Of a stretch of 64,000 nt of DNA, positions 1-64,000 are shown one piece after another. Made by a program: the position numbers and the translations under genes. The notes under the pieces were generated by a model. The model had not been told where the DNA came from. It saw nothing but the letters and a program-made list of their open reading frames with translations, and searched no databases. Location of the stretch: NCBI GenBank assembly GCA_030390025.1, contig CM059431.1, positions 122,080,001 to 122,144,000 on the forward strand, given 5' to 3'. The stretch is from Squalus acanthias. Taxonomy: Eukaryota. The first letter of the stretch is position 1. Every line of letters starts with the position of its first letter.

Positions 1-1599
1 TTAAGAGGGAGCAGGGGGTGAGGGCTCACAATGTCAGAAGTTCCCATACGCCCACCTTGTGAATAGTCAGGTGTATCATTGGCAAGCCAGTTGAATCCAG
101 GCATATTCACCAGCTGAAAAGCAGAAATGGGGCCCGACTTGGTTGTAGCCTGGAATCCTGACAAAGAAACAACTTCACAGAAACTTTGACCCCCCTTACA
201 AAGAGGTCAGAGGCGGCACCTCTCTTTTTATCATGGGGAGAGGCAGTGCTTCTTGACTTAGCAAACAGAGCCAGCGTTTGTGGTCTCCAGATGCACCTCT
301 ACTGATGCAGATGCGCAGAATAGAATAGTATATAAAGGAGGGAACTTCCCTCTAATACGGGAAAGTCCTCCAGGGTCAGCGGTGGAGGTGCATCCGGTCA
401 TTTATGCTGGGATGCAGCCTGCACAGATTTCCAATACCGAGAAGAGTTAAATTTTACAGGGTAGTGGATATGAGTAAAGGACTTTAAGAAAAAGCTGTTG
501 TCGCTGTGTTAATTAACTCCTTCAAAAAAATGGATAAATACCTGTCTGGGAATGGGAAATGATTTTAGGAATAGGTAAAGATTGAAATGATCAAAATGTT
601 TGGAAACAATGGTCGTGTGCTACTGGAGTCTGAAGTGATGGTGGTAAGGTTTAGGTGAGTGCAGGGCTGTTGGCAGAGTAGGATGTTAAGCCAATAAGAT
701 GATTTTGGAGATGTGGCAGTGCATAAGTATTCGAAGGTTTTGCTAACTTTCTGGAATTGGAGCATTTATGCAGAATGTTCCCTTAGGAAATCAGATAGAT
801 GGAGTTGAGATTGATTGCATGTGCTTTGGAAAAAGATTTTGTTTGAGCAGCTGAGACGCCATTTCTCATTCAATGTTTTTTTCTGCTTTTATAGTTCAAC
901 AGTGATTATCACTGTTTGTTAAACATTATTTAGCACCAGTCATTTCCTCCATGAGACCCAACATAAAAGTCCTTATTTATATGCAGCCCTTGAACAACAT
1001 TATTCACAAACACAGTGTCAGTTTGCATATGCTAATAACACTGTGGGCAAAATGCCCTGTGAATTGCTTTAAATGTGTCCTCAAAATGGAGGCGGCAGTC
1101 AGACCGAACTATAGGAAACCGAAAGGACAATGCTAATTAAAGCTTTCAACAGTCATGTGAAATAAGGCTTTGCTGACCCATCATTAATCTAAGGTTATCA
1201 AGGGTACCAACGTCTTTAATGATGAGATTTATTACCCTGACATCCCAGAGGGCAAACACCATCGTCACAGAGGGAGGTAAGATGAGCAGCTTAACTAAGC
1301 CAACTTCTGGATACAGTGCTCATTACAGGATAGGGGATTTGTAGGGTAAATGTGAATATAATTCAAACTGGTTGATGTAAGACAGTTTGGTGAGCCAAAT
1401 CTTGGCATCATTCATGCCGAGGCCTAAACTGGGTGGTAAACATTAGAAAAATCCTTGATGAGCAGTTAAGGTGAAGAGTTTAAGGATTTGTCTGGTGCCT
1501 TGATCAATGTATTGTTCCCAGTATTCTTACAACATGCAGCTTAACCTCTCCCTCATTATCCTTAATTCCACACTGCCATCATCCTGTTCGACTGCCTGC

Positions 1600-2635
1600 T
1601 AATACAAGTCCTGGATGAACCTCAGCATCTTTCAGCTCAGCCCTGGCAAGGCTGAATCTGTCCTATTTAGCTCCTGCCAGAAATATTATGCTTCAGATGG
1701 TGATCCATTTCCCTTCCCAGCTGATCACTCAGACTGAAGATGATAGGATGTAACTTCAATGTCCTGCTTAACCCTGAGCTAATCTGCAAACCTCACATTC
1801 AGTCTATTGCCAAGCGTGCTTATTACCACCTTCAGGACATTGCTGTTCTGCCACTAGCTCATCCCAATTGCTGCTGAAATTCTCAGCCATGCTTTCATTG
1901 CCTCAGGTTTGGTTTCTACAATGTTCTCCTTATCAGCTTCCCCAGCTGATAGTCAATGGAAATGAAAATCTGGAGAGATGCATAATGGGCGGCTGAATTA
2001 ATATATCATTAATATATTAATATAACACATTTTGCACTATCACCTAAGGTCAAAATTACCCCCACTATCTCTGTTATTTTTTAACCTCCCCTAGCACCCT
2101 AGTTCCTACCATATTGGCCTGGAATTTCCCTTGTAACTGCTCCTGCTCCGCCGCCATAACTGCCAGAACCTGCCGCAAACAAGATTTTCTTTGCATTTCT
2201 GACAAAGTTACGGCAGTGGAGCGGGAGCAACTGCAAGCTAATTCTGAGCTATTGACTTTGAATCCCTTGTTCTTCTCTTCAAATCCCTCCGTGGCCTTGC
2301 TCCACCCTACATCTGCAATCGTCTTGAGCCTAACATCCCAGCATCCAGTCTTTTGTCTCTTGTCTACTGCATGTACCGCCTCCTTCTTAGACTCCATCAT
2401 TCAGCCTTTAGCCACCACACCATTGCACTCAGCATCTATGTCCCCAAACCTTTCTGTTTTGCTACCTCTCACCTGTCCTTCAAAAGCCTGCTAAAATGTA
2501 TCTCTTCCACTGTGTTTTTGATCACCTCCCTAACTACTCCCCTATCTTCTGCTCAGTGTCCAACATTCTTCCTGTAAATTGCCCTGAGACTTTTTGTTAT
2601 ATGAAAGCTATGATATAAATGTAACTTGTTGATGT
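1600..2635 (+). mobile_element. Degenerate L2-clade LINE 3' relic
   Basis: Remnants of L2 RT C-terminal motifs (gctgaaattctcagccatgctttcattgcctcaggtttg ~ AETLIHAFVTSRLD; ttcaaatccctccgtggccttgctccaccctac ~ FKSLHGLAPPY) and an L2-type tail (tataaatgtaacttgttg). Boundaries approximate. Confidence 0.6.
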
Positions 2636-3247
2636 TCATGTTAATGTTATTGTTGAAAATTTCATGAGCTCTGGCTATGACCCTTATACAGTTGGATTTC
2701 TCAGTAGCTAGACCTAAGCAATGATGAATTGAGGGTGATAGTTCTTCTTCCAGTAGCAGAGGCTCGGTCTTTTAGTCAATACTATAAATGTCCGTCCTTT
2801 CAATTAAGGACTTTGGAAACTGTCAGTGGGTTACCTAGCAATGTATGTATGGGAGGAAAATGTAATGTTGTTAGGGCTGTGATTTATTTTCTAGATACGA
2901 GGTTTAAATGTGAAGTCTGGCTTCTGCTCGTTCCAGTTGTCACAGTTTATCTTTCTAGACACTGATGTGAGCTAGAGCAGCTTTAGTGATTTCCTTGTCC
3001 GTCTTTGTGTGGGCAACATATTCTACATTGAATAAATTTTGAGTAAAGCAGTGAAAAAAGTGAAATCAATGAATTACAATCTAATTATATTACATTACTT
3101 CTGGTAGATAAACACTTGCAGGTACATGAGCAAGAAATGCTTTCTTGTAATTAAATCAAAACAATTTAAATTTCATTTTGAAAGTAATTTTTAAGACAGG
3201 TGTTATTTTTCTTACCCAAAGCATTAATTTTTTTGGATAAATTTATA

Positions 3248-3355
3248 TAGAATTACATAGAATTTTACAGCACAAAAACAGGCCATTTGGCCTAATAGGT
3301 CTATGCCACAGTTTATGTTCCACACAAGACTCCTCCCACCTTACTTCATCCCACA
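3248..3355 (-). mobile_element. CR1 LINE extreme 3' end fragment
   Basis: atagaattacatagaat...acagcacaaaaacaggccatttggcc is the reverse complement of the CR1 (ATTCTATG)n tail plus stem-loop region. Confidence 0.55.
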
Positions 3356-3464
3356 TATTCTGCTACTGTATTCCAAGCTTCCTCACTGCAGCCTCTAGCA
3401 TTAAGCTTCATCCTTCAGCTGGGGAAGGATGCTAAATTAATCTTGGTCATGGACTCCTTCATCA

Positions 3465-3930
3465 ATGATTCCAGGGATGAGGGACTTCAGTTATGTGGAT
3501 AGACTGGAGAATCTGGGGTTGTTCTCCTTAGAGCGGAGAAGGTTAAGAGGAGATTTGATAGAGCTATTCAAAATCATGATTGGTCTAGACAGAGTAGATA
3601 GAGAGAAACTGTTTCCATTGACGGAAGGATCGAGAACCAGCGGACACAGTTTTAAGGTGATTAGCAAAAGAACCAAAAGCAACATGAGGAAAATCTTTTT
3701 TATGCAGTGAGGGGTTAGAATCTGGAATGCACTGTCTGAAAAGGTGGTGGAGGCAGACTCTATCGTGGCTTTCAAACGGGAATTGGATAAGTACCTGAGG
3801 GGAAAATATTTGCATGGCTACAGGAAAGAGAGGCGGAGTGGGACCAGCTGAAGTGCTCTTGCAGAGAGCCAGCACGGGCTCGATGGGATGAATGGACTTC
3901 TTCTCTGCTGTAATCATTCTATGATTCTAT
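3465..3930 (+). mobile_element. 5'-truncated CR1 LINE (RT C-terminus + 3' UTR)
   Basis: LGLFSLERRRLRGDLIELFKI motif; ends in attctatgattctat tail. Confidence 0.9.
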
Positions 3931-4368
3931 CATCAAAGCTGCCATCAAAGTAGCTGGCAGGAATTCTTTGTCTGCTGGTCGGGCCAACTCTCCTTCCCCA
4001 AGAGCCGTAAGGGGCGAAATTCATCATTGCCCAGGAATGGGCGCTAACTTCTGAAAAGTTTGAGATTTAGCGCCAGGCGCTAATGAATCTCGTTGCACAC
4101 AAAATTCAGTGTCATCGCTCAAAGAAAGGATGGGAGCGCTAAATCAAGCGCTAATGACCTAGCTCAGTGGAGTTAGACTCAAAGCACTAAACAATTTCAG
4201 GTGCAGTCTAATCGCTGGTCATCATTGCCACAGGCTCTTTCCAGTTCTTAAAGGGGAGGTTCAATCATGCTGCAGAACCTCATTCTCAGCATTGCTGGTT
4301 CTGCAGCTGTCTCAGCAAGCAGCAGAAGGCCAAGGAGAAGGAACCGGACCACTGAAGGAGGTGTCATC

Positions 4369-6260
4369 ATGGCAGATCAACGGCCCAGGGAGACAGCTCA
4401 CAGATTCTGCGACCAGGAATTGGAGGCGTTGGTCTTCACTGTGGAGAGACGGAGGGCGGTGCTGTACCCGGCAAGTGGCAGGAGGCCCTCGCCACAAGTC
4501 TTCCACGCCATGGGGAGGGAGGTAGCCCAGCAGGTCTCGGGCAGCACTGTGGTCCACAGGACCCACACACAGTGCAAGAAGAAATTTAACAACCTCACTC
4601 GGGTGGTCAGGGTGAGTCAATGCCTCAACAAATGCTACATACCACCATCTGAACCATAGTCTGCACACACTGCCCAAAGCACCACACCCCCAGCACTCAC
4701 CCACCAACAATCTCTACCTACCAACACTCACACCCACATCTCACACCTTGCACACAGTGACAGCTATTCGACTATGGCAGGCACATCACCCAGACACATT
4801 GCTCCACACGCACTCGCACACATTCCTCTCTCTTGCAGGCCAAGGTTGCTCACAACAGGAGGGAGCAGGAGCGCACAGGCGGGGGACAAACCGACACCCA
4901 ACCACTGTCTGAGCTGGAGGAAAGAGTGCTGCAAATCATTGGGCGGCAGATGGTGGGCGCGTGGCCACCTGTGACGTTAACCCCCTTGGATACAACAACG
5001 GTATGTTCATCCCGACTCCTTCTTCTCACATCCCACTTCTCTCTCAGCCCACAAGCCTTTCCCACTTTCCAGCTAATCATGCTGTATGCATATATTTCTC
5101 CCTTCCTGCCCCCTCCCCTCACCTTAACCCGACTCTTGTGCCTTTATGCTTTCAGATAATCAGCAAGCAGCTGAGCAGCCTGTCCTTGAGGGTACCGTAG
5201 AGAGCGAAGCGGGAGAAGAGGAGGACAAAGAACACACCGTGTCACTGTATGTCTCACCCGCAGGCACCAGCTCAGATACTGGCACTACGCATTCTTTAGA
5301 GGCTAATATAGTAGCGGGATCTGCACAGGGTGAGGCACCGGGGACGAGCGGACTGCAGCAAGGTCAGGGGAAAGGGTAGCTCGGGGGCCAGCCCCCGGAG
5401 GGCGAGTTCGCATGCGTGTTCTGCTGCACAGGACTCACATGAGGACCTCGATGGGGAGGCCTATAGAAGAAGGGTGATGGACATGCACATGGAGATGATA
5501 GGTGCAATGGCAAGGGTGCCTGAGAGCCTCTCGGCAATGGTAAGGAGCATGGAGGAGTCCGCCTCCAACATTGCACAGAGCTCTGCACACACCATGGAGC
5601 CCATCCTTTGCAGTCTGCAAAGGATGGTGAACTCCCAGAGAGACCGTGGCGACCCAGACCTCATGCCACGTGTGATGGGCAATGTCGCAGCTTCCATTGC
5701 TGCACAGGCGGAAGCCACGCAACATCTTAGTGCTGTAATGCAGTCTATGCTTGGTGCCATCGATTCTCTGACTATTCTCATACAGTCTCAGCTTGATGCC
5801 ACGCAAGCTCTGACTGCTGCCATCATGGCTGGGTTGACCATGTCCACCGGGGCTTTCACGGTGTCGCAGCAGGCCAGCAATCTGTGCTCCAGCAGATTGG
5901 TAGTGATGCTGAGGTGCTGCCCCGGGGGAGTGGCAGTGGGTCAGTAGAGCAGGAAGCTGCTGTCCTCTCTCAGGATGACAGCATTCCTGATCCCACCACT
6001 GGCACTCCGCCATTGCCCTTGTCATCCAGCCAGCCCAGACTGCTGCCGCCCATGCTGAGGTGGTGTAGTCTACAGCCGGTCCTTCCAGGCCCAGAGCTGG
6101 TCGAGGGCGTCCTGCAAGGCCATCTGAAGTCTCCCGCATGGACACTCAACAGCCTTTCACCTGCCGTGCTGCAGCCACTGGGCCAACACCTCGTAGGAGC
6201 ACTAGAGTAGGCAAACGCACTGTAACAAGGGGCACGAAGGGATTGCACAAGGGTGAATAG
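4369..6260 (+). pseudogene. Harbinger Myb/SANT-like DNA-binding protein, 3 exons (4369-4611, 4839-5000, 5156-6260)
   Basis: MADQRPRETAHRFCDQELEALV...RTHTQCKKKFNNLTRVVR|GTGAGT; ttgcag|AKVAHNRREQERTGGG; GTATGT donor at 5001; ttcag| acidic then coiled-coil-like exon 3. Frameshifts/stops present. Confidence 0.85.
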
Positions 6261-6424
6261 CTAATATTGTTGTTGTAAATATATGTTCACTGATTATTGA
6301 TAAATTTATTAATTGGCTTTCGATGATTTTGTGATGTCTCTCATTTCAGCTTTGCGTTGTGACATGGCCTGCGACAGGGATGGAATGACGGGGATGTGGT
6401 GAGCAATGGGGATCTGGGGTTTAA

Positions 6425-7612
6425 ATTATTGGAACCGCAGTCTGATGAGGTGGTCATGGACCACCCTTCCAGAAGGCCGATTGAGTGGCTATCTCCTCCC
6501 TCGCTCCTGTTCCTCCTCCTCCTCCTCCTAGTCTTCCTCTTATTCCTTGTCCTCGTCCTCCTCCTCCTCTCCCGCTTCCTCCTCTTGACGTTGTCCCGCA
6601 ATCCCTGCTGGCAAGGGCTGGACCTTCATGATGGCATGCAGCACACCATGACGAAATGGGACTCCCACTCCAGCGAGTACTGGAGGGCTCCTCCCGCGCG
6701 GTCAAGCCAGCGGAACCGTTGCTTGAGCACCCCAATGGTCTGCTCGATGATGTTCCTGGTGGCAGCATGGCTCTCATTATATGAGTGCTGAGCAGGAGTG
6801 CTGGGGTTGCGGAGGGGAGTCGTGAGCCAGGTGGAGAGCAGATAGCCCTTGTCTTTAACCAGCCAGACACAAGCTTGATGTGGTGGCTAAAAGAGTGCTG
6901 GCACACCGGTCTGGCGCAGGATAAAGGCATAATGGCTGCTTCCAGTATAGCGGGCATTCACATCGAGGATTCGTTGTCTATGGTCGCACACCAACTGCAC
7001 ATTAAGTGAGTGGTAGCCTTTGCGGTTACGGAATACCTCAGGATTATTACGGGGTGCCCGCAAAGCCACACAGGTGCAGTCAATGGCACCCTGAACCATG
7101 GGGAAGCCCGCTATCCTGGTAAAGTCACATGCATGTTCGTCCTGCTTTTCTCTGGTGATAGGGAAGGAAATGTAATCCCTTCTCCTACTGTAGAGAGCCT
7201 TTGTAACCTCCTGGATGCAGCCATGGACGGCGAATTGTGAGATGTTAGCTATGTCTCTGTTGCAGATTAGAAGGAGCCGCTGGTGAAGAAATTGAGGGCG
7301 ACAGTCACCTTGACTGCCACTGAGAGAGCCGTGGTCGATCCGATCTGAGGCTGGAGGTCTGGTTGCAGGAGGTGGCAGAGTTCTGTGACCACAGCCTTGC
7401 TGAAGCGGAGCCTTCTAATGCACTGCTCCTGGCTTAATTGGAGGTCGGAGAAGTGCTCTCGGAATAACCTCGGAGGATAAGGCCTCCTGTTGAGAGTCCT
7501 GATGTCCCTCCATCTCCCTCTGGCCACATCTTGCAATCTCGCTTTCTCGCTGCCTCTGCTCCCTCTGCCATAGATCCTGGACGGCAAGGTCCACTGCCAG
7601 TACAGCCCCCAT
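6425..7612 (-). pseudogene. HARBI1-like Harbinger DDE transposase
   Basis: RRPYPPRLFR..QCIRRLRFSK..ALSVAVKVTVALNFFTSGSF*, VQGAIDCT, FRNRKGYHSLNVQLVCD, KDKGY, NIIEQTIG; acidic C-terminus; in-frame stop at 7267-7269 and frameshifts. Confidence 0.9.
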
Positions 7613-8324
7613 TAATGTAATGATGTGTATCACTTTGAAATTTTGTCATAATAAATGAAACACATTTTTAGCAGCCACAGCACTCCTGATACTAAAGAAC
7701 CTTTAAATGACTAAATTAAACTCTTGCACAATCGCAAACTGACAAGGAAGCAGTGAAACAGCACTAACCTGATAGCTGCAACTGATCCCTTTAAATAGTG
7801 CCCCTGGAGCTGCCATCCGCCTGCTTCACGCCTCCTCTGTCCCTCGTTGTTGGGGCGAGGCGTTGGCAGGGGGTAATAATCAATTTGGCAGATCAGGCGT
7901 TCCACGCTCACTGACGTTATGATCTGCCTGGCGCTAAAGCCCCAGACGCTAAATGTTAGCAGCGGCGCTAAGGAGCGACTGGATTTGGCGTGCAGCGCTG
8001 GATTTGCCTCGCCCCAGCGCTACTTCATTAGCAGCCCGTTAGTGCCCCCGCCAGGCACTAATGGGAGGCGCTAACCAACCGACTTTCTCCCCCATAATGT
8101 TTGGCATCATACAGTGCTTATTCTTGCAGCCAAGCAAAGAACAAGGAAATTTGCCCAAAGAAAGTAAACACATTTTAATATCATTTCACAGTGAGATTTA
8201 AATGTTTGCCGTGTTTGAGAGTGCATAGTATTCTACTGATGGATCTTGGTTGAATTAGAAGATTTTTAAATATTTATCCAGCTGGACTTTAGATAATTTG
8301 TTTAAAGAATTGTGACGTCTCCTG

Positions 8325-8640
8325 AGCCCTGAAATTCCTGAGTCCTCGATGTGGGCCATAAATACAGTGTGCTGGCACCGAAATCCTAGGATGTTGACCA
8401 CATCAGAACGCCTGGACGACAAGGGCAGGAAATTTGGGAAAGAGGTGGAGCAAGGGTGCAACATCTTCATTTCAGGGGGTGCATGCAGTTGGGAGCACCA
8501 GGGAAGAAGCCAGAACATGCAGCAGCACAGCTCACGTGGAAGGAGGTAGCTGTGGCTGCGAGTGGGACCTCCGTAACCCCAATGAACCCTTGCAATATCG
8601 GAAGAGGTATAATGGTCTCACTTGGTCAGCAAATGTATAT
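8325..8640 (+). pseudogene. Old Harbinger Myb/SANT exon-1 relic
   Basis: Frameshifted AQLTWKEVAVAASGTSVTP..LQYRKRYNGLTWSAN resembles WxxVA..QCxKxFNDL of the other Myb exons; TIR-like gagccctgaaatt near 8325. Confidence 0.55.
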
Positions 8641-8784
8641 GTGTTATTCGATGAATAACAGAACAATGCATTTTGGGATATCACATGCCAGCATGTTCCT
8701 TGTCCCAGAAGCAAAGTCACTGCAGCAGTCAATTAACATAATGGATTCCTTCCGCAGGAGAAGAGGGCACATAACACCAGGGGA

Positions 8785-9136
8785 TTGACAGGGTGGATGC
8801 TGAGAGGTTGTTTCCCCTGGCTGGAGTGTTTAGAACTAGGGGGCATAGTCTCAGGATAAGGGGTAGGCCATTTAAGACTGAGATGAGAAGGAATTTCTTC
8901 ACTCAGAGGTTTGTGAATCTTTGGAATTCTCTGCCCCAGAGGGCTATGAATGCTGAGTCTTTGAGTATATTCAAGGCTGAGATAGATAGATTTTTGGACT
9001 CTAGGGGAATCCAGGGATAAGGAGATTGGGCGGGAAAGTGGAGTTGAGGTCGATGATCAGCCATGATATTATTGAATGGTGATGCAGGCTCGAGGGGCCA
9101 TATGGCCTACTCCTGCTCTTATTTCTTATGTTCTTA
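8785..9136 (+). mobile_element. 5'-truncated CR1 LINE
   Basis: DAERLFPLAGVFRTRGHSLRIRG..RRNFFTQR..LWNSLP; 3' stem-loop and ttcttatgttctta tail. Confidence 0.9.
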
Positions 9137-9744
9137 ACACCAGTGAAGGCCAGGCCACTGGCAGAGAAAGTGCAGAAAGTTGCCATTATAAACTGTGTGA
9201 AGAAGAAGCAATGGTAAACCTTGGCTTCAAGTCTAGCCTGTTAGCTGGGGAAGGAGATATCAGAGTCAGTGTGACCTTAGTAGGTTTGTGTGAATGTCTA
9301 ACTTTTCTTTTGTATTGTTTCTATGTAGTCTGCAAACTGTCTACCAGCTACCACTTTTCTCATAAGTGATTCACAAGGGAGCTGATTAAGATAGAATGGT
9401 GTTCAAGTAGACTAAAATTAACAGTTTTTCATCCAGACTCTGCAAGCCAGAAGGGAGATAGAAAGGCTACTGAAGAGCAAGATAGTGCAGTTCCTTCTAC
9501 CTCTAGCAACACTGGCGATCACTCACCCACCGCATCATTCACCCTCTCCTTTGCACTTAGCAGCCCAAAGCCACCCCGTTGAGAGGGTACAGACAGTATG
9601 GATGAGGAACTGACACGGAAAACAAGTGAGACAGAGGGTGCAGATGTGGAAGTAGCGTCTGATATAGTTGAGAGCAGCCATAAGACATGTCAGTTCCAGC
9701 ATACATGGATGATGATCTAAAAACATTTTTTAAATGGCAAACTC

Positions 9745-10245
9745 GACCCCAACGTGCCTCCAACGCGCCCACGTCCGGTTTTAATGGAAGCGGGTTGAGG
9801 GGTGGGCAACTAACCTGCTCTCCGGTGCCAGATCATCCTTAAAATATATTAATGAGGCTGCTTGCCTCAAATGTAACCTTTGTTTCACATTTCATTCTTG
9901 GGAGCTGGGTTTTCCAGGCCTGGGGAAACCCAGCAGCTGAAGGGAGGAGAGCACTATCTGGACAAGCCACCACCCCCGCCCCCTCCTCCCGCGATCTCTA
10001 ACACGCCCCCACCAGACCAACCTGATCTCCTTGGCTGGGGCCTTGTGCTGCAGGCTTCCTCACTTGACAGGCCTCCAGCCTGTCAATCAGGCTGCCTGTG
10101 GGCGGGAATCCGACTAAAAAGAAATCAAAGGAGCCCTGCAGTTAAAAACTGCAGGACATTCATGAAACGTGTTCTACTGGGTTTCTCAACATCAAAACAG
10201 CTCCCCCCACCCCATGGAACTCACCTCCGGGCTAAAATCCAGGCC
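9745..10245. mobile_element. Probable Harbinger-type MITE relic
   Basis: GC-rich island ending in aaaatccaggcc, similar to MITE right TIRs elsewhere in the window; left end not resolved. Confidence 0.4.
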
Positions 10246-10325
10246 ATTAACTGTTTCTCTCACCACAGTTGCCATCGTGTTTGCAGCATTTTCTAGTTTT
10301 ATTTAAATGGAGTGAGTATTGACAT

Positions 10326-10366
10326 CACTGTGTCAGCCAATGAGTTGCACTGTGTCAGCCAATGAG
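10326..10366. repeat. Perfect 19-bp direct repeat (CACTGTGTCAGCCAATGAG x2)
   Basis: Copies at 10326-10344 and 10348-10366; each contains a CCAAT box. Confidence 0.85.
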
Positions 10367-12435
10367 GTGGCGGCGGGGTGGGAATTACAACAGGACTTTT
10401 ACTCAGCAAACAGCAAACAGAGTCTATCTAAACAGAGTCTCTATGAACTACAGCAAACAGAACTCATGATGGAAACTACAGCAATCTCCTGATAAATGCA
10501 AGATTATATCTCCAGTAAAATGCTGTGATTAGGGGACAGTTACAGAATACTAGTTGATTATTTCTGCAGCATAATGCAGTGAGTGGAGGATATTTAGATA
10601 ATACAAATTATGTGCATAAAGTCAATCCCCGTCACTTACAGCAGCGTGGTCTCCAGGCATGATTAACAGGGGACTTACCTATTCATCTCCATTTTTGTAT
10701 CACTATATGCAGGCTTATTTAAAAAATACCATCCATAACCCTGTACCACTTATAGGGGATTAGAAGGGTTTAAGAACACAAACTGTAATTGGACGTTAAT
10801 GAGATGCTATTTACTGATATTTGTTCTTGCATTCAATGCACTTTAGCGAGGTGTGAACTGGTGAGTGAACACAACTGTTTCTGCCTGAAATAGACAGATC
10901 ACTTAAGACGCTATAGCCAGCAACTTTGAAATTGATGTTAATGTAAATGGTTAATGGTCAATATAAGTGACTGCCTGTTTTAAGTGTGGACATTTTAAGT
11001 GGTGGAGTCTGTACAACTCTATTCAACAAAATGCCTAATAGTAAAATTCATTGATAATAGCATAAAAGGGCACTGATTTATACAATTGAAAACTAGAATG
11101 TACCACGTAACATATTTAATATAAATTACCGTTAAATATTTGACAAGGCATCATAAACTGATTGTTTTACATGCCACCCACTTATTTTTATTCACAATTG
11201 TTCTTGTTTGAAAATTACTTTTATTGGTTTTGAAACTTTTTTCCTTCCTCGGTGCTCCATACATAATGTTGCTTTCTCAGCTGTCTCATTTGTCAGCCTA
11301 CAGGATACAAGAAAGGATTTTGGCATACTCGCAAAACAATGTTCTAACCTCTGAATTATTAGAAAATTGCACATCTGTGCCCAGACCAAGGGGTCTTGCA
11401 GGTTTGTTGATATAAATCGAAAACGGAATCTCACATGTATGAGTTTTTAGTGGTGCTACTTGAACCCCAGTTAAATTGGAATCTTGTCATTATTGTATAC
11501 AAATGTTTCCAGCTTATGACAGAACCAGTAAGTACAATTGTGCAACAAACTGATTCTAAAATCCAAACAAAATCTAATTTTTATTGAACTGAGATGAAGC
11601 TTGGATTTTTCCAGATTGATTTTGATCGGTTTCAGAATTTTCAAATTGGTGTTTTCCTAGCTGTTTCTCTTCGGCACACCACTTATTAGGTTTTTAAGCC
11701 ACTATCACTGGTTTTCATATAATTGATAGATTAATTCATTGCACTTGACCTACATCTCATAATGCATTGTTGGATGGCAGAAGGTCCTAAAGTTTAATAT
11801 AGATTTTACACTCAAGATAGAATATCCCATTTAGATTTATTTTATGCCATCAATTATTTATAATTATAAAACTATAAAAACGGATGAGATGAAAGCCTGC
11901 TCTATCTGTTGACTGTAAGGGTCCTTATTCAAATGTGTTCAGATAGTTCAACATTTCCTAGTGGATATGCGCTCATAGGCCAAAATCACCCCAAATTTGG
12001 CTCTTATTGCGAATCTCACTTACAAGGATGGCTGCTGAAGGAAATGGAAATGTTATGCTACTGCACTAGGGGTATTTTTCTACCATTGACGCCTCATTAT
12101 GGCAAAGTAGAGGATGCTTAATTCTGCAGCTGCCATACCTGAATTGGAAGTGCAAGATCATAATAAAAATGAACTTTACCACGTACTGTTATTCTTGAAG
12201 TTTTCCACTGAACTTGCACAACGAAACAGGAGGTAAAATGGATGGATTGAGCAGTGGCAGCAGTTCAGGTAGGAGCAGCAGTACTGATTCAATTTTGGGA
12301 AGTAGTGACAGTTTGGTTTTGGATAGCAGTGGCAATTTGATGTTGGATGCTGGCGGTTTGATTCTGATGAGAGCAATTGAACATTTTGGTGCAAACAATA
12401 GTAGATAATTTTAAACCAAGTAGAAGATACTTTAC

Positions 12436-12553
12436 GATAGCAAAATACTGCGGATGCTGGAAAATTGAAACAACAACAGAAAACGCTGGAAAAACTCAGC
12501 AGGCCAGGCAACATCCGTGGAGAGAGAAACAGAATTAACGTTTACGTTAACGT
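12436..12553 (-). mobile_element. Short retroelement terminal fragment (Penelope-like) with 15-bp TSD
   Basis: aaaatactgcggatgctgga...actcagcaggccaggcaacatccgtggagagagaaacag resembles a common shark Penelope-type end (from memory); flanked by TAGAAGATACTTTAC at 12421-12435 and 12554-12568. Confidence 0.55.
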
Positions 12554-12827
12554 TAGAAGATACTTTACTTTGTCTAAAATATGTTGGTAGAACAAATGAA
12601 GGACAGAGACAGTTGCTAGTCCATGTGCTTGCTTTACTAAGCCAGAGCGAACTGAGCATGCCCATACTAAACCATGTGACAAACCATGTGATAATACATT
12701 ACATTGCTTTCAGTTAAAAAAAATTTAAGTATTCCCCTCTCAAATACAACAAAACTATGGTTGCACCTTTCCCAGCATTACATGTACCACATAACAAAAA
12801 CAGCTGGCTTTTTTTCTTTTAAATGAA

Positions 12828-15800
12828 CTACAAATCCAGTTTAATAACAGGTTTGTGGAGCATTCCTGATCCCCTTAAAAAAGGTTTTGGTGTTGAACCA
12901 AATTTTGAGCTGTTTTGTTTTGGTTCCGAACTCAAAGATGATCCTGTTTCTATCTCAGACTTGTTTGAACCTGGTACTGAAGTCTGAACTGAGTCAAACT
13001 GATGTATGTGTTCATGATCAAGTGGTTCAAGATCACTGTCCAATCTAGGCCAGTAAACAAAGCTTCTTGCAATGGATTTCATACTGACGGTCCCTGGATG
13101 TTCAGTATGAGGTTCGACTAGAAGTCTATCTCTCAAAGAGGTAGGTACCACAACTCTGTTTCCCCACTTGATACAACCTTGCTCACAAGACAATTCAGCA
13201 TGACGGTTATGGAATGGTTTCGACACTGTGTCCAGACACTGATCAGTCCATCCATTCAAGGTGTTTTCATAGATGCGTTTCAGTACTGAGTCCTTTTGAG
13301 TTTCATCTGCAATCTCAGCTGCATTCACGGGAAAGTCTTTGTCAACTGCACCGAGCGTGAAAAGCTCACCTTCACTCCCAACACATGAGTCTTCATGTGG
13401 CAACCTGGACAAGGCATCTGTGATTGTGTTCTGCTTTGAAGTGCGATATTTAATCATGTAGTCATATTGTGACAACAACACTGTCCAATGTTGAATTCTT
13501 GATGCGGCCATTGTAGGGTTGGCAGATTTGGGCCCCAATATTGTAAGGAGCAGTTTGTGATCGGTTATCAGGATAAACTTTCTGCTGATCAGGAACTGTT
13601 GGAATTTCTTGATTCCAAACACTATGGCGAGTGCATCCTTTTCAATTTATGCATAGTTTCTTTCGCTTTTTGTGAGGATTTGTGATGCGAACGCAATTGG
13701 TTTCTCTTGGCCGTTATCCATAACGTGGCTTATGACAGCTCCCACACCGTAACTGGAAGCATCACACGCTAACTTAAGCTCGCGCTCTGTGCCGTAGTGC
13801 ACAAGTAAAGCATCATGAGAGAGACTTCTCTTACAAGTGTTGTAAGCTTCCTGTTGTGCTTTAGTCCACTTCCACTCTGCATCCTTCTTGAGGAGCTCAT
13901 GCAATGGAGCTAACATGGTCACTAACTCAGGTAAGAAACGTGCGTCGTACTGAACCATTCCAAGGAAAGATCTTAACTCAGACACGTTCTGTGGCTTTTG
14001 AGCATTGATGACAGCAACAAACTTTCCTTCACTGGTTGCAAGCCATTTGCATCAACTTTCAGACCAAGGTACACAACCTTGGGCTGCACAAAAGTACATT
14101 TGCTCCTTTTCAATTTGACATTGTGGGAATTCAATCTTTGAAACATTAAATAGTGTACAACCAAGGGTCTAGCAATAATGAGGAACTGAAAGATATTAGT
14201 ATTAGTAAAAAAGTAGTACTGGAGAAATTAATGGGACTGAAAGCCGACAAATCCCCTGGACCTGATGGTCTACATCCTAGGGTTTTGAAAGAATTGGCTA
14301 TAGAGATAGTGGATGCATTGGTTGTCAATTTCCAAAAGTCCATATATTCTGGAACGGTTCCCGCGGATTGGAAGGTAGCAAATGTAACCCCACTATTTAA
14401 GAAAGGAGGGAGAGAGAAAATGGGGAACTACAGACCAGTTAGCCTGACATTAGTAATAGGGAAAATGCTAGAATCTATTATTAAAGACGTGGTAACAGGG
14501 CACTTAGAAAATAATAATAGGATTGGGCAGAGTCAACACGGATTTATGAAAGTGAAATCGTGTTTGACAAATCTGTTAGAGTTTTTGTGAGGTTGTAACT
14601 AGCAGAATAGATAAGGGGGAACCAGTGGATGTGGTGTATTTGGATTTTCAAAAGGCATTCGATAAGGTGCCACACAAAAGGTTATTAAACAAAATTCAGG
14701 CTCATGGGATTGGGGGTAATATACTAGCATGGATTGAGGATTGGTTAACGGACAGAAAACAGAGAATAGGAATAAATGGGTCATGTTCGGGTTGGCAGGT
14801 TGTAACTAGTAAGAGGTTTTGATTATAAGAGGAAAGACGTCTTACTGCAATTATATAGGGTCCTGGTGAAACCGCAGCTGGAGTATTGTGTACAGTTTTG
14901 GTCTCCTTACCTAAGTATATACTTGCCATAGAGGGAGTGCAACGAAGGTTCACCAGACTGCTTCCTGGGATGGGGGGATTATTGTAAAAGGACAGATTGA
15001 GTAGACTAGGCCTATATTCTCTAGAGTTTAGAAGAATGAGAGGTGATCTCATTAAAACATACAAATTCTTACAGGGCTTGACAGGGTAGATGCAGGGAGG
15101 ATGTTTCCCCTGGCTGGGGTGTCTAGAACCAGGGGTCACAGTCTCAGAATAAGGGGTCAGCCATTTTAGGACTGAGATGAGGAGAAATTTCTTCACTCAG
15201 AGGATAGTGAATCTTTGGAATTCTCTATCCCAGAGGGCTGTGGAGGCTCAGTCGTTGAGTATATTCAAGACAGAGATCGATAGATTTTTGAATATTAAGG
15301 GGATTCAAGGGATATGGGGATAGTTCAGGAAAGTGAAGATGAGGTAGAAGATCAGCCATGATCTTATTGAATGGCGGAGCAGGCTCGAAGGGCCAAATGG
15401 CCTACTCCTGCTCCTATTTCTTATGTTCTTATGTTTTAAATCTAACACTTCTAGATTTTATTCCTCGCTGCTTGTTGCGATCAGCACATTGTCTTGATTG
15501 CATAAGCAATTTGGAACTCCTTGCAAAATATTATCCATGGTAGCCTGCAACACTTTGGGGGAGGACTTTACACCATACGGCAGCTTGGTGTATGAGTACA
15601 GTCCCTTGTGTGTGTTGATATTGAGTTACTGTTGACTCTCTTTGTCAACATTCAGCTGAGCGTTAGCATGCAACAGGTCAAGCTTGGAGAAAACCTTTGA
15701 CCCAGAGAGTGCTGCTTACAAATCTTGTGATGTAGGTAATGGGTACTGCTCATCGTCAACTGCTTGGTTGATAGTAACTTTGTAGTCACTGCACAAGCGT

Positions 15801-17330
15801 ACAGTTTTGTCTGCTTTGTGCACTACCACAATCGGGGTAGCCCATTCACTTTTGTCAGTTTTTACTAGCACTCCATTCTCTCTCAGCTTCGCTAGCTCTT
15901 CCACCACCTGACCTTTCAACACATAGGGGACTGGCCTTGCCTTACAATAGACAGGCTTCGCGTTGAACTTGATGCAGATATGTGCGTCATACCCAGTGAT
16001 GCCTTCATCACTGTCTGAGAACATGCTTTTATACTTGTTCAGCTCTGTGTCGAGTCGCTTCTTTTAAGCATCTACACTGAAGATGTTTTTCCAATCTAGT
16101 TTTAACTTTCTCAACCAGTCTTTGCCCATGAGAGTTGGCCTGTTGTTGTAGCTCGCTACAATAATAGGCAGCTTTACTGACTGGCCATTGTGTTGAACTG
16201 TACGTTCCATTTGTCCACATGTCCCTAGGATTTCTCCGGAGTAGGTTTTTAACTCTACGGTACTCTTTGTAAGTGATATGTGATTGAACTTACTCTCATA
16301 TGTGTCCTTACTCATGATAGAGCAGTCCGCCGCCATATCGATATACATATCAATATATTGCTTGTTGATCAAAAGTTTTGTACAGAAGTCTTTCTCACGA
16401 CTGCTAGCATTGCCGCTAGTGGCATAGATACTGTAGATGCCTAGTTCTTCAACATCAGGTGTGTTCACTTCAATATTGTGAGTTCCTCCCCTTTGTTATC
16501 ACTGCTTTGCATTGCCACTAGAATGGTTCTTACTTCCTGCTTTAGATCTAGCTCTGCAAGCTGTTGAAATATGGCCTTGCTTCTGGCAGTGTAAACACTT
16601 TGCATTTCTGTATTGGCAGGACTGTGATGAATGATTTCCATTGCAACGATAACAATTCACTGAACTGCTCTCAACGACATGCTTTTGGCTCGGTCTCACA
16701 ACTTTAGGTTTGGCGGTGGCTTTGTGACTGTAGACCTCAGCTGCACTAGTCACTTGAGTTGGATGGAGCTCCCTAGCATTCTTAGATGCCATCTCCATAG
16801 ATAGGGCAATTTTTCATGCTATGTCAAACGTTAGTTTCGGAGTGTTCAGTAACTTGGACTGTGTGTGCTCATCCACCAGTCCACACACAAACTTATCTCG
16901 CAACGCATGATCCAAAAATGTGCCGAAATTACAATGCAAAGACAGGTTCTTAAGAGCTACAATGTACTCACTGATGTTTTCACTTTGTTTTTGGTTTCTG
17001 GTACCAAACTTATAGCACTCTGCTATTTCTAACGGCTTTGGGTCGAAATGGTCCTCAAGTTTCTCGACAATGTCTTCAATTGACGCATCCTTTGCTTTTC
17101 CTGGCGTGAGTAGGTTTATCAATCTTCTGTAGACATCTGGCCTGATCTCTGTTAGAAAAATTGCTTTCTTCCGTTCACGAATTATTTTATTTTGAGCTTG
17201 AATATTCTCATCTGCACCTTCGGTCTCAATAATGTTATTCGCCTTAAGAAACATCTCCATCCGCTCAATGTAAGAACTGAATGGCTCGCGAGCTCAGTCA
17301 TACATGCCGGGGCTTCCGATGAATCCCTCA
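12828..17330 (-). pseudogene. Gypsy gag-pol polyprotein
   Basis: Gag (RNQKQSENISEYIVALK..CNFG..LRDKFVCGL), CCHC knuckle CLHCQKQGHISTAC, protease (IDMAADCSI), RT (WATPIVVV..VRLCSDYK..YPLP; LPYGVKSSP), RNase H (LACDASSYGVGAVISH; TDHK), H2C2 zinc-finger start (HTEHPG..ARSFVYWP). Multiple stops and frameshifts. Confidence 0.92.
14152..15435 (+). mobile_element. CR1 LINE inserted in Gypsy RT, with internal deletion
   Basis: KSPGPDGLHPRVLKE, NYRPVSLT, YLDFQKAFDKVPH; RT core (GVPQGS..FADD) deleted near 14810; TTAAAT TSD (14146-14151, 15436-15441); removal restores Gypsy frame LEVLDLMFQRL. Confidence 0.93.
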
Positions 17331-17454
17331 GACTTGGCGATAATTGTCCCGATCCCGTCGAACAGTGACTCAGCACGCTAACTCTGTATCTTAAACTTTT
17401 CCACTCGAAGGCTGAACACTGTGTCCTTCCATGATCCCTAAAAATGACTTTGGG

Positions 17455-17472
17455 ATCTCATCCTCATCGCCA
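17455..17472 (-). promoter_or_regulatory. Primer-binding site, tRNA-Ser(GCT) type
   Basis: Minus strand TGGCGATGAGGATGAGAT, 3 nt inside the 5' LTR; near match to the complement of the tRNA-Ser(GCT) 3' end (TGGCGACGAGGATGGGAT). Confidence 0.8.
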
Positions 17473-18524
17473 AAATGTAATATATGTGGGTAGAACAAAT
17501 GAAGGACAGTGACAGGATGAGTTGCCAGTCTATGTGCTTGCTTTACTAGACCAGAGCGAACTGAGCATACTAAACCATGTGACAAACCATGTGATAATGC
17601 ATTACACCTTGTCTAAAATATACATTATTTAAAGGATATTTTAAGGTGAGAAGTCCCGAATATATTTAGATCGACTGCCACATCATAAGATGGCACTACC
17701 AGCAGGGAACAGCACTACCTGGGAGTGAATCTTGAGAAATCTAGAGAAATCATGGGCATATACTCCATGATTTTCTGCGATGTGCTTCCTGCAAGCATCA
17801 CACTCTGCTGAGTGCGAGATTACTGAATCACCCAAGGGTCAAGTTTTTGATTCTAATTTATGATTACATTCTGTGATCTACAGTAAGTATTTGTTTTTTT
17901 TTGGAACTGTAGTCTAGAAATTGCTGTTGGTGTGCTATTTGGGGGATTAACTAGGAGAACTATCAATAGTCCTGTTTCCAGCAGCATGTGCAAATCAGGT
18001 GATCTCAGTTTGCATACTAGGCTAGCCAACAGAATGTTGGAACCACTTAGAGAGCTGTGTACTTAAATTGGTTAATTAGGTGTTTAAACCACTGCCTTTG
18101 TGGAGGGGAGAATATGTGTGGCTGAGCACTGCAATATTCCTGGAATATGGGGGCTACTGAACGGGACCTACTTACCTTAAAGCCTTGAATTTGTGAGACT
18201 CCACTCTCTAATGGATTCAAATAATCAGCAGGCCTCCAAAGCAGCACCTGATTGACACAGTCAGTGGATCCAGCACCGTTCCCACTTCCTGATCACATTA
18301 TCAGGAGGGCCCTTCATTTGAATTAAATTTGTGACAGCAATAAACCATATTCGGTGTGAAGGCATCAAGCACAGATGTGCATCTGGCTTCCATTATCACG
18401 TGCTACATGCATTGTTTCCAGAGGCACCCAATAAATCGAGGACTCCCGCAGAGCACATTGGGCAACTGAAAATACATCATCAGCCTTGTAGTGTTCAAAT
18501 CTAGTCATCACACCACAAAATATG

Positions 18525-18855
18525 CACTGGAAAGGATGGAGAGATTGATACCAATTATAAAGGATATAAGATATAAGAAAAGATTAGAGAAGCACAAGCT
18601 CTATAATCCAGAAAGCATGGTGGTTAAGGGAAGACAAGGAATTTGAAACATTAATTAGTACAGGTAAAGTAAACCTTCAAATGAAATAAAATAAGACCAG
18701 AGGATATAAATTTAAATTAGCAGAAAGTAAATTTAAAATAGATATGAGGAAGAGCTTTTTTTACTCTGAGTGATAAATCTTTGGAATTATCTACCAGGCA
18801 GGGTAGTGCAGACAAAACACTAAGGTTGCTCAAAATGCAGTTGAATGCTATAATT
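18525..18855 (+). mobile_element. Old CR1 3' relic
   Basis: Degenerate agaccagaggatataaatttaaatta..aggaagagctttttt..ctttggaattatctacc (TRGHxxKL..RKxFF..LWNxLP). Confidence 0.6.
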
Positions 18856-20170
18856 AGTAAAGCTACAATACCAGAAAGATCCACCTTGATCATCCAAATA
18901 GCTTTTCCTCTTCCTTGATTTTTCTTAGGTTTTGAATGTATGTGCCTGAGATGGGAAAGTGTTCCATTCTCCAGGGGCATTGTCCCTTATTTTGATGAGT
19001 AGAGAAAAGAGGAAGAAATGATAATGTGCACGGTTGGAGAAAGAAAGAAAAACATACAGGGGCTAATATTCTGTAACTTTTCAGCAGATCTGTTTGATAA
19101 ATGATTAGGTTCTTTTCATTTATTTATGGGCTGCTAACAGCACAAATACAGTGAAAGCCATGTGATATAGTAACTGCAGCCATGCACAATCTTTTGCACA
19201 TATATTATATCTTGTAGTCAGCTTTTATTTTGACAAACACTGGCATATTCGCAGAGCTCTTGCTAAGGCACATAGCTGTTGCAATAATTTCCATAGATCA
19301 TTGAAACATGTCAGGGTGTTCAAACGTGTAACAAGTCAAAAACAGGTTCTTAGCACTTTTTCACACAAGTTGCTCAAATGAGGTGGAACTCCAGAAAGGT
19401 TATGCTGCAGCGCCTGAAGAAACAGAAACATGTGTTACATGTCTTAGCAATAGATCATGACGGGTGACAATTTAAGATGTTCACAGTAGAATGATGTGGA
19501 AGAGATGGTAAATCTGCTGAAACACTTTGAGGATGTCGAAGGTCAAATGAATGCTAATTCTGCCTCCATCAGCCAAGTGATTCCTTTAATATGAATACCA
19601 CAGTTAAGAAGTCAAATGTAGATTGAGTAGGGAGCAATATGCTCTAATCTGTTAAAATATAGTTACACCTTTTGCATTGTTTTTGGAAGATCTGCTTTGT
19701 AAACTGGACCAGGCATAATGCCCCTGAATCTTACTCTTTACCTGATGGTTTTTTTTCCTGACTATCCTCTGAGATTATTTCTGGCCTATTCATCTCTGTC
19801 TGATTGCTTCAGATGTACTAGTCAATTTAAACAAGATAGACTGAGAAACACTTTTTTAAATTTTACAGGAATAAAATGAATTTAAATATATGTCTCATAC
19901 TGAAATAGTTTGAGATCATAACACATTATAAAAATTGCTTTCAGCTGCAAAACATTTTTGATCAGAATATCTTGTCATATTACTTGGCTCGTCCAATGAC
20001 CGATAGTAACCTATGGCTTTATCAATATTTATTGACATGTCAGGGGTTAGTAACTATAACTGATAACTGTGAATGGTTGGATTCAGTGACCTCTGTCAGA
20101 GAACTAACTAGGTAGGTTTGCATATCCTGCATCCTCATTTTCAGTAAATCCACAAAGGAAGCATTCCTTT

Positions 20171-20500
20171 AAAGAAAGAAAGGCTTGTATTTATATAGTG
20201 CCTTTCATGACCTCCAGATGTCCCAAAGTGCATTACAGACAATGAAGTACTCTTTGAAGTGTAGTCACTGTTGTAATGTACGAAACGCGGCAGCCAATTT
20301 GCACACAGCAAGCTCCCACAAACAGCAATGTGATCATGAACAGATCATCTGTTTTTAGAAATGTTTTTTGAGGGATAAATATTGGCCAGGACACAGGGGA
20401 GAACTCCCCTGCTCTTCTTCGAAATAGTGCCATGGGATCATTTACATCCACCTGAGAGGGAAGACAGGGCCTTGGTTTAACGTCTTATCCAAAGGACGGA
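20171..20500 (-). mobile_element. DeuSINE (SacSINE1-like) SINE, 5'-truncated, L2-type tail
   Basis: Deu-domain-like gagggataaatattggccaggacacaggggagaactcccctgctc and tail aaagaaagaaaggcttgtatttatatagtgcctttcatgacc; shorter tail copies at about 22453-22515 (-) and 48630-48750 (+). Confidence 0.75.
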
Positions 20501-20750
20501 TCTTGAAGCAAAAGCAATGCTGTGCTAGGCTTTAACTTTCACTGGCGGGCAGTAAGCAGTATTATGGATCAGCTACCTTTTATACACAGTGTCTGATTTT
20601 CGAAACCATTAATATCAATGAAAAGGAAAATCGGACAGGGTGTGTAACGGGGTGGCTGATCCATAGTGCTGAGTTTACACTGTAACAAGCTAAAGCAGGC
20701 CCAGGACCCAGTGCTCAATTAGACACGCAGACTAGAGCTTAAAACAAGTG

Positions 20751-21473
20751 GGGGGGGAAAAATTGGGTTGATTTGTGCTTCTCGTTAGTACCCCCAGGAG
20801 GTGTTAACGCGGCGCAAATCCCCTAGCGCCCAGGCGCGGTGCCGCTAAAGCCTCCCGCGAAATTCAGTGGTAGGTTAGCGGCGGCAGTAGCCGGTAGCGC
20901 CCCGCGGTGCTACGCCTCCGGCAATGACGTCATCACCGTGCGCAGCGCCCTGTTTAGGCCCCGGCCGCAAACTTCCCTTGCGCCCCCTGACCTATCGCCG
21001 GACGATATGTCCGACAAGGTCAGGGGGCGTTTTTGCAGCGGCGGCAGCGGTAGTTAAAGGGGCAGGTGTCGGGCAGACATTTTTTTTTGCCCGACTGCCA
21101 GCATCTGCCCCCTTTCCCTTTTTTTTCGGGGTACCGGCCGCGATTGCTCAGCCCGGCACTCCTCTTGAGTTGTTATTGAGCGGCTGTTTCCATGACACCC
21201 CATTCTCCGGTAGTCTAGCAGGGCCCCGGTGCGCGCAGTGCTAGGCCCCGCCCCTTTAATCAGTGGAGGAGACCTGCAATGACACGGTGCTCGGCGGCAC
21301 ATAGCACCGCGACCTTTAGTAGTAGCGCCCCAAGAAAGAGGTGGAGTGCTTCCAGTAGTGCCCCACCTCCTGCTTGGGGCGCTATTCCTGAATTTCTGGC
21401 GGAATGGCACTAACTTTTTTGCGCCGCGGTGACATTCGTGCCCCAAAAGGGGCGCCACCCTAATTTTTCCCCC
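20751..21473. mobile_element. Harbinger MITE family A, copy 1
   Basis: TIRs GGGGGAAAAATT / AATTTTTCCCCC, GTG on both flanks, CpG-rich, TAGCGCC repeats; homologous to 32570-33253. Confidence 0.88.
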
Positions 21474-22559
21474 GTGAAATTTATTCATCCACGACAGTTG
21501 TGTCTTTAAGTGCAGCAATCAACAAGACAGTAACAGGGATTACTTTCCAGCCTAAACCTTCTAACTCTCCATTCCTTCCTCTCCAAACTCCTCTCCCCAA
21601 CTGAACCCCAGAGAGGAGTTAGGGGAAAAAGTTAGGGGAAGCAACTGAAGGGGTGGTTGAAGAGGTTGGTGTTTGAACATGAGTGGAGATGTAACAAGTG
21701 AATAAGTCTGGGAAGAGAATTCTAGAGACCATGACCCTGGAGACTCCAAGTTTTGGCACTGTACAGACACCAGCCCTCAATTGGAATTCAGGGCTGTTTC
21801 GCCAAAGTTCAATAAAAGCAGACCTTAATCCCGATAAATCAAGCTTCCTTAACTCTGTGGTCCATTACTAATGATTCATAGGTAGTTTGTATTCTAGGAC
21901 CATCACACAACTGTAATCTGAGCAGCACATGATAGTTTGGTGCTTAAAAGTTGTTCCAGTAATACAAAAAAAATTGACATTTTTAATTGAACTATATTTT
22001 ACATCAGAGGGAAAAAACACTTCAAATTTGCTATAAAATAGGAAATTGTGTATGTTATACATAGATCTACTTTTTCTATAATATCTTATTGGTATTCTTC
22101 CAAAAAGGCTTTTAGAGTGTTTGTTCTAAAATAATAATTATTATAGGCCACTCAAAAACAGCAAAAGTAAATGTATTTGATGGATTTCCCTGGTGGATAC
22201 GGTGGAATAAATATTTATTAAATTACTTCAGCTGTAATGAAACCATTTTTTCATGTTGTTGCCTCTATCTGTGAAAGAATCTTTTGTACCAAATGTCAAC
22301 TATTTCATTAGAGCAGTAAATAACTTGGCAAAGTAAAAATGAATGTAACAGCGGATCTTTTATTCTGGTCATGCAGAGTTCAGAAACTATTGCTGCACTG
22401 GCAAAAGACAGCATGTAAAAAATTACACAATTACCATAAATTGTCACAATGTAAAGAAAGAACGAACTTGCATTTATATAGCGCCTTTCATGACCTCAGG
22501 ATGTCCCAAAGCGCATAAGTAAATCTCGGATTAATCGGACCACAATTTAAAAGGTAAAT

Positions 22560-24600
22560 AAGGTGAAAACTTTCCGTTCTGTTAGAAAAGGATAAAGAAG
22601 TGTCAAAAATAATGAGGCTGAAGTGGAAAAAAGCACAGTTTGGTGAGATAATAAGGGATCTGACCCAAATTAACTGGACTGAAAAGTTAGCAAACAAGTT
22701 GATGGATCAGCAGTGCAAAATCTTCAAATATGAGATGGATAGAATGCAGAATAAATATATTGCTATAAACCAAAAAGGAAATGATTAAAAATAGAGAGAG
22801 TAAAACTAAACTGAAACTTAAAGGGGAGGCATATTATAAAATTAGGGCTAACAGTGCTAAAGATCATGAGGAATATAAATTGTAGTGGGGAGGTGAAAAG
22901 GGAGATTAGATGGGCTAAAATAGAATATGCAGATAAAGCCCAGCAGGTAACATAAAAGAGTAAAGACTTTTACAAATGTAAAAAAGGAAAAGTGTAGCTA
23001 AAGAAAGGGTAGACCCACTCAGGGATAAAAGAGGGTGTCTCATTGTGGATGATAAAGGTATGACGGAGATTTGAAATAAATATTTTGCATCTTTTTTAAC
23101 AAATGATGATGGAGTGAGAATGTAGATAGCAGAGGCCATAATTTTGCAATCCTCTTTGATGTGCAAATTATGCTATTGGATGGGTAAGCTATTGTGACAC
23201 CTTTATTCCAGAAGGATAAACTAGGTAACTATAGAAAAGATAATCTAGTTGTGGGTAAATTCATAAGGATTGATAAACAACATCTATGATGCCTTACCAT
23301 GGTTTTCATGGCTCTTCCTGAAGTTACAGTGGACAAGTGGGATAGCCCCAGCAGAAATTCACCACACAAAGAGTTAGGGTAAATGGATGTTACTTGGACT
23401 GGAGAAATGCTGGAAAAAGTGTACACCTGGAGTCAGTGCTCTTATTCTTGGTATTTATAGATGATTTGGACTTGGGTATAATAAGGATCACAATCTTGAA
23501 ATTTGCTGATGACGCAAAAATAAGCAGTGAGGACTGTAAAAAACTTCAGGAAGGCACAGACAGGTGAGCGGGATGGGCAGTGGGAGATGGCAGATACAAG
23601 CTAATGTGGATAGATGTGAGGTAATGGCCCAAAAATTAGTGCCGCTACGCGAGAGTACGCACTGCGTACTCTCGCGTATTCTGTCTCCAATTGCCGGTTT
23701 TCTGCATGCACTGCGCATGCGCTGAAAACTGGCACTTGGTGAATGGAAAAGGGGGCGGGTCCTAGGTGAACCGCGTGCGCGCTACAGGCTGCGCGCATGC
23801 AGTGCACTTAGTGGTTTCAACGCGCAGGTAAGTATGGAAGATTCTACACATAAAAAAAGGAGGAGTAAGACTCACTTTTAACAAGGTAAGTAGTGAATTA
23901 AGTATTATTTTGATGTTTTTTTAACAGGTTTATCTTTTTTAGAGACTTTAAAGACAGGTAAGTTTATTTTTATAACTTTTTAAAAGATTTTAAATTTTTT
24001 CAAAAATTTAATTTTTTATTTAAAATGGTTAATTTATTTAACTATACTTATTTTATTAATGTGATGGTTTTTTAAAAAAAATTTAATTGAGGTTTAGCAG
24101 TTCTTTTGGGGGGCTATAGTATTCATAGCTTTCACAGCACTTATGTGAAAGTTATGAATGGAAGATGGTGTGCTGCCATTGGCTCTAACTGAGTCACGTG
24201 ATCCCACAGCTCGCACGAATTAACTACGCCTGTGGGATACGCAAGCCCAGCACAGCAGCTGTCCAGAACATCAAGTTCGTGCGAGCTGGAACTGAAAAAG
24301 CCAACGCGCAGTGAGAGATCGCGGGGAGGCCTTACCCTCGCACGAAGGCTTCCTCACGAATATTTGGGCCATCATATTTTTGAATGCAAAACAAAGAATG
24401 GATGTTTACACTTAATGGAAAGACACTGAAGGGTTTGGATGAACAGAGAGACAAAGAATTCAAATACATAATTCCCTGAAAATACAAGTATAGGTAAAAA
24501 AATCCATAAAAGGGCTAGCAGCATTTGGGGTTTTATAAATAGGAGCATAGAGTACAAGAGAAAAGTGTTACAAATTTTAATAGAACACTTGATACTCTAT
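22560..24600 (+). mobile_element. Old degenerate CR1 ORF2 relic (MITE-interrupted)
   Basis: Remnants of RxLxxxxW, FYKxxKRK..VxPL, NKYFASFL, KFADDAK (aaatttgctgatgacgcaaaa), CEV..HF. Confidence 0.7.
23626..24370. mobile_element. MITE family C, copy 1 (AT-rich core)
   Basis: TIRs GGCCCAAAAATT / revcomp GGCCCAAATATT; interrupts CR1 at tgtgaggtaa|..|tcatatttt; shares gcgcatg(c/t)gctgaaaac(t/c)ggcac and cacgtgatccca with 52755-53520. Confidence 0.8.
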
Positions 24601-27600
24601 TGAGGTCAGCATCACTAGTCGTTTGTGTAAATGGATCTCACATCCTTTATGATCAGGAGTTTACTATTACGGCCCAATATGTAGTCCTACAATAACATGA
24701 CCAACACAGGCTATAACTGATAAACATCGTGCTATGTGAACTGAATAATGTAATCTTGCAGGTGCCCACATATATACTTCTGCAATCTTCTGAAAGTCAG
24801 TCTAATTCATACCTGTGATGAAGCCAAATATAAATCAACAAACTGGCTATTTTACAGTTGTTAATTGAAATAGTGAGTAACATTTATAGAATATCTCATC
24901 CCATTCTAACAATTCATTAAACATTTTTGTAGTATTGAAAATAATAAAATACATCACACTATCCCTGCTAAACTATTACATTTGTGACAAATGCATACTC
25001 TGGACCTGATTGGCTTCATCTTAAAATGAGAAATTGTTCACACCCTTTATGGCCTTTACCAGATCTTCTACTGACCATAGACATTGCACTCTATCCTTTT
25101 GTTCTCTAATTAGGCAGGAAGCCAGCCGGTTGACCTCTGACCCTTCCCTGCCAGGAACTGGCCAATAATAAACTAGCTAATGCCCCCTTGAGTTGGGTGG
25201 CCAAGAAACAAGCTCTTGCTGAGTTTACAGTATAGAAGCTATATTATGTTAACCACCCAATCTCCTCTCTCAGTCGATTGATGATATTCTCTCAACATGG
25301 TGTTGTATGCAAGAAATCCCATTCTGACAAAAGGAATTAAAAAGTTCATTAAAATGTCTGAATAGACTTCAATTGTCTGTAGTCAAAGTCGTAAGTGAAA
25401 GGCATCAGTTTACAAATGCATCTCCTTGTACTTCTGTTCAGAAAATGTAGGCTGAGAAATTGGAAAAGGCCTGAAAATGGGCGCAGGGATCACGATGTGC
25501 GATTAACCTATGCCTGTTCCTTCTGATGCAGGCAGCACGGAAACTTCATGCTAACTGCTAATTTAAATAATAGTAGCATGCAGCCCAGCTCTAAACGTGC
25601 TTGTAAGTGGCTACATGCCTCAGCAGGGGGCCCGAGTTCGTGTGAGAGTAGCACCACTTAAAACTAGCCTGCACTACTTAAAGGCAGCCTGCACCTCTTA
25701 AAGTGGAGGTGCATTCTGGCTGCAGCAGGTGCTGGATGTAGCTGGGGAAGAGAGTGTGAGCAAGAAGAAGATACACTGATGGCGCAATAGGAAAGAGAGT
25801 GGGTTCCAAGATTTTCTGACGCAGCACTGGAGGCTTTGGTGCAGGAGGTGGACAGGAGGAGAAAGGCCCTCTATCCACAGGTGGCCCTGAGGCCTTCCAG
25901 ACAAACTGTGAGAAGTCAATGGGAGCAGATAGCCGTCACGGACAATGCCAGCAGTGTAACCCCAAGGACCTGGATACAATGCTGCAAGAAGTTTAATGAC
26001 CTCACACGAGTGGTCAAGTTCAGTGAATTCATCTTCAAATGCCACATCCTTACTACTGAACTACCAGGCTCAGACACTGCTCAATTCACCCCCACACCCC
26101 CCCCCCCCACCCCACCCCCACTTCACTCACCTATCAATCATGACTTATACCTCACATTCACAGTTTCACCTCACCCTCACACACTTAGCACTGCTGCAAG
26201 CCTCCCAAACAAATCTCACAGCTTACACAGACTGCCAGCTATTCAACCATGACAGGCACATCACCCAAATACATTGCACCACACTCAATGACACACTTCC
26301 TTCTCTCTTGCAGGACAAGCTGGCTCATAACCGAAGGCAGCAGGGGCTACCTGCAGGGAGACAGGCACGGCTCCATGCCCTTACCACGATGGAGGAGACG
26401 GTGCTCAAGATTACTGGAGAGGCCATTGCTGAGCCCATGGCCAGCGCTGGGGCTGCAACAGTCAAAGATAATGGTATCCTCATACCTAATCATCCTTCTC
26501 AGATCCCACTTCCTCCTCATCCTACAATCTCTTCTGATATACAAACTGCAGATTGTGTAAGCATGCAGCTCTTGCTTTCCCTCCTTCCCTCACCGCAACC
26601 CTACCCTTGTGCCTTTCTTCTTTTCAGATAGCCAAGAATTGCAACCTGGCCAGGAAGTGGTGGAGGAGCAAGGAGGGGAAAAAGAAGAAGGCAGTGATGC
26701 TGGAGACAGATCACCATCACTCGATTTCATATTCGCAACCAACAGCACAGATGCTGACACTCTGTGTAATTTAAAGGATAGGTTAGATGCGGGATCTGCA
26801 CGTGGTGAGACGCTGAGCACAAGTGGCCTGCAGCCAGGGCAGGGGGCAAGGGTAGGGCTGGTGCCAGTTCCCCGGAGTGCGAGGGCACTTACAGGTTCTG
26901 CTGCAGAGGACTTAGATGAGGATGCCAATCAGGCGGCCTACAGAAGAAGGCAGATGGGTATGCACAATGTAATGCTTGGTGCATTGGCAGGCCTGCCAGA
27001 AGCCTCAGTGCAATGTCAAGGAGCATGGAGGCGTTCGACACCAACCTCGCACAGGGCTTTGCGCAGAGCTTGGAGCCCATCCTTTCCAGCATGGAAGTGA
27101 TGGTCAACTCCATTAGCGCACTTGTGGACCCAACCATGATGCAGCGTCTGATGGCTGATGACTCCACTTCTATTGCTGCATAAGCAGAAGCCACACAAAA
27201 TCTGGGTGCTACAGTGGAAGCTCAGACTTCTGTCATGCAAGCTCAGCTTGCTGCCACACACAGTCTGCACAGAGCGGGATTAAATGGAGTGTACTTAAAC
27301 AGAGTGTTTTATTAGGGAATTTGGAAAGAGTGGGAATTTCTGGTAAGTAGAAGCTGTAAAGAGTGAAATTTAGTTTTAAGATTTTGATTTTAAACTAGAA
27401 CTTTAAAAACTGTAGTTAACAGAAGCTGCCTGTCAGTGGCAGTTAACTGTCATGCAGCTGTAAGTGTTTGTCTTGAACAGGTGCTAATCACAGGGAGCAG
27501 GAGAGCTGTGTCAACACTTGTAAATTGGGTGAGGCTCCTAGAGTATAAGAGTATAAGAGTAAACATTTCTGCAGAGCACAGAGTGGTCTGCACAGAGCGG

Positions 27601-27855
27601 GATTAAATGGAGTGCACATAAACAGAGTGTTTTATTTGGGAATTTAGAAAGAGTGGGAATTCGGAGAAGAGGGGAAAGGAGTTGTTGCTTTTTGCCTACA
27701 CTACTTGTAGTGCTTTGTGTTACAGGTAAATATTTAATTTCAGTACCTATAACTTAATCTAGATCAAGTAAGTAGTCAAGAAACTACACTGTAAACTAAG
27801 TTACCTAAATACAAATTTAATTAAATTTAATTAAATAACACAGGGTCATATAGGG

Positions 27856-28816
27856 ATGGCAGTGCAGATGGTGTGGCACAACTGCAGCATGTGGGAGTTT
27901 GTGGAGAGCATTGTGATCCCAGACAACCACATTTGCAGTAAGTGCCTGCATCTTGATAAACTTCAGCTCAGAGTTTTTGAGCTGGAGTCTGAGGGTGCAG
28001 ACATTGTGGGGCATCAGGGAGGGGGAGAGTTACCTGGACACTTTGATCCAGGAGGCAGTCACACCCCTTAGGTTAGGTAGTGGTACAGGTCTTGTTAGTG
28101 GTCAGGGACAGGAGAGTGTGACTGCAACTCAGGCAGGTAAGGGGACCCCAGGAGCAGTGCTGGAGGAGCCTCAGCCTTTACCCTTGTCCAACAGGTATGA
28201 GGTTCTTGCTACCTGTGTGGATGAGGGAAAAGACTGCAGGATGGATGAGCAGGCTGACCATGGCACCAGGGTGCAGGAGGCTATTCAAGCGGGGAGAGTG
28301 AAAGGGAATGTAGTTATGGTAGGCGACAGTGTAGTCATGGGGATAGATACTGTTCTCTGCAGCCACGACCGAGAGTTCCAAAGGTTCTGTTGCCTGCCCG
28401 GTGCCAGGGTTAAAGACATCTCCTTGCAGCTGGAGAAGAACTTGGAGTGGAAGGGGGATGATCCGGTTGTCGTGGTCCACATAGGAGCCAACGACATAGG
28501 TAGAACTAGGAATGAGGTTCTGCTAAGAGTGTTTGAGGAGCTAGGATCCAAATTAAAAAGCAGAACCTCAAAGGTAATAATCTCTGGATTATTACCTGAG
28601 CCACGTGAAAATTGGCATAGGATCAAACAGATTAGAGGTTTAAATGTGTGGCTCAAACAGTGGTGTGGAAGGAAAGGGTTTCAGTTCATGGGGCACTGGC
28701 ACCAGTACTGGGGAAAGAGGGAGCTGTTCCGTTGGGACAGGCTCCACTTAAAGCGGGTTGGGACCAGTGTCCTGGTGAACTGAATAACTAGGGTAGTAGA
28801 CAGGGCTTTAAACTAA
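27856..28816 (+). pseudogene. CR1 ORF1 (zinc finger/leucine zipper + SGNH esterase)
   Basis: HNCSMW..ICSKCLHLDKLQLRVFELESE, LSNRYEVL, VVMVGDS, CLPGARV, HIGANDI, DRLHL; frameshift near 27990, premature TGA at 28781, natural end RALN* at 28816. Confidence 0.88.
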
Positions 28817-29196
28817 TGAAGGGGGTGGCGGGAGGATTCAGGAAAGAGTAAATTTAAAAGCAGTGAGAGAAATATCAAGGCTCTGGAGCAGAGTAGAGAT
28901 TTGGGTAAAAATAAGTTGAGTGGGTCAGGAAGGGACAGAGAGAGTAACACAAGTAATAAGGCATCAGTGACTAAGGTGACATCTATGAAAAATAGAAATA
29001 AGTCAAAGCTCAAGGCACTATATCTGAATGCGTGAAGCATTCGCAACAAAATAGATGAATTAATAGCGCAGATAGAAATGAATAGGTTTAATCTACGAGC
29101 CATTACGGAGACGTGACTGCAAAGTGGCCAAGGTTGGGAACTATATATTCCAGGATACTTAAATTTTAGAAGAGATAGGCAAAATGGAGAAGGAGG

Positions 29197-29646
29197 AACA
29201 TAAGAACATAAGACGCAGGAGCAGGAGCAGGAGTAGGTCATTTGGCCCCTCGAGCCTGCTCCGCCATTCAATAAGATTATGGCTGATCTGATCTTGGCCT
29301 CAACTCCATTTCCCTGCCCGCTCCCCATAACCATTGACTCCCTTACCTTTCAAAAATCTGTCTATCTCCACCTTAAATATATTTAATGACCCAGCCACCA
29401 CAGCTCTCTGAGGAAGAGAATTCCAAAGATTCACATCCCTCTGAGAGAAGAAATTCCTCCTCATTCCCGTTTTAAATGGGTGCCCCTTTATTGTGAAATT
29501 ATGCCCCCTAGTTCTAGATTCCCCCACGAGGGGAAACATCCTCTCTGCATCTACCCTGTCAAGCCCCTTCAGAATCTTATATGTTTCAATAAGATACCCT
29601 CTCATTCTTCTAAACACCAATGAGTATAGGCCCAACCTGCTCAACC
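29197..29646 (-). mobile_element. Antisense CR1 3' fragment nested in CR1
   Basis: ORF 29300-29644 (-) RLGLYSLVFRRMRG..TRGH; acataagaacata tail. Confidence 0.9.
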
Positions 29647-30616
29647 TGATAATAAAGGAAGGGATAAAGACAGTAGAGAAAGGATCTTAGCTTCGAAAAT
29701 CAAGAAGTAGAATCAGTTTGGGTGGAGCTAAGAAACAGCAAGGGGCATAAAACATTGGTGGGAGTTTTTTATAGACCCCCAAACAGTAGTTGTAATGTAG
29801 GGCAGAGTATAAATCAGAAAATTAGAGGTGCATGTAACAAGGCTAATACAATAATCATGGCAGACTTTAATCTACATATAGACTGGGCAAGGCAGTAAAA
29901 GTGTGGAGGACGAATTCATGGAATGTATGCAAGATAGTATACTAGATCAGTATGTTCAGGAACCAACTAGGGAACAGGTTATTTTAGATCTAGTATTGTG
30001 CAATGAGAAAGGGTTACTTAATAACCTTGTAGTAAAGGGGCCTTTAGGGAAGAGTGACCATAATATAATAGAATTTTATATTGAGTTTGAAAGTGATTTA
30101 GTTAAATCCGAAACTCGAGTCTTAAATTTAAACAAAGCAAACTACGTAGATATGGGGGGCGAGTTGGCTAAGGTAGATTGGGAAACTACCTTAAAAGGCA
30201 TGATGGTAGATAAGCAATGGCTAGCATTTAAAGAATTAATACATAATTTACCACAAATATACATTGCTTTAAGGCACAAAAACCCCACAGGAAAAGTGGT
30301 CCAGCCGTGGCTAACAAGAGAATTTAAAGATAGTATTAGATCAAAGGAAGAGGCTTATAATGTTGCCAAAAAGAGTAATAAGCCTGAGGAATGGGAGGAT
30401 TTTAGAATTCAGCAAAGGAGGACCAAGAAATTGATAAAGAAAGGGAAAATAGAAAGATGTAAACTAGCGAGAGACATAAAAACAGATTGTAATAGCTTCT
30501 ACAGGTATGTAAAAAGGAAAAGATTAGCAAAAGTAAATGTGGGTCCCTTACAGGCTGAGACAGGAGAAGTTATAATGGGGAATAAGGAAATGGCAAAGAA
30601 ATTAAACAAATACTTT

Positions 30617-31453
30617 GGGGGCGATTTTGCCAGCCCTGGGGAGGTGGGTATGGAGGCGGGACTGCCGGGAAAATGGCAGAATCTGGGGGCGGGTACCCAT
30701 CCCGCCCCCAACCCGCCTCCGTGCCATCTTCCCAGGAGGCGGGTACCCGACCCGTGCTGGGAGCCACCTCCTTGAGGCGGGAAGGGAATTAGTGCCAATT
30801 AACTGCCTGTTAACAGGTAGTTAACAGGCAGGTTTTTGGATAATCCCTATTTTGCCACCTAAAGTGTGGGCTTCCTGACAGCTCCGAACCTCGCCAGGGT
30901 CAGCGAGGCGAGCCATGGGTCTGCTGGGGTCGGACGGGCTGAGACGTCCGGTGTGTAGGTGAGTGATGGGTGCATGTGTGCAGAGGTAAGTGTATGAGGT
31001 GAGTCTTAAGTGTTTTAAAAGCTTTACTTACCTTTGCTTCTTCCTCCAGGCTTCAAACCTTCAGGTCTAGGGAGTCCCTCATCTCAACGGCAGAGAAAGC
31101 AGAATGGCCGCTGCATTTTCAAATGCATCAGCCTTCTGCTTTCTGCTCAGGAGAAGCAAGCCTGTGTCCCAGGTCTCAACTTAGAAGACAGATTGTCAGT
31201 GTTTGACTGCTTCCCAGAGCTCTCAAACGATGACAATTCATCTGTCAAAAGCTCTTGACAGATGAAACATCATTCGCTGATGTCACCAGTAACCGGCTTT
31301 CCCTTAATTGGCCTGCTAATCCCGCAGGGTGGGCTTAACAAGGTCAATCAAGGGAAAATAGCGTGGGTTGGCCAGACGTCGATGGAGGCGGGACTAAAAC
31401 CCGACAAGCAGCAGTCCCGCCTCCATCACGTCCCCATTGGCAAAATTACCCAC
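30617..31453 (+). mobile_element. Harbinger MITE family B, copy 1
   Basis: TIRs GGGGGCGATTTTGCCA / revcomp GTGGGTAATTTTGCCA, TTT TSD; removal restores CR1 NKYF|VSVFT. Confidence 0.9.
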
Positions 31454-32569
31454 TTTGTGTCTGTCTTCACGGAAGAAGATGCAAAAAACTTCCCGGAAAT
31501 AGTGAAGAACCAAGGGTCTAGCGAGAATGAGGAACTGAATGAAATTAGTATTAGTAAAAAAATAGTACTGGAGAAATTAATGGGACAGAAAGCCGATAAA
31601 TCCCCTGGGCCTGATGGCCTACATTCTAGGGTTTTGAAAGAGGTGGCTATAGAGATAGTGGATGCATTGGTTGACATTTTCCAAAATTCCATAGATTTAA
31701 AACGGTTCCCGCGGATTGGAAGGTAGCAAATGTAACCCCACTATTTAAGAAAGGAGGGAGAGAGAAAAAGGGGAACTACAGACCAGTTAGCCTGACATCA
31801 ATATTAGGGAAAATGCTAGAATCTATTATTAAGGACATGGTAATAGGGCACTTAGAAAATAATAATAGGATTTGGCAGAGTCAACACGGATTTATGAAAG
31901 GGAAATTGTGTTTGACAAATCTATTGGAATATTTTGAGGTTGTAACTAACAGAATGGATAAGGGGGAGCCAGTGGATGTGGTGTATTTGGATTTTCAGAA
32001 GGCATTCGATAAGGTGCCACTCAAGAGGTTATTAAACAAAATTAGGGCTCATGGGATTGGTTGTAATATATTAGCATGGATTGAGGATTGGCTATCGGAC
32101 AGAAAACAGAGAGTAGGAATAAACGAGTCATTTTTAGGTTGGCAGGCTATAACTAGTGGGGTACCGCAAGGATCAGTGCTTGGGCCTCAACTATTCACAA
32201 TCTATATCAATGATTTGAATGGGGGTACCAAATGTAATATATCCAAGTTTGATGATGATACAAAACTGGGTGGGAATGTAAGTTGTGAGGAGGATGCAAA
32301 GAGGCTTCAAGGGAATATAGACAGGCTAAGTGAATGGGCAAGAACATGGCAAATGGAATATAATATGGAGAAATGTGAAGTTATCTACTTTGGTAGGAAA
32401 AATAGAAAAGCAGAGTATTTTTAAATGGTGAGAGATTGGGAAATGTTGGTGTTCAGAGGGACCTGGGTGTCCTTGTACACGAAACACTGAAAGTTAACAT
32501 GCAGGTACAGCAAGCAATTAGGAAAACAAATGATATGTTGGCCTTTATTACAAGAGGATTTGATTACAA

Positions 32570-33253
32570 GGGGGAGAAGTTGGGTTGCTTTGCGCCTCTC
32601 GCTAGCGCCCGGGCACGGCGCCACTCACGCCTCCCGCAAAATTCAGCAGGACGTTAGCGGCGGTGGTAGCCGGTAGCGCCCCACTCTGCTGCGCCAGCGA
32701 TGATGACATCATCGCTGTGCGTAGCGTTCCGTTTGCGCCCCAGCCGCAAACTTCCCTTGCTCCCCCTGAACTATCGCCGGGCGATGGGCCCGACAGGATC
32801 AGGGGGCAGTTTTGCAGTGACGCTACTTAAAGGGCAGGTGTTGGCCAGCCATTTTTATTTTGCCCGACTGCCAGCACCTGCCCACCTTTAACATTTGTAT
32901 GCGGGGAGCCGGCTGCGATCGCTCAGCCCAGCACTCCTCTTAAGGGCCGGGCTGTTTCCACAGCATCCCGCTCCCCGGTGGTCCGGCAGAGCCCCGGTGC
33001 GCACAGTGCTAGGCCCCTCCCCTTTAATTAGGGGAGGAGGCCTGCAATGATGTGACGCTACATGCCGCCATGCGTGGCGCAGCTGCACGTAGCGCCGTGA
33101 CATTGAGTAGCAGCACCACAAGAAGCAGGTGGAGTGCTTCCACCCTAACCCTAACCTCATTTTTGGGGTGCTACTACTGAATTTACAGGGGAGGGTCGCT
33201 AACTTTTTCAGGACGCTAGCGCCCCAAAATGGGCGCCACTCATTTTATCCCCC
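32570..33253. mobile_element. Harbinger MITE family A, copy 2
   Basis: GGGGGAGAA / TTATCCCCC ends, caa/taa TSD inside CR1 ORF2; homologous to 20751-21473. Confidence 0.88.
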
Positions 33254-34457
33254 TAAGATTAAAGACGTCTTACTACAATTATATAGGGCCCCGGTGAGAC
33301 CACACCTGGAGTATTGTGTACAGTTTTGGTCTCCTTACCTAAGGAAGGATATACTTGCCATAGAGGGAGTGCAACAAAGGTTCACCAGACTATTTCCTGG
33401 GATGGGGGCATTATCCTATGAGGAGAGGTTGAGTAGACTAGGCCTATATTCTCTAGAGTTTAGAAGAATGAGAGGTGATTACATTGAAACATACAAAATT
33501 CTTACAGGGCTTGACAGGGTAGATGCAGGGAGTATGTTTCACCTGGCTGGGGAATCTAGAACCAGGGGTCACAGTCTCAGAATAAGGGGTTGCCCATTTA
33601 GGACTGAGATGAGGAGAAATTTCTTCACTCAGAGGGTGGTGAATCTTTGGAATTCTCTACCCCAGAGGGCTGTGGAGGCTCAGTCATTGAGTATATTTAA
33701 GACAGAGATCGATAGATTTTTGAATATTAAGGGAATCAAGGGATATGGGGATAGTTCAGGAAAGTGGAGATGAGGTAGAAGATCAGCCATGATCTTATTG
33801 AATGGCAGAGCAGGCTCGAAGGGACGACTGGCCTACTCCTGCTCCTATTTCTTATAAGCTCAGACAGCTGCCACACAATCTCAGACTGCTGCCATCATGG
33901 CTGCAGTTACCAGTGTGGAAAGGGGCTTGCAGGGTGTTACAGCAGTCCAGCAATCTGGAAAAAGCTCCGTGGAGCACGAACCTGCTGTCCTCTCTTAAGA
34001 TGGCAGCATTTGCCCTCACACCACAGTCACTCTGCCAGTGTCCTTGTTGTTGTCTGTTAGCCAGCCAGCCCAGACTGCAGCCGCCCATGCCGAGGTGGTG
34101 CAGTCCGAAGCCGGTCCTTTGAGGCCCAGAGCTGCTCGAGGTCGTCCTCCAAGGCCATCTGCAGTCTCCCCCACTGAAAGCCTTCCACTAACCATGCAAC
34201 AGCCACTGCGGTAGCACTGCGTAGGAGCACTGGAACACGCAAAGGCACATGGAAGACAGGCACTAAGGAAATGCACAAGGGTGATTAGTTGACTTTGGTA
34301 TGTAATATAGGATGGTTTGATTTATAAATTTGGTTTTGATTGTGTGTTGTGTGTTGGCTTTTATTTTAGCATTTTGGTCAGAAGGACGCTTTGATGGTCA
34401 GTAACAGTGGGAAGGTAAGGTGTGGGACTGCTGGTGAATGTGGAATTGGGGTAGTGT

Positions 34458-35547
34458 TCACTGCTACCGCAGTCGGTTGAGTCGATCATGGACAGCCCGG
34501 CCAAAAAGGGGCTGTGTTGGTTGCCTCCTCCCTTCCTCTGTGCCCTCATGATGGCGAGGTTATACAGCATGGAGCAGACCATGAAGGATCTTGAGACGCA
34601 CTCTGGCCAGTACTGCAGGGCCCCTCCAGCACGGTCCAGGCAGCGGAAGCATTGTTTAAGTTCCCTAATGGTCTGCTTGATCACATTTTGTGTTGCAGCA
34701 TGGCTTTCATTATATTCATGCTGCCCACGTGTGCATGAATTGCGCACCAGAGTCATGAGCCAGGTGGTTAGCGGATAGCCCTTGTCGGCCAGAAGCCACT
34801 CTCTGGTTTGTTGTGGTGGCTCAAATGCGGATGGTACAGTGGACTGCTGCAGAATGAAGGCAGCGTGACTGTTGCCAGGATACCGAGAATTAACCTGCAG
34901 ATTGCACTGAGTATGGTCGCACACCAGCTGGACATTGAGGGAGTGCAATCCCCCTTCCAGTTGCAGTACATCTATGAATTCACATCCGACGCCCATTCAG
35001 CAAAGTGTGTGCAGTCAATGGCACCCTGCACCATGGGAGAGCCTGCTATCCTGGCGAAGCTGCATGCTCGCTCTGCCTGCTTCTCTCTGGCAAGAGGGAA
35101 TGAAATGTATTCACCTCTCTTTGTATACAGAGCCTCAATGACCTCCCTTAGGCAACAGTGCACGGCAAACTGGAAGATGTTGGAAATATCGCCTGCTCCA
35201 GCCTGGCAGGAGCCCAACGCATAAAAATTCATGGTCACGCTCACCATCACAGCCACTGGCAATGCCATCCTCACCCTGCTGTGAGGCTACAGATCTGCCT
35301 GCAACAGGTGGCAGATTTCTGTTAGCACCTCCTTAGTGAAGTGGCGACGTTGCATACACTGTTCCTCATTGAAGGTGAAGGAGGAGAATTGCTGCCTGGA
35401 GATCCTGGGTGGATATGACCTCCTGTTGAGAGCCCTTCTACCCCTCCTCCTCCTCCCTCTTCGAGCAGCTTGTCCTGCTCTGTTTCGCCTATGCGCATTC
35501 TCCCTGTCATGCTACATGCCAAGGGTGTTACAAACTAGAGCAACCAT
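34458..35547 (-). pseudogene. Harbinger B HARBI1-like transposase
   Basis: ALPVAVMVSVTMNFYALGSCQ..ISQF-like, VQGAIDCTH, HSLNVQLVCD, YPGNSH, LADKGY, YNESHAATQNVIKQT, FRCLDR; frameshifted. Confidence 0.9.
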
Positions 35548-36446
35548 GTCTGGGAGCATCTGGTCTGAGCAGAAGCCTTGAAGTAACCTGTCACACAACT
35601 CCCTGGACGCTTCAGCAACTTCAAGTAAGATAAGAAACCAACAAACACTTCTACCTTCTATAATCTCACAAGGGTCAATAGAAATCAATCAGCAACTAAC
35701 CTGAAAGCAGTTGATGATCCTTTTAAATAGTGCTGGTGGATGATCCTTCCTGCCGATGAACACATGTTCAGCTGTGCGTCTTTAAGAAAGGGCATTAGCT
35801 GGAGCGTTGAGGTCGAAAATGGCAGCGCTGGAATCAAATCAGTGTTACACGCTGACTGACGTTACGATCTGTCTACTCTGTATACTTCCGGCACTGCTCC
35901 CAGCACCCAAAATGGCGTCCGGCATGGGCCGCACCAATATTGTGTGCATGTGTGGTGCGAATGCCAATTTGGACTCAAAATGACAAGAATCAATCTAAAA
36001 ATGTCACTAATAGAGTGAGGAGAGAATTTTGAAGAACTGTCTTTATGAAAAGGCTTGTTGGAACATGGACGCTTTGCCACTGTGAATGGCTGAGGCAGAG
36101 AGCATTGCAACTTTGAAGGATAAATATTTGAATTGTGGAGGTGATACAATGCTATAGGGAGAGTGTCGGGCAGTGAGATTTGTTTTGGATTGCTCCAGCA
36201 TACAGCCAGCACAGACATGATGCGAAAATGGCCTCCTTCTGTGTTGTAAACTACAATGGTTCTATTGTTAACCTTACTCATAATGCTGGGAGTGGCTGAA
36301 GATTTTGCCAAAGTGAAGGATGTCAGTGTTGGGAATGACTTTTCCACCCATATACACAGTGAGAGATGTCACTGGTTTGGATGCAGATTAAAACTTGCAA
36401 AACTTGCTCAAATATTTTATATATAGAACCTCAGAAGAGCACTCTT

Positions 36447-36832
36447 TCCTACAAGGCGTGATTTGATAGAGGTATACAAGATTATGACGGGTTTGGATAG
36501 GCTAGACGGGGAAAGGCTGTTCCCAGTATTTGATGGTACAAGGACTAGGGGACACAGGTTCAAGGTTTTGGGCAAGAGACACAGGGGGGATGTGAGGAAA
36601 AACTGTTTTACGCAGTGAGTGGTGAGGACCTGGAACTCACTGTCGACGGGAGTGGTGGAAACGGAGACACTCAATGTTTTCAAAGGGAGACTGGATAGGC
36701 ACTTGAGGGAAATAAACTTGCAGGGCTACAGGAATAGAGTGGGGGAATGGAACTGACTGGATTGCTCTACAGAGAGCCGGCACGGACTCGATGGGCTGAA
36801 TGGCCTCCTTCTGTGCCGTTATGACTCTATAA
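36447..36832 (+). mobile_element. 5'-truncated CR1 LINE
   Basis: gatttgatagaggtatacaagattatg..actaggggacac..tggaactcactg; CR1 3' UTR ending ttatgactctat. Confidence 0.88.
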
Positions 36833-39278
36833 CATCAGTGGAACATTTTCTGCAGCAGTCATTCCTGTGACTTTTCTAGAGAGGAATGTTTCTGTTTAAT
36901 TTATCTAACTGTTGAATCACTGCTGTTGTTACAGTGAACGATTTGAAGTGATATTGCTGTTTAATTTCTCAAAATAATGTCCTTTAGGGAAGGAAATCTG
37001 CCGTCCTTACCTGGTCTGGCCAATATGTGACTCCAGACCCACAGCAATGTGGTTGACTCTTAACTGCCCTCTGAAATGGCCTAGCAAACCACTCAGTTGT
37101 AACAAACCGCTACAGAAAACAATAAGAAGAATAAAACCGGATGGACCACCTGGCATCGACCTCGGCATAGGCTTTGGACATGACAATGGCACACCCAGCC
37201 CAGTCGACCCTGCAAAGTCCTCCTCACCAACATTTGGGGACTTGTGCCAACATTGGGAGAGCTGTCCCACAGACTACTCAAGTAACAGCCAGACATAGTC
37301 ATACTCACAGAATCATACCGTTCAGCCAATGTCCCAGATTCCTCCATCACCATCCCTGGGTATGTCCTGTCCCACCAGCAGGACAGACCCACCAAAGGAG
37401 GTGACACTGTGGTAAACAGTCGGGAGGGAGTGGCACTGGGAGTTCTCAACATTGACTCCGGACCCCATGAAGTCTCATAGCTTCAAGTCAAGCATGGGCA
37501 AGGAAACCTCCTGCTGATTACCACCTACCACCCTCCCTCAGCTGATGAATCAGTACTCCTCCATGTTGAACACCACTTGGAAGAAGCACTGAGGGTAGCA
37601 AGGGCACAGAATGTACTCTGGGTGGGGGACATCTACTGACCGAGCTGGCTGAGTTCTAAAGGACATAGCTGCCAGAGTGAGCCTGCGACAGGTGGTGAGA
37701 GAACCAACAAGAAGGGAAAACCAACTTGACCTCATCCTCATCAATCTACCTGTCGCAGATGCATCTGTCATGACAGTATTGGTAGCAGTGACCAGCGCAC
37801 AGTACTTGTGGAGACAAAGTCCCGTCTTCACACCGAGCACACCCTACATCGTGTTGTGTGGCACTACCATCGTACTAAATGGAATAGATTCAGAACAGAT
37901 CTAGCAGCTCAATACTGGCCATCCATGAGGTGCTGTGGACCATCAGCAGCAGCAGAATTGTATTCCAATACAATCAGTAACCTGATGGCCTGGCATATCT
38001 CTCACTCTACCATTACCATCAAGCCAGGGGACCAACCCTGGTTAAATGAAGAGTGTAGAAGAGCATGCCAGGAGCAACACCAGGCATAGCTAAAAATGGT
38101 GAAGCTGCAACACAGGACTACATGCATGCTAAACAGCAGAAGCAGCATGCTATAGAAAGAGCTAAGCATCCCACAATCAACGGATCAGATCAAAGCTCTG
38201 CAGTCCTGCCACATCCAGTTGTGAATGGTGGTGGACAATTAAGTAACTAATTGGAGGAGGAGGCTCCATGAACATCCCCATCCTCAATGATGGAGGAGCC
38301 CAGCACGTGAGTGCAAAAGACAAGACTGATTTGTTTGCAACCATCATCAGCCAGAAGTGCCGAGTGCATGATCCATCTCGGTCTCCTCCTGAGGTCCCCA
38401 CCATCACAGGAGCCAGTCTTCAGCCAATTCGATTCACTCTACGTGATATCAAGAAATGGCTGAGTGCACTGGATACAGCAAAGGTTAAGGGCCCTGACAA
38501 CATCTTGGCTGTCGTGCTGAAGACTTGTGCTCCAGAACTAGCCGCACCTCTAGCCAAGCTGTTCCATTACAGCTACAACACCAGTATCTAACTGACAATG
38601 TGGAAAACTGCCCAGGTATGTCCTGTCCACAAAAAGCAGGACAAATCCAATCCAGCCAATTACCGCCCCATCAGTCTATTCTCAATCATCAGCAAAGTGA
38701 TGGAAGGTGTCGTCAACAGTGCTATCAAGCTGTACTTACTAATCAATAACCGGCTCACTGATTGTAAGGTTTCCAAAATTTACAGATCCCCAAAACCTAA
38801 GGAAAAAGGACTTTGGAACTACCTCAGTGATAATATTGCATTTGGGCCTAACATAAGGAATCTAAGACCAAAAAACAAGTTTTGGCATTTTAAAAAACTA
38901 TGTCTGGGCCTGTAAAGGAACAAGAGGTGGGTAAAACCTCTGTAAAAGCAGTTTGGGTATTGCAGTTAATTGCAATGTCTGGGGAACCGGGTTGAACTCA
39001 CTCAAAGCCCCAGCAAGTATTAACATTTTGACAATAGACCCGAGGAGAAGACAGTCCCACCCAAAACAACAGGTCCCATCAAGCCGATTACAGGGCCCAT
39101 CAGGAAACATGCATAATACAGAGCACCCAGGACTAGGCTATAGATCAGCCTAGGAACCCAAAACACAAAAAACAATCACCAGCAATCAGCCAAGGAGATA
39201 GACAGGATGCAAACCATCCCAAAACCCATTTGACACTTACAGAGCAGTTACTAGTAGCAGGCCCGCCAAATTCAGACA

Positions 39279-42200
39279 ATGGGCTTTAAACTAATTAGTG
39301 GGGGGGAGGTTTCAAGAGAGCAAAAAATAAAAATGACAACAGAGAGGGTCATAGATATAGGTAGCAGTAGGGGAATCACAAACCAGAGCGTGGCAGGAAG
39401 GGGCAGAGTGTGTGGAGTAAAAGGTAAAGTGGTAAAAAGTGAAAAAGCAGGAACTAAGTGCCACAAAGCATATTTGAAAGTTCTCTATCTGAATGCACGT
39501 AGCATTCGTAACAAAATAGACGAGTTAATGGCACAAATAACTACATATGGTTATGATATTGTGGCCATTACAGAAACATGGCTGCAGGGTGACAATGCCT
39601 GGGAATTAAACATACCAGGTTATTTAACGATCAGGAAGGACAGGCAGGAAGGAAGGGGAGGTGGGGTGGCTATGTTAATAAAGGAAGGAATCACTGTAAT
39701 ACAGAGTAATGATATTGGGTCAAAAAATCATGATAATGAAACAGTTTGGGTGGAGATAAGGAATAATAAGGGGAAAAAAACACTAGTGGGCGTAGTCTAT
39801 AGGCCTCCGAACAGTTGCAACTCTGTTGGACGGAGTATCAATCAGGAAATAGTTGAGGCATGTAATAAGGGAACATCTATAATTATGGGGGATTTTAACT
39901 ATCATATTAATTGGACAAATCAAATGGGGCAGGGCTGCCTTGAGGATGAGTTCATTGAGTGTATTAGGGATGGGTTTCTTGAGCAGTATGTAACTGAACC
40001 GACCAGGGGGCAAGCAACCTTAGATCTGGTCCTGTGTAACGAGACAGGATTAATTAAAAATGTCCTAGTAAAGGATCCCCTTGGAATGAGTGACCATAAC
40101 ATGGTTGAATTCCATATTCAATTAGAGGGTGAGAAGGTTGGATCTCAAACAAGCACGCTAAGCTTGAATAAAGGTGACTATGAAGGTATGCGAGCGGAAT
40201 TGAGTAGAGTGGATTGGGAAAATAGATTAAAGGGTAAGACGACACATGATCAGTGGTGTACATTCAAGGATTTATTTTACAACTTCCAAAAAATATATAT
40301 TCCACTGAAAAGAAAAGGGTGTAAAAGAAAGGACAGTCATCCGTGGCTAAGTAAAGAAATTAAGGATAGTATTCGACTAAAAACAAGGGCATATAAGGTA
40401 GCGAAATCTAGTGGGAGGACAGAGGATTGGGAAAACTTTAAAAGGCAGCAAAAAATAACAAAAAGATTGATTAAGAAAGGGAAGATATATTATGAAAGTA
40501 AATTAGCAAAAAATATAAAAACAGAAAGTAAGAGTTTTTATAGTTATATAAAAAGAAAAAGGGTGGCTAAAGTAAATGTTGGTCCCTTAGAGGATGAGAC
40601 CGGGAAATTAATGGTGGGAAATATGGAGATGGCAAAAACACTGAATGAATATTTTGTATCAGTCTTTACAGTAGAGGACACTAAGAATATCCCAACACTG
40701 GACAAACAGGGGGCTATAGGGGGAGAGGAGCTAAACACGATCAAAATCACTAAGGAAGTGGTACTCGGTAAAATAATGGGACTCAAGGCGGATAAATCAC
40801 CTGGACCTGATGGCTTACATCCTAGAGTCTTGAAGGAAGTGGCGGTAGGGATTGTAGATGCATTGGTAATAATTTTTCAAAACTCCCTGAATTCCGCTAA
40901 GGTCCCGGCAGACTGGAAAACTGCTAATATAACACCCTTATTTAAAAAGGGCAGTAGACAGAAGGCTGGTAACTATAGACCGGTTAGCCTAACATCTGTG
41001 GTAGGTAAAATTTTGGAGTCCATTATTAAGGAAACAGTAACAGGACATTTGGATAATCATAATTTAATAGGACAAAGTCAGCATGGTTTTACGAAGGGGA
41101 AGTCATGTTTGACAAATTTGCTGGAGTTCTTTGAGGAAGTAACATATAGAGTGGATAAAGGGGAACCAGTGGACGTAGTGTATTTAGACTTCCAAAAGGC
41201 ATTTGACAAGGTGCCACACAAAAGATTATTGCTTAAGGTAAAAAATCACGGGATTGGGGGTAATATTCTGGCATGGATAGAGGATTGGCCATCTAACAGA
41301 AAGCAAAGAGTTGGGATAAATGGTTCATTCTCAGACTGGCAATCAGTAACTAGTGGTGTTCCACAGGGGTCAGTGCTGGGTCCCCAACTCTTTACAATCT
41401 ATATTAACGATTTGGAGGAAGGGACCAAGTGTAACATATCAAAATTTGCAGATGATACAAAGATGGGAGGGAAAGTAGTGAGTGAGGAGGACATAAAAAA
41501 CCTGCAAGGGGACATAGACAGGCTAAGTAAGTGGGCAGAGATTTGGCAGATGGAATACAACACTGGAAAGTGTGAGGTGATGCACTTTGGCAGGAAAAAT
41601 CCTAGAGCAATTTATTATCTTAATGGCAAGAAACTGGAGAGTACTGAAGTGCAAAGGGATCTGGGGGTCCTGGTGCACGAAACTCAAAAGGTTAGTATGC
41701 AGGTGCAGCAAGTGATTAAGAAGGCAAATGGAATGTTGGCTTTCATTGCTAGGGGGATAGAATATAAAAATAGGGAGGTATTGCTTCAGTTGTACAAGGT
41801 ATTGGTGAGACCGCACCTGGAATACTGCATACAGTTTTGGTGTCCTTACTTAAGGAAAGACATCCTTGCTCTCGAGGCAGTGCAAAAAAGGTTCACTCGG
41901 TTAATCCCGGGGATGAGGGGGTGGTCATATGAGGAGAGGTTGGGTAGATTGGGACTCTACTCATTGGAGTTCAGAGGAATGAGAGGCGATCTTATTGAAA
42001 CATATAAGATTGTGAAGGGGTTGGATCGGGTGGATGCGGGGAGGATGTTCCCGATGACGGGTGAAACTAGAACTAGGGGACATAGTCTTAGAATAAGGGG
42101 CTGCTCTTTCAAAACTGAGATGAGGAGGAACTACTTCACTCAGAGGGTGGTAGGTCCATGGAATATGCTGCCACAAAAAGCTGTAGAAGCTACATCATTA

Positions 42201-42284
42201 AATAAATTTAAAACAGAAATAGACAGTTTCCTAGAAGTAAAGGGCATTAAGGGTTACGGGGAGCGGGCAGGAATTTGGACATGA
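39279..42284 (+). CDS. CR1 ORF2 endonuclease-reverse transcriptase (1001 aa, uninterrupted)
   Basis: APE motifs YLNARS, ITETW, YRPP, GDFN, LDL, SDH; RT motifs PGPDG, YRPVSL, DFQKAFD, GVPQGSVLGP, FADD. Confidence 0.92.
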   Translation: MGFKLISGGEVSREQKIKMTTERVIDIGSSRGITNQSVAGRGRVCGVKGKVVKSEKAGTKCHKAYLKVLYLNARSIRNKIDELMAQITTYGYDIVAITETWLQGDNAWELNIPGYLTIRKDRQEGRGGGVAMLIKEGITVIQSNDIGSKNHDNETVWVEIRNNKGKKTLVGVVYRPPNSCNSVGRSINQEIVEACNKGTSIIMGDFNYHINWTNQMGQGCLEDEFIECIRDGFLEQYVTEPTRGQATLDLVLCNETGLIKNVLVKDPLGMSDHNMVEFHIQLEGEKVGSQTSTLSLNKGDYEGMRAELSRVDWENRLKGKTTHDQWCTFKDLFYNFQKIYIPLKRKGCKRKDSHPWLSKEIKDSIRLKTRAYKVAKSSGRTEDWENFKRQQKITKRLIKKGKIYYESKLAKNIKTESKSFYSYIKRKRVAKVNVGPLEDETGKLMVGNMEMAKTLNEYFVSVFTVEDTKNIPTLDKQGAIGGEELNTIKITKEVVLGKIMGLKADKSPGPDGLHPRVLKEVAVGIVDALVIIFQNSLNSAKVPADWKTANITPLFKKGSRQKAGNYRPVSLTSVVGKILESIIKETVTGHLDNHNLIGQSQHGFTKGKSCLTNLLEFFEEVTYRVDKGEPVDVVYLDFQKAFDKVPHKRLLLKVKNHGIGGNILAWIEDWPSNRKQRVGINGSFSDWQSVTSGVPQGSVLGPQLFTIYINDLEEGTKCNISKFADDTKMGGKVVSEEDIKNLQGDIDRLSKWAEIWQMEYNTGKCEVMHFGRKNPRAIYYLNGKKLESTEVQRDLGVLVHETQKVSMQVQQVIKKANGMLAFIARGIEYKNREVLLQLYKVLVRPHLEYCIQFWCPYLRKDILALEAVQKRFTRLIPGMRGWSYEERLGRLGLYSLEFRGMRGDLIETYKIVKGLDRVDAGRMFPMTGETRTRGHSLRIRGCSFKTEMRRNYFTQRVVGPWNMLPQKAVEATSLNKFKTEIDSFLEVKGIKGYGERAGIWT

Positions 42285-42519
42285 GTCTAGGTTCGGATCG
42301 GTCATGGCCCTGTGGGTAGTGGAGCAGGCCCAGGGACCGTGTAGCCTGATTCTGCTCCTATTTCATGTGTGCAATTCTGTTAGATGCAGGAGCTGGTTCT
42401 GTGATAGTAGATAGTAGATTGGCGGTTAGGATCAGATCAGCCATGATCTTATTGAATGGCGGAGCAGGCTCGAGTGGCCGATTGGCCTACTCCTGCTCCT
42501 ATTTCTTATATTCTTATGT
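39282..42519 (+). mobile_element. Young CR1 LINE truncated at the ORF1/ORF2 junction
   Basis: AATG TSD (39278-39281, 42520-42523); starts with the last bases of ORF1 (ggctttaaactaa); complete ORF2 and 3' tail. Confidence 0.93.
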
Positions 42520-43158
42520 AATGAACTGAACAGATTTGGCGGGTAGATAAGGCCATATTCAATAGGTAAGATTGAAGGCCTGTTAAAACCCAGTTAACGT
42601 GCTAGTAAATCGTTACCGATTTACGAGCCCGCCAAAACTAGACTATAAACTGAGTAGATTTGGCAGGTAGATAAGGCCACTTCAATTCTGTATAATTGAA
42701 GGCCCTCCCAGCACAGACCAGGGAAAAGAAGAGAGAGAAACAACACAGTTCAACGTCATTGGGTCGAGCAGTCGGTCGCAAACGGTGGTCATCAAGAAGG
42801 AGGAGAGACCAAGAAGAAGAAGGCCCGAGCTGAAAGCGAGTCGGCATCGCTCACCACTCAGACACACCTGAGTCCAGCTCGCGAAGACACCACCTCGACG
42901 GACCTCCAACAACGGCCCCAACACAGTCACCCGGAGCAACAAGCAGCAACAAGTCACCGACAGCTCCACGAGGTCAACCGACACACCAAACAAGGCCTAA
43001 AGCCATCGCAGAAACCAAAGGCCTCACGAAACCAACAACCGCGCATTACCCCCAACTGACCGGGTAATCGCAGGCCACCGCGACCAACAAAGACCAACTC
43101 CAGGGAAGAAAACCCGAAGAATCGCAAAGTTTCCACACTACAAACTACTCCTGACTTA

Positions 43159-44194
43159 AGATGATGCAAAGATGGGAGGGAAAGTAGAAAGTGAGGAGGA
43201 CATAAAAAACCTACAAGGGGATATAGACAAGCTGGGTGAGTGGGCGGAGATTTGGCAGATGCAATACAATATTGGAAAATGTGAGGTTATGCACTTTGGC
43301 AGGAAAAATCAGAGAGCAAGTTATTATCTTAATGGCGAGAAACTGGAAAGTACTGCAGTGCAAAGGGATCTGGGGGTCCTAGTGCAAGAAAATCAAAAAG
43401 TTAGTATGCAGGTGCAGCAGGTGATCAAGAAGGCCAACGGAATGTTGGCTTTTATTGCTAGGGGGATAGATTATAAAAACAGGGAGGTATTGCTGCAGTT
43501 ATATAAGGTATTGGTGAGACCGCATCTGGAATACTGCATACAGTTTTGGTGTCCATACTTAAGAAAAGACATACTTGCTCTCGAGGCAGTACAAAGAAGG
43601 TTCACTCGGTTAATCCCCGGGATGAAGGGGTGGACATATGAGGAGAGGTTGAGTAGATTGGGACTCTACTCATTGGAGTTCAGAAGAGTGAGAGGCGATC
43701 TTATTGAAACATATAAGATTGTGAAGGGGCTTGATCGGGTGGATGCGGTAAGGATGTTCCCAAGGATGGGTGAAACTAGAACTAGGGGGCATAATCTTAG
43801 AATAAGAGGCTGCTCTTTCAAAACTGAGATGAGGCGAAACTTCTTCACTCAGAGGGTATTAGGTCTGTGGAATTTGCTGCCCCAGGAAGCTGTGGAAGCT
43901 ACATCATTAAATAAATTTAAAAAAGAAATAGACAGTTTCCTAGAAGTAAAGGGAATTAGGGGTTATGGGGAGCGGGCAGGAAATTGGACATGAGGCTGAG
44001 TTCGGATCGGTCGAGGCCTTGTGGGTGGCGTAGCGGGCCCAGGGGCTGAGTGGCCAGGTCCTGCTCCTAATTCTTGTGTTCGTTAGATTTGAGGTGAGGA
44101 TCAGATCAGCCATGATCTTATTGAATGGCGGAGCAGGCTCGAAGGGCCGATTGGCCTACTCCTGCTCCTATTTCTCATGTTTTTATGTTCTTAT
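43159..44194 (+). mobile_element. Young 5'-truncated CR1, same subfamily as 39282-42519
   Basis: Open 273-aa RT C-terminus highly similar to the neighbouring copy; same duplicated 3' UTR. Confidence 0.92.
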
Positions 44195-45128
44195 ACCCTG
44201 AGTAAGATTTTCCCCAAAGACTCTAAACCCGACTGCTCAACTAAAGAAATTGGGTACTCACCAGGTAAATCCATAACGACATCCTACCGCATCAGCGGAC
44301 TCACGAAGACTGACCAGAGACCCAGGTGAAGTCCTCTACCGCGTACAGGGTACGGCAGACACTAACCACCATAAACAGCGAACCCCAAAACCGCGATTTA
44401 GCCCAACTGTCAAAGGATTGGTGAGCATTATCCCTGGTCCTTCGAAACCTAACTTAGCTAGTAAAGTGGGGTTGCGGGGGGTGAAGTATTGTTCTACTGT
44501 CATTTCCCTCGCTTCTACCGAAGTGTTCCCCACCTTTAGAGTGATAAGAGTGTCATTATTTGTGTCTTACCTTTTAATAAAGATTGAAGTTCTTTCATCA
44601 AACTCAGTTGTCTGCTGCACCTTTTGTATCACAACCCCCAAATAAGTCCAAGGTCTAGAACCAAGGGAGTGGGAGCGATTCGAACCGCTCAGAAGTCAGA
44701 GGTAAAGCTGACACAAAAACACCACCCCCTACATGATGCTCAGTTTGGGTTCCACCAGGGCCACTAAGCTCCAAACCTCATTACAGCCTTGGTCCAAATA
44801 TGGACAAAAGAGCTGAATTTCAGAGGTTAGGTGAGAGTGACTGCCCTTGAAATCAAGGCAGCATTTGACCGAGTCTGGCATCAAGGAGCCCGAGTGAAAT
44901 TGAAGGCAAGGGGAATCAGGGGGAAAATGCTCCACTGGCTGGAGTCATACCTAGCACAAAGGAAGATGGTTGTGGTGATTGGAGGCCAATCATCACAGCC
45001 CCAGGACATCGCTGCAGGAGTTCCTCGGGGCAGTGTCCTAGGCCCAACCATCTTCAGCTGCTTCATCAATGACCTTCCCTCCATCATAAGGTCAGAAGTG
45101 TGGATGTTCGTTGATGATTGCACAGTGT

Positions 45129-45724
45129 TGAAAGAGTTCATTTGAACTCACGTTAAATTAAAATGATAAATTCTCATTTTCTGTATGAAACCGAAGAGAG
45201 CCAGGTGGGAGATAAGGCCTGGTTGAGCGTTGTGATACTTAGCAACAATCAAGGTCATAGACACAATGGAAGACTGTAAAAACCCAGATACAGGGTCTCC
45301 AACAACGTCATTAATGCTTTAGTTTGTAACTGACAAAGATTAGAGTAATGGTTTAGTTTGCAACATAATTATTAGGTATAACGAATTAATGGTTTAGTTT
45401 GCAACATAATTATTTAGTTTGAATTAAAATATAACGAATTAATGATTTAGCTTGAACTGACATAAATTGTTTAGAATATAACGAATTAATTGCAAGCTGT
45501 TTAAGTTTGAAATGGACATACTTGCAATCATGTGATATTTTGTAACTATGTGATTGGACAACTCTTCAATAAAAGGTTGTCATTGACAACGAGAGGTCGA
45601 GAAGTTGAAGTCATCCGACTGAGCAAGGTTCTGTGACACTTCTCCCAGGGATCTCAGAATATAAAATAAACTGTTTCTTGCTTTAGCTATAAACAGACTG
45701 GAGTGAAATAATTTCTCCCTAACA
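45129..45724 (+). mobile_element. Solo LTR (596 bp, ERV-like)
   Basis: TGAAAG...CCTAACA ends, GTGT TSD, internal tandem repeats (ataacgaattaatggtttagtttgcaacataatt) at about 45300-45520, AATAAA at 45568 and 45665. Confidence 0.88.
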
Positions 45725-46386
45725 GTGTTCAGTTCCATTCGCAACTTCTCGGATGATGAAGCAGTCCATGCCCACATGCCGTAAGACCTGGACGACATTC
45801 AGGCTTGAGCTGATAAGTGGCAAGTAACATTCACACCATGCAAGTGCCAGGCAATGACTATCTTCAACAAGAGTTAGTCTAACCACCACCCCTTGACATT
45901 CAACAGCATTACCATTGCCAAATCTCCCACCATCAACATCGTGGGGGGTCACCATTGACCTTAACTGGACCATTCACATAAATACTGTGGCTACAAGAGC
46001 AGGTCAGAGGCTGGGTATTCTGCGGCAAGTATGTCACCTCTTGACTCACCAACGCCTTTCCACCATCTACAAGGCACAAGTCAGGAGTCTAATGGAATAC
46101 TCTTCACTTGCCGGGATGAGTGCAGCTCCAACAACACTCAAGAAGTTTGACACCATCCAGGACAAAGCAGCCCGCCTGATTGGCACCCCAACCACCACAT
46201 TAAACATTCACTCCGTCCACCACTGGTGGACCGTGGCTGCAATGTGTACCATCTACAAGATGCACTGCAGCAAATCGCCAAGGCTTCATCGTCGCTGGTT
46301 TAAAATCCTGGAACTCCTTCCCTAACAGCACTGTGGGAGTACCTTCACCACATGGACTGCAGCGGTTCAAGAAGGTGACTCACCAC

Positions 46387-48057
46387 TGTAGAATTCGCAA
46401 ATTATCGCGATTTCGAAATAACGAGATAGAGACATACAGTTTCGTAAAAACAGCTTTATTTCAGCAAAATGCTGTCAGGTTTCAAAACGGACACAAGCAG
46501 CCTGTAAAATGGCCGCCACGCCTCGTGGCAGAAGGTTCTAGACTTTCAGTAGGCAGACAAGATGGCGTTTCAATACACATTTCAACAAGATCGGACAGGA
46601 CTCAGCATATTGAGATAAGACAAGACGAGATCTTTTTGCATTTTAACACCCAAGCAAGGAATATAAGTGCTGGAATCGGGTTTTCCATGCACAAATGAGA
46701 GCCATTGTACTGGGCAATCAAGGGGCCCATCCAAAGACATTGATACGCAAATTCCCCACGGCTCTACGATGAGAGAGCCGTTCGCGGGTACTCACAGCAA
46801 GAATTCGGAGGCCCCCAAAACCCCTCCAGGGAGACTCCTAGCCGGTTCCACAAGGGGAGAAATATTAACGGGTACTCAGACAGTTACAAGTATCACCGAA
46901 ACCCATTAACGACAAGTACCACCCCATACAAGAAGTTTGAGTGCCAAAACATGACAAAAGATGAACATTAAGATTGGGCGGGAGATAAAGAATTACAGTA
47001 CTATAACTGTAGTAAACAAACGTCCATCTTTCTCTTGATTCGACCCCTGGCTCTCGTTTGCGGCCTACCGAGCTCTTGGTCCGCTGATCTTCCAGGAGTC
47101 AACCTCGTGGCTTGCCGCGAAGATCTGTGAAGAGCTGGGCTGCGAAGGCCGGTAAGCGGGTACACCATCCCAAGGGTCGGTAGACGGTGTAGGGACCCGA
47201 AGGCCCGATGAGACGAAACAAGACAAGAAGAAGAAGAAGACGACTGCACGTGCCGCCGCGGTCAGTAAACCCCGACTGCGCCCGAAAATATATAGACCAT
47301 TTTTGAACTCTATAGGTTACTGCACGAACTGACGCAGGAAGACTTTTCTTCGAATTTTATCGAACTGGTGTCGATCCAGAAAGACTCTTCTTTGAATTCT
47401 ACCGGCTAACTGGTGTCGGGCACAGGAAGACTCTTCTTTGAGTTTTATCAGAGTTCCGAGGTCAACACAGATCTTCATGACAGCAGACGGTCCAGCCTGC
47501 TAGCCGGAGCAAAGCGAGTAAACAAGTGGGGTACAGAGACCCCTGATCAACACGTGAATAGTCAGGTGCTGTGGCGAAAACATCCGAGCAGCATTTCGGA
47601 ATTCTCCGAGTTATCACGAGTGGTGAGCATGAGTCTCGATCCTACAGATCTAGATTAGGACAGGTATTGATAGGGGAGGGTTTTTGTTTTAAGGATAATT
47701 ATAATGTGTGTCCCCTTTTACGATGTGTCGTGCGCTCCTCGTTTTCCCTAAACCTAGTTTCCTAAATGTATGTAAGCTTGTACTGTCATTAATCTGTGCT
47801 TATGACATGTATTTCGTAATCTTGAACAATATGCAATAAAGATTTTCCATTTCGTACTATTCAACCGGGTCTACCTGAGTTTTCTCTGCATTACTGCTCT
47901 CGCACCTAAGTCCAGTGTCAGAACCGTAAGGGCGAGTGGGTCGAACCACTCACAGGTGTCTAGTGCTACCAGGCTGGCTGGAGACCAGAACAGGCAACAA
48001 GGCCTAACCCCGCACTAGCACCCAGGCTAAGCACAGAGCCATGCGAACCCCCTTACA
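46387..48057 (+). mobile_element. Long solo LTR (1671 bp)
   Basis: TGTAG...CCCCTTACA ends, CCAC TSD restoring LINE gtgactca-ccac-caccttctc, AATAAA near 47835. Confidence 0.88.
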
Positions 48058-49365
48058 CCACCACCTTCTCAAGGGCAATTAGGAATGGACAATAAATGCT
48101 GGCCTTGCCAGCAGCGCCTACATCACAGGAACGAATGAAAAAAAATATTGTATACAGTCCTGTTATTATAAGAGATATTTTCATATGGGCCATTAAAGTT
48201 AAAAAGCACCAAGGCTATGATCATATGGGATACCAGCATGAAGATGATCATTGCAATGTGATCCCAGTGACAATGCCTGAGTTGTGCTGTGAAGTATGAA
48301 TCGCACTTTGGGTGGCAGGAGAGAGTTCTGTGTATTCATGCTGACACACTTTGTGCAGTGCTTGACTCCTGGCCAGCAAATTATGAATCTTTTGAGAGGC
48401 CAGCAATCTCAAAACATTAAAAACACTGCTTAACTTCATGAAGTGTCCAGGAGACCCAAAACATGCTCTTAGCATATTTTAAGCACAGCTTGACATCACA
48501 CCAGAGCTAAGCTTCACAGCAAAGCAAAAGTGGCAGTATAACTGTTCTAGTATTTAACATTTGAATATTAATATCCAAGGAAACTGCATATGGATAGAAA
48601 TAACTGTTGGCAGTTGTACATTTCGGCATAACATTGGATTCCCACATTACAACCGTCACTGCACTTCACAAAGTATTTCATTGGCTCTAAAGCTCCTGAG
48701 GATGTGAAAGGCACTATATAAATGGAAGCTCTTTCTCTTTCTTTCTTCTTAACATAAATGACACAGTTCAAAGTGGTGAAAAATATATTTTAATTTACTG
48801 ATTGTTTCAATGACCATGGTTCATTTATACAAAGTCACAGTCATCTACAGAAGTTCATGATCATCTGGATATTGTTGCTTCTCACAGAACTTGAAGATTT
48901 ATACATTAGAAATTAATATTTATCTAGATACAGATGATCAAATACACTGCTCTCACTGCATTTATTTTTTAATTTACAAATTTCAAAGTCAAATACTATC
49001 ACTGACCATATCATTATACCACAGATTTGAGACTAGTACCTGTTTAACCAGAAGACTAGAGATATATGAGTCACTCTGGCCAGGGAAACTCAGCACCCAC
49101 GTGCTTGCATTCATGTGCAGAGCTCCATTCACCTGTATCAGAAAAGCAATTAAACTTTAATCTTTCTGAATATCCTGTCAACTCTCTGAAAACATAATAA
49201 AAAACTGAGAAAATTAAGATTAGACATTTCTCCGGTCATGTGGCCCTCAGAACTAGCGCGGAGGTCAGCATGCCCAGTTTGCAGCACTCTCAAAAGTCGT
49301 TGCACGGGCTGTAGTTTAAACTGCTGTGAGTGTGAGACTGCATCCGAAACGTGGTCCCACACTTC

Positions 49366-51960
49366 GGGCTGAATTTTGCCAGCACTCAGCGTGCGGGTTT
49401 GGAGGCGGGTCCGCTGTCAAAATCACAAGATTGACAGGGGGTCGGTATCTTGCTGTAAACCCGCCTCCTTGTCAGTTTCCCAAGTGTCAGGTCTGTCAGC
49501 CCTGAACAGACCCGACACCAAGCGGCGGGCCAGCCAAGTTTGACAGTTAAAAGCTTATTAAAAGGTAGTTAAGAACCGTTTTCCCATGTACTTACCATTT
49601 TCCTAGGTTTTCAATGAGGTTCCTGGAGAGCGGCTATCATGTCAGGTAAGTATGTTGTGTTCTCAATGACTGTGGATTGCTGTGAATAGATGAAAACTGC
49701 AAAAGTGGTATAAAACCTACCATTTCACAGCTGTTCACTTCCCAATCTTAGAAGCTGGAGCATTAATGATTGGAACCCACTTTTGAGCTTTATGCACTTT
49801 TGAAGTTTTTGGAGTAAACTCTCTATCCACTGTCACCTCCCTGGAACAACCTATCTCAATATTGACAGATTAATTCATCAGCATCGGTGCCCTTGAAAAA
49901 AATCTCACCTTAGTCCTCAGAATCCCAACACGATCAGCCCCAACGGGCACACCAGCAGCACCAACATTCACACCAACCTTCTCCGCAATCAACTGCTGCT
50001 GCACAGGACACAGGGCATCAGCACCTGTGCACATTGCTGCCCGGGATGCCAGCGATGGGCTCACCATGTCCAGATTTGCTTCACTTAACACTGTACACCC
50101 TGTCTGTCACATGATGCACCAGGTTGGCACCACCCCACACCAGCACCATAAAGCATCCCTACAATGTCCAAGGCATTCCTTTCACACTCATCACCATTGC
50201 CGGGGGCGGGGGCGGACATCATGGGCTGGATTTTGATACTAGGGACGTGATGGAGGCGGTACTCCCACTTTTTGGGTTGTAGTCCCGCCTCCATCGACTT
50301 GTGGCCAACCCATTGTATTTTCACTTGATTGACCTTGTTGAGCCCGCCCAGCGGGCTTAGCAGGCCAATTAAGGGCACCCGGCAACAGGTGACATCACAG
50401 ATTGACATTTCATCTGTCAAGAGCTTTTGACAGATGAAATATCAGCGTTTGACAGCTCTGTGAAGCTGTCAAACACTGACAATCTGTCCTCTAACTTGAG
50501 TCCTTCCTCTCAGGTTGAGTTAGAAATCAATCCAGCACAGAAAACAAAGGCTGCAGTTTTTGACAGCTCAACCGCCATTCTGTTTTCTGTGCCGGTGAGA
50601 TTTCTGACTCCCGAGACCTGAAGGGCTGACACCTGCAGGAGGAAGTTAAGGTAAGTAAAACTTTTTTCCAAACTTTACACTTACGTTACACACTTACCTC
50701 TGCACACATGCACTCATCACTCACCTGCCCACCGAACATATCAACCCCTCCAACCCCTGCAGACCCAAGGTCCGCATCGCTAACTTGGCGTGGTTCGGAC
50801 CTGTCGGGAAGCCCACATTCCATGCATAAAAATAGGGATTACGCAAAAAACTTCCAGTTAACTACCTGTTAACAGGCAGTTTATTGCCACTAATCCCCTT
50901 CCCGCCTCGGGGAGGCGGGTCCCAGCACAGGTCAGGTACCCTCCTCCAGCGAAACTGGCATGGAGGCGGGTTGGGGGCGGGATGGGTTCGGGACCCCCGA
51001 ATCTGCAACTTTAACCCCCCACACGCCTCTAAACCTGCCTCCACGGGTCAATGAAAATTCTGCCCTATGTCTCACCATTCACTGGAACTCACTAAGACAC
51101 TTTCAAATGTGCACACAAATCTGTCCAAGCAGGCAAAGTGGTGACAATAAGGATTTCAATGCTTGACAACACATTAACAGAAAGTTTACATGAACATTGG
51201 CTAAACACCAAAGTGCCTACCCTTGTGTGTTGTTAGTTGGTATGATTGGACAAGGATGAGGGTGAGTGTAAGGGGTGGCTAGTGCCATGGGGAAGTGATA
51301 ATGTAGATAGAGAGGGATGGCTGGAGGTGCAAGGTAAGTTGGTGTGAGTAAGGATGTACAGGAGTAGGGTAGGGAAGGCAAAGTGATGGAGATGTCATGT
51401 GTGGCACAGGAGGATGAGGTTGAGTGTGGCTTTACAGTAACGTTTTGTGATCTACTGAGATCATTGAAAGGTTTGTGCCACTGCAACCAGGGACTCCTGA
51501 TGACATCCCTGCTATGTCCTCCTGTGCAATGTGCAACCAGGCTGCGTTGGTGTCCTGAGGAGGTCTCTACCGCCCATGGGAAGGGAAGAGAACCTCGCTG
51601 TGTGCTGTGACTCCCTCCTAAACATATGGAGGGAGTCATGCGAGAGCCTGGGTGCAGCCGTGCACCTTTGTGCAGTGCTTGTCAGTGTCTGCAGCACCTC
51701 AATGCTGTGGAACACTGACAACAGAACTGTCAAAATGAATGTGGACATGGCCCCTTTAAGGAAGCCAGCTCCCGACGCGTCATCAATTGACATCATCAGA
51801 CCCGCTTCCTTTTAATTGGCTGGGAACCTTGCAGGGCGTGTTTAACAAGCCCAATCAGGGCAAAATCACTTGGAGGAGGCGAATGAAGACGGGTGCGGAG
51901 TTTGAGGCCACTGTCTGCTCCGGCCGCACCGGAATCGCCATGGTTGGCAAATCACGGCCC
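49366..51960 (-). mobile_element. Non-autonomous Harbinger derivative C with Myb exon-1 remnant
   Basis: TIRs GGGCTGAATTTTGCC / revcomp GGGCCGTGATTTGCC; minus-strand RSPWLQWHKPFNDLSRSQN near 51440-51500; homologous to 59270-61697. Confidence 0.8.
50223..51065 (-). mobile_element. Harbinger MITE family B, copy 2
   Basis: GGGCTGGATTTT / AAAATTCTGCCC ends, cat/tat TSD; empty paralogous site at about 60164 (gttatgtctcacc). Confidence 0.9.
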
Positions 51961-52013
51961 TCTTGTTTAAATGCAATCTGAGCAGCTTCACATCTGAATT
52001 GAACAACACAAAT

Positions 52014-52677
52014 GGCCCAGAATTTGCCAGGATAATAACAGTGAGTTTAATGCACATTCTGTTATTAGTGTGTAAAAATCCCAACAACTTGTGGCGAGGA
52101 AGAGATATGGCGTGATTTACAAATTGCCACAAATTGATGGACAATTTGCACCGCCTGCCATTAGCCTCGTGAAAATGAAAGCTCACCGTCAACCTCCCCA
52201 TGAGTTTCAAAAAATTGCTCTATGTATGCTGTAAAAATGAATTAAACTCTATAACCTCTCTGGCCCAGAAAGGGTCCAATGGAAACTGTAGAGTCTCATT
52301 GCTGCAGGTAATAAATTGTTGCTAGAGTACTTTAAAATTTAATTTTTCTTTTCTTACTTTTCCTTTCTGTCTCTCTTATCGCTCTCTCTTAATCCAATAT
52401 TTCTTTCCCTCTCTTTATTTCTCTTTCTGCATTTAATTTGAATCTAACTCACCCTATTTCCTCCTCCATTGTTCCTCTGTTTCTTTCTTTATCTTTAAAT
52501 TTAATTGGTTAATGAGATAAACTATTGGTCCCATCTTTTCACAAGATCCTCGCAGCGCCATTTTCAACTTGCACTTGCAACAATTTGCAGCACAGTTTTT
52601 GTCAAGCAGAAGGGTGAGGGTAAAATCTATCAAATGGAACATACTGCGAGATGCCCCGCTCCAGCAAATTCTGAGCC
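52014..52677. mobile_element. MITE family D
   Basis: TIRs GGCCCAGAATTTGC / revcomp GGCTCAGAATTTGC, perfect AAT TSD, pyrimidine-rich core. Confidence 0.85.
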
Positions 52678-52754
52678 AATATACCTAAATGTGAAGCTGA
52701 ACCCGCTTTTCACTAACGCAAGTTGTGTAGCACAACTGACGTAAATAAAACACT

Positions 52755-53520
52755 GGCCTGTATTTTCCGATCCCTACGGGTGCGTACGAGCTGTGTATAC
52801 ACCCGTAGGGACCTCGCAAGTGCTGGTTTCAGGCATGCGAAGCGCATGTGCTGAAAACCGGCACATCCGATCTGTCAAGAATCCTCTTGACAGATCACAC
52901 GCCTGCCCTGGAGAAGGGCCTCTGCGGGTGGAGAGTTCCGCTTTCTGCAGAAGCTCCGCCCGCTGAAATCCTTTAAAAATCCTACGCCTGGTAAAAGCAG
53001 GCATAAGGCATGCTTCTCCCAGCATAAGAGTTTAAAAAAGTTAAAAAATCTTTTTTTTCCCCTCATTTATAATTTTAAAATACTTTTTAAAAAGCTAAGT
53101 TTATTTTTAGCCTCGTAAAGACTTTAATTTTTTTTTCAAAAAATTAAATTTTTGTTTAAAATATTTAATTTAATGTAATTGTAACTAATTTTAAAAACGT
53201 GATTTAAAAAAAATGTATTTAATGTTCTGATGTGTTTTTTGAGTGATCTCCATTCATACTTTTGACGGGTCTAAGCTAAGAGACCTGTCAAAAGTATGAA
53301 GGGAGATTCCCTTCTTTCATTGGTTCCCCATGGCCCACGTGATCCCAGAGACACTTGCGAACCGCATGCGCCCTTGGGATACCTGGGCCCTGCGCATTTC
53401 GTAGTGGAGAGACCCAGGAGCGGAAATGTCCGGACCTCCGGAGCCCTCAGGTAAGGACGTAATTTTTTTCCAGATCGGAGGCCTCCGCACGCAGGAAGCC
53501 TCCGATTGAAAATACGGGCC
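52755..53520. mobile_element. MITE family C, copy 2
   Basis: TIRs GGCCTGTATTTTC / revcomp GGCCCGTATTTTC, act/att flanks, AT-rich core. Confidence 0.82.
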
Positions 53521-54133
53521 ATTAGTGTTGGAAGTGTGCAGCATTCATATGGTTTAGAGTTCTGTTTTGTTCTTCTTCATAGAACTAACCATTGCAATTT
53601 CATGGTTTTAGATCTAAAACAACATTGAAAAACATTTTGTTTAAATTTTGAGCAGTAAAGTCAGTGGGGAAATGATTAAAAATATGCCTGAAACAAAAAT
53701 AGCATTACAAAAATATCAAAATCATACAGAGCTTTTCTACAGCCAGCCTGATACCTACACCAGTTAAATATTTATGAATGTACAGCCCAAGATGTGCCAT
53801 ATGTTACCTCCCTGTGCACATAAACACATTAGATCTTTATGGATATGAATTATGTAAAGTGATGATTATATTTTGAAGCTTTGTTATAATGATGATAATA
53901 GCCTCTTGCAGCTTTATTCTCTTTCTCCAGTGTTATGCAAATTTGCAGTAATCGGAAAAGCTATTCTGAAAAGGCTTGCATAAGTGAGTGTTTTGGTCTT
54001 CTCAATGGCTGGTGGCAAAGTACCCTTGTTTCCAATGGAAACTACCATAAATACTGAAAGGAAAGTAACTTAAACAAAGCAACCTGTTTCAATCAGGTTT
54101 GTTATTTTGTAACGCTTCCTTGGTAGTCACGTA

Positions 54134-54997
54134 GGCTGTGATTTTATCGGCACTGAGAGGGTGGGTTTGGAGGTTAAAATCGTTTTGATAGACTATGGGT
54201 CCGATCCTGCCGTCAACCCGCCTCCAAACAATTTTCCCAAGTGTCGGGTCCCCGATTTGCGCATGGACCCGACACCTAGCGGCGGGAAGAGGATTAAAGC
54301 CAATTACTTGCCTATTAACAGGTAGTTGAGAGTAGTTGACAGGCTATTTTTTAATTTTGCCGCTTCTGCCTCAGGCTTCCTGACGTCCAGACACCACACC
54401 AGGTAAGTGTGCTGTGTTCTGAGTCTGCTGTAATGTTACTGCATTGATGACAGCTGCAGAAGTGGTGTGAAGGATCCAATGGTGCACTGGTGAGTCTCAG
54501 AGGTAAGAAAATGTTGGGAAAATCATTTTTAATGCATTTACACAATTCTTTAAGTAACAAGTTTTGAAAACGATGTCTAGTGCCACCTCTTTGCGAGAAC
54601 CTCTCTCACCAGTGACAGATCGCTTCTGTCACCTCACCTGCAGCTGCCATCTGTTCCAGCCTATGGAGGGAGTCACTGGAGAGCCTGGGTGCAAGAGCTC
54701 ACCTTTGTACAGTGATTGTTAGTGTTTGCAGCACCTCAATGCTGTCAAACACTGAGAAATGAGCTGTCAAAAAAAAATTGTGCGTGGTCCCTTTAAGAAA
54801 ACCGGCAGATGATGCGTCATCAAATGACGTCATCTGACCGGCTTCCTCTTAATTGGCCGGCAAGCCCACAGGGTAGGCTTAACAAGGTCAATCAACGTAA
54901 AATCCCATCCATGGGCCGGATGCAGTTTGGGGCGGGACTGGAAGCCGGAAACCACCTGAACCACTCCCAACCCGAATCCATTGACAAAATCGCGGCC
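54134..54997. mobile_element. Harbinger MITE (short deletion derivative related to element C)
   Basis: TIRs GGCTGTGATTTT / revcomp GGCCGCGATTTT; right ~330 bp homologous to 51625-51960. Confidence 0.82.
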
Positions 54998-55069
54998 ATT
55001 GTTTGTCAACACTGTTGAACCATTTTTCTATTTAACTCATTGGGCTAATAAGTGAAAAGTAGAATTCGT

Positions 55070-55841
55070 GCCACACAGTTACCAGGCAATTACCATCTCC
55101 AACAAGAGAGAGTCTAAGCACCACCCCTTGACATTCAATGGCATTACCATCGTCAAATTCCCCCACCATCAATCTTCCTGGGGGTCACCATTGAACAGAA
55201 ACTTAAGTGGACCAGCCACATAAATACTAATGCTGAAAGAGAAGGTCAGAGGCTGGGTATTCTGCGGCAAGTGACTCATTTCCAGACTCTCCAAAGCCTT
55301 TTCCCCATCTACAAGGCATAAGTCAGGACTGTGATGGAATAATCCCCAACTGCCTCGATGAGTGCAGCTCCAACAACACTCAAGAAGCTCAACACCATCC
55401 AGGACAAAGCAGCCCACTTGATCGGCACCCCATCCACCACCTTAAATATTCACTCCCTCCACTACCGGCACAACATGGCTGCAGTATGTACCATCTACAA
55501 GATGCACTGCAGCAAATCGCCAAGGCTTCTTCGACAGCACCTCCCTCATCTGCGACCTCTACCATCTGGAAGGACAAGGGCAGCAGGCGCATGGGAACAC
55601 CACCACCTCCAAGTTCCCCTCGAAGTCACACACCATCCTAAATTGGAAATATATCGCTGTTCCTTCATCATCGCTGGGTCAAAGTCCTGGGACTCCCTGT
55701 GGGAGTACCTTCACCACACGGACTGCAGCGGTTCAAGAAGGTGACTCACCACCACCTTCTCAAGGGCAGTTAGGGTTGGACAATAAATGCTGGCCTTTCC
55801 AGTGACACCCACATCCTGTAAATGAATAAATAAAAAAAAAA
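55070..55841 (+). mobile_element. LINE family X 3' fragment
   Basis: MSAAPTTLKKLNTIQDKAAHLIG; same 3' tail with poly(A). Confidence 0.88.
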
Positions 55842-57167
55842 ATCAGCAATACAAAGGCAATTTGGTATCACTCCTTTGACAATTCTGTCATGAGAGAGAT
55901 ATCAGATAACATCTTTATTACTGAAATGCAGATTGTCTGATAACGCTTCTATGAAGCGCCTTGGGACGTTTTTACTCTGTTAAAGGCACTATATAAATGC
56001 AAGTTGTTGTTATTGCATATGCACTATACAGCATATACTGTGTATGTCAGTTCAGTTACATTTGGTTCTGTTTAGCATAGGAAAATAGAGATAGGAGTAG
56101 GCTATTTAGCTCACTCATTTTGATAAACATGCCATAGATTTAGGGCTAAAGTTTTGGAGATTCTACTCACAGTGTGTGTGGATCTGAGAACTAGCATGCA
56201 GCTCAGCATGCCCAGGGTGCAGCACTCTCAACTTTCTGCTCATTAATATTAAAGGCTGAAATATCAGGAACAGTGTGAATCAAGTTCACGGTCCTCTGCA
56301 TCTGATTCTCTGATCTACATTCCTGTCAGGCGAGACTCCATGTCAGGAATGGAGTCATAGTAAACTGGCCCTTTTATCTTCTCAAAAGTGATCCATTCTC
56401 CATATACCAAGTGTGCCGTGTGCCAGTCCAGGAGTGGCAACTGGCAGGCTCGGACGATTTTAACAGCAGACCCTCAGTAACGTGCCGCTTGCCAACTTCC
56501 CAACCAAAAGGGCCGGGAAGTCGGCGGGAAAAGCTTCCTGGCCGATACAATGAGAGGGCCACCACCAGGGACCTGCAATAATGGTTCCCGGCACAAGGTA
56601 AATGCTTCAGGAGCAGAAAATCGGTCAGCGGAGGGGAGGGGAACACAACTGCTCCTCCTGGCCCAAAAGCTTGCTCGGCCTATTCTAGCCATGTCTCTTG
56701 TTCCAGGCAGCTTTGGTCTGGAGGGGAAGCCATCACTGCTCCCCTGCTCAGGACTCAGATTAACATAGCAAGTCTGGCCCTGATGATGTCATCAAAGCCC
56801 GATCTACATATTTAAAAAGGACCCCGACAGCATCGGGTGGCTGTCCTTCTCACCTGCAGTTTAATTTTGCAGTCAGCCAGATCAGGGCGCAAAAGGAGTG
56901 GGTAAGTCTCCGCCCCATTCTAACTGCACCTCACCTGTTTTCCACCGGGCAGGGCGAGTTAAAGTCAACCCAAGCGAGAATTTTAACTTCCTCCATTCAG
57001 CAGAAATGATCCAGTAGCAGAAATAAAATCGAGGTGGTCAATTTAACGTCCCATACTGGCTCCATTGCCATTTTAACTCTGGCCTTCTGCTGGGCGACCC
57101 AGGCGCCCACCTTAATCAGTCGGAAGCCGCATTAATCTGTATAAATCGGCATTCTATAACATACATC

Positions 57168-58012
57168 AGGGCAGTGTCCTAGGCCCAACCATCATAAGCT
57201 GCTTTATCAATGACCTTCCCTCCATCATTAGGTCAGAAGTGGGGACGTTCGCTGATGATTGCACAGTGTTCAGTTCAATTCGCAAGTCGTCAGATAATGA
57301 AGCAGTCCATGCCTGTATGCAGCAAGACCTGCATGACATTCAGGCTTGGGCTGATAAATGGCAAGTAAAATTTGTACCAAACTATCTCAATGACCATCTC
57401 CAACAAGAGAGAGTCTAACCACCGCCCCTTGATAATCAATAGCATTGTCATCGCTGAATCGCCCATTATCAACTTCCAGGGGGTCACCATTGACCAGAAA
57501 CTTAACTGGACTAGCCACATAAATGCTGTGGCTACAAGAGCAGGTCAGAGACACCATCCAGGACAAAGCAGCCCATTTGATCGGCACCCCATCCACCACC
57601 TTGAACATTCACCCCCTCCAGCACAAAGTGGCTGCAGTGTGTACCATCTACAAGATGCACTGCAGCAACTCACCAAGGCTTCTTCGACAGCACCTCCCAA
57701 ACCCGCGACCTCTACCACCTAGAAGGACAAGGGCAGCAGGCACATGGGAACACCATCACCTACAAGTTCCCCTCCAAGTCACACACCATTCTCACTTGGA
57801 AATATATCGCCGTTCCTTCAGCGTCACTGGGTCAAAATCCTGGAACTTCCTCGCTAACAGCACTGTGGGAGCACCTTCACCACACGGACTGCAGCGGTTC
57901 AAGAAGGCGGCTCATCACCACCTTCTCAAGGGCATTTAGCGATGGGCAATAAATGCTGGCCTTGCCAGCGACGCCCACATCCCAGGAACGAATTAAAAAA
58001 AATATTAAAAAA
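57168..58012 (+). mobile_element. LINE family X 3' fragment (internally deleted) inside a probable MITE (about 56975-58446)
   Basis: cagggcagtgtcctaggccca (QGSVLGP), FADD, DQKLNW, 3' tail + A-run. Confidence 0.88.
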
Positions 58013-58581
58013 ACATAGGTCCCCCAATGCAGTTTGGAGGGCCTGCTGGACAGAGCATGCGCTGAGGATGCTCTGCTCAGTTAAACACAGCGGTCAAAAG
58101 TTAGAAACCCAAAATAAGTTAAGTCGAAAATTACAGTTGTGGCTCCAGGAGGAGTATAAGTGCACCTCCGGGCTGCACAAAAATAACGTGGCCCACTGTC
58201 ACCCCGGGATCCCTACTCGTCGCAATAGACTCCACCATCCCCCCACCCAAAGATCTACCTTCCTGCCGAACGGGTCAGCCTCCGGCCCACCCAATATTGC
58301 ACTGGCCTGAGGCTGGAAAGCAGCAGCAAGACACCCATTCAGGGGGCAAAGCTCACAAGTGGCATGTTACTAAGGTCCCTCAAAATGGACCGATCCTCCC
58401 GCCAAAGGCATCAGGTGGCCGGCCCACCCATAGTTGAAATCTTCCCTCTAGTATTTTGAAGAGTCCACCAAGAATGGGGGCAGGGGTTTAAGGTGCAACC
58501 TGTAGTATAGATTTGGATATTAGTAACCTAAATTTACCGATCTATGGTTCTGAACTCTTCAGTATCAAAATCAGAATGTAG

Positions 58582-58986
58582 TGTAACAGAGTGAGAGAGG
58601 GACGATATGTGAGCCATAGGCTTTTGAGAGCCCCGTATCCGCGATAGGGCGACAGCTTTAAGAAATTGTATAAAATGTCAGAATGACCAAGACAAGGCAG
58701 TATAGCTGTAAGAAACCTTAAAAGACAATGAAGGTCAATCAGGAATGACCCACCGCCTAGAAGGATAAAAGGCAGGGAAAGAGTTCAGTTGGAGGAGAGG
58801 TTGGAGGGAGAAAGCTGAGAGTGAGAAGGTCTATGCTGGAAAGTAGTCCCTGTTACTGTTTTGTTCATCGCTGCATTTGAAGACACAACTGCTGTGGGTG
58901 AATAAACCTCGCTTGTTCTAAACAGCAAGCTCCAGTCTGCATGTTCTATTGACGACTGGGCCCTAGGCCTGCTTCAGCCTGCTACA
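58582..58986 (+). mobile_element. Solo LTR (405 bp)
   Basis: TGTAACAG...CTGCTACA inverted ends, gtag/gtaa TSD, TATA-like gataaaagg near 58764, AATAAA at 58901. Confidence 0.8.
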
Positions 58987-59269
58987 GTAATAATTCTGAT
59001 ACTCTGCACTACTGTAAAAACAAATGAAAATGCTAACTTATCGTTATAAGTAGAACTGTATATTTATATATATAAATATGTAAAGACAAAATTGAGACTA
59101 CACTGCAAAGCTGAGAAAGAATAGATTAGTGGCAGATAATTATAGCTACGCGGCATTTGGTATTTTTAAGTCTCAATTCATTTCTGCACTGCAACTGATG
59201 TTATGAACTGTATGGCTCACTGAACAGTTGATATCAAAACAATTACTGGAAAACAGAAGCTGAAACAAT

Positions 59270-61697
59270 GGACGGAATTTTCTGGGGGGGTCAGCAGGTG
59301 GGACCGGTGGCAGGTCAGGTGGGAAATTTGATTTTTTTGGCAGCAGGTCGGGACCCCACTGTCAACCTGCCGCAACGCACCTTTCCCAATGGCACGCGTG
59401 AGATCTCCAATCCGACCTGACCCACAGAGGCAGCTGACCCAATTAAACCAATTATTGGGTTGTTGACAGACCCTTAATAATGCTTTTAACCTTACCTTTT
59501 AAATTTAACTGCTCACCCACAGGGTCCACACTGCTCGGGCAGCACGTCTGTCAACCTGAGGCGTGAGTTCAATTGCCATTGCTCCAGCTGATTACTTGAC
59601 AGCTACAAATGTACAGTAAAAGCTCCCACCTGACAGATCATCACTTCCCTCAGCCACAAGTTGTTTCTCAGTCCATTTCCAGCACAGATTCTGCAGGTTT
59701 TCCACTTTCCTCTCTCCATCCACTCTTACCTCATTGGAAGAACTCTCTCACCATTAACAGAATGCTTCTGTCATCTCTACTTCACCTGCCATCTATTTCA
59801 TCAACATGGGTGCCCTTTATACTGTCTGACCTTGGGCCTCAGAATCCGACCACGATGAGCCCCAACACAAGCAGCACCAGGCACACAAGCAGCACCAGGC
59901 ACACCAGCAGCACCAACAACAACATCAATCTTCTCTGCAATCACCTGATGCTGCACAGGACAGAGGGCATCAGCACCGGAGCACATTGCTGCCCGGGACG
60001 CCAGGAATGGCCTCACCATGCCGAGATTTACTTCACTTGACACTGTACACCCTGGTTGCCTCATGATGTGCCAGGTTGGCACCACCCCACACCAACACCA
60101 TAAAGCATCCCTACAATGTCCAAGGCATTCCTTTCATACTCACCACCATTGTGGGGGGTACCGTTATGTCTCACCATTCACTGCAACTCACTGAGCCACA
60201 TCCAAAGGTGCACACAAATCTGCCCAAGAACAGAAAGTGTTGAAAATAAAGGTTTCAATTTTTTGCCAGCACATTAACAGAAACTTTACATGAACATTGG
60301 GTAAAACACCAAAGTAGGCTACCATTGTGTGTTGTTAGTCGGTATGATTGCACTCGGATGAGGGTCAGTGTGAGGGGTGGCTAGTGAGATGGGGATATGA
60401 AAACATAACCCGACCAATTACCGCCCCATCAGTCTACTCTCAATCATCAGTAAAGTGATGGAAGGTGTCATTGACAGTGCTATCAAGCAAAACTTACTCA
60501 CCAATAACCTGCTCACTGATGCCCAGTTTGGGTTCCACCTCAGAAGTGCCAGGCAATGACTATCTCCAACAAGCGAGAGTCTAACCAACTCCCCTTGAAA
60601 TTCAACGGCATTACCATCGCCGAATCCGAAACCAGCAATATCCTGGGGGTCACCATAAACCAGAAACTTAACTGGACCAGCCACATAAATACTGTGGCAA
60701 CAAGAGCAGGTCAGAGGGTAGGTATTCTGCGGCGAGTGTCTCACCTCCTGACTCCCCAAAGCCTTTCCACCATCTACAAGGCACAAGTAAGGAGTGCGAT
60801 GGAATACTCTCCACTTGTCTGGATGAGTGCAGCTCCAACAACACTCAATAAGCTCGACACCATCCAGGACAAAGCAACCCACTTGATTGGCACCCCATCC
60901 ACCACCTTAAACATTCACTCCCTTCACCACTGGCGCACCGTGGCTGCAGTGTGTACCATCTACAAGATGCACTACAGCAACTCGCCAAGGCTTCTTCAGC
61001 AGCACCTTCCAAACCCGCGACCTCTTCCACCTAGAAGGACAAGGGCAGCAGGCGCAGAGGAACACCACCATTTCCAAGTTCCCCTCCAAGTCACACACCA
61101 TCCTGACTTAGAAGTATATCGCCGATTCTTCATCGTCGCTGTGTCAAAATCCTGGAACTCCTCCCTAACAGCACTATGGGAGTACCATCACCACACGGAC
61201 TGCAGCGGTTCAAGAAGGTGGCTCACCACCACCTTCTCAAGGGCAACTAGGGATGGGCAAGAGATGCTGGCCTTGCCAGCGACGCCCAGATCCCATAAAC
61301 GATTAAAAATAAACATAGATAGAGAGGGATGGGTGGAGATGCAAGGTAAGTCGGTGTGAGTAAGGATGTGCAGGGGTAGGGTAGGGAAGGTAGAGTGATG
61401 GGGATGTGATGAGAGGCACAGCAGGATGAGGTTGAGTGTGGCTTTGTACTAACGTTTCATGATCTAATGAGATCATTGACAGGTTTGCACCACTGCTGCC
61501 TGGTCCTGCTGACCACATCACTGCTTGTGCCCTCCTGTACAATGTGCAACCATGCTGTTTTGTTCTCCTGGGGTGGTCTCTTCCACCCACTGGAAGGGAA
61601 GAGGACCTCCCTGCGTGCTCTAACTCCCTCCATAAGCATATGGAGGGAGTCATGGGAGAACCTGGGTGCAGCCCTGCACCTCTGTGCAGTGATTGTC
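59270..61697 (-). mobile_element. Non-autonomous Harbinger derivative D (paralogue of C), interrupted by LINE X and Harbinger E
   Basis: Colinear similarity with 49900-51680; minus-strand RTRQQWCKPVNDLIRS; 18-bp tandem repeats (cacaagcagcaccaggca) at about 59866-59915. Confidence 0.78.
60408..61310 (+). mobile_element. LINE family X fragment
   Basis: NYRPISL start, internal deletion near 60542, 3' tail; AAACATA TSD (60401-60407, 61311-61317). Confidence 0.9.
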
Positions 61698-61983
61698 GGG
61701 GGGACGATTTTCCCATTGGAGGCGGGTTGGAGGGGGGCTTCAGTTTGTGCTGGGTTCCAAACCCGCCTCCACTATCAGGTGGGAAAAATTTGCGATTTTC
61801 CCCTAATTGGCCAGTTAGTTTCAGAGGTGTGGGTTCCCCTGGGCCAATTAGTCTTTTGGGACTGAAACTCTCCTCTGCTGACGTCACTTATCCAGCTTCA
61901 TTTAAGGGCTGCTTGCTGCCTTGGCTCATTCCACTGGTTTTTGGTCGATGCTGCACCACCTCCAACTTTTATCTCATTGACGA

Positions 61984-64000
61984 ATGGCCAGCTCCAAGGC
62001 AAGGGCCTCCCCGAAGTTCTCGGATGAGGCGCTGGGTATCCTGGTTAAGGGGGCGAGAGCTAGCAGGGAGGTGCTCTTCCCCTCAACTGGGAGGAAGAGG
62101 CCTCCCAAAGAAACCAAGGGCAGAATTTTCATTGACCCTTGGAGGCGGGTTTGGAGGCGTGTGGGGTGGGAAAATAGCAGATTCGGGGGTCCCGAACCCA
62201 TCCCGCCCCCAACTCGCCTCCATGCCAGTTTCGCTGGAGGCGGGTACCCGACCTGTGCTGGGAGCCACCTCCCCGAGGCGGGAAGGGGATTAGTGACGAT
62301 TAACTGCCTGTTAACAGGTAGTAAACAGGCAGTTTGTTGCCTAATCCCTATTTTTAGCCCTGAAGTGTGGGCTACCCGACGGCTCCAAACAACGCCGTTT
62401 TAGCAAGGCGGACCGTGGGTCTGCAGGGGTTGGAGGGGTCGATATGTCCGGTGGGCAGGTGAGTGATGGGTGCATGTGTGCAGAGGTAAGTGTGCAAGGT
62501 AAGTGTAAAGTGTGGAAAAAAGTTTTACTTACCTTAACTTCCTCCTGCAGGTGTCAGCCCTTCAGGACTCGGGAGTCAGAAATCTCACCGGCACAGAAAG
62601 CAGAATGGCCGTGGAGCTGTCAAAAACTGTAGCCTCTGTTTTTTGTTCTGCAGAGATCTCTAAATCAGCCTGAGAGGAAGGAATTAACTTAGAGGACAGA
62701 TTGTCAGTGTTTGACAGCTTCAAGGAGCTGTCAAACGCTGATATTTCATCTATCAAAAGCTCTTGACAGATGAAATGTCAATCTGTGAGGTCACCTGTTG
62801 CCGGGTGGCCCTTAATTGGCCTGCTGAGCCCGCTGGGCAGGCTCAACAAGGTCAATCAAGGAAAAACCGAGTGGGTTGGCCACAACTCGATGGAGGTGGG
62901 ACTACAACCCCAAAAGTGGGAGTCCCGCCTCCTGCTTGCCTCCATTGATAAAATCCAGCCCCAAGACTGTGTGGGTCCAGCTGGCAAGGGATATAACCTC
63001 CAGATCTGTGTGCAGCAGGATATGGCTGCAGTGCTGTAAAAGGTTCAATGACCTTGTAAGATCAGGCAATGTGAGTATATCTTCAGCTTGACCCTCCTTC
63101 TGCTCCCCTTCTCCTCTCATCACCAGCACTCTGCATTATCAACCTCCTCCTACACATCCCACTTTACCCTTACAACCCTTGCACCCTTCACCATCCCTCT
63201 CACTCTATGAACCCAATCACTTCACTATTCGACTATACTGCCCTCACAATCCCTTTCAAATTTATGCAATGATAAAATGATAACGCACAGGGAGGGCCCT
63301 TGGACATGGAACCTCACTCCATCTTTGTCTCCTTCTAAGCATCTATGCTCTGGACTCTCTACACTCACTCCATCATTCTCACTCCAACTCCACTTGTCTC
63401 CCTCACTGCAGGAAAAGAGAGCCCACAATAGAAGCAAATGGGTGAAGACAGGAGGAGGACCACCTTCCCTCACCCTTCTCACCCAGGCTGAAGTGGCGGC
63501 CCTGGACATCGCTGGCGCAGAGGTGGAGGTGAAAGTGGGGGACAGACAGATGGGCGATGCAGACCAAGCTGGTGACAGAATAGTTTTGCATCTCTCTCAT
63601 TTACACTGCTTGAGTGACTGAAATGGCTGCTGGTGTACATTATTAGAATGCCACTTGAGCATCTGCACTATTGCATCTGCATGCCACACTTCCGTCAAAT
63701 GTCTAACCCATGCCTTTACTCCCCCACAGGACCATGCACAGAGCACCCGCCTCCCACTGTCGACGAGGAAGAGGCTGAGCAGCAAGACTCCTCAGAGGAA
63801 ACTGCAACCTCTGAGGATGCAGTGTCAGCAGATGTAAGCGCACCCAGCACCAGCGCAGATACGCACACCTCGGTGGGACCATTGAGACAATGTTGTCACC
63901 GTGTGTATCACATCTCACAGGTGAGCATCAGCAGGTGGTGGAGACAGGGACAGCAGTGGAGAGTCCTCATCGGAGGTCGCAGGACTCTCCTAGCTCTGAT
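61984..64000 (+). pseudogene. Harbinger E Myb/SANT-like gene (exon 1 61984-63070 split by MITE, exon 2 63412-63571, exon 3 from 63730)
   Basis: MASSKARASPKFSDEALGILV..KETK|TVWVQLA..RIWLQCCKRFNDLVRSGN|GTGAGT; ctgcag|EKRAHNRSKWVKTGGG; ccacag| acidic exon 3. Confidence 0.85.
62118..62961 (+). mobile_element. Harbinger MITE family B, copy 3
   Basis: GGGCAGAATTTT / AAAATCCAGCCC ends, perfect CAA TSD; removal restores the Myb reading frame. Confidence 0.92.

Follow-up and report, generated by a model that had tools for sequence, protein, structure and literature searches.

The window, a 64,000-nucleotide stretch of the repeat-rich 3.7 Gb genome of Squalus acanthias, contains two copies of a LINE that is probably CR1 rather than L2, an assignment that derives from the homologues of its ORF1 and from general features of CR1. 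The nearest proteins to the CR1 ORF1 of this genome come from rays and sharks, and homologues are also found in amniotes. The features of the two copies are as follows.

27917..28816 (+): ORF1 (SGNH esterase, decayed) in the older copy, which belongs to family B (from ORFs and a Pfam Lipase_GDSL_2 match with E 2e-7, just under the cut-off)
28807..28818 (+): second junction, in which the heptamer leads into TAATG, so that the stop TAA overlaps with an ATG of the ORF2 frame, from the sequence
39278..39281 (+): 5' target-site duplication AATG, from the empty-site copies L220-L223, L225 and L226
39282..42519 (+): young, 5'-truncated CR1 copy, family A; the family homology starts at 39282 and target duplications flank the copy
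39285..39291 (+): slippery heptamer T_TTA_AAC (TTTAAAC) in the X_XXY_YYZ register, from the sequence; majority form in 19/19 lineages
39292..39294 (+): stop codon TAA of ORF1, directly 3' of the heptamer, from the sequence; TAA or TAG in 19/19 lineages
39285..39491 (+): -1-frame linker of 69 codons, open into the APE motif YLNARS, from the sequence
39285..42284 (+): ORF2 frame (APE endonuclease and reverse transcriptase, RT), 999 open codons from the heptamer, from the sequence and Pfam
39300..39306 (+): G run at +9 to +15 past the heptamer, a putative 3' stimulator by virtue of its conservation across lineages
42520..42523 (+): 3' target-site duplication AATG, matching the 5' duplication and the empty-site copies

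The younger copy consists of the last bases of ORF1, the linker, an intact ORF2 and the 3' tail. Its -1 frame is the ORF at 39258-42284 (+), which spans 1008 amino acids from stop to stop, and in which Pfam (39258-42281) detects Exo_endo_phos (PF03372) and RVT_1 (PF00078), so that ORF2 contains an APE endonuclease and an RT. The original prediction for this locus, namely, that TTTAAAC at 39285-39291 lies in register directly before a TAA, that the -1 frame is open through a linker into the APE and RT domains, that a G-rich tract follows the heptamer, and that the heptamer recurs at 28807 in a copy whose linker Met codons do not align with those of the first, agrees with the sequence in all these respects, with 69 codons leading to the APE Asn. 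The ORF1 predicted to end at this site is missing: the copy is truncated at 39282, three bases 5' of the heptamer, with another repeat upstream, and ORF1 is found in full-length sister copies. These are 99% identical to the window copy and carry a full ORF1 (for example, that of copy L024 consists of 321 amino acids, ends in RAVERALN followed by the stop, and is identified by Pfam as an SGNH esterase, PF13472, above the cut-off). Truncated and devoid of ORF1, the copy at 39282 carries the signal but cannot itself make an ORF1-ORF2 fusion.

The insertion of this copy split a high-copy host repeat (38763-39281 and 42520 onward; 2597 candidates, 95-97% identical). The empty site is seen in six of the seven other copies of the repeat, these being the six that were read, which gives a 4-nucleotide AATG duplication. 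By chance, the AATG target site supplies ORF2 of the window copy with an in-frame ATG (39279-39281), which was rejected as a feature of the CR1 family because it is target-site DNA. The truncation together with this ATG results in an intact ORF2-only frame of about 1000 codons (39278-42284). Among the 40 best matches, only one copy has this arrangement.

In the older copy, ORF1 is interrupted by a premature TGA at 28781, and the G run has one extra base, so that the -1 frame shuts after 14 codons and the later part of the copy is no longer in phase. The TAATG of this copy (28814-28818), which is also present in family B copies among L031-L060, places a stop-start of the SART1 type on top of the slippery site. 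Copies L035, L040, L059 and L060 of this family have one flank in common, being segmental duplicates.

Conservation of the ORF1 end across lineages

Copies of the element were collected by searching for DNA that resembles three junctions, the two of the window and a diverged one, with queries that include the heptamer, and further by means of the Pfam esterase model (70 of the 150 hits read) and five ORF1 proteins; each was anchored at the D-G-L-H-L motif of the esterase, and the junction was set at the best match nearby. The resulting 19 lineages comprise 14 families of the source genome and five metagenome loci (26 of the 38 metagenome loci were read); several of the lineages rest on one or two copies, and they are related, so that counts of lineages are not counts of independent events. 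In all 19, the majority form of the ORF1 end is NNT-TTA-AAC-TAR, with TTA, AAC and a T-final preceding codon each found in 19/19 lineages (16/16 in a smaller count). The codon before TTA is GGT, GCT, GAT, CAT, ACT, TGT, TAT or TTT and thus specifies eight amino acids. The invariant residues D-G-L-H-L, located about 20 codons upstream and used as a control, are encoded by 2, 4, 5, 2 and 5 codons, respectively. The synonymous sites of the control are saturated while the heptamer is fixed, which implies a constraint at the nucleotide level beyond the needs of the protein. Free synonymous variation within the heptamer, raised at the outset as one outcome that would refute the original prediction, is thus contradicted by its fixation in 19 lineages. 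At the level of individual copies, the exact heptamer is present in 155 of the 172 anchored own-genome copies, more than expected by chance.

TGA never serves as the stop after the heptamer, TAA or TAG being used in 19/19 lineages. The absence of TGA is not explained by the -1-frame protein because TGA would also yield Leu at this position. The heptamer is absent in the distant esterase LINE loci L199, L208/L209 and L267, so that the feature marks a clade rather than all esterase LINEs. In L199 (approximately 1330-1500), the distant esterase ORF1 ends with TGA followed by CTA, APE-like sequence is found in the same frame, and an in-frame Met follows; we take this TGA-CTA end to resemble a leaky-stop readthrough context. 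In L208 and L209, past approximately 2050, a stop ends the esterase ORF1 and an APE lies beyond it without a change of frame, with an ATG two codons farther along, an arrangement that suggests reinitiation in another lineage. A scan of IMG/VR with two alignments yielded no relatives.

The ends of the ORF1 proteins were compared in those 135 of 200 homologues that have the esterase His motif 20-45 amino acids from the end: 83 of these end in LN (about 19 of them near-identical), 10 in GN, two in KN and 40 in other dipeptides, the background for slip-compatible dipeptides being 7%. Zootoca, Varanus, Macrochelys and Hirundo (lizard, turtle, bird) are the named sources of LN-ending proteins. The residue before LN is K, E, Q, M or W, amino acids whose codons cannot end in T, in one of the 83 proteins, compared with a background of 15.5%, and the residue before GN is Gln in nine of 10. 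The LN ends and the Q-G-N ends, the latter found in distant ORF1 proteins, would fit the needs of T_TTA_AAC and G_GGA_AAC, respectively, the GN and KN types being known from protein alone. Both U_UUA_AAC and G_GGA_AAC rank among the most shifty heptamers (PMC5009743). The distance between the esterase His motif and the end dipeptide ranges over 24-39 amino acids, with the dipeptide remaining next to the stop. DNA of a GN-type element was not found in a GTDB scan (16 loci, three of them read), and when a GN-type protein served as the query in the source genome, all the families found were of the LN type.

Phase, linker and start codons of ORF2

The APE Asn is unlocated in 26 of the 172 anchored copies; among the other 146, an unselected set of own-genome copies, 109 are in the -1 phase, and 22 and 15 are in the other two. 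The 37 out-of-phase copies belong mostly to older families with indels in the G run (18/28 copies in family B, 8/14 in N and 2/2 in K), and at least four of those in family B share a flank, that is, are duplicates; one of the five metagenome loci, L188, is also out of phase. The linker from the heptamer to the endonuclease, as measured by the modal or representative length, ranges from 105 to 246 nucleotides and is a multiple of three in 13 of the 14 own-genome families and four of the five metagenome lineages: the -1 phase, the conservation of which had been put forward as a check, is kept across linkers of differing length. The linker representatives had been chosen by hand for the openness of their -1 frame, and their shuffle probabilities were therefore set aside; 109/146 is the unselected count. 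In the last 30 codons of the linkers, there are 44 stops in the ORF2 frame versus 289 and 538 in the other frames (4380 codons), and the linker is open as coding sequence also upstream of the Met codons of families C and D.

A conserved start Met of ORF2, for which position 39333 had been named as an example, was not found: the Met at 39333 is fixed in family A only (23/23 copies). No in-frame Met precedes the APE Asn in nine of the 16 readable lineages (G, H, J, L, N and L181-L184), as judged from the representative copy or from most of the in-phase copies, with H and J being mixed; the other seven have an in-frame linker Met, the first of which is at codon 4, 17, 19, 20, 28, 44 or 58. In two copies of family L, which is young and intact, 968 codons are open and the first Met is at 167, past the FNARS, ITETW and YRPP motifs, and in the metagenome lineage L182, 963 codons are open and the first Met is 14 residues beyond the APE Asn. 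Because the first Met falls past the APE motifs or the APE Asn, an AUG start, judging by these sequences, could not give a whole endonuclease in family L and L182. The codon after the -1-frame Leu varies freely (ATT, ATG, GCT, ACT, AAA, AAT, GTT, GAA, GAT, GGT), and a conserved AUG overlapping or adjoining the ORF1 stop is found in only one of the 16 readable lineages, family B. In copies L087, L173, L230, L238, L239, L264 and L265 (families D and L), a one-base change in a G run upstream of the heptamer joins ORF1 and ORF2 in frame; such single-copy fusions were rejected as evidence because they are scattered G-run errors as expected from copying.

Routes to the ORF2 protein

The form and register of the heptamer, the -1 phase of ORF2, a linker that stays open, the lack of start codons and a G run that is fixed lead us to favor programmed -1 ribosomal frameshifting at T_TTA_AAC, resulting in an ORF1-ORF2 fusion, as the likely route to ORF2 in esterase-type CR1, with a probability of about 0.8. 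Under this mechanism, ribosomes ending ORF1 would slip by -1 on U_UUA_AAC before terminating, with tRNA-Leu and tRNA-Asn slipping in tandem from UUA AAC to UUU AAA; the junction peptide would be L-N then L, or L-K-L, and the slipped ribosomes would go on through the basic linker into APE-RT. The product would be a minor ORF1(esterase)-linker-APE-RT fusion beside the more abundant free ORF1 protein, that is, a gag-pol-like low ratio of ORF2 to ORF1, and the adjacent stop and the unstructured G run (+11 to +15) would stimulate slippage. Of the criteria for frameshifting, the elements have the heptamer in register, a -1 ORF open from the heptamer (decayed copies excepted) and conservation at the nucleotide level; from these observed features, we infer the slippage, its rate, the role of the stimulator and the fusion. 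The originally proposed ORF1-APE-RT fusion by a -1 shift, then, probably applies to the family, where the comparative predictions are borne out, and not to the copy at 39282 that lacks ORF1.

A downstream stem-loop or pseudoknot, the prediction of which had been suggested as a check, was not found. Local folds (60, 90 and 120 nucleotides) and duplex scans of 15 representatives gave weak, unshared structures and no conserved hairpin or pseudoknot; a scan for ungapped helices between the G run and as much as 3.5 kb of the sequence that follows, covering 23 stretches of which many were broken up by other repeats, revealed no partner shared across families; and an Rfam search downstream of the junction at E<=5 produced no match. 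Instead of a classical 3' RNA structure 5-9 nucleotides downstream, such as accompanies the majority of -1 sites, the junctions have the G run at +11 to +15, with G at +11 and +12 in 19/19 lineages, at +13 in 17, at +14 in 18 and at +15 in 16. A tentative proposal, which on balance we are inclined to doubt, is that frameshifting occurs without an RNA structure, driven by the adjacent stop and the G run fixed at +11, which would be read by a host or element protein or by the ribosome, giving one of the most abundant LINE groups of animals its gag-pol-like esterase-RT fusion. If true, such structure-free reading would amount to a stimulator of a new class, the conservation of which would extend from sharks to animal lineages that are very distant.

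The best surviving alternative to frameshifting, although an unlikely one, is termination-reinitiation, whereby the ribosome halts at the TAA or TAG of ORF1 and restarts in the -1 frame at an AUG or non-AUG codon, yielding a separate ORF2 protein, with the conserved motif acting as a restart signal. There are precedents: stop-restart is known for SART1 (UAAUG) and has been proposed for L1 (PMC3708506, PMC5972666), and calicivirus restart tolerates non-AUG codons. The TAATG of family B, with the ATG in the ORF2 frame, and the stop immediately after the heptamer in 19/19 lineages fit this scenario, and the linker that is open from the stop onward fits it as well as it fits frameshifting. However, stop-restart leaves unexplained the exact X_XXY_YYZ form with its invariant synonymous sites and the switch between L-N and G-N with the matching preceding residue, and no restart codon is conserved, since the position that follows the Leu of the -1 frame varies freely.

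Far less probable is the production of ORF2 from a processed RNA, either by splicing into an AG at +10/+11 or by transcriptional slippage on T3A3 or the G run. Many families have CAG-G at +9 to +11, about 12 nucleotides after the heptamer, but the AG at +10/+11 is missing in six of the 19 lineages, there is no polypyrimidine tract, and none of the 13 joints listed in four possible-RNA runs ends at this AG, a weak test given that the contigs show presence only and that the RNA status of the runs is a guess. Genomic copies often have indels in the G run, some of which fuse ORF1 and ORF2 in frame, but these fusions are scattered single copies, as copying errors predict. Least probable of all is that Leu-Asn is retained at the end of ORF1 for the sake of its protein, with the likeness of the DNA inherited or caused by codon bias and ORF2 starting at any linker Met: the elements are A/G-rich and related, and seven of the 16 readable lineages have a linker Met, but the neighbouring invariant codons are saturated, the dipeptide remains at the stop despite the varying (24-39 amino acids) distance to the His motif, and the young intact families that have no usable Met largely refute a linker-Met start.

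Comparison with other systems and significance

The elements resemble the canonical CR1 of vertebrates (type IVB, CR1 subgroup 7 of PMC4120745; survey in PMC13343379) in having a Cys-rich or coiled N-terminus and an SGNH esterase in ORF1, an APE-RT ORF2, 5' truncation and a short target duplication; these two papers describe two ORFs, to which the slippery junction is an added feature. The term 'frameshift' has no matches in the main text of PMC3905857, PMC4120745 and PMC13343379 to the extent covered, CR1 is not mentioned in the covered portion of PMC5009743, the source on frameshifting, and no CR1 frameshift appears in the covered portions of PMC3708506, PMC11835228, PMC5911963, PMC5006619, PMC4255032 and PMC5972666. 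Frameshifting in CR1 is not reported in the literature found, although the primary CR1 papers of 1997-2003 may discuss it.

Among APE-type non-LTR elements, TRE5-A and TRE3-A of Dictyostelium are alike in that a -1 frameshift is required for ORF2, according to a legend in a review (PMC5911963); they differ in being amoebozoan, tRNA-gene-targeting elements of another lineage, and the comparison is with this statement rather than with the sequence of the shift site. The coronavirus of infectious bronchitis uses U_UUA_AAC, the same heptamer in the same register as in CR1, and retroviral gag-pol similarly joins a structural-type ORF to a polymerase ORF at a low rate (PMC5009743). However, the viral sites use a 3' pseudoknot or hairpin, none of which was found in CR1, and CR1 is a LINE, not a virus. 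In the arterivirus PRRSV, a short, unstructured, protein-bound motif, CCCANCUCC, is located about 11 nucleotides 3' of the site where the shift occurs (PMC5009743), and the G run of CR1 starts at +11, but the PRRSV motif is C-rich whereas that of CR1 is G-rich, so that the likeness is positional only. The UAAUG of SART1 and reinitiation in L1 address the same second-ORF problem of a bicistronic LINE RNA, and family B has TAATG; however, SART1 and L1 yield a separate ORF2p from an AUG, whereas most of the CR1 lineages surveyed have no AUG at the stop.

According to PMC3708506, it is unclear how ORF2 is translated from bicistronic LINE RNA; the route that has been studied is stop-restart. CR1 accounts for 11.8% of the chicken genome (PMC11835228). 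If the frameshift reading is correct, the conserved -1 shift would give CR1 a retrovirus-like route to ORF2, would set the ORF1p:ORF2p ratio and would tether the enzyme to ORF1p multimers, and those CR1 ORF2 annotations that start at an internal Met would be wrong. The CR1 junction would then also offer a frameshift site of natural origin whose candidate stimulator is short and free of structure. No RNA records with the junction were listed, which says nothing about expression. ORF1-less CR1 lineages are described in PMC13343379, so that ORF2p does not need a fused esterase. The copy at 39282, truncated at the junction and provided with an ATG by its target DNA, illustrates one way in which an ORF1-less arrangement of this kind can come about by chance.

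Elsewhere in the window, at 4252-7611, 25791-27100 and 34361-35286, there are repeated fragments of Myb/SANT-like and nuclease-like ORFs. These are presumably remnants of a Harbinger-type DNA transposon.
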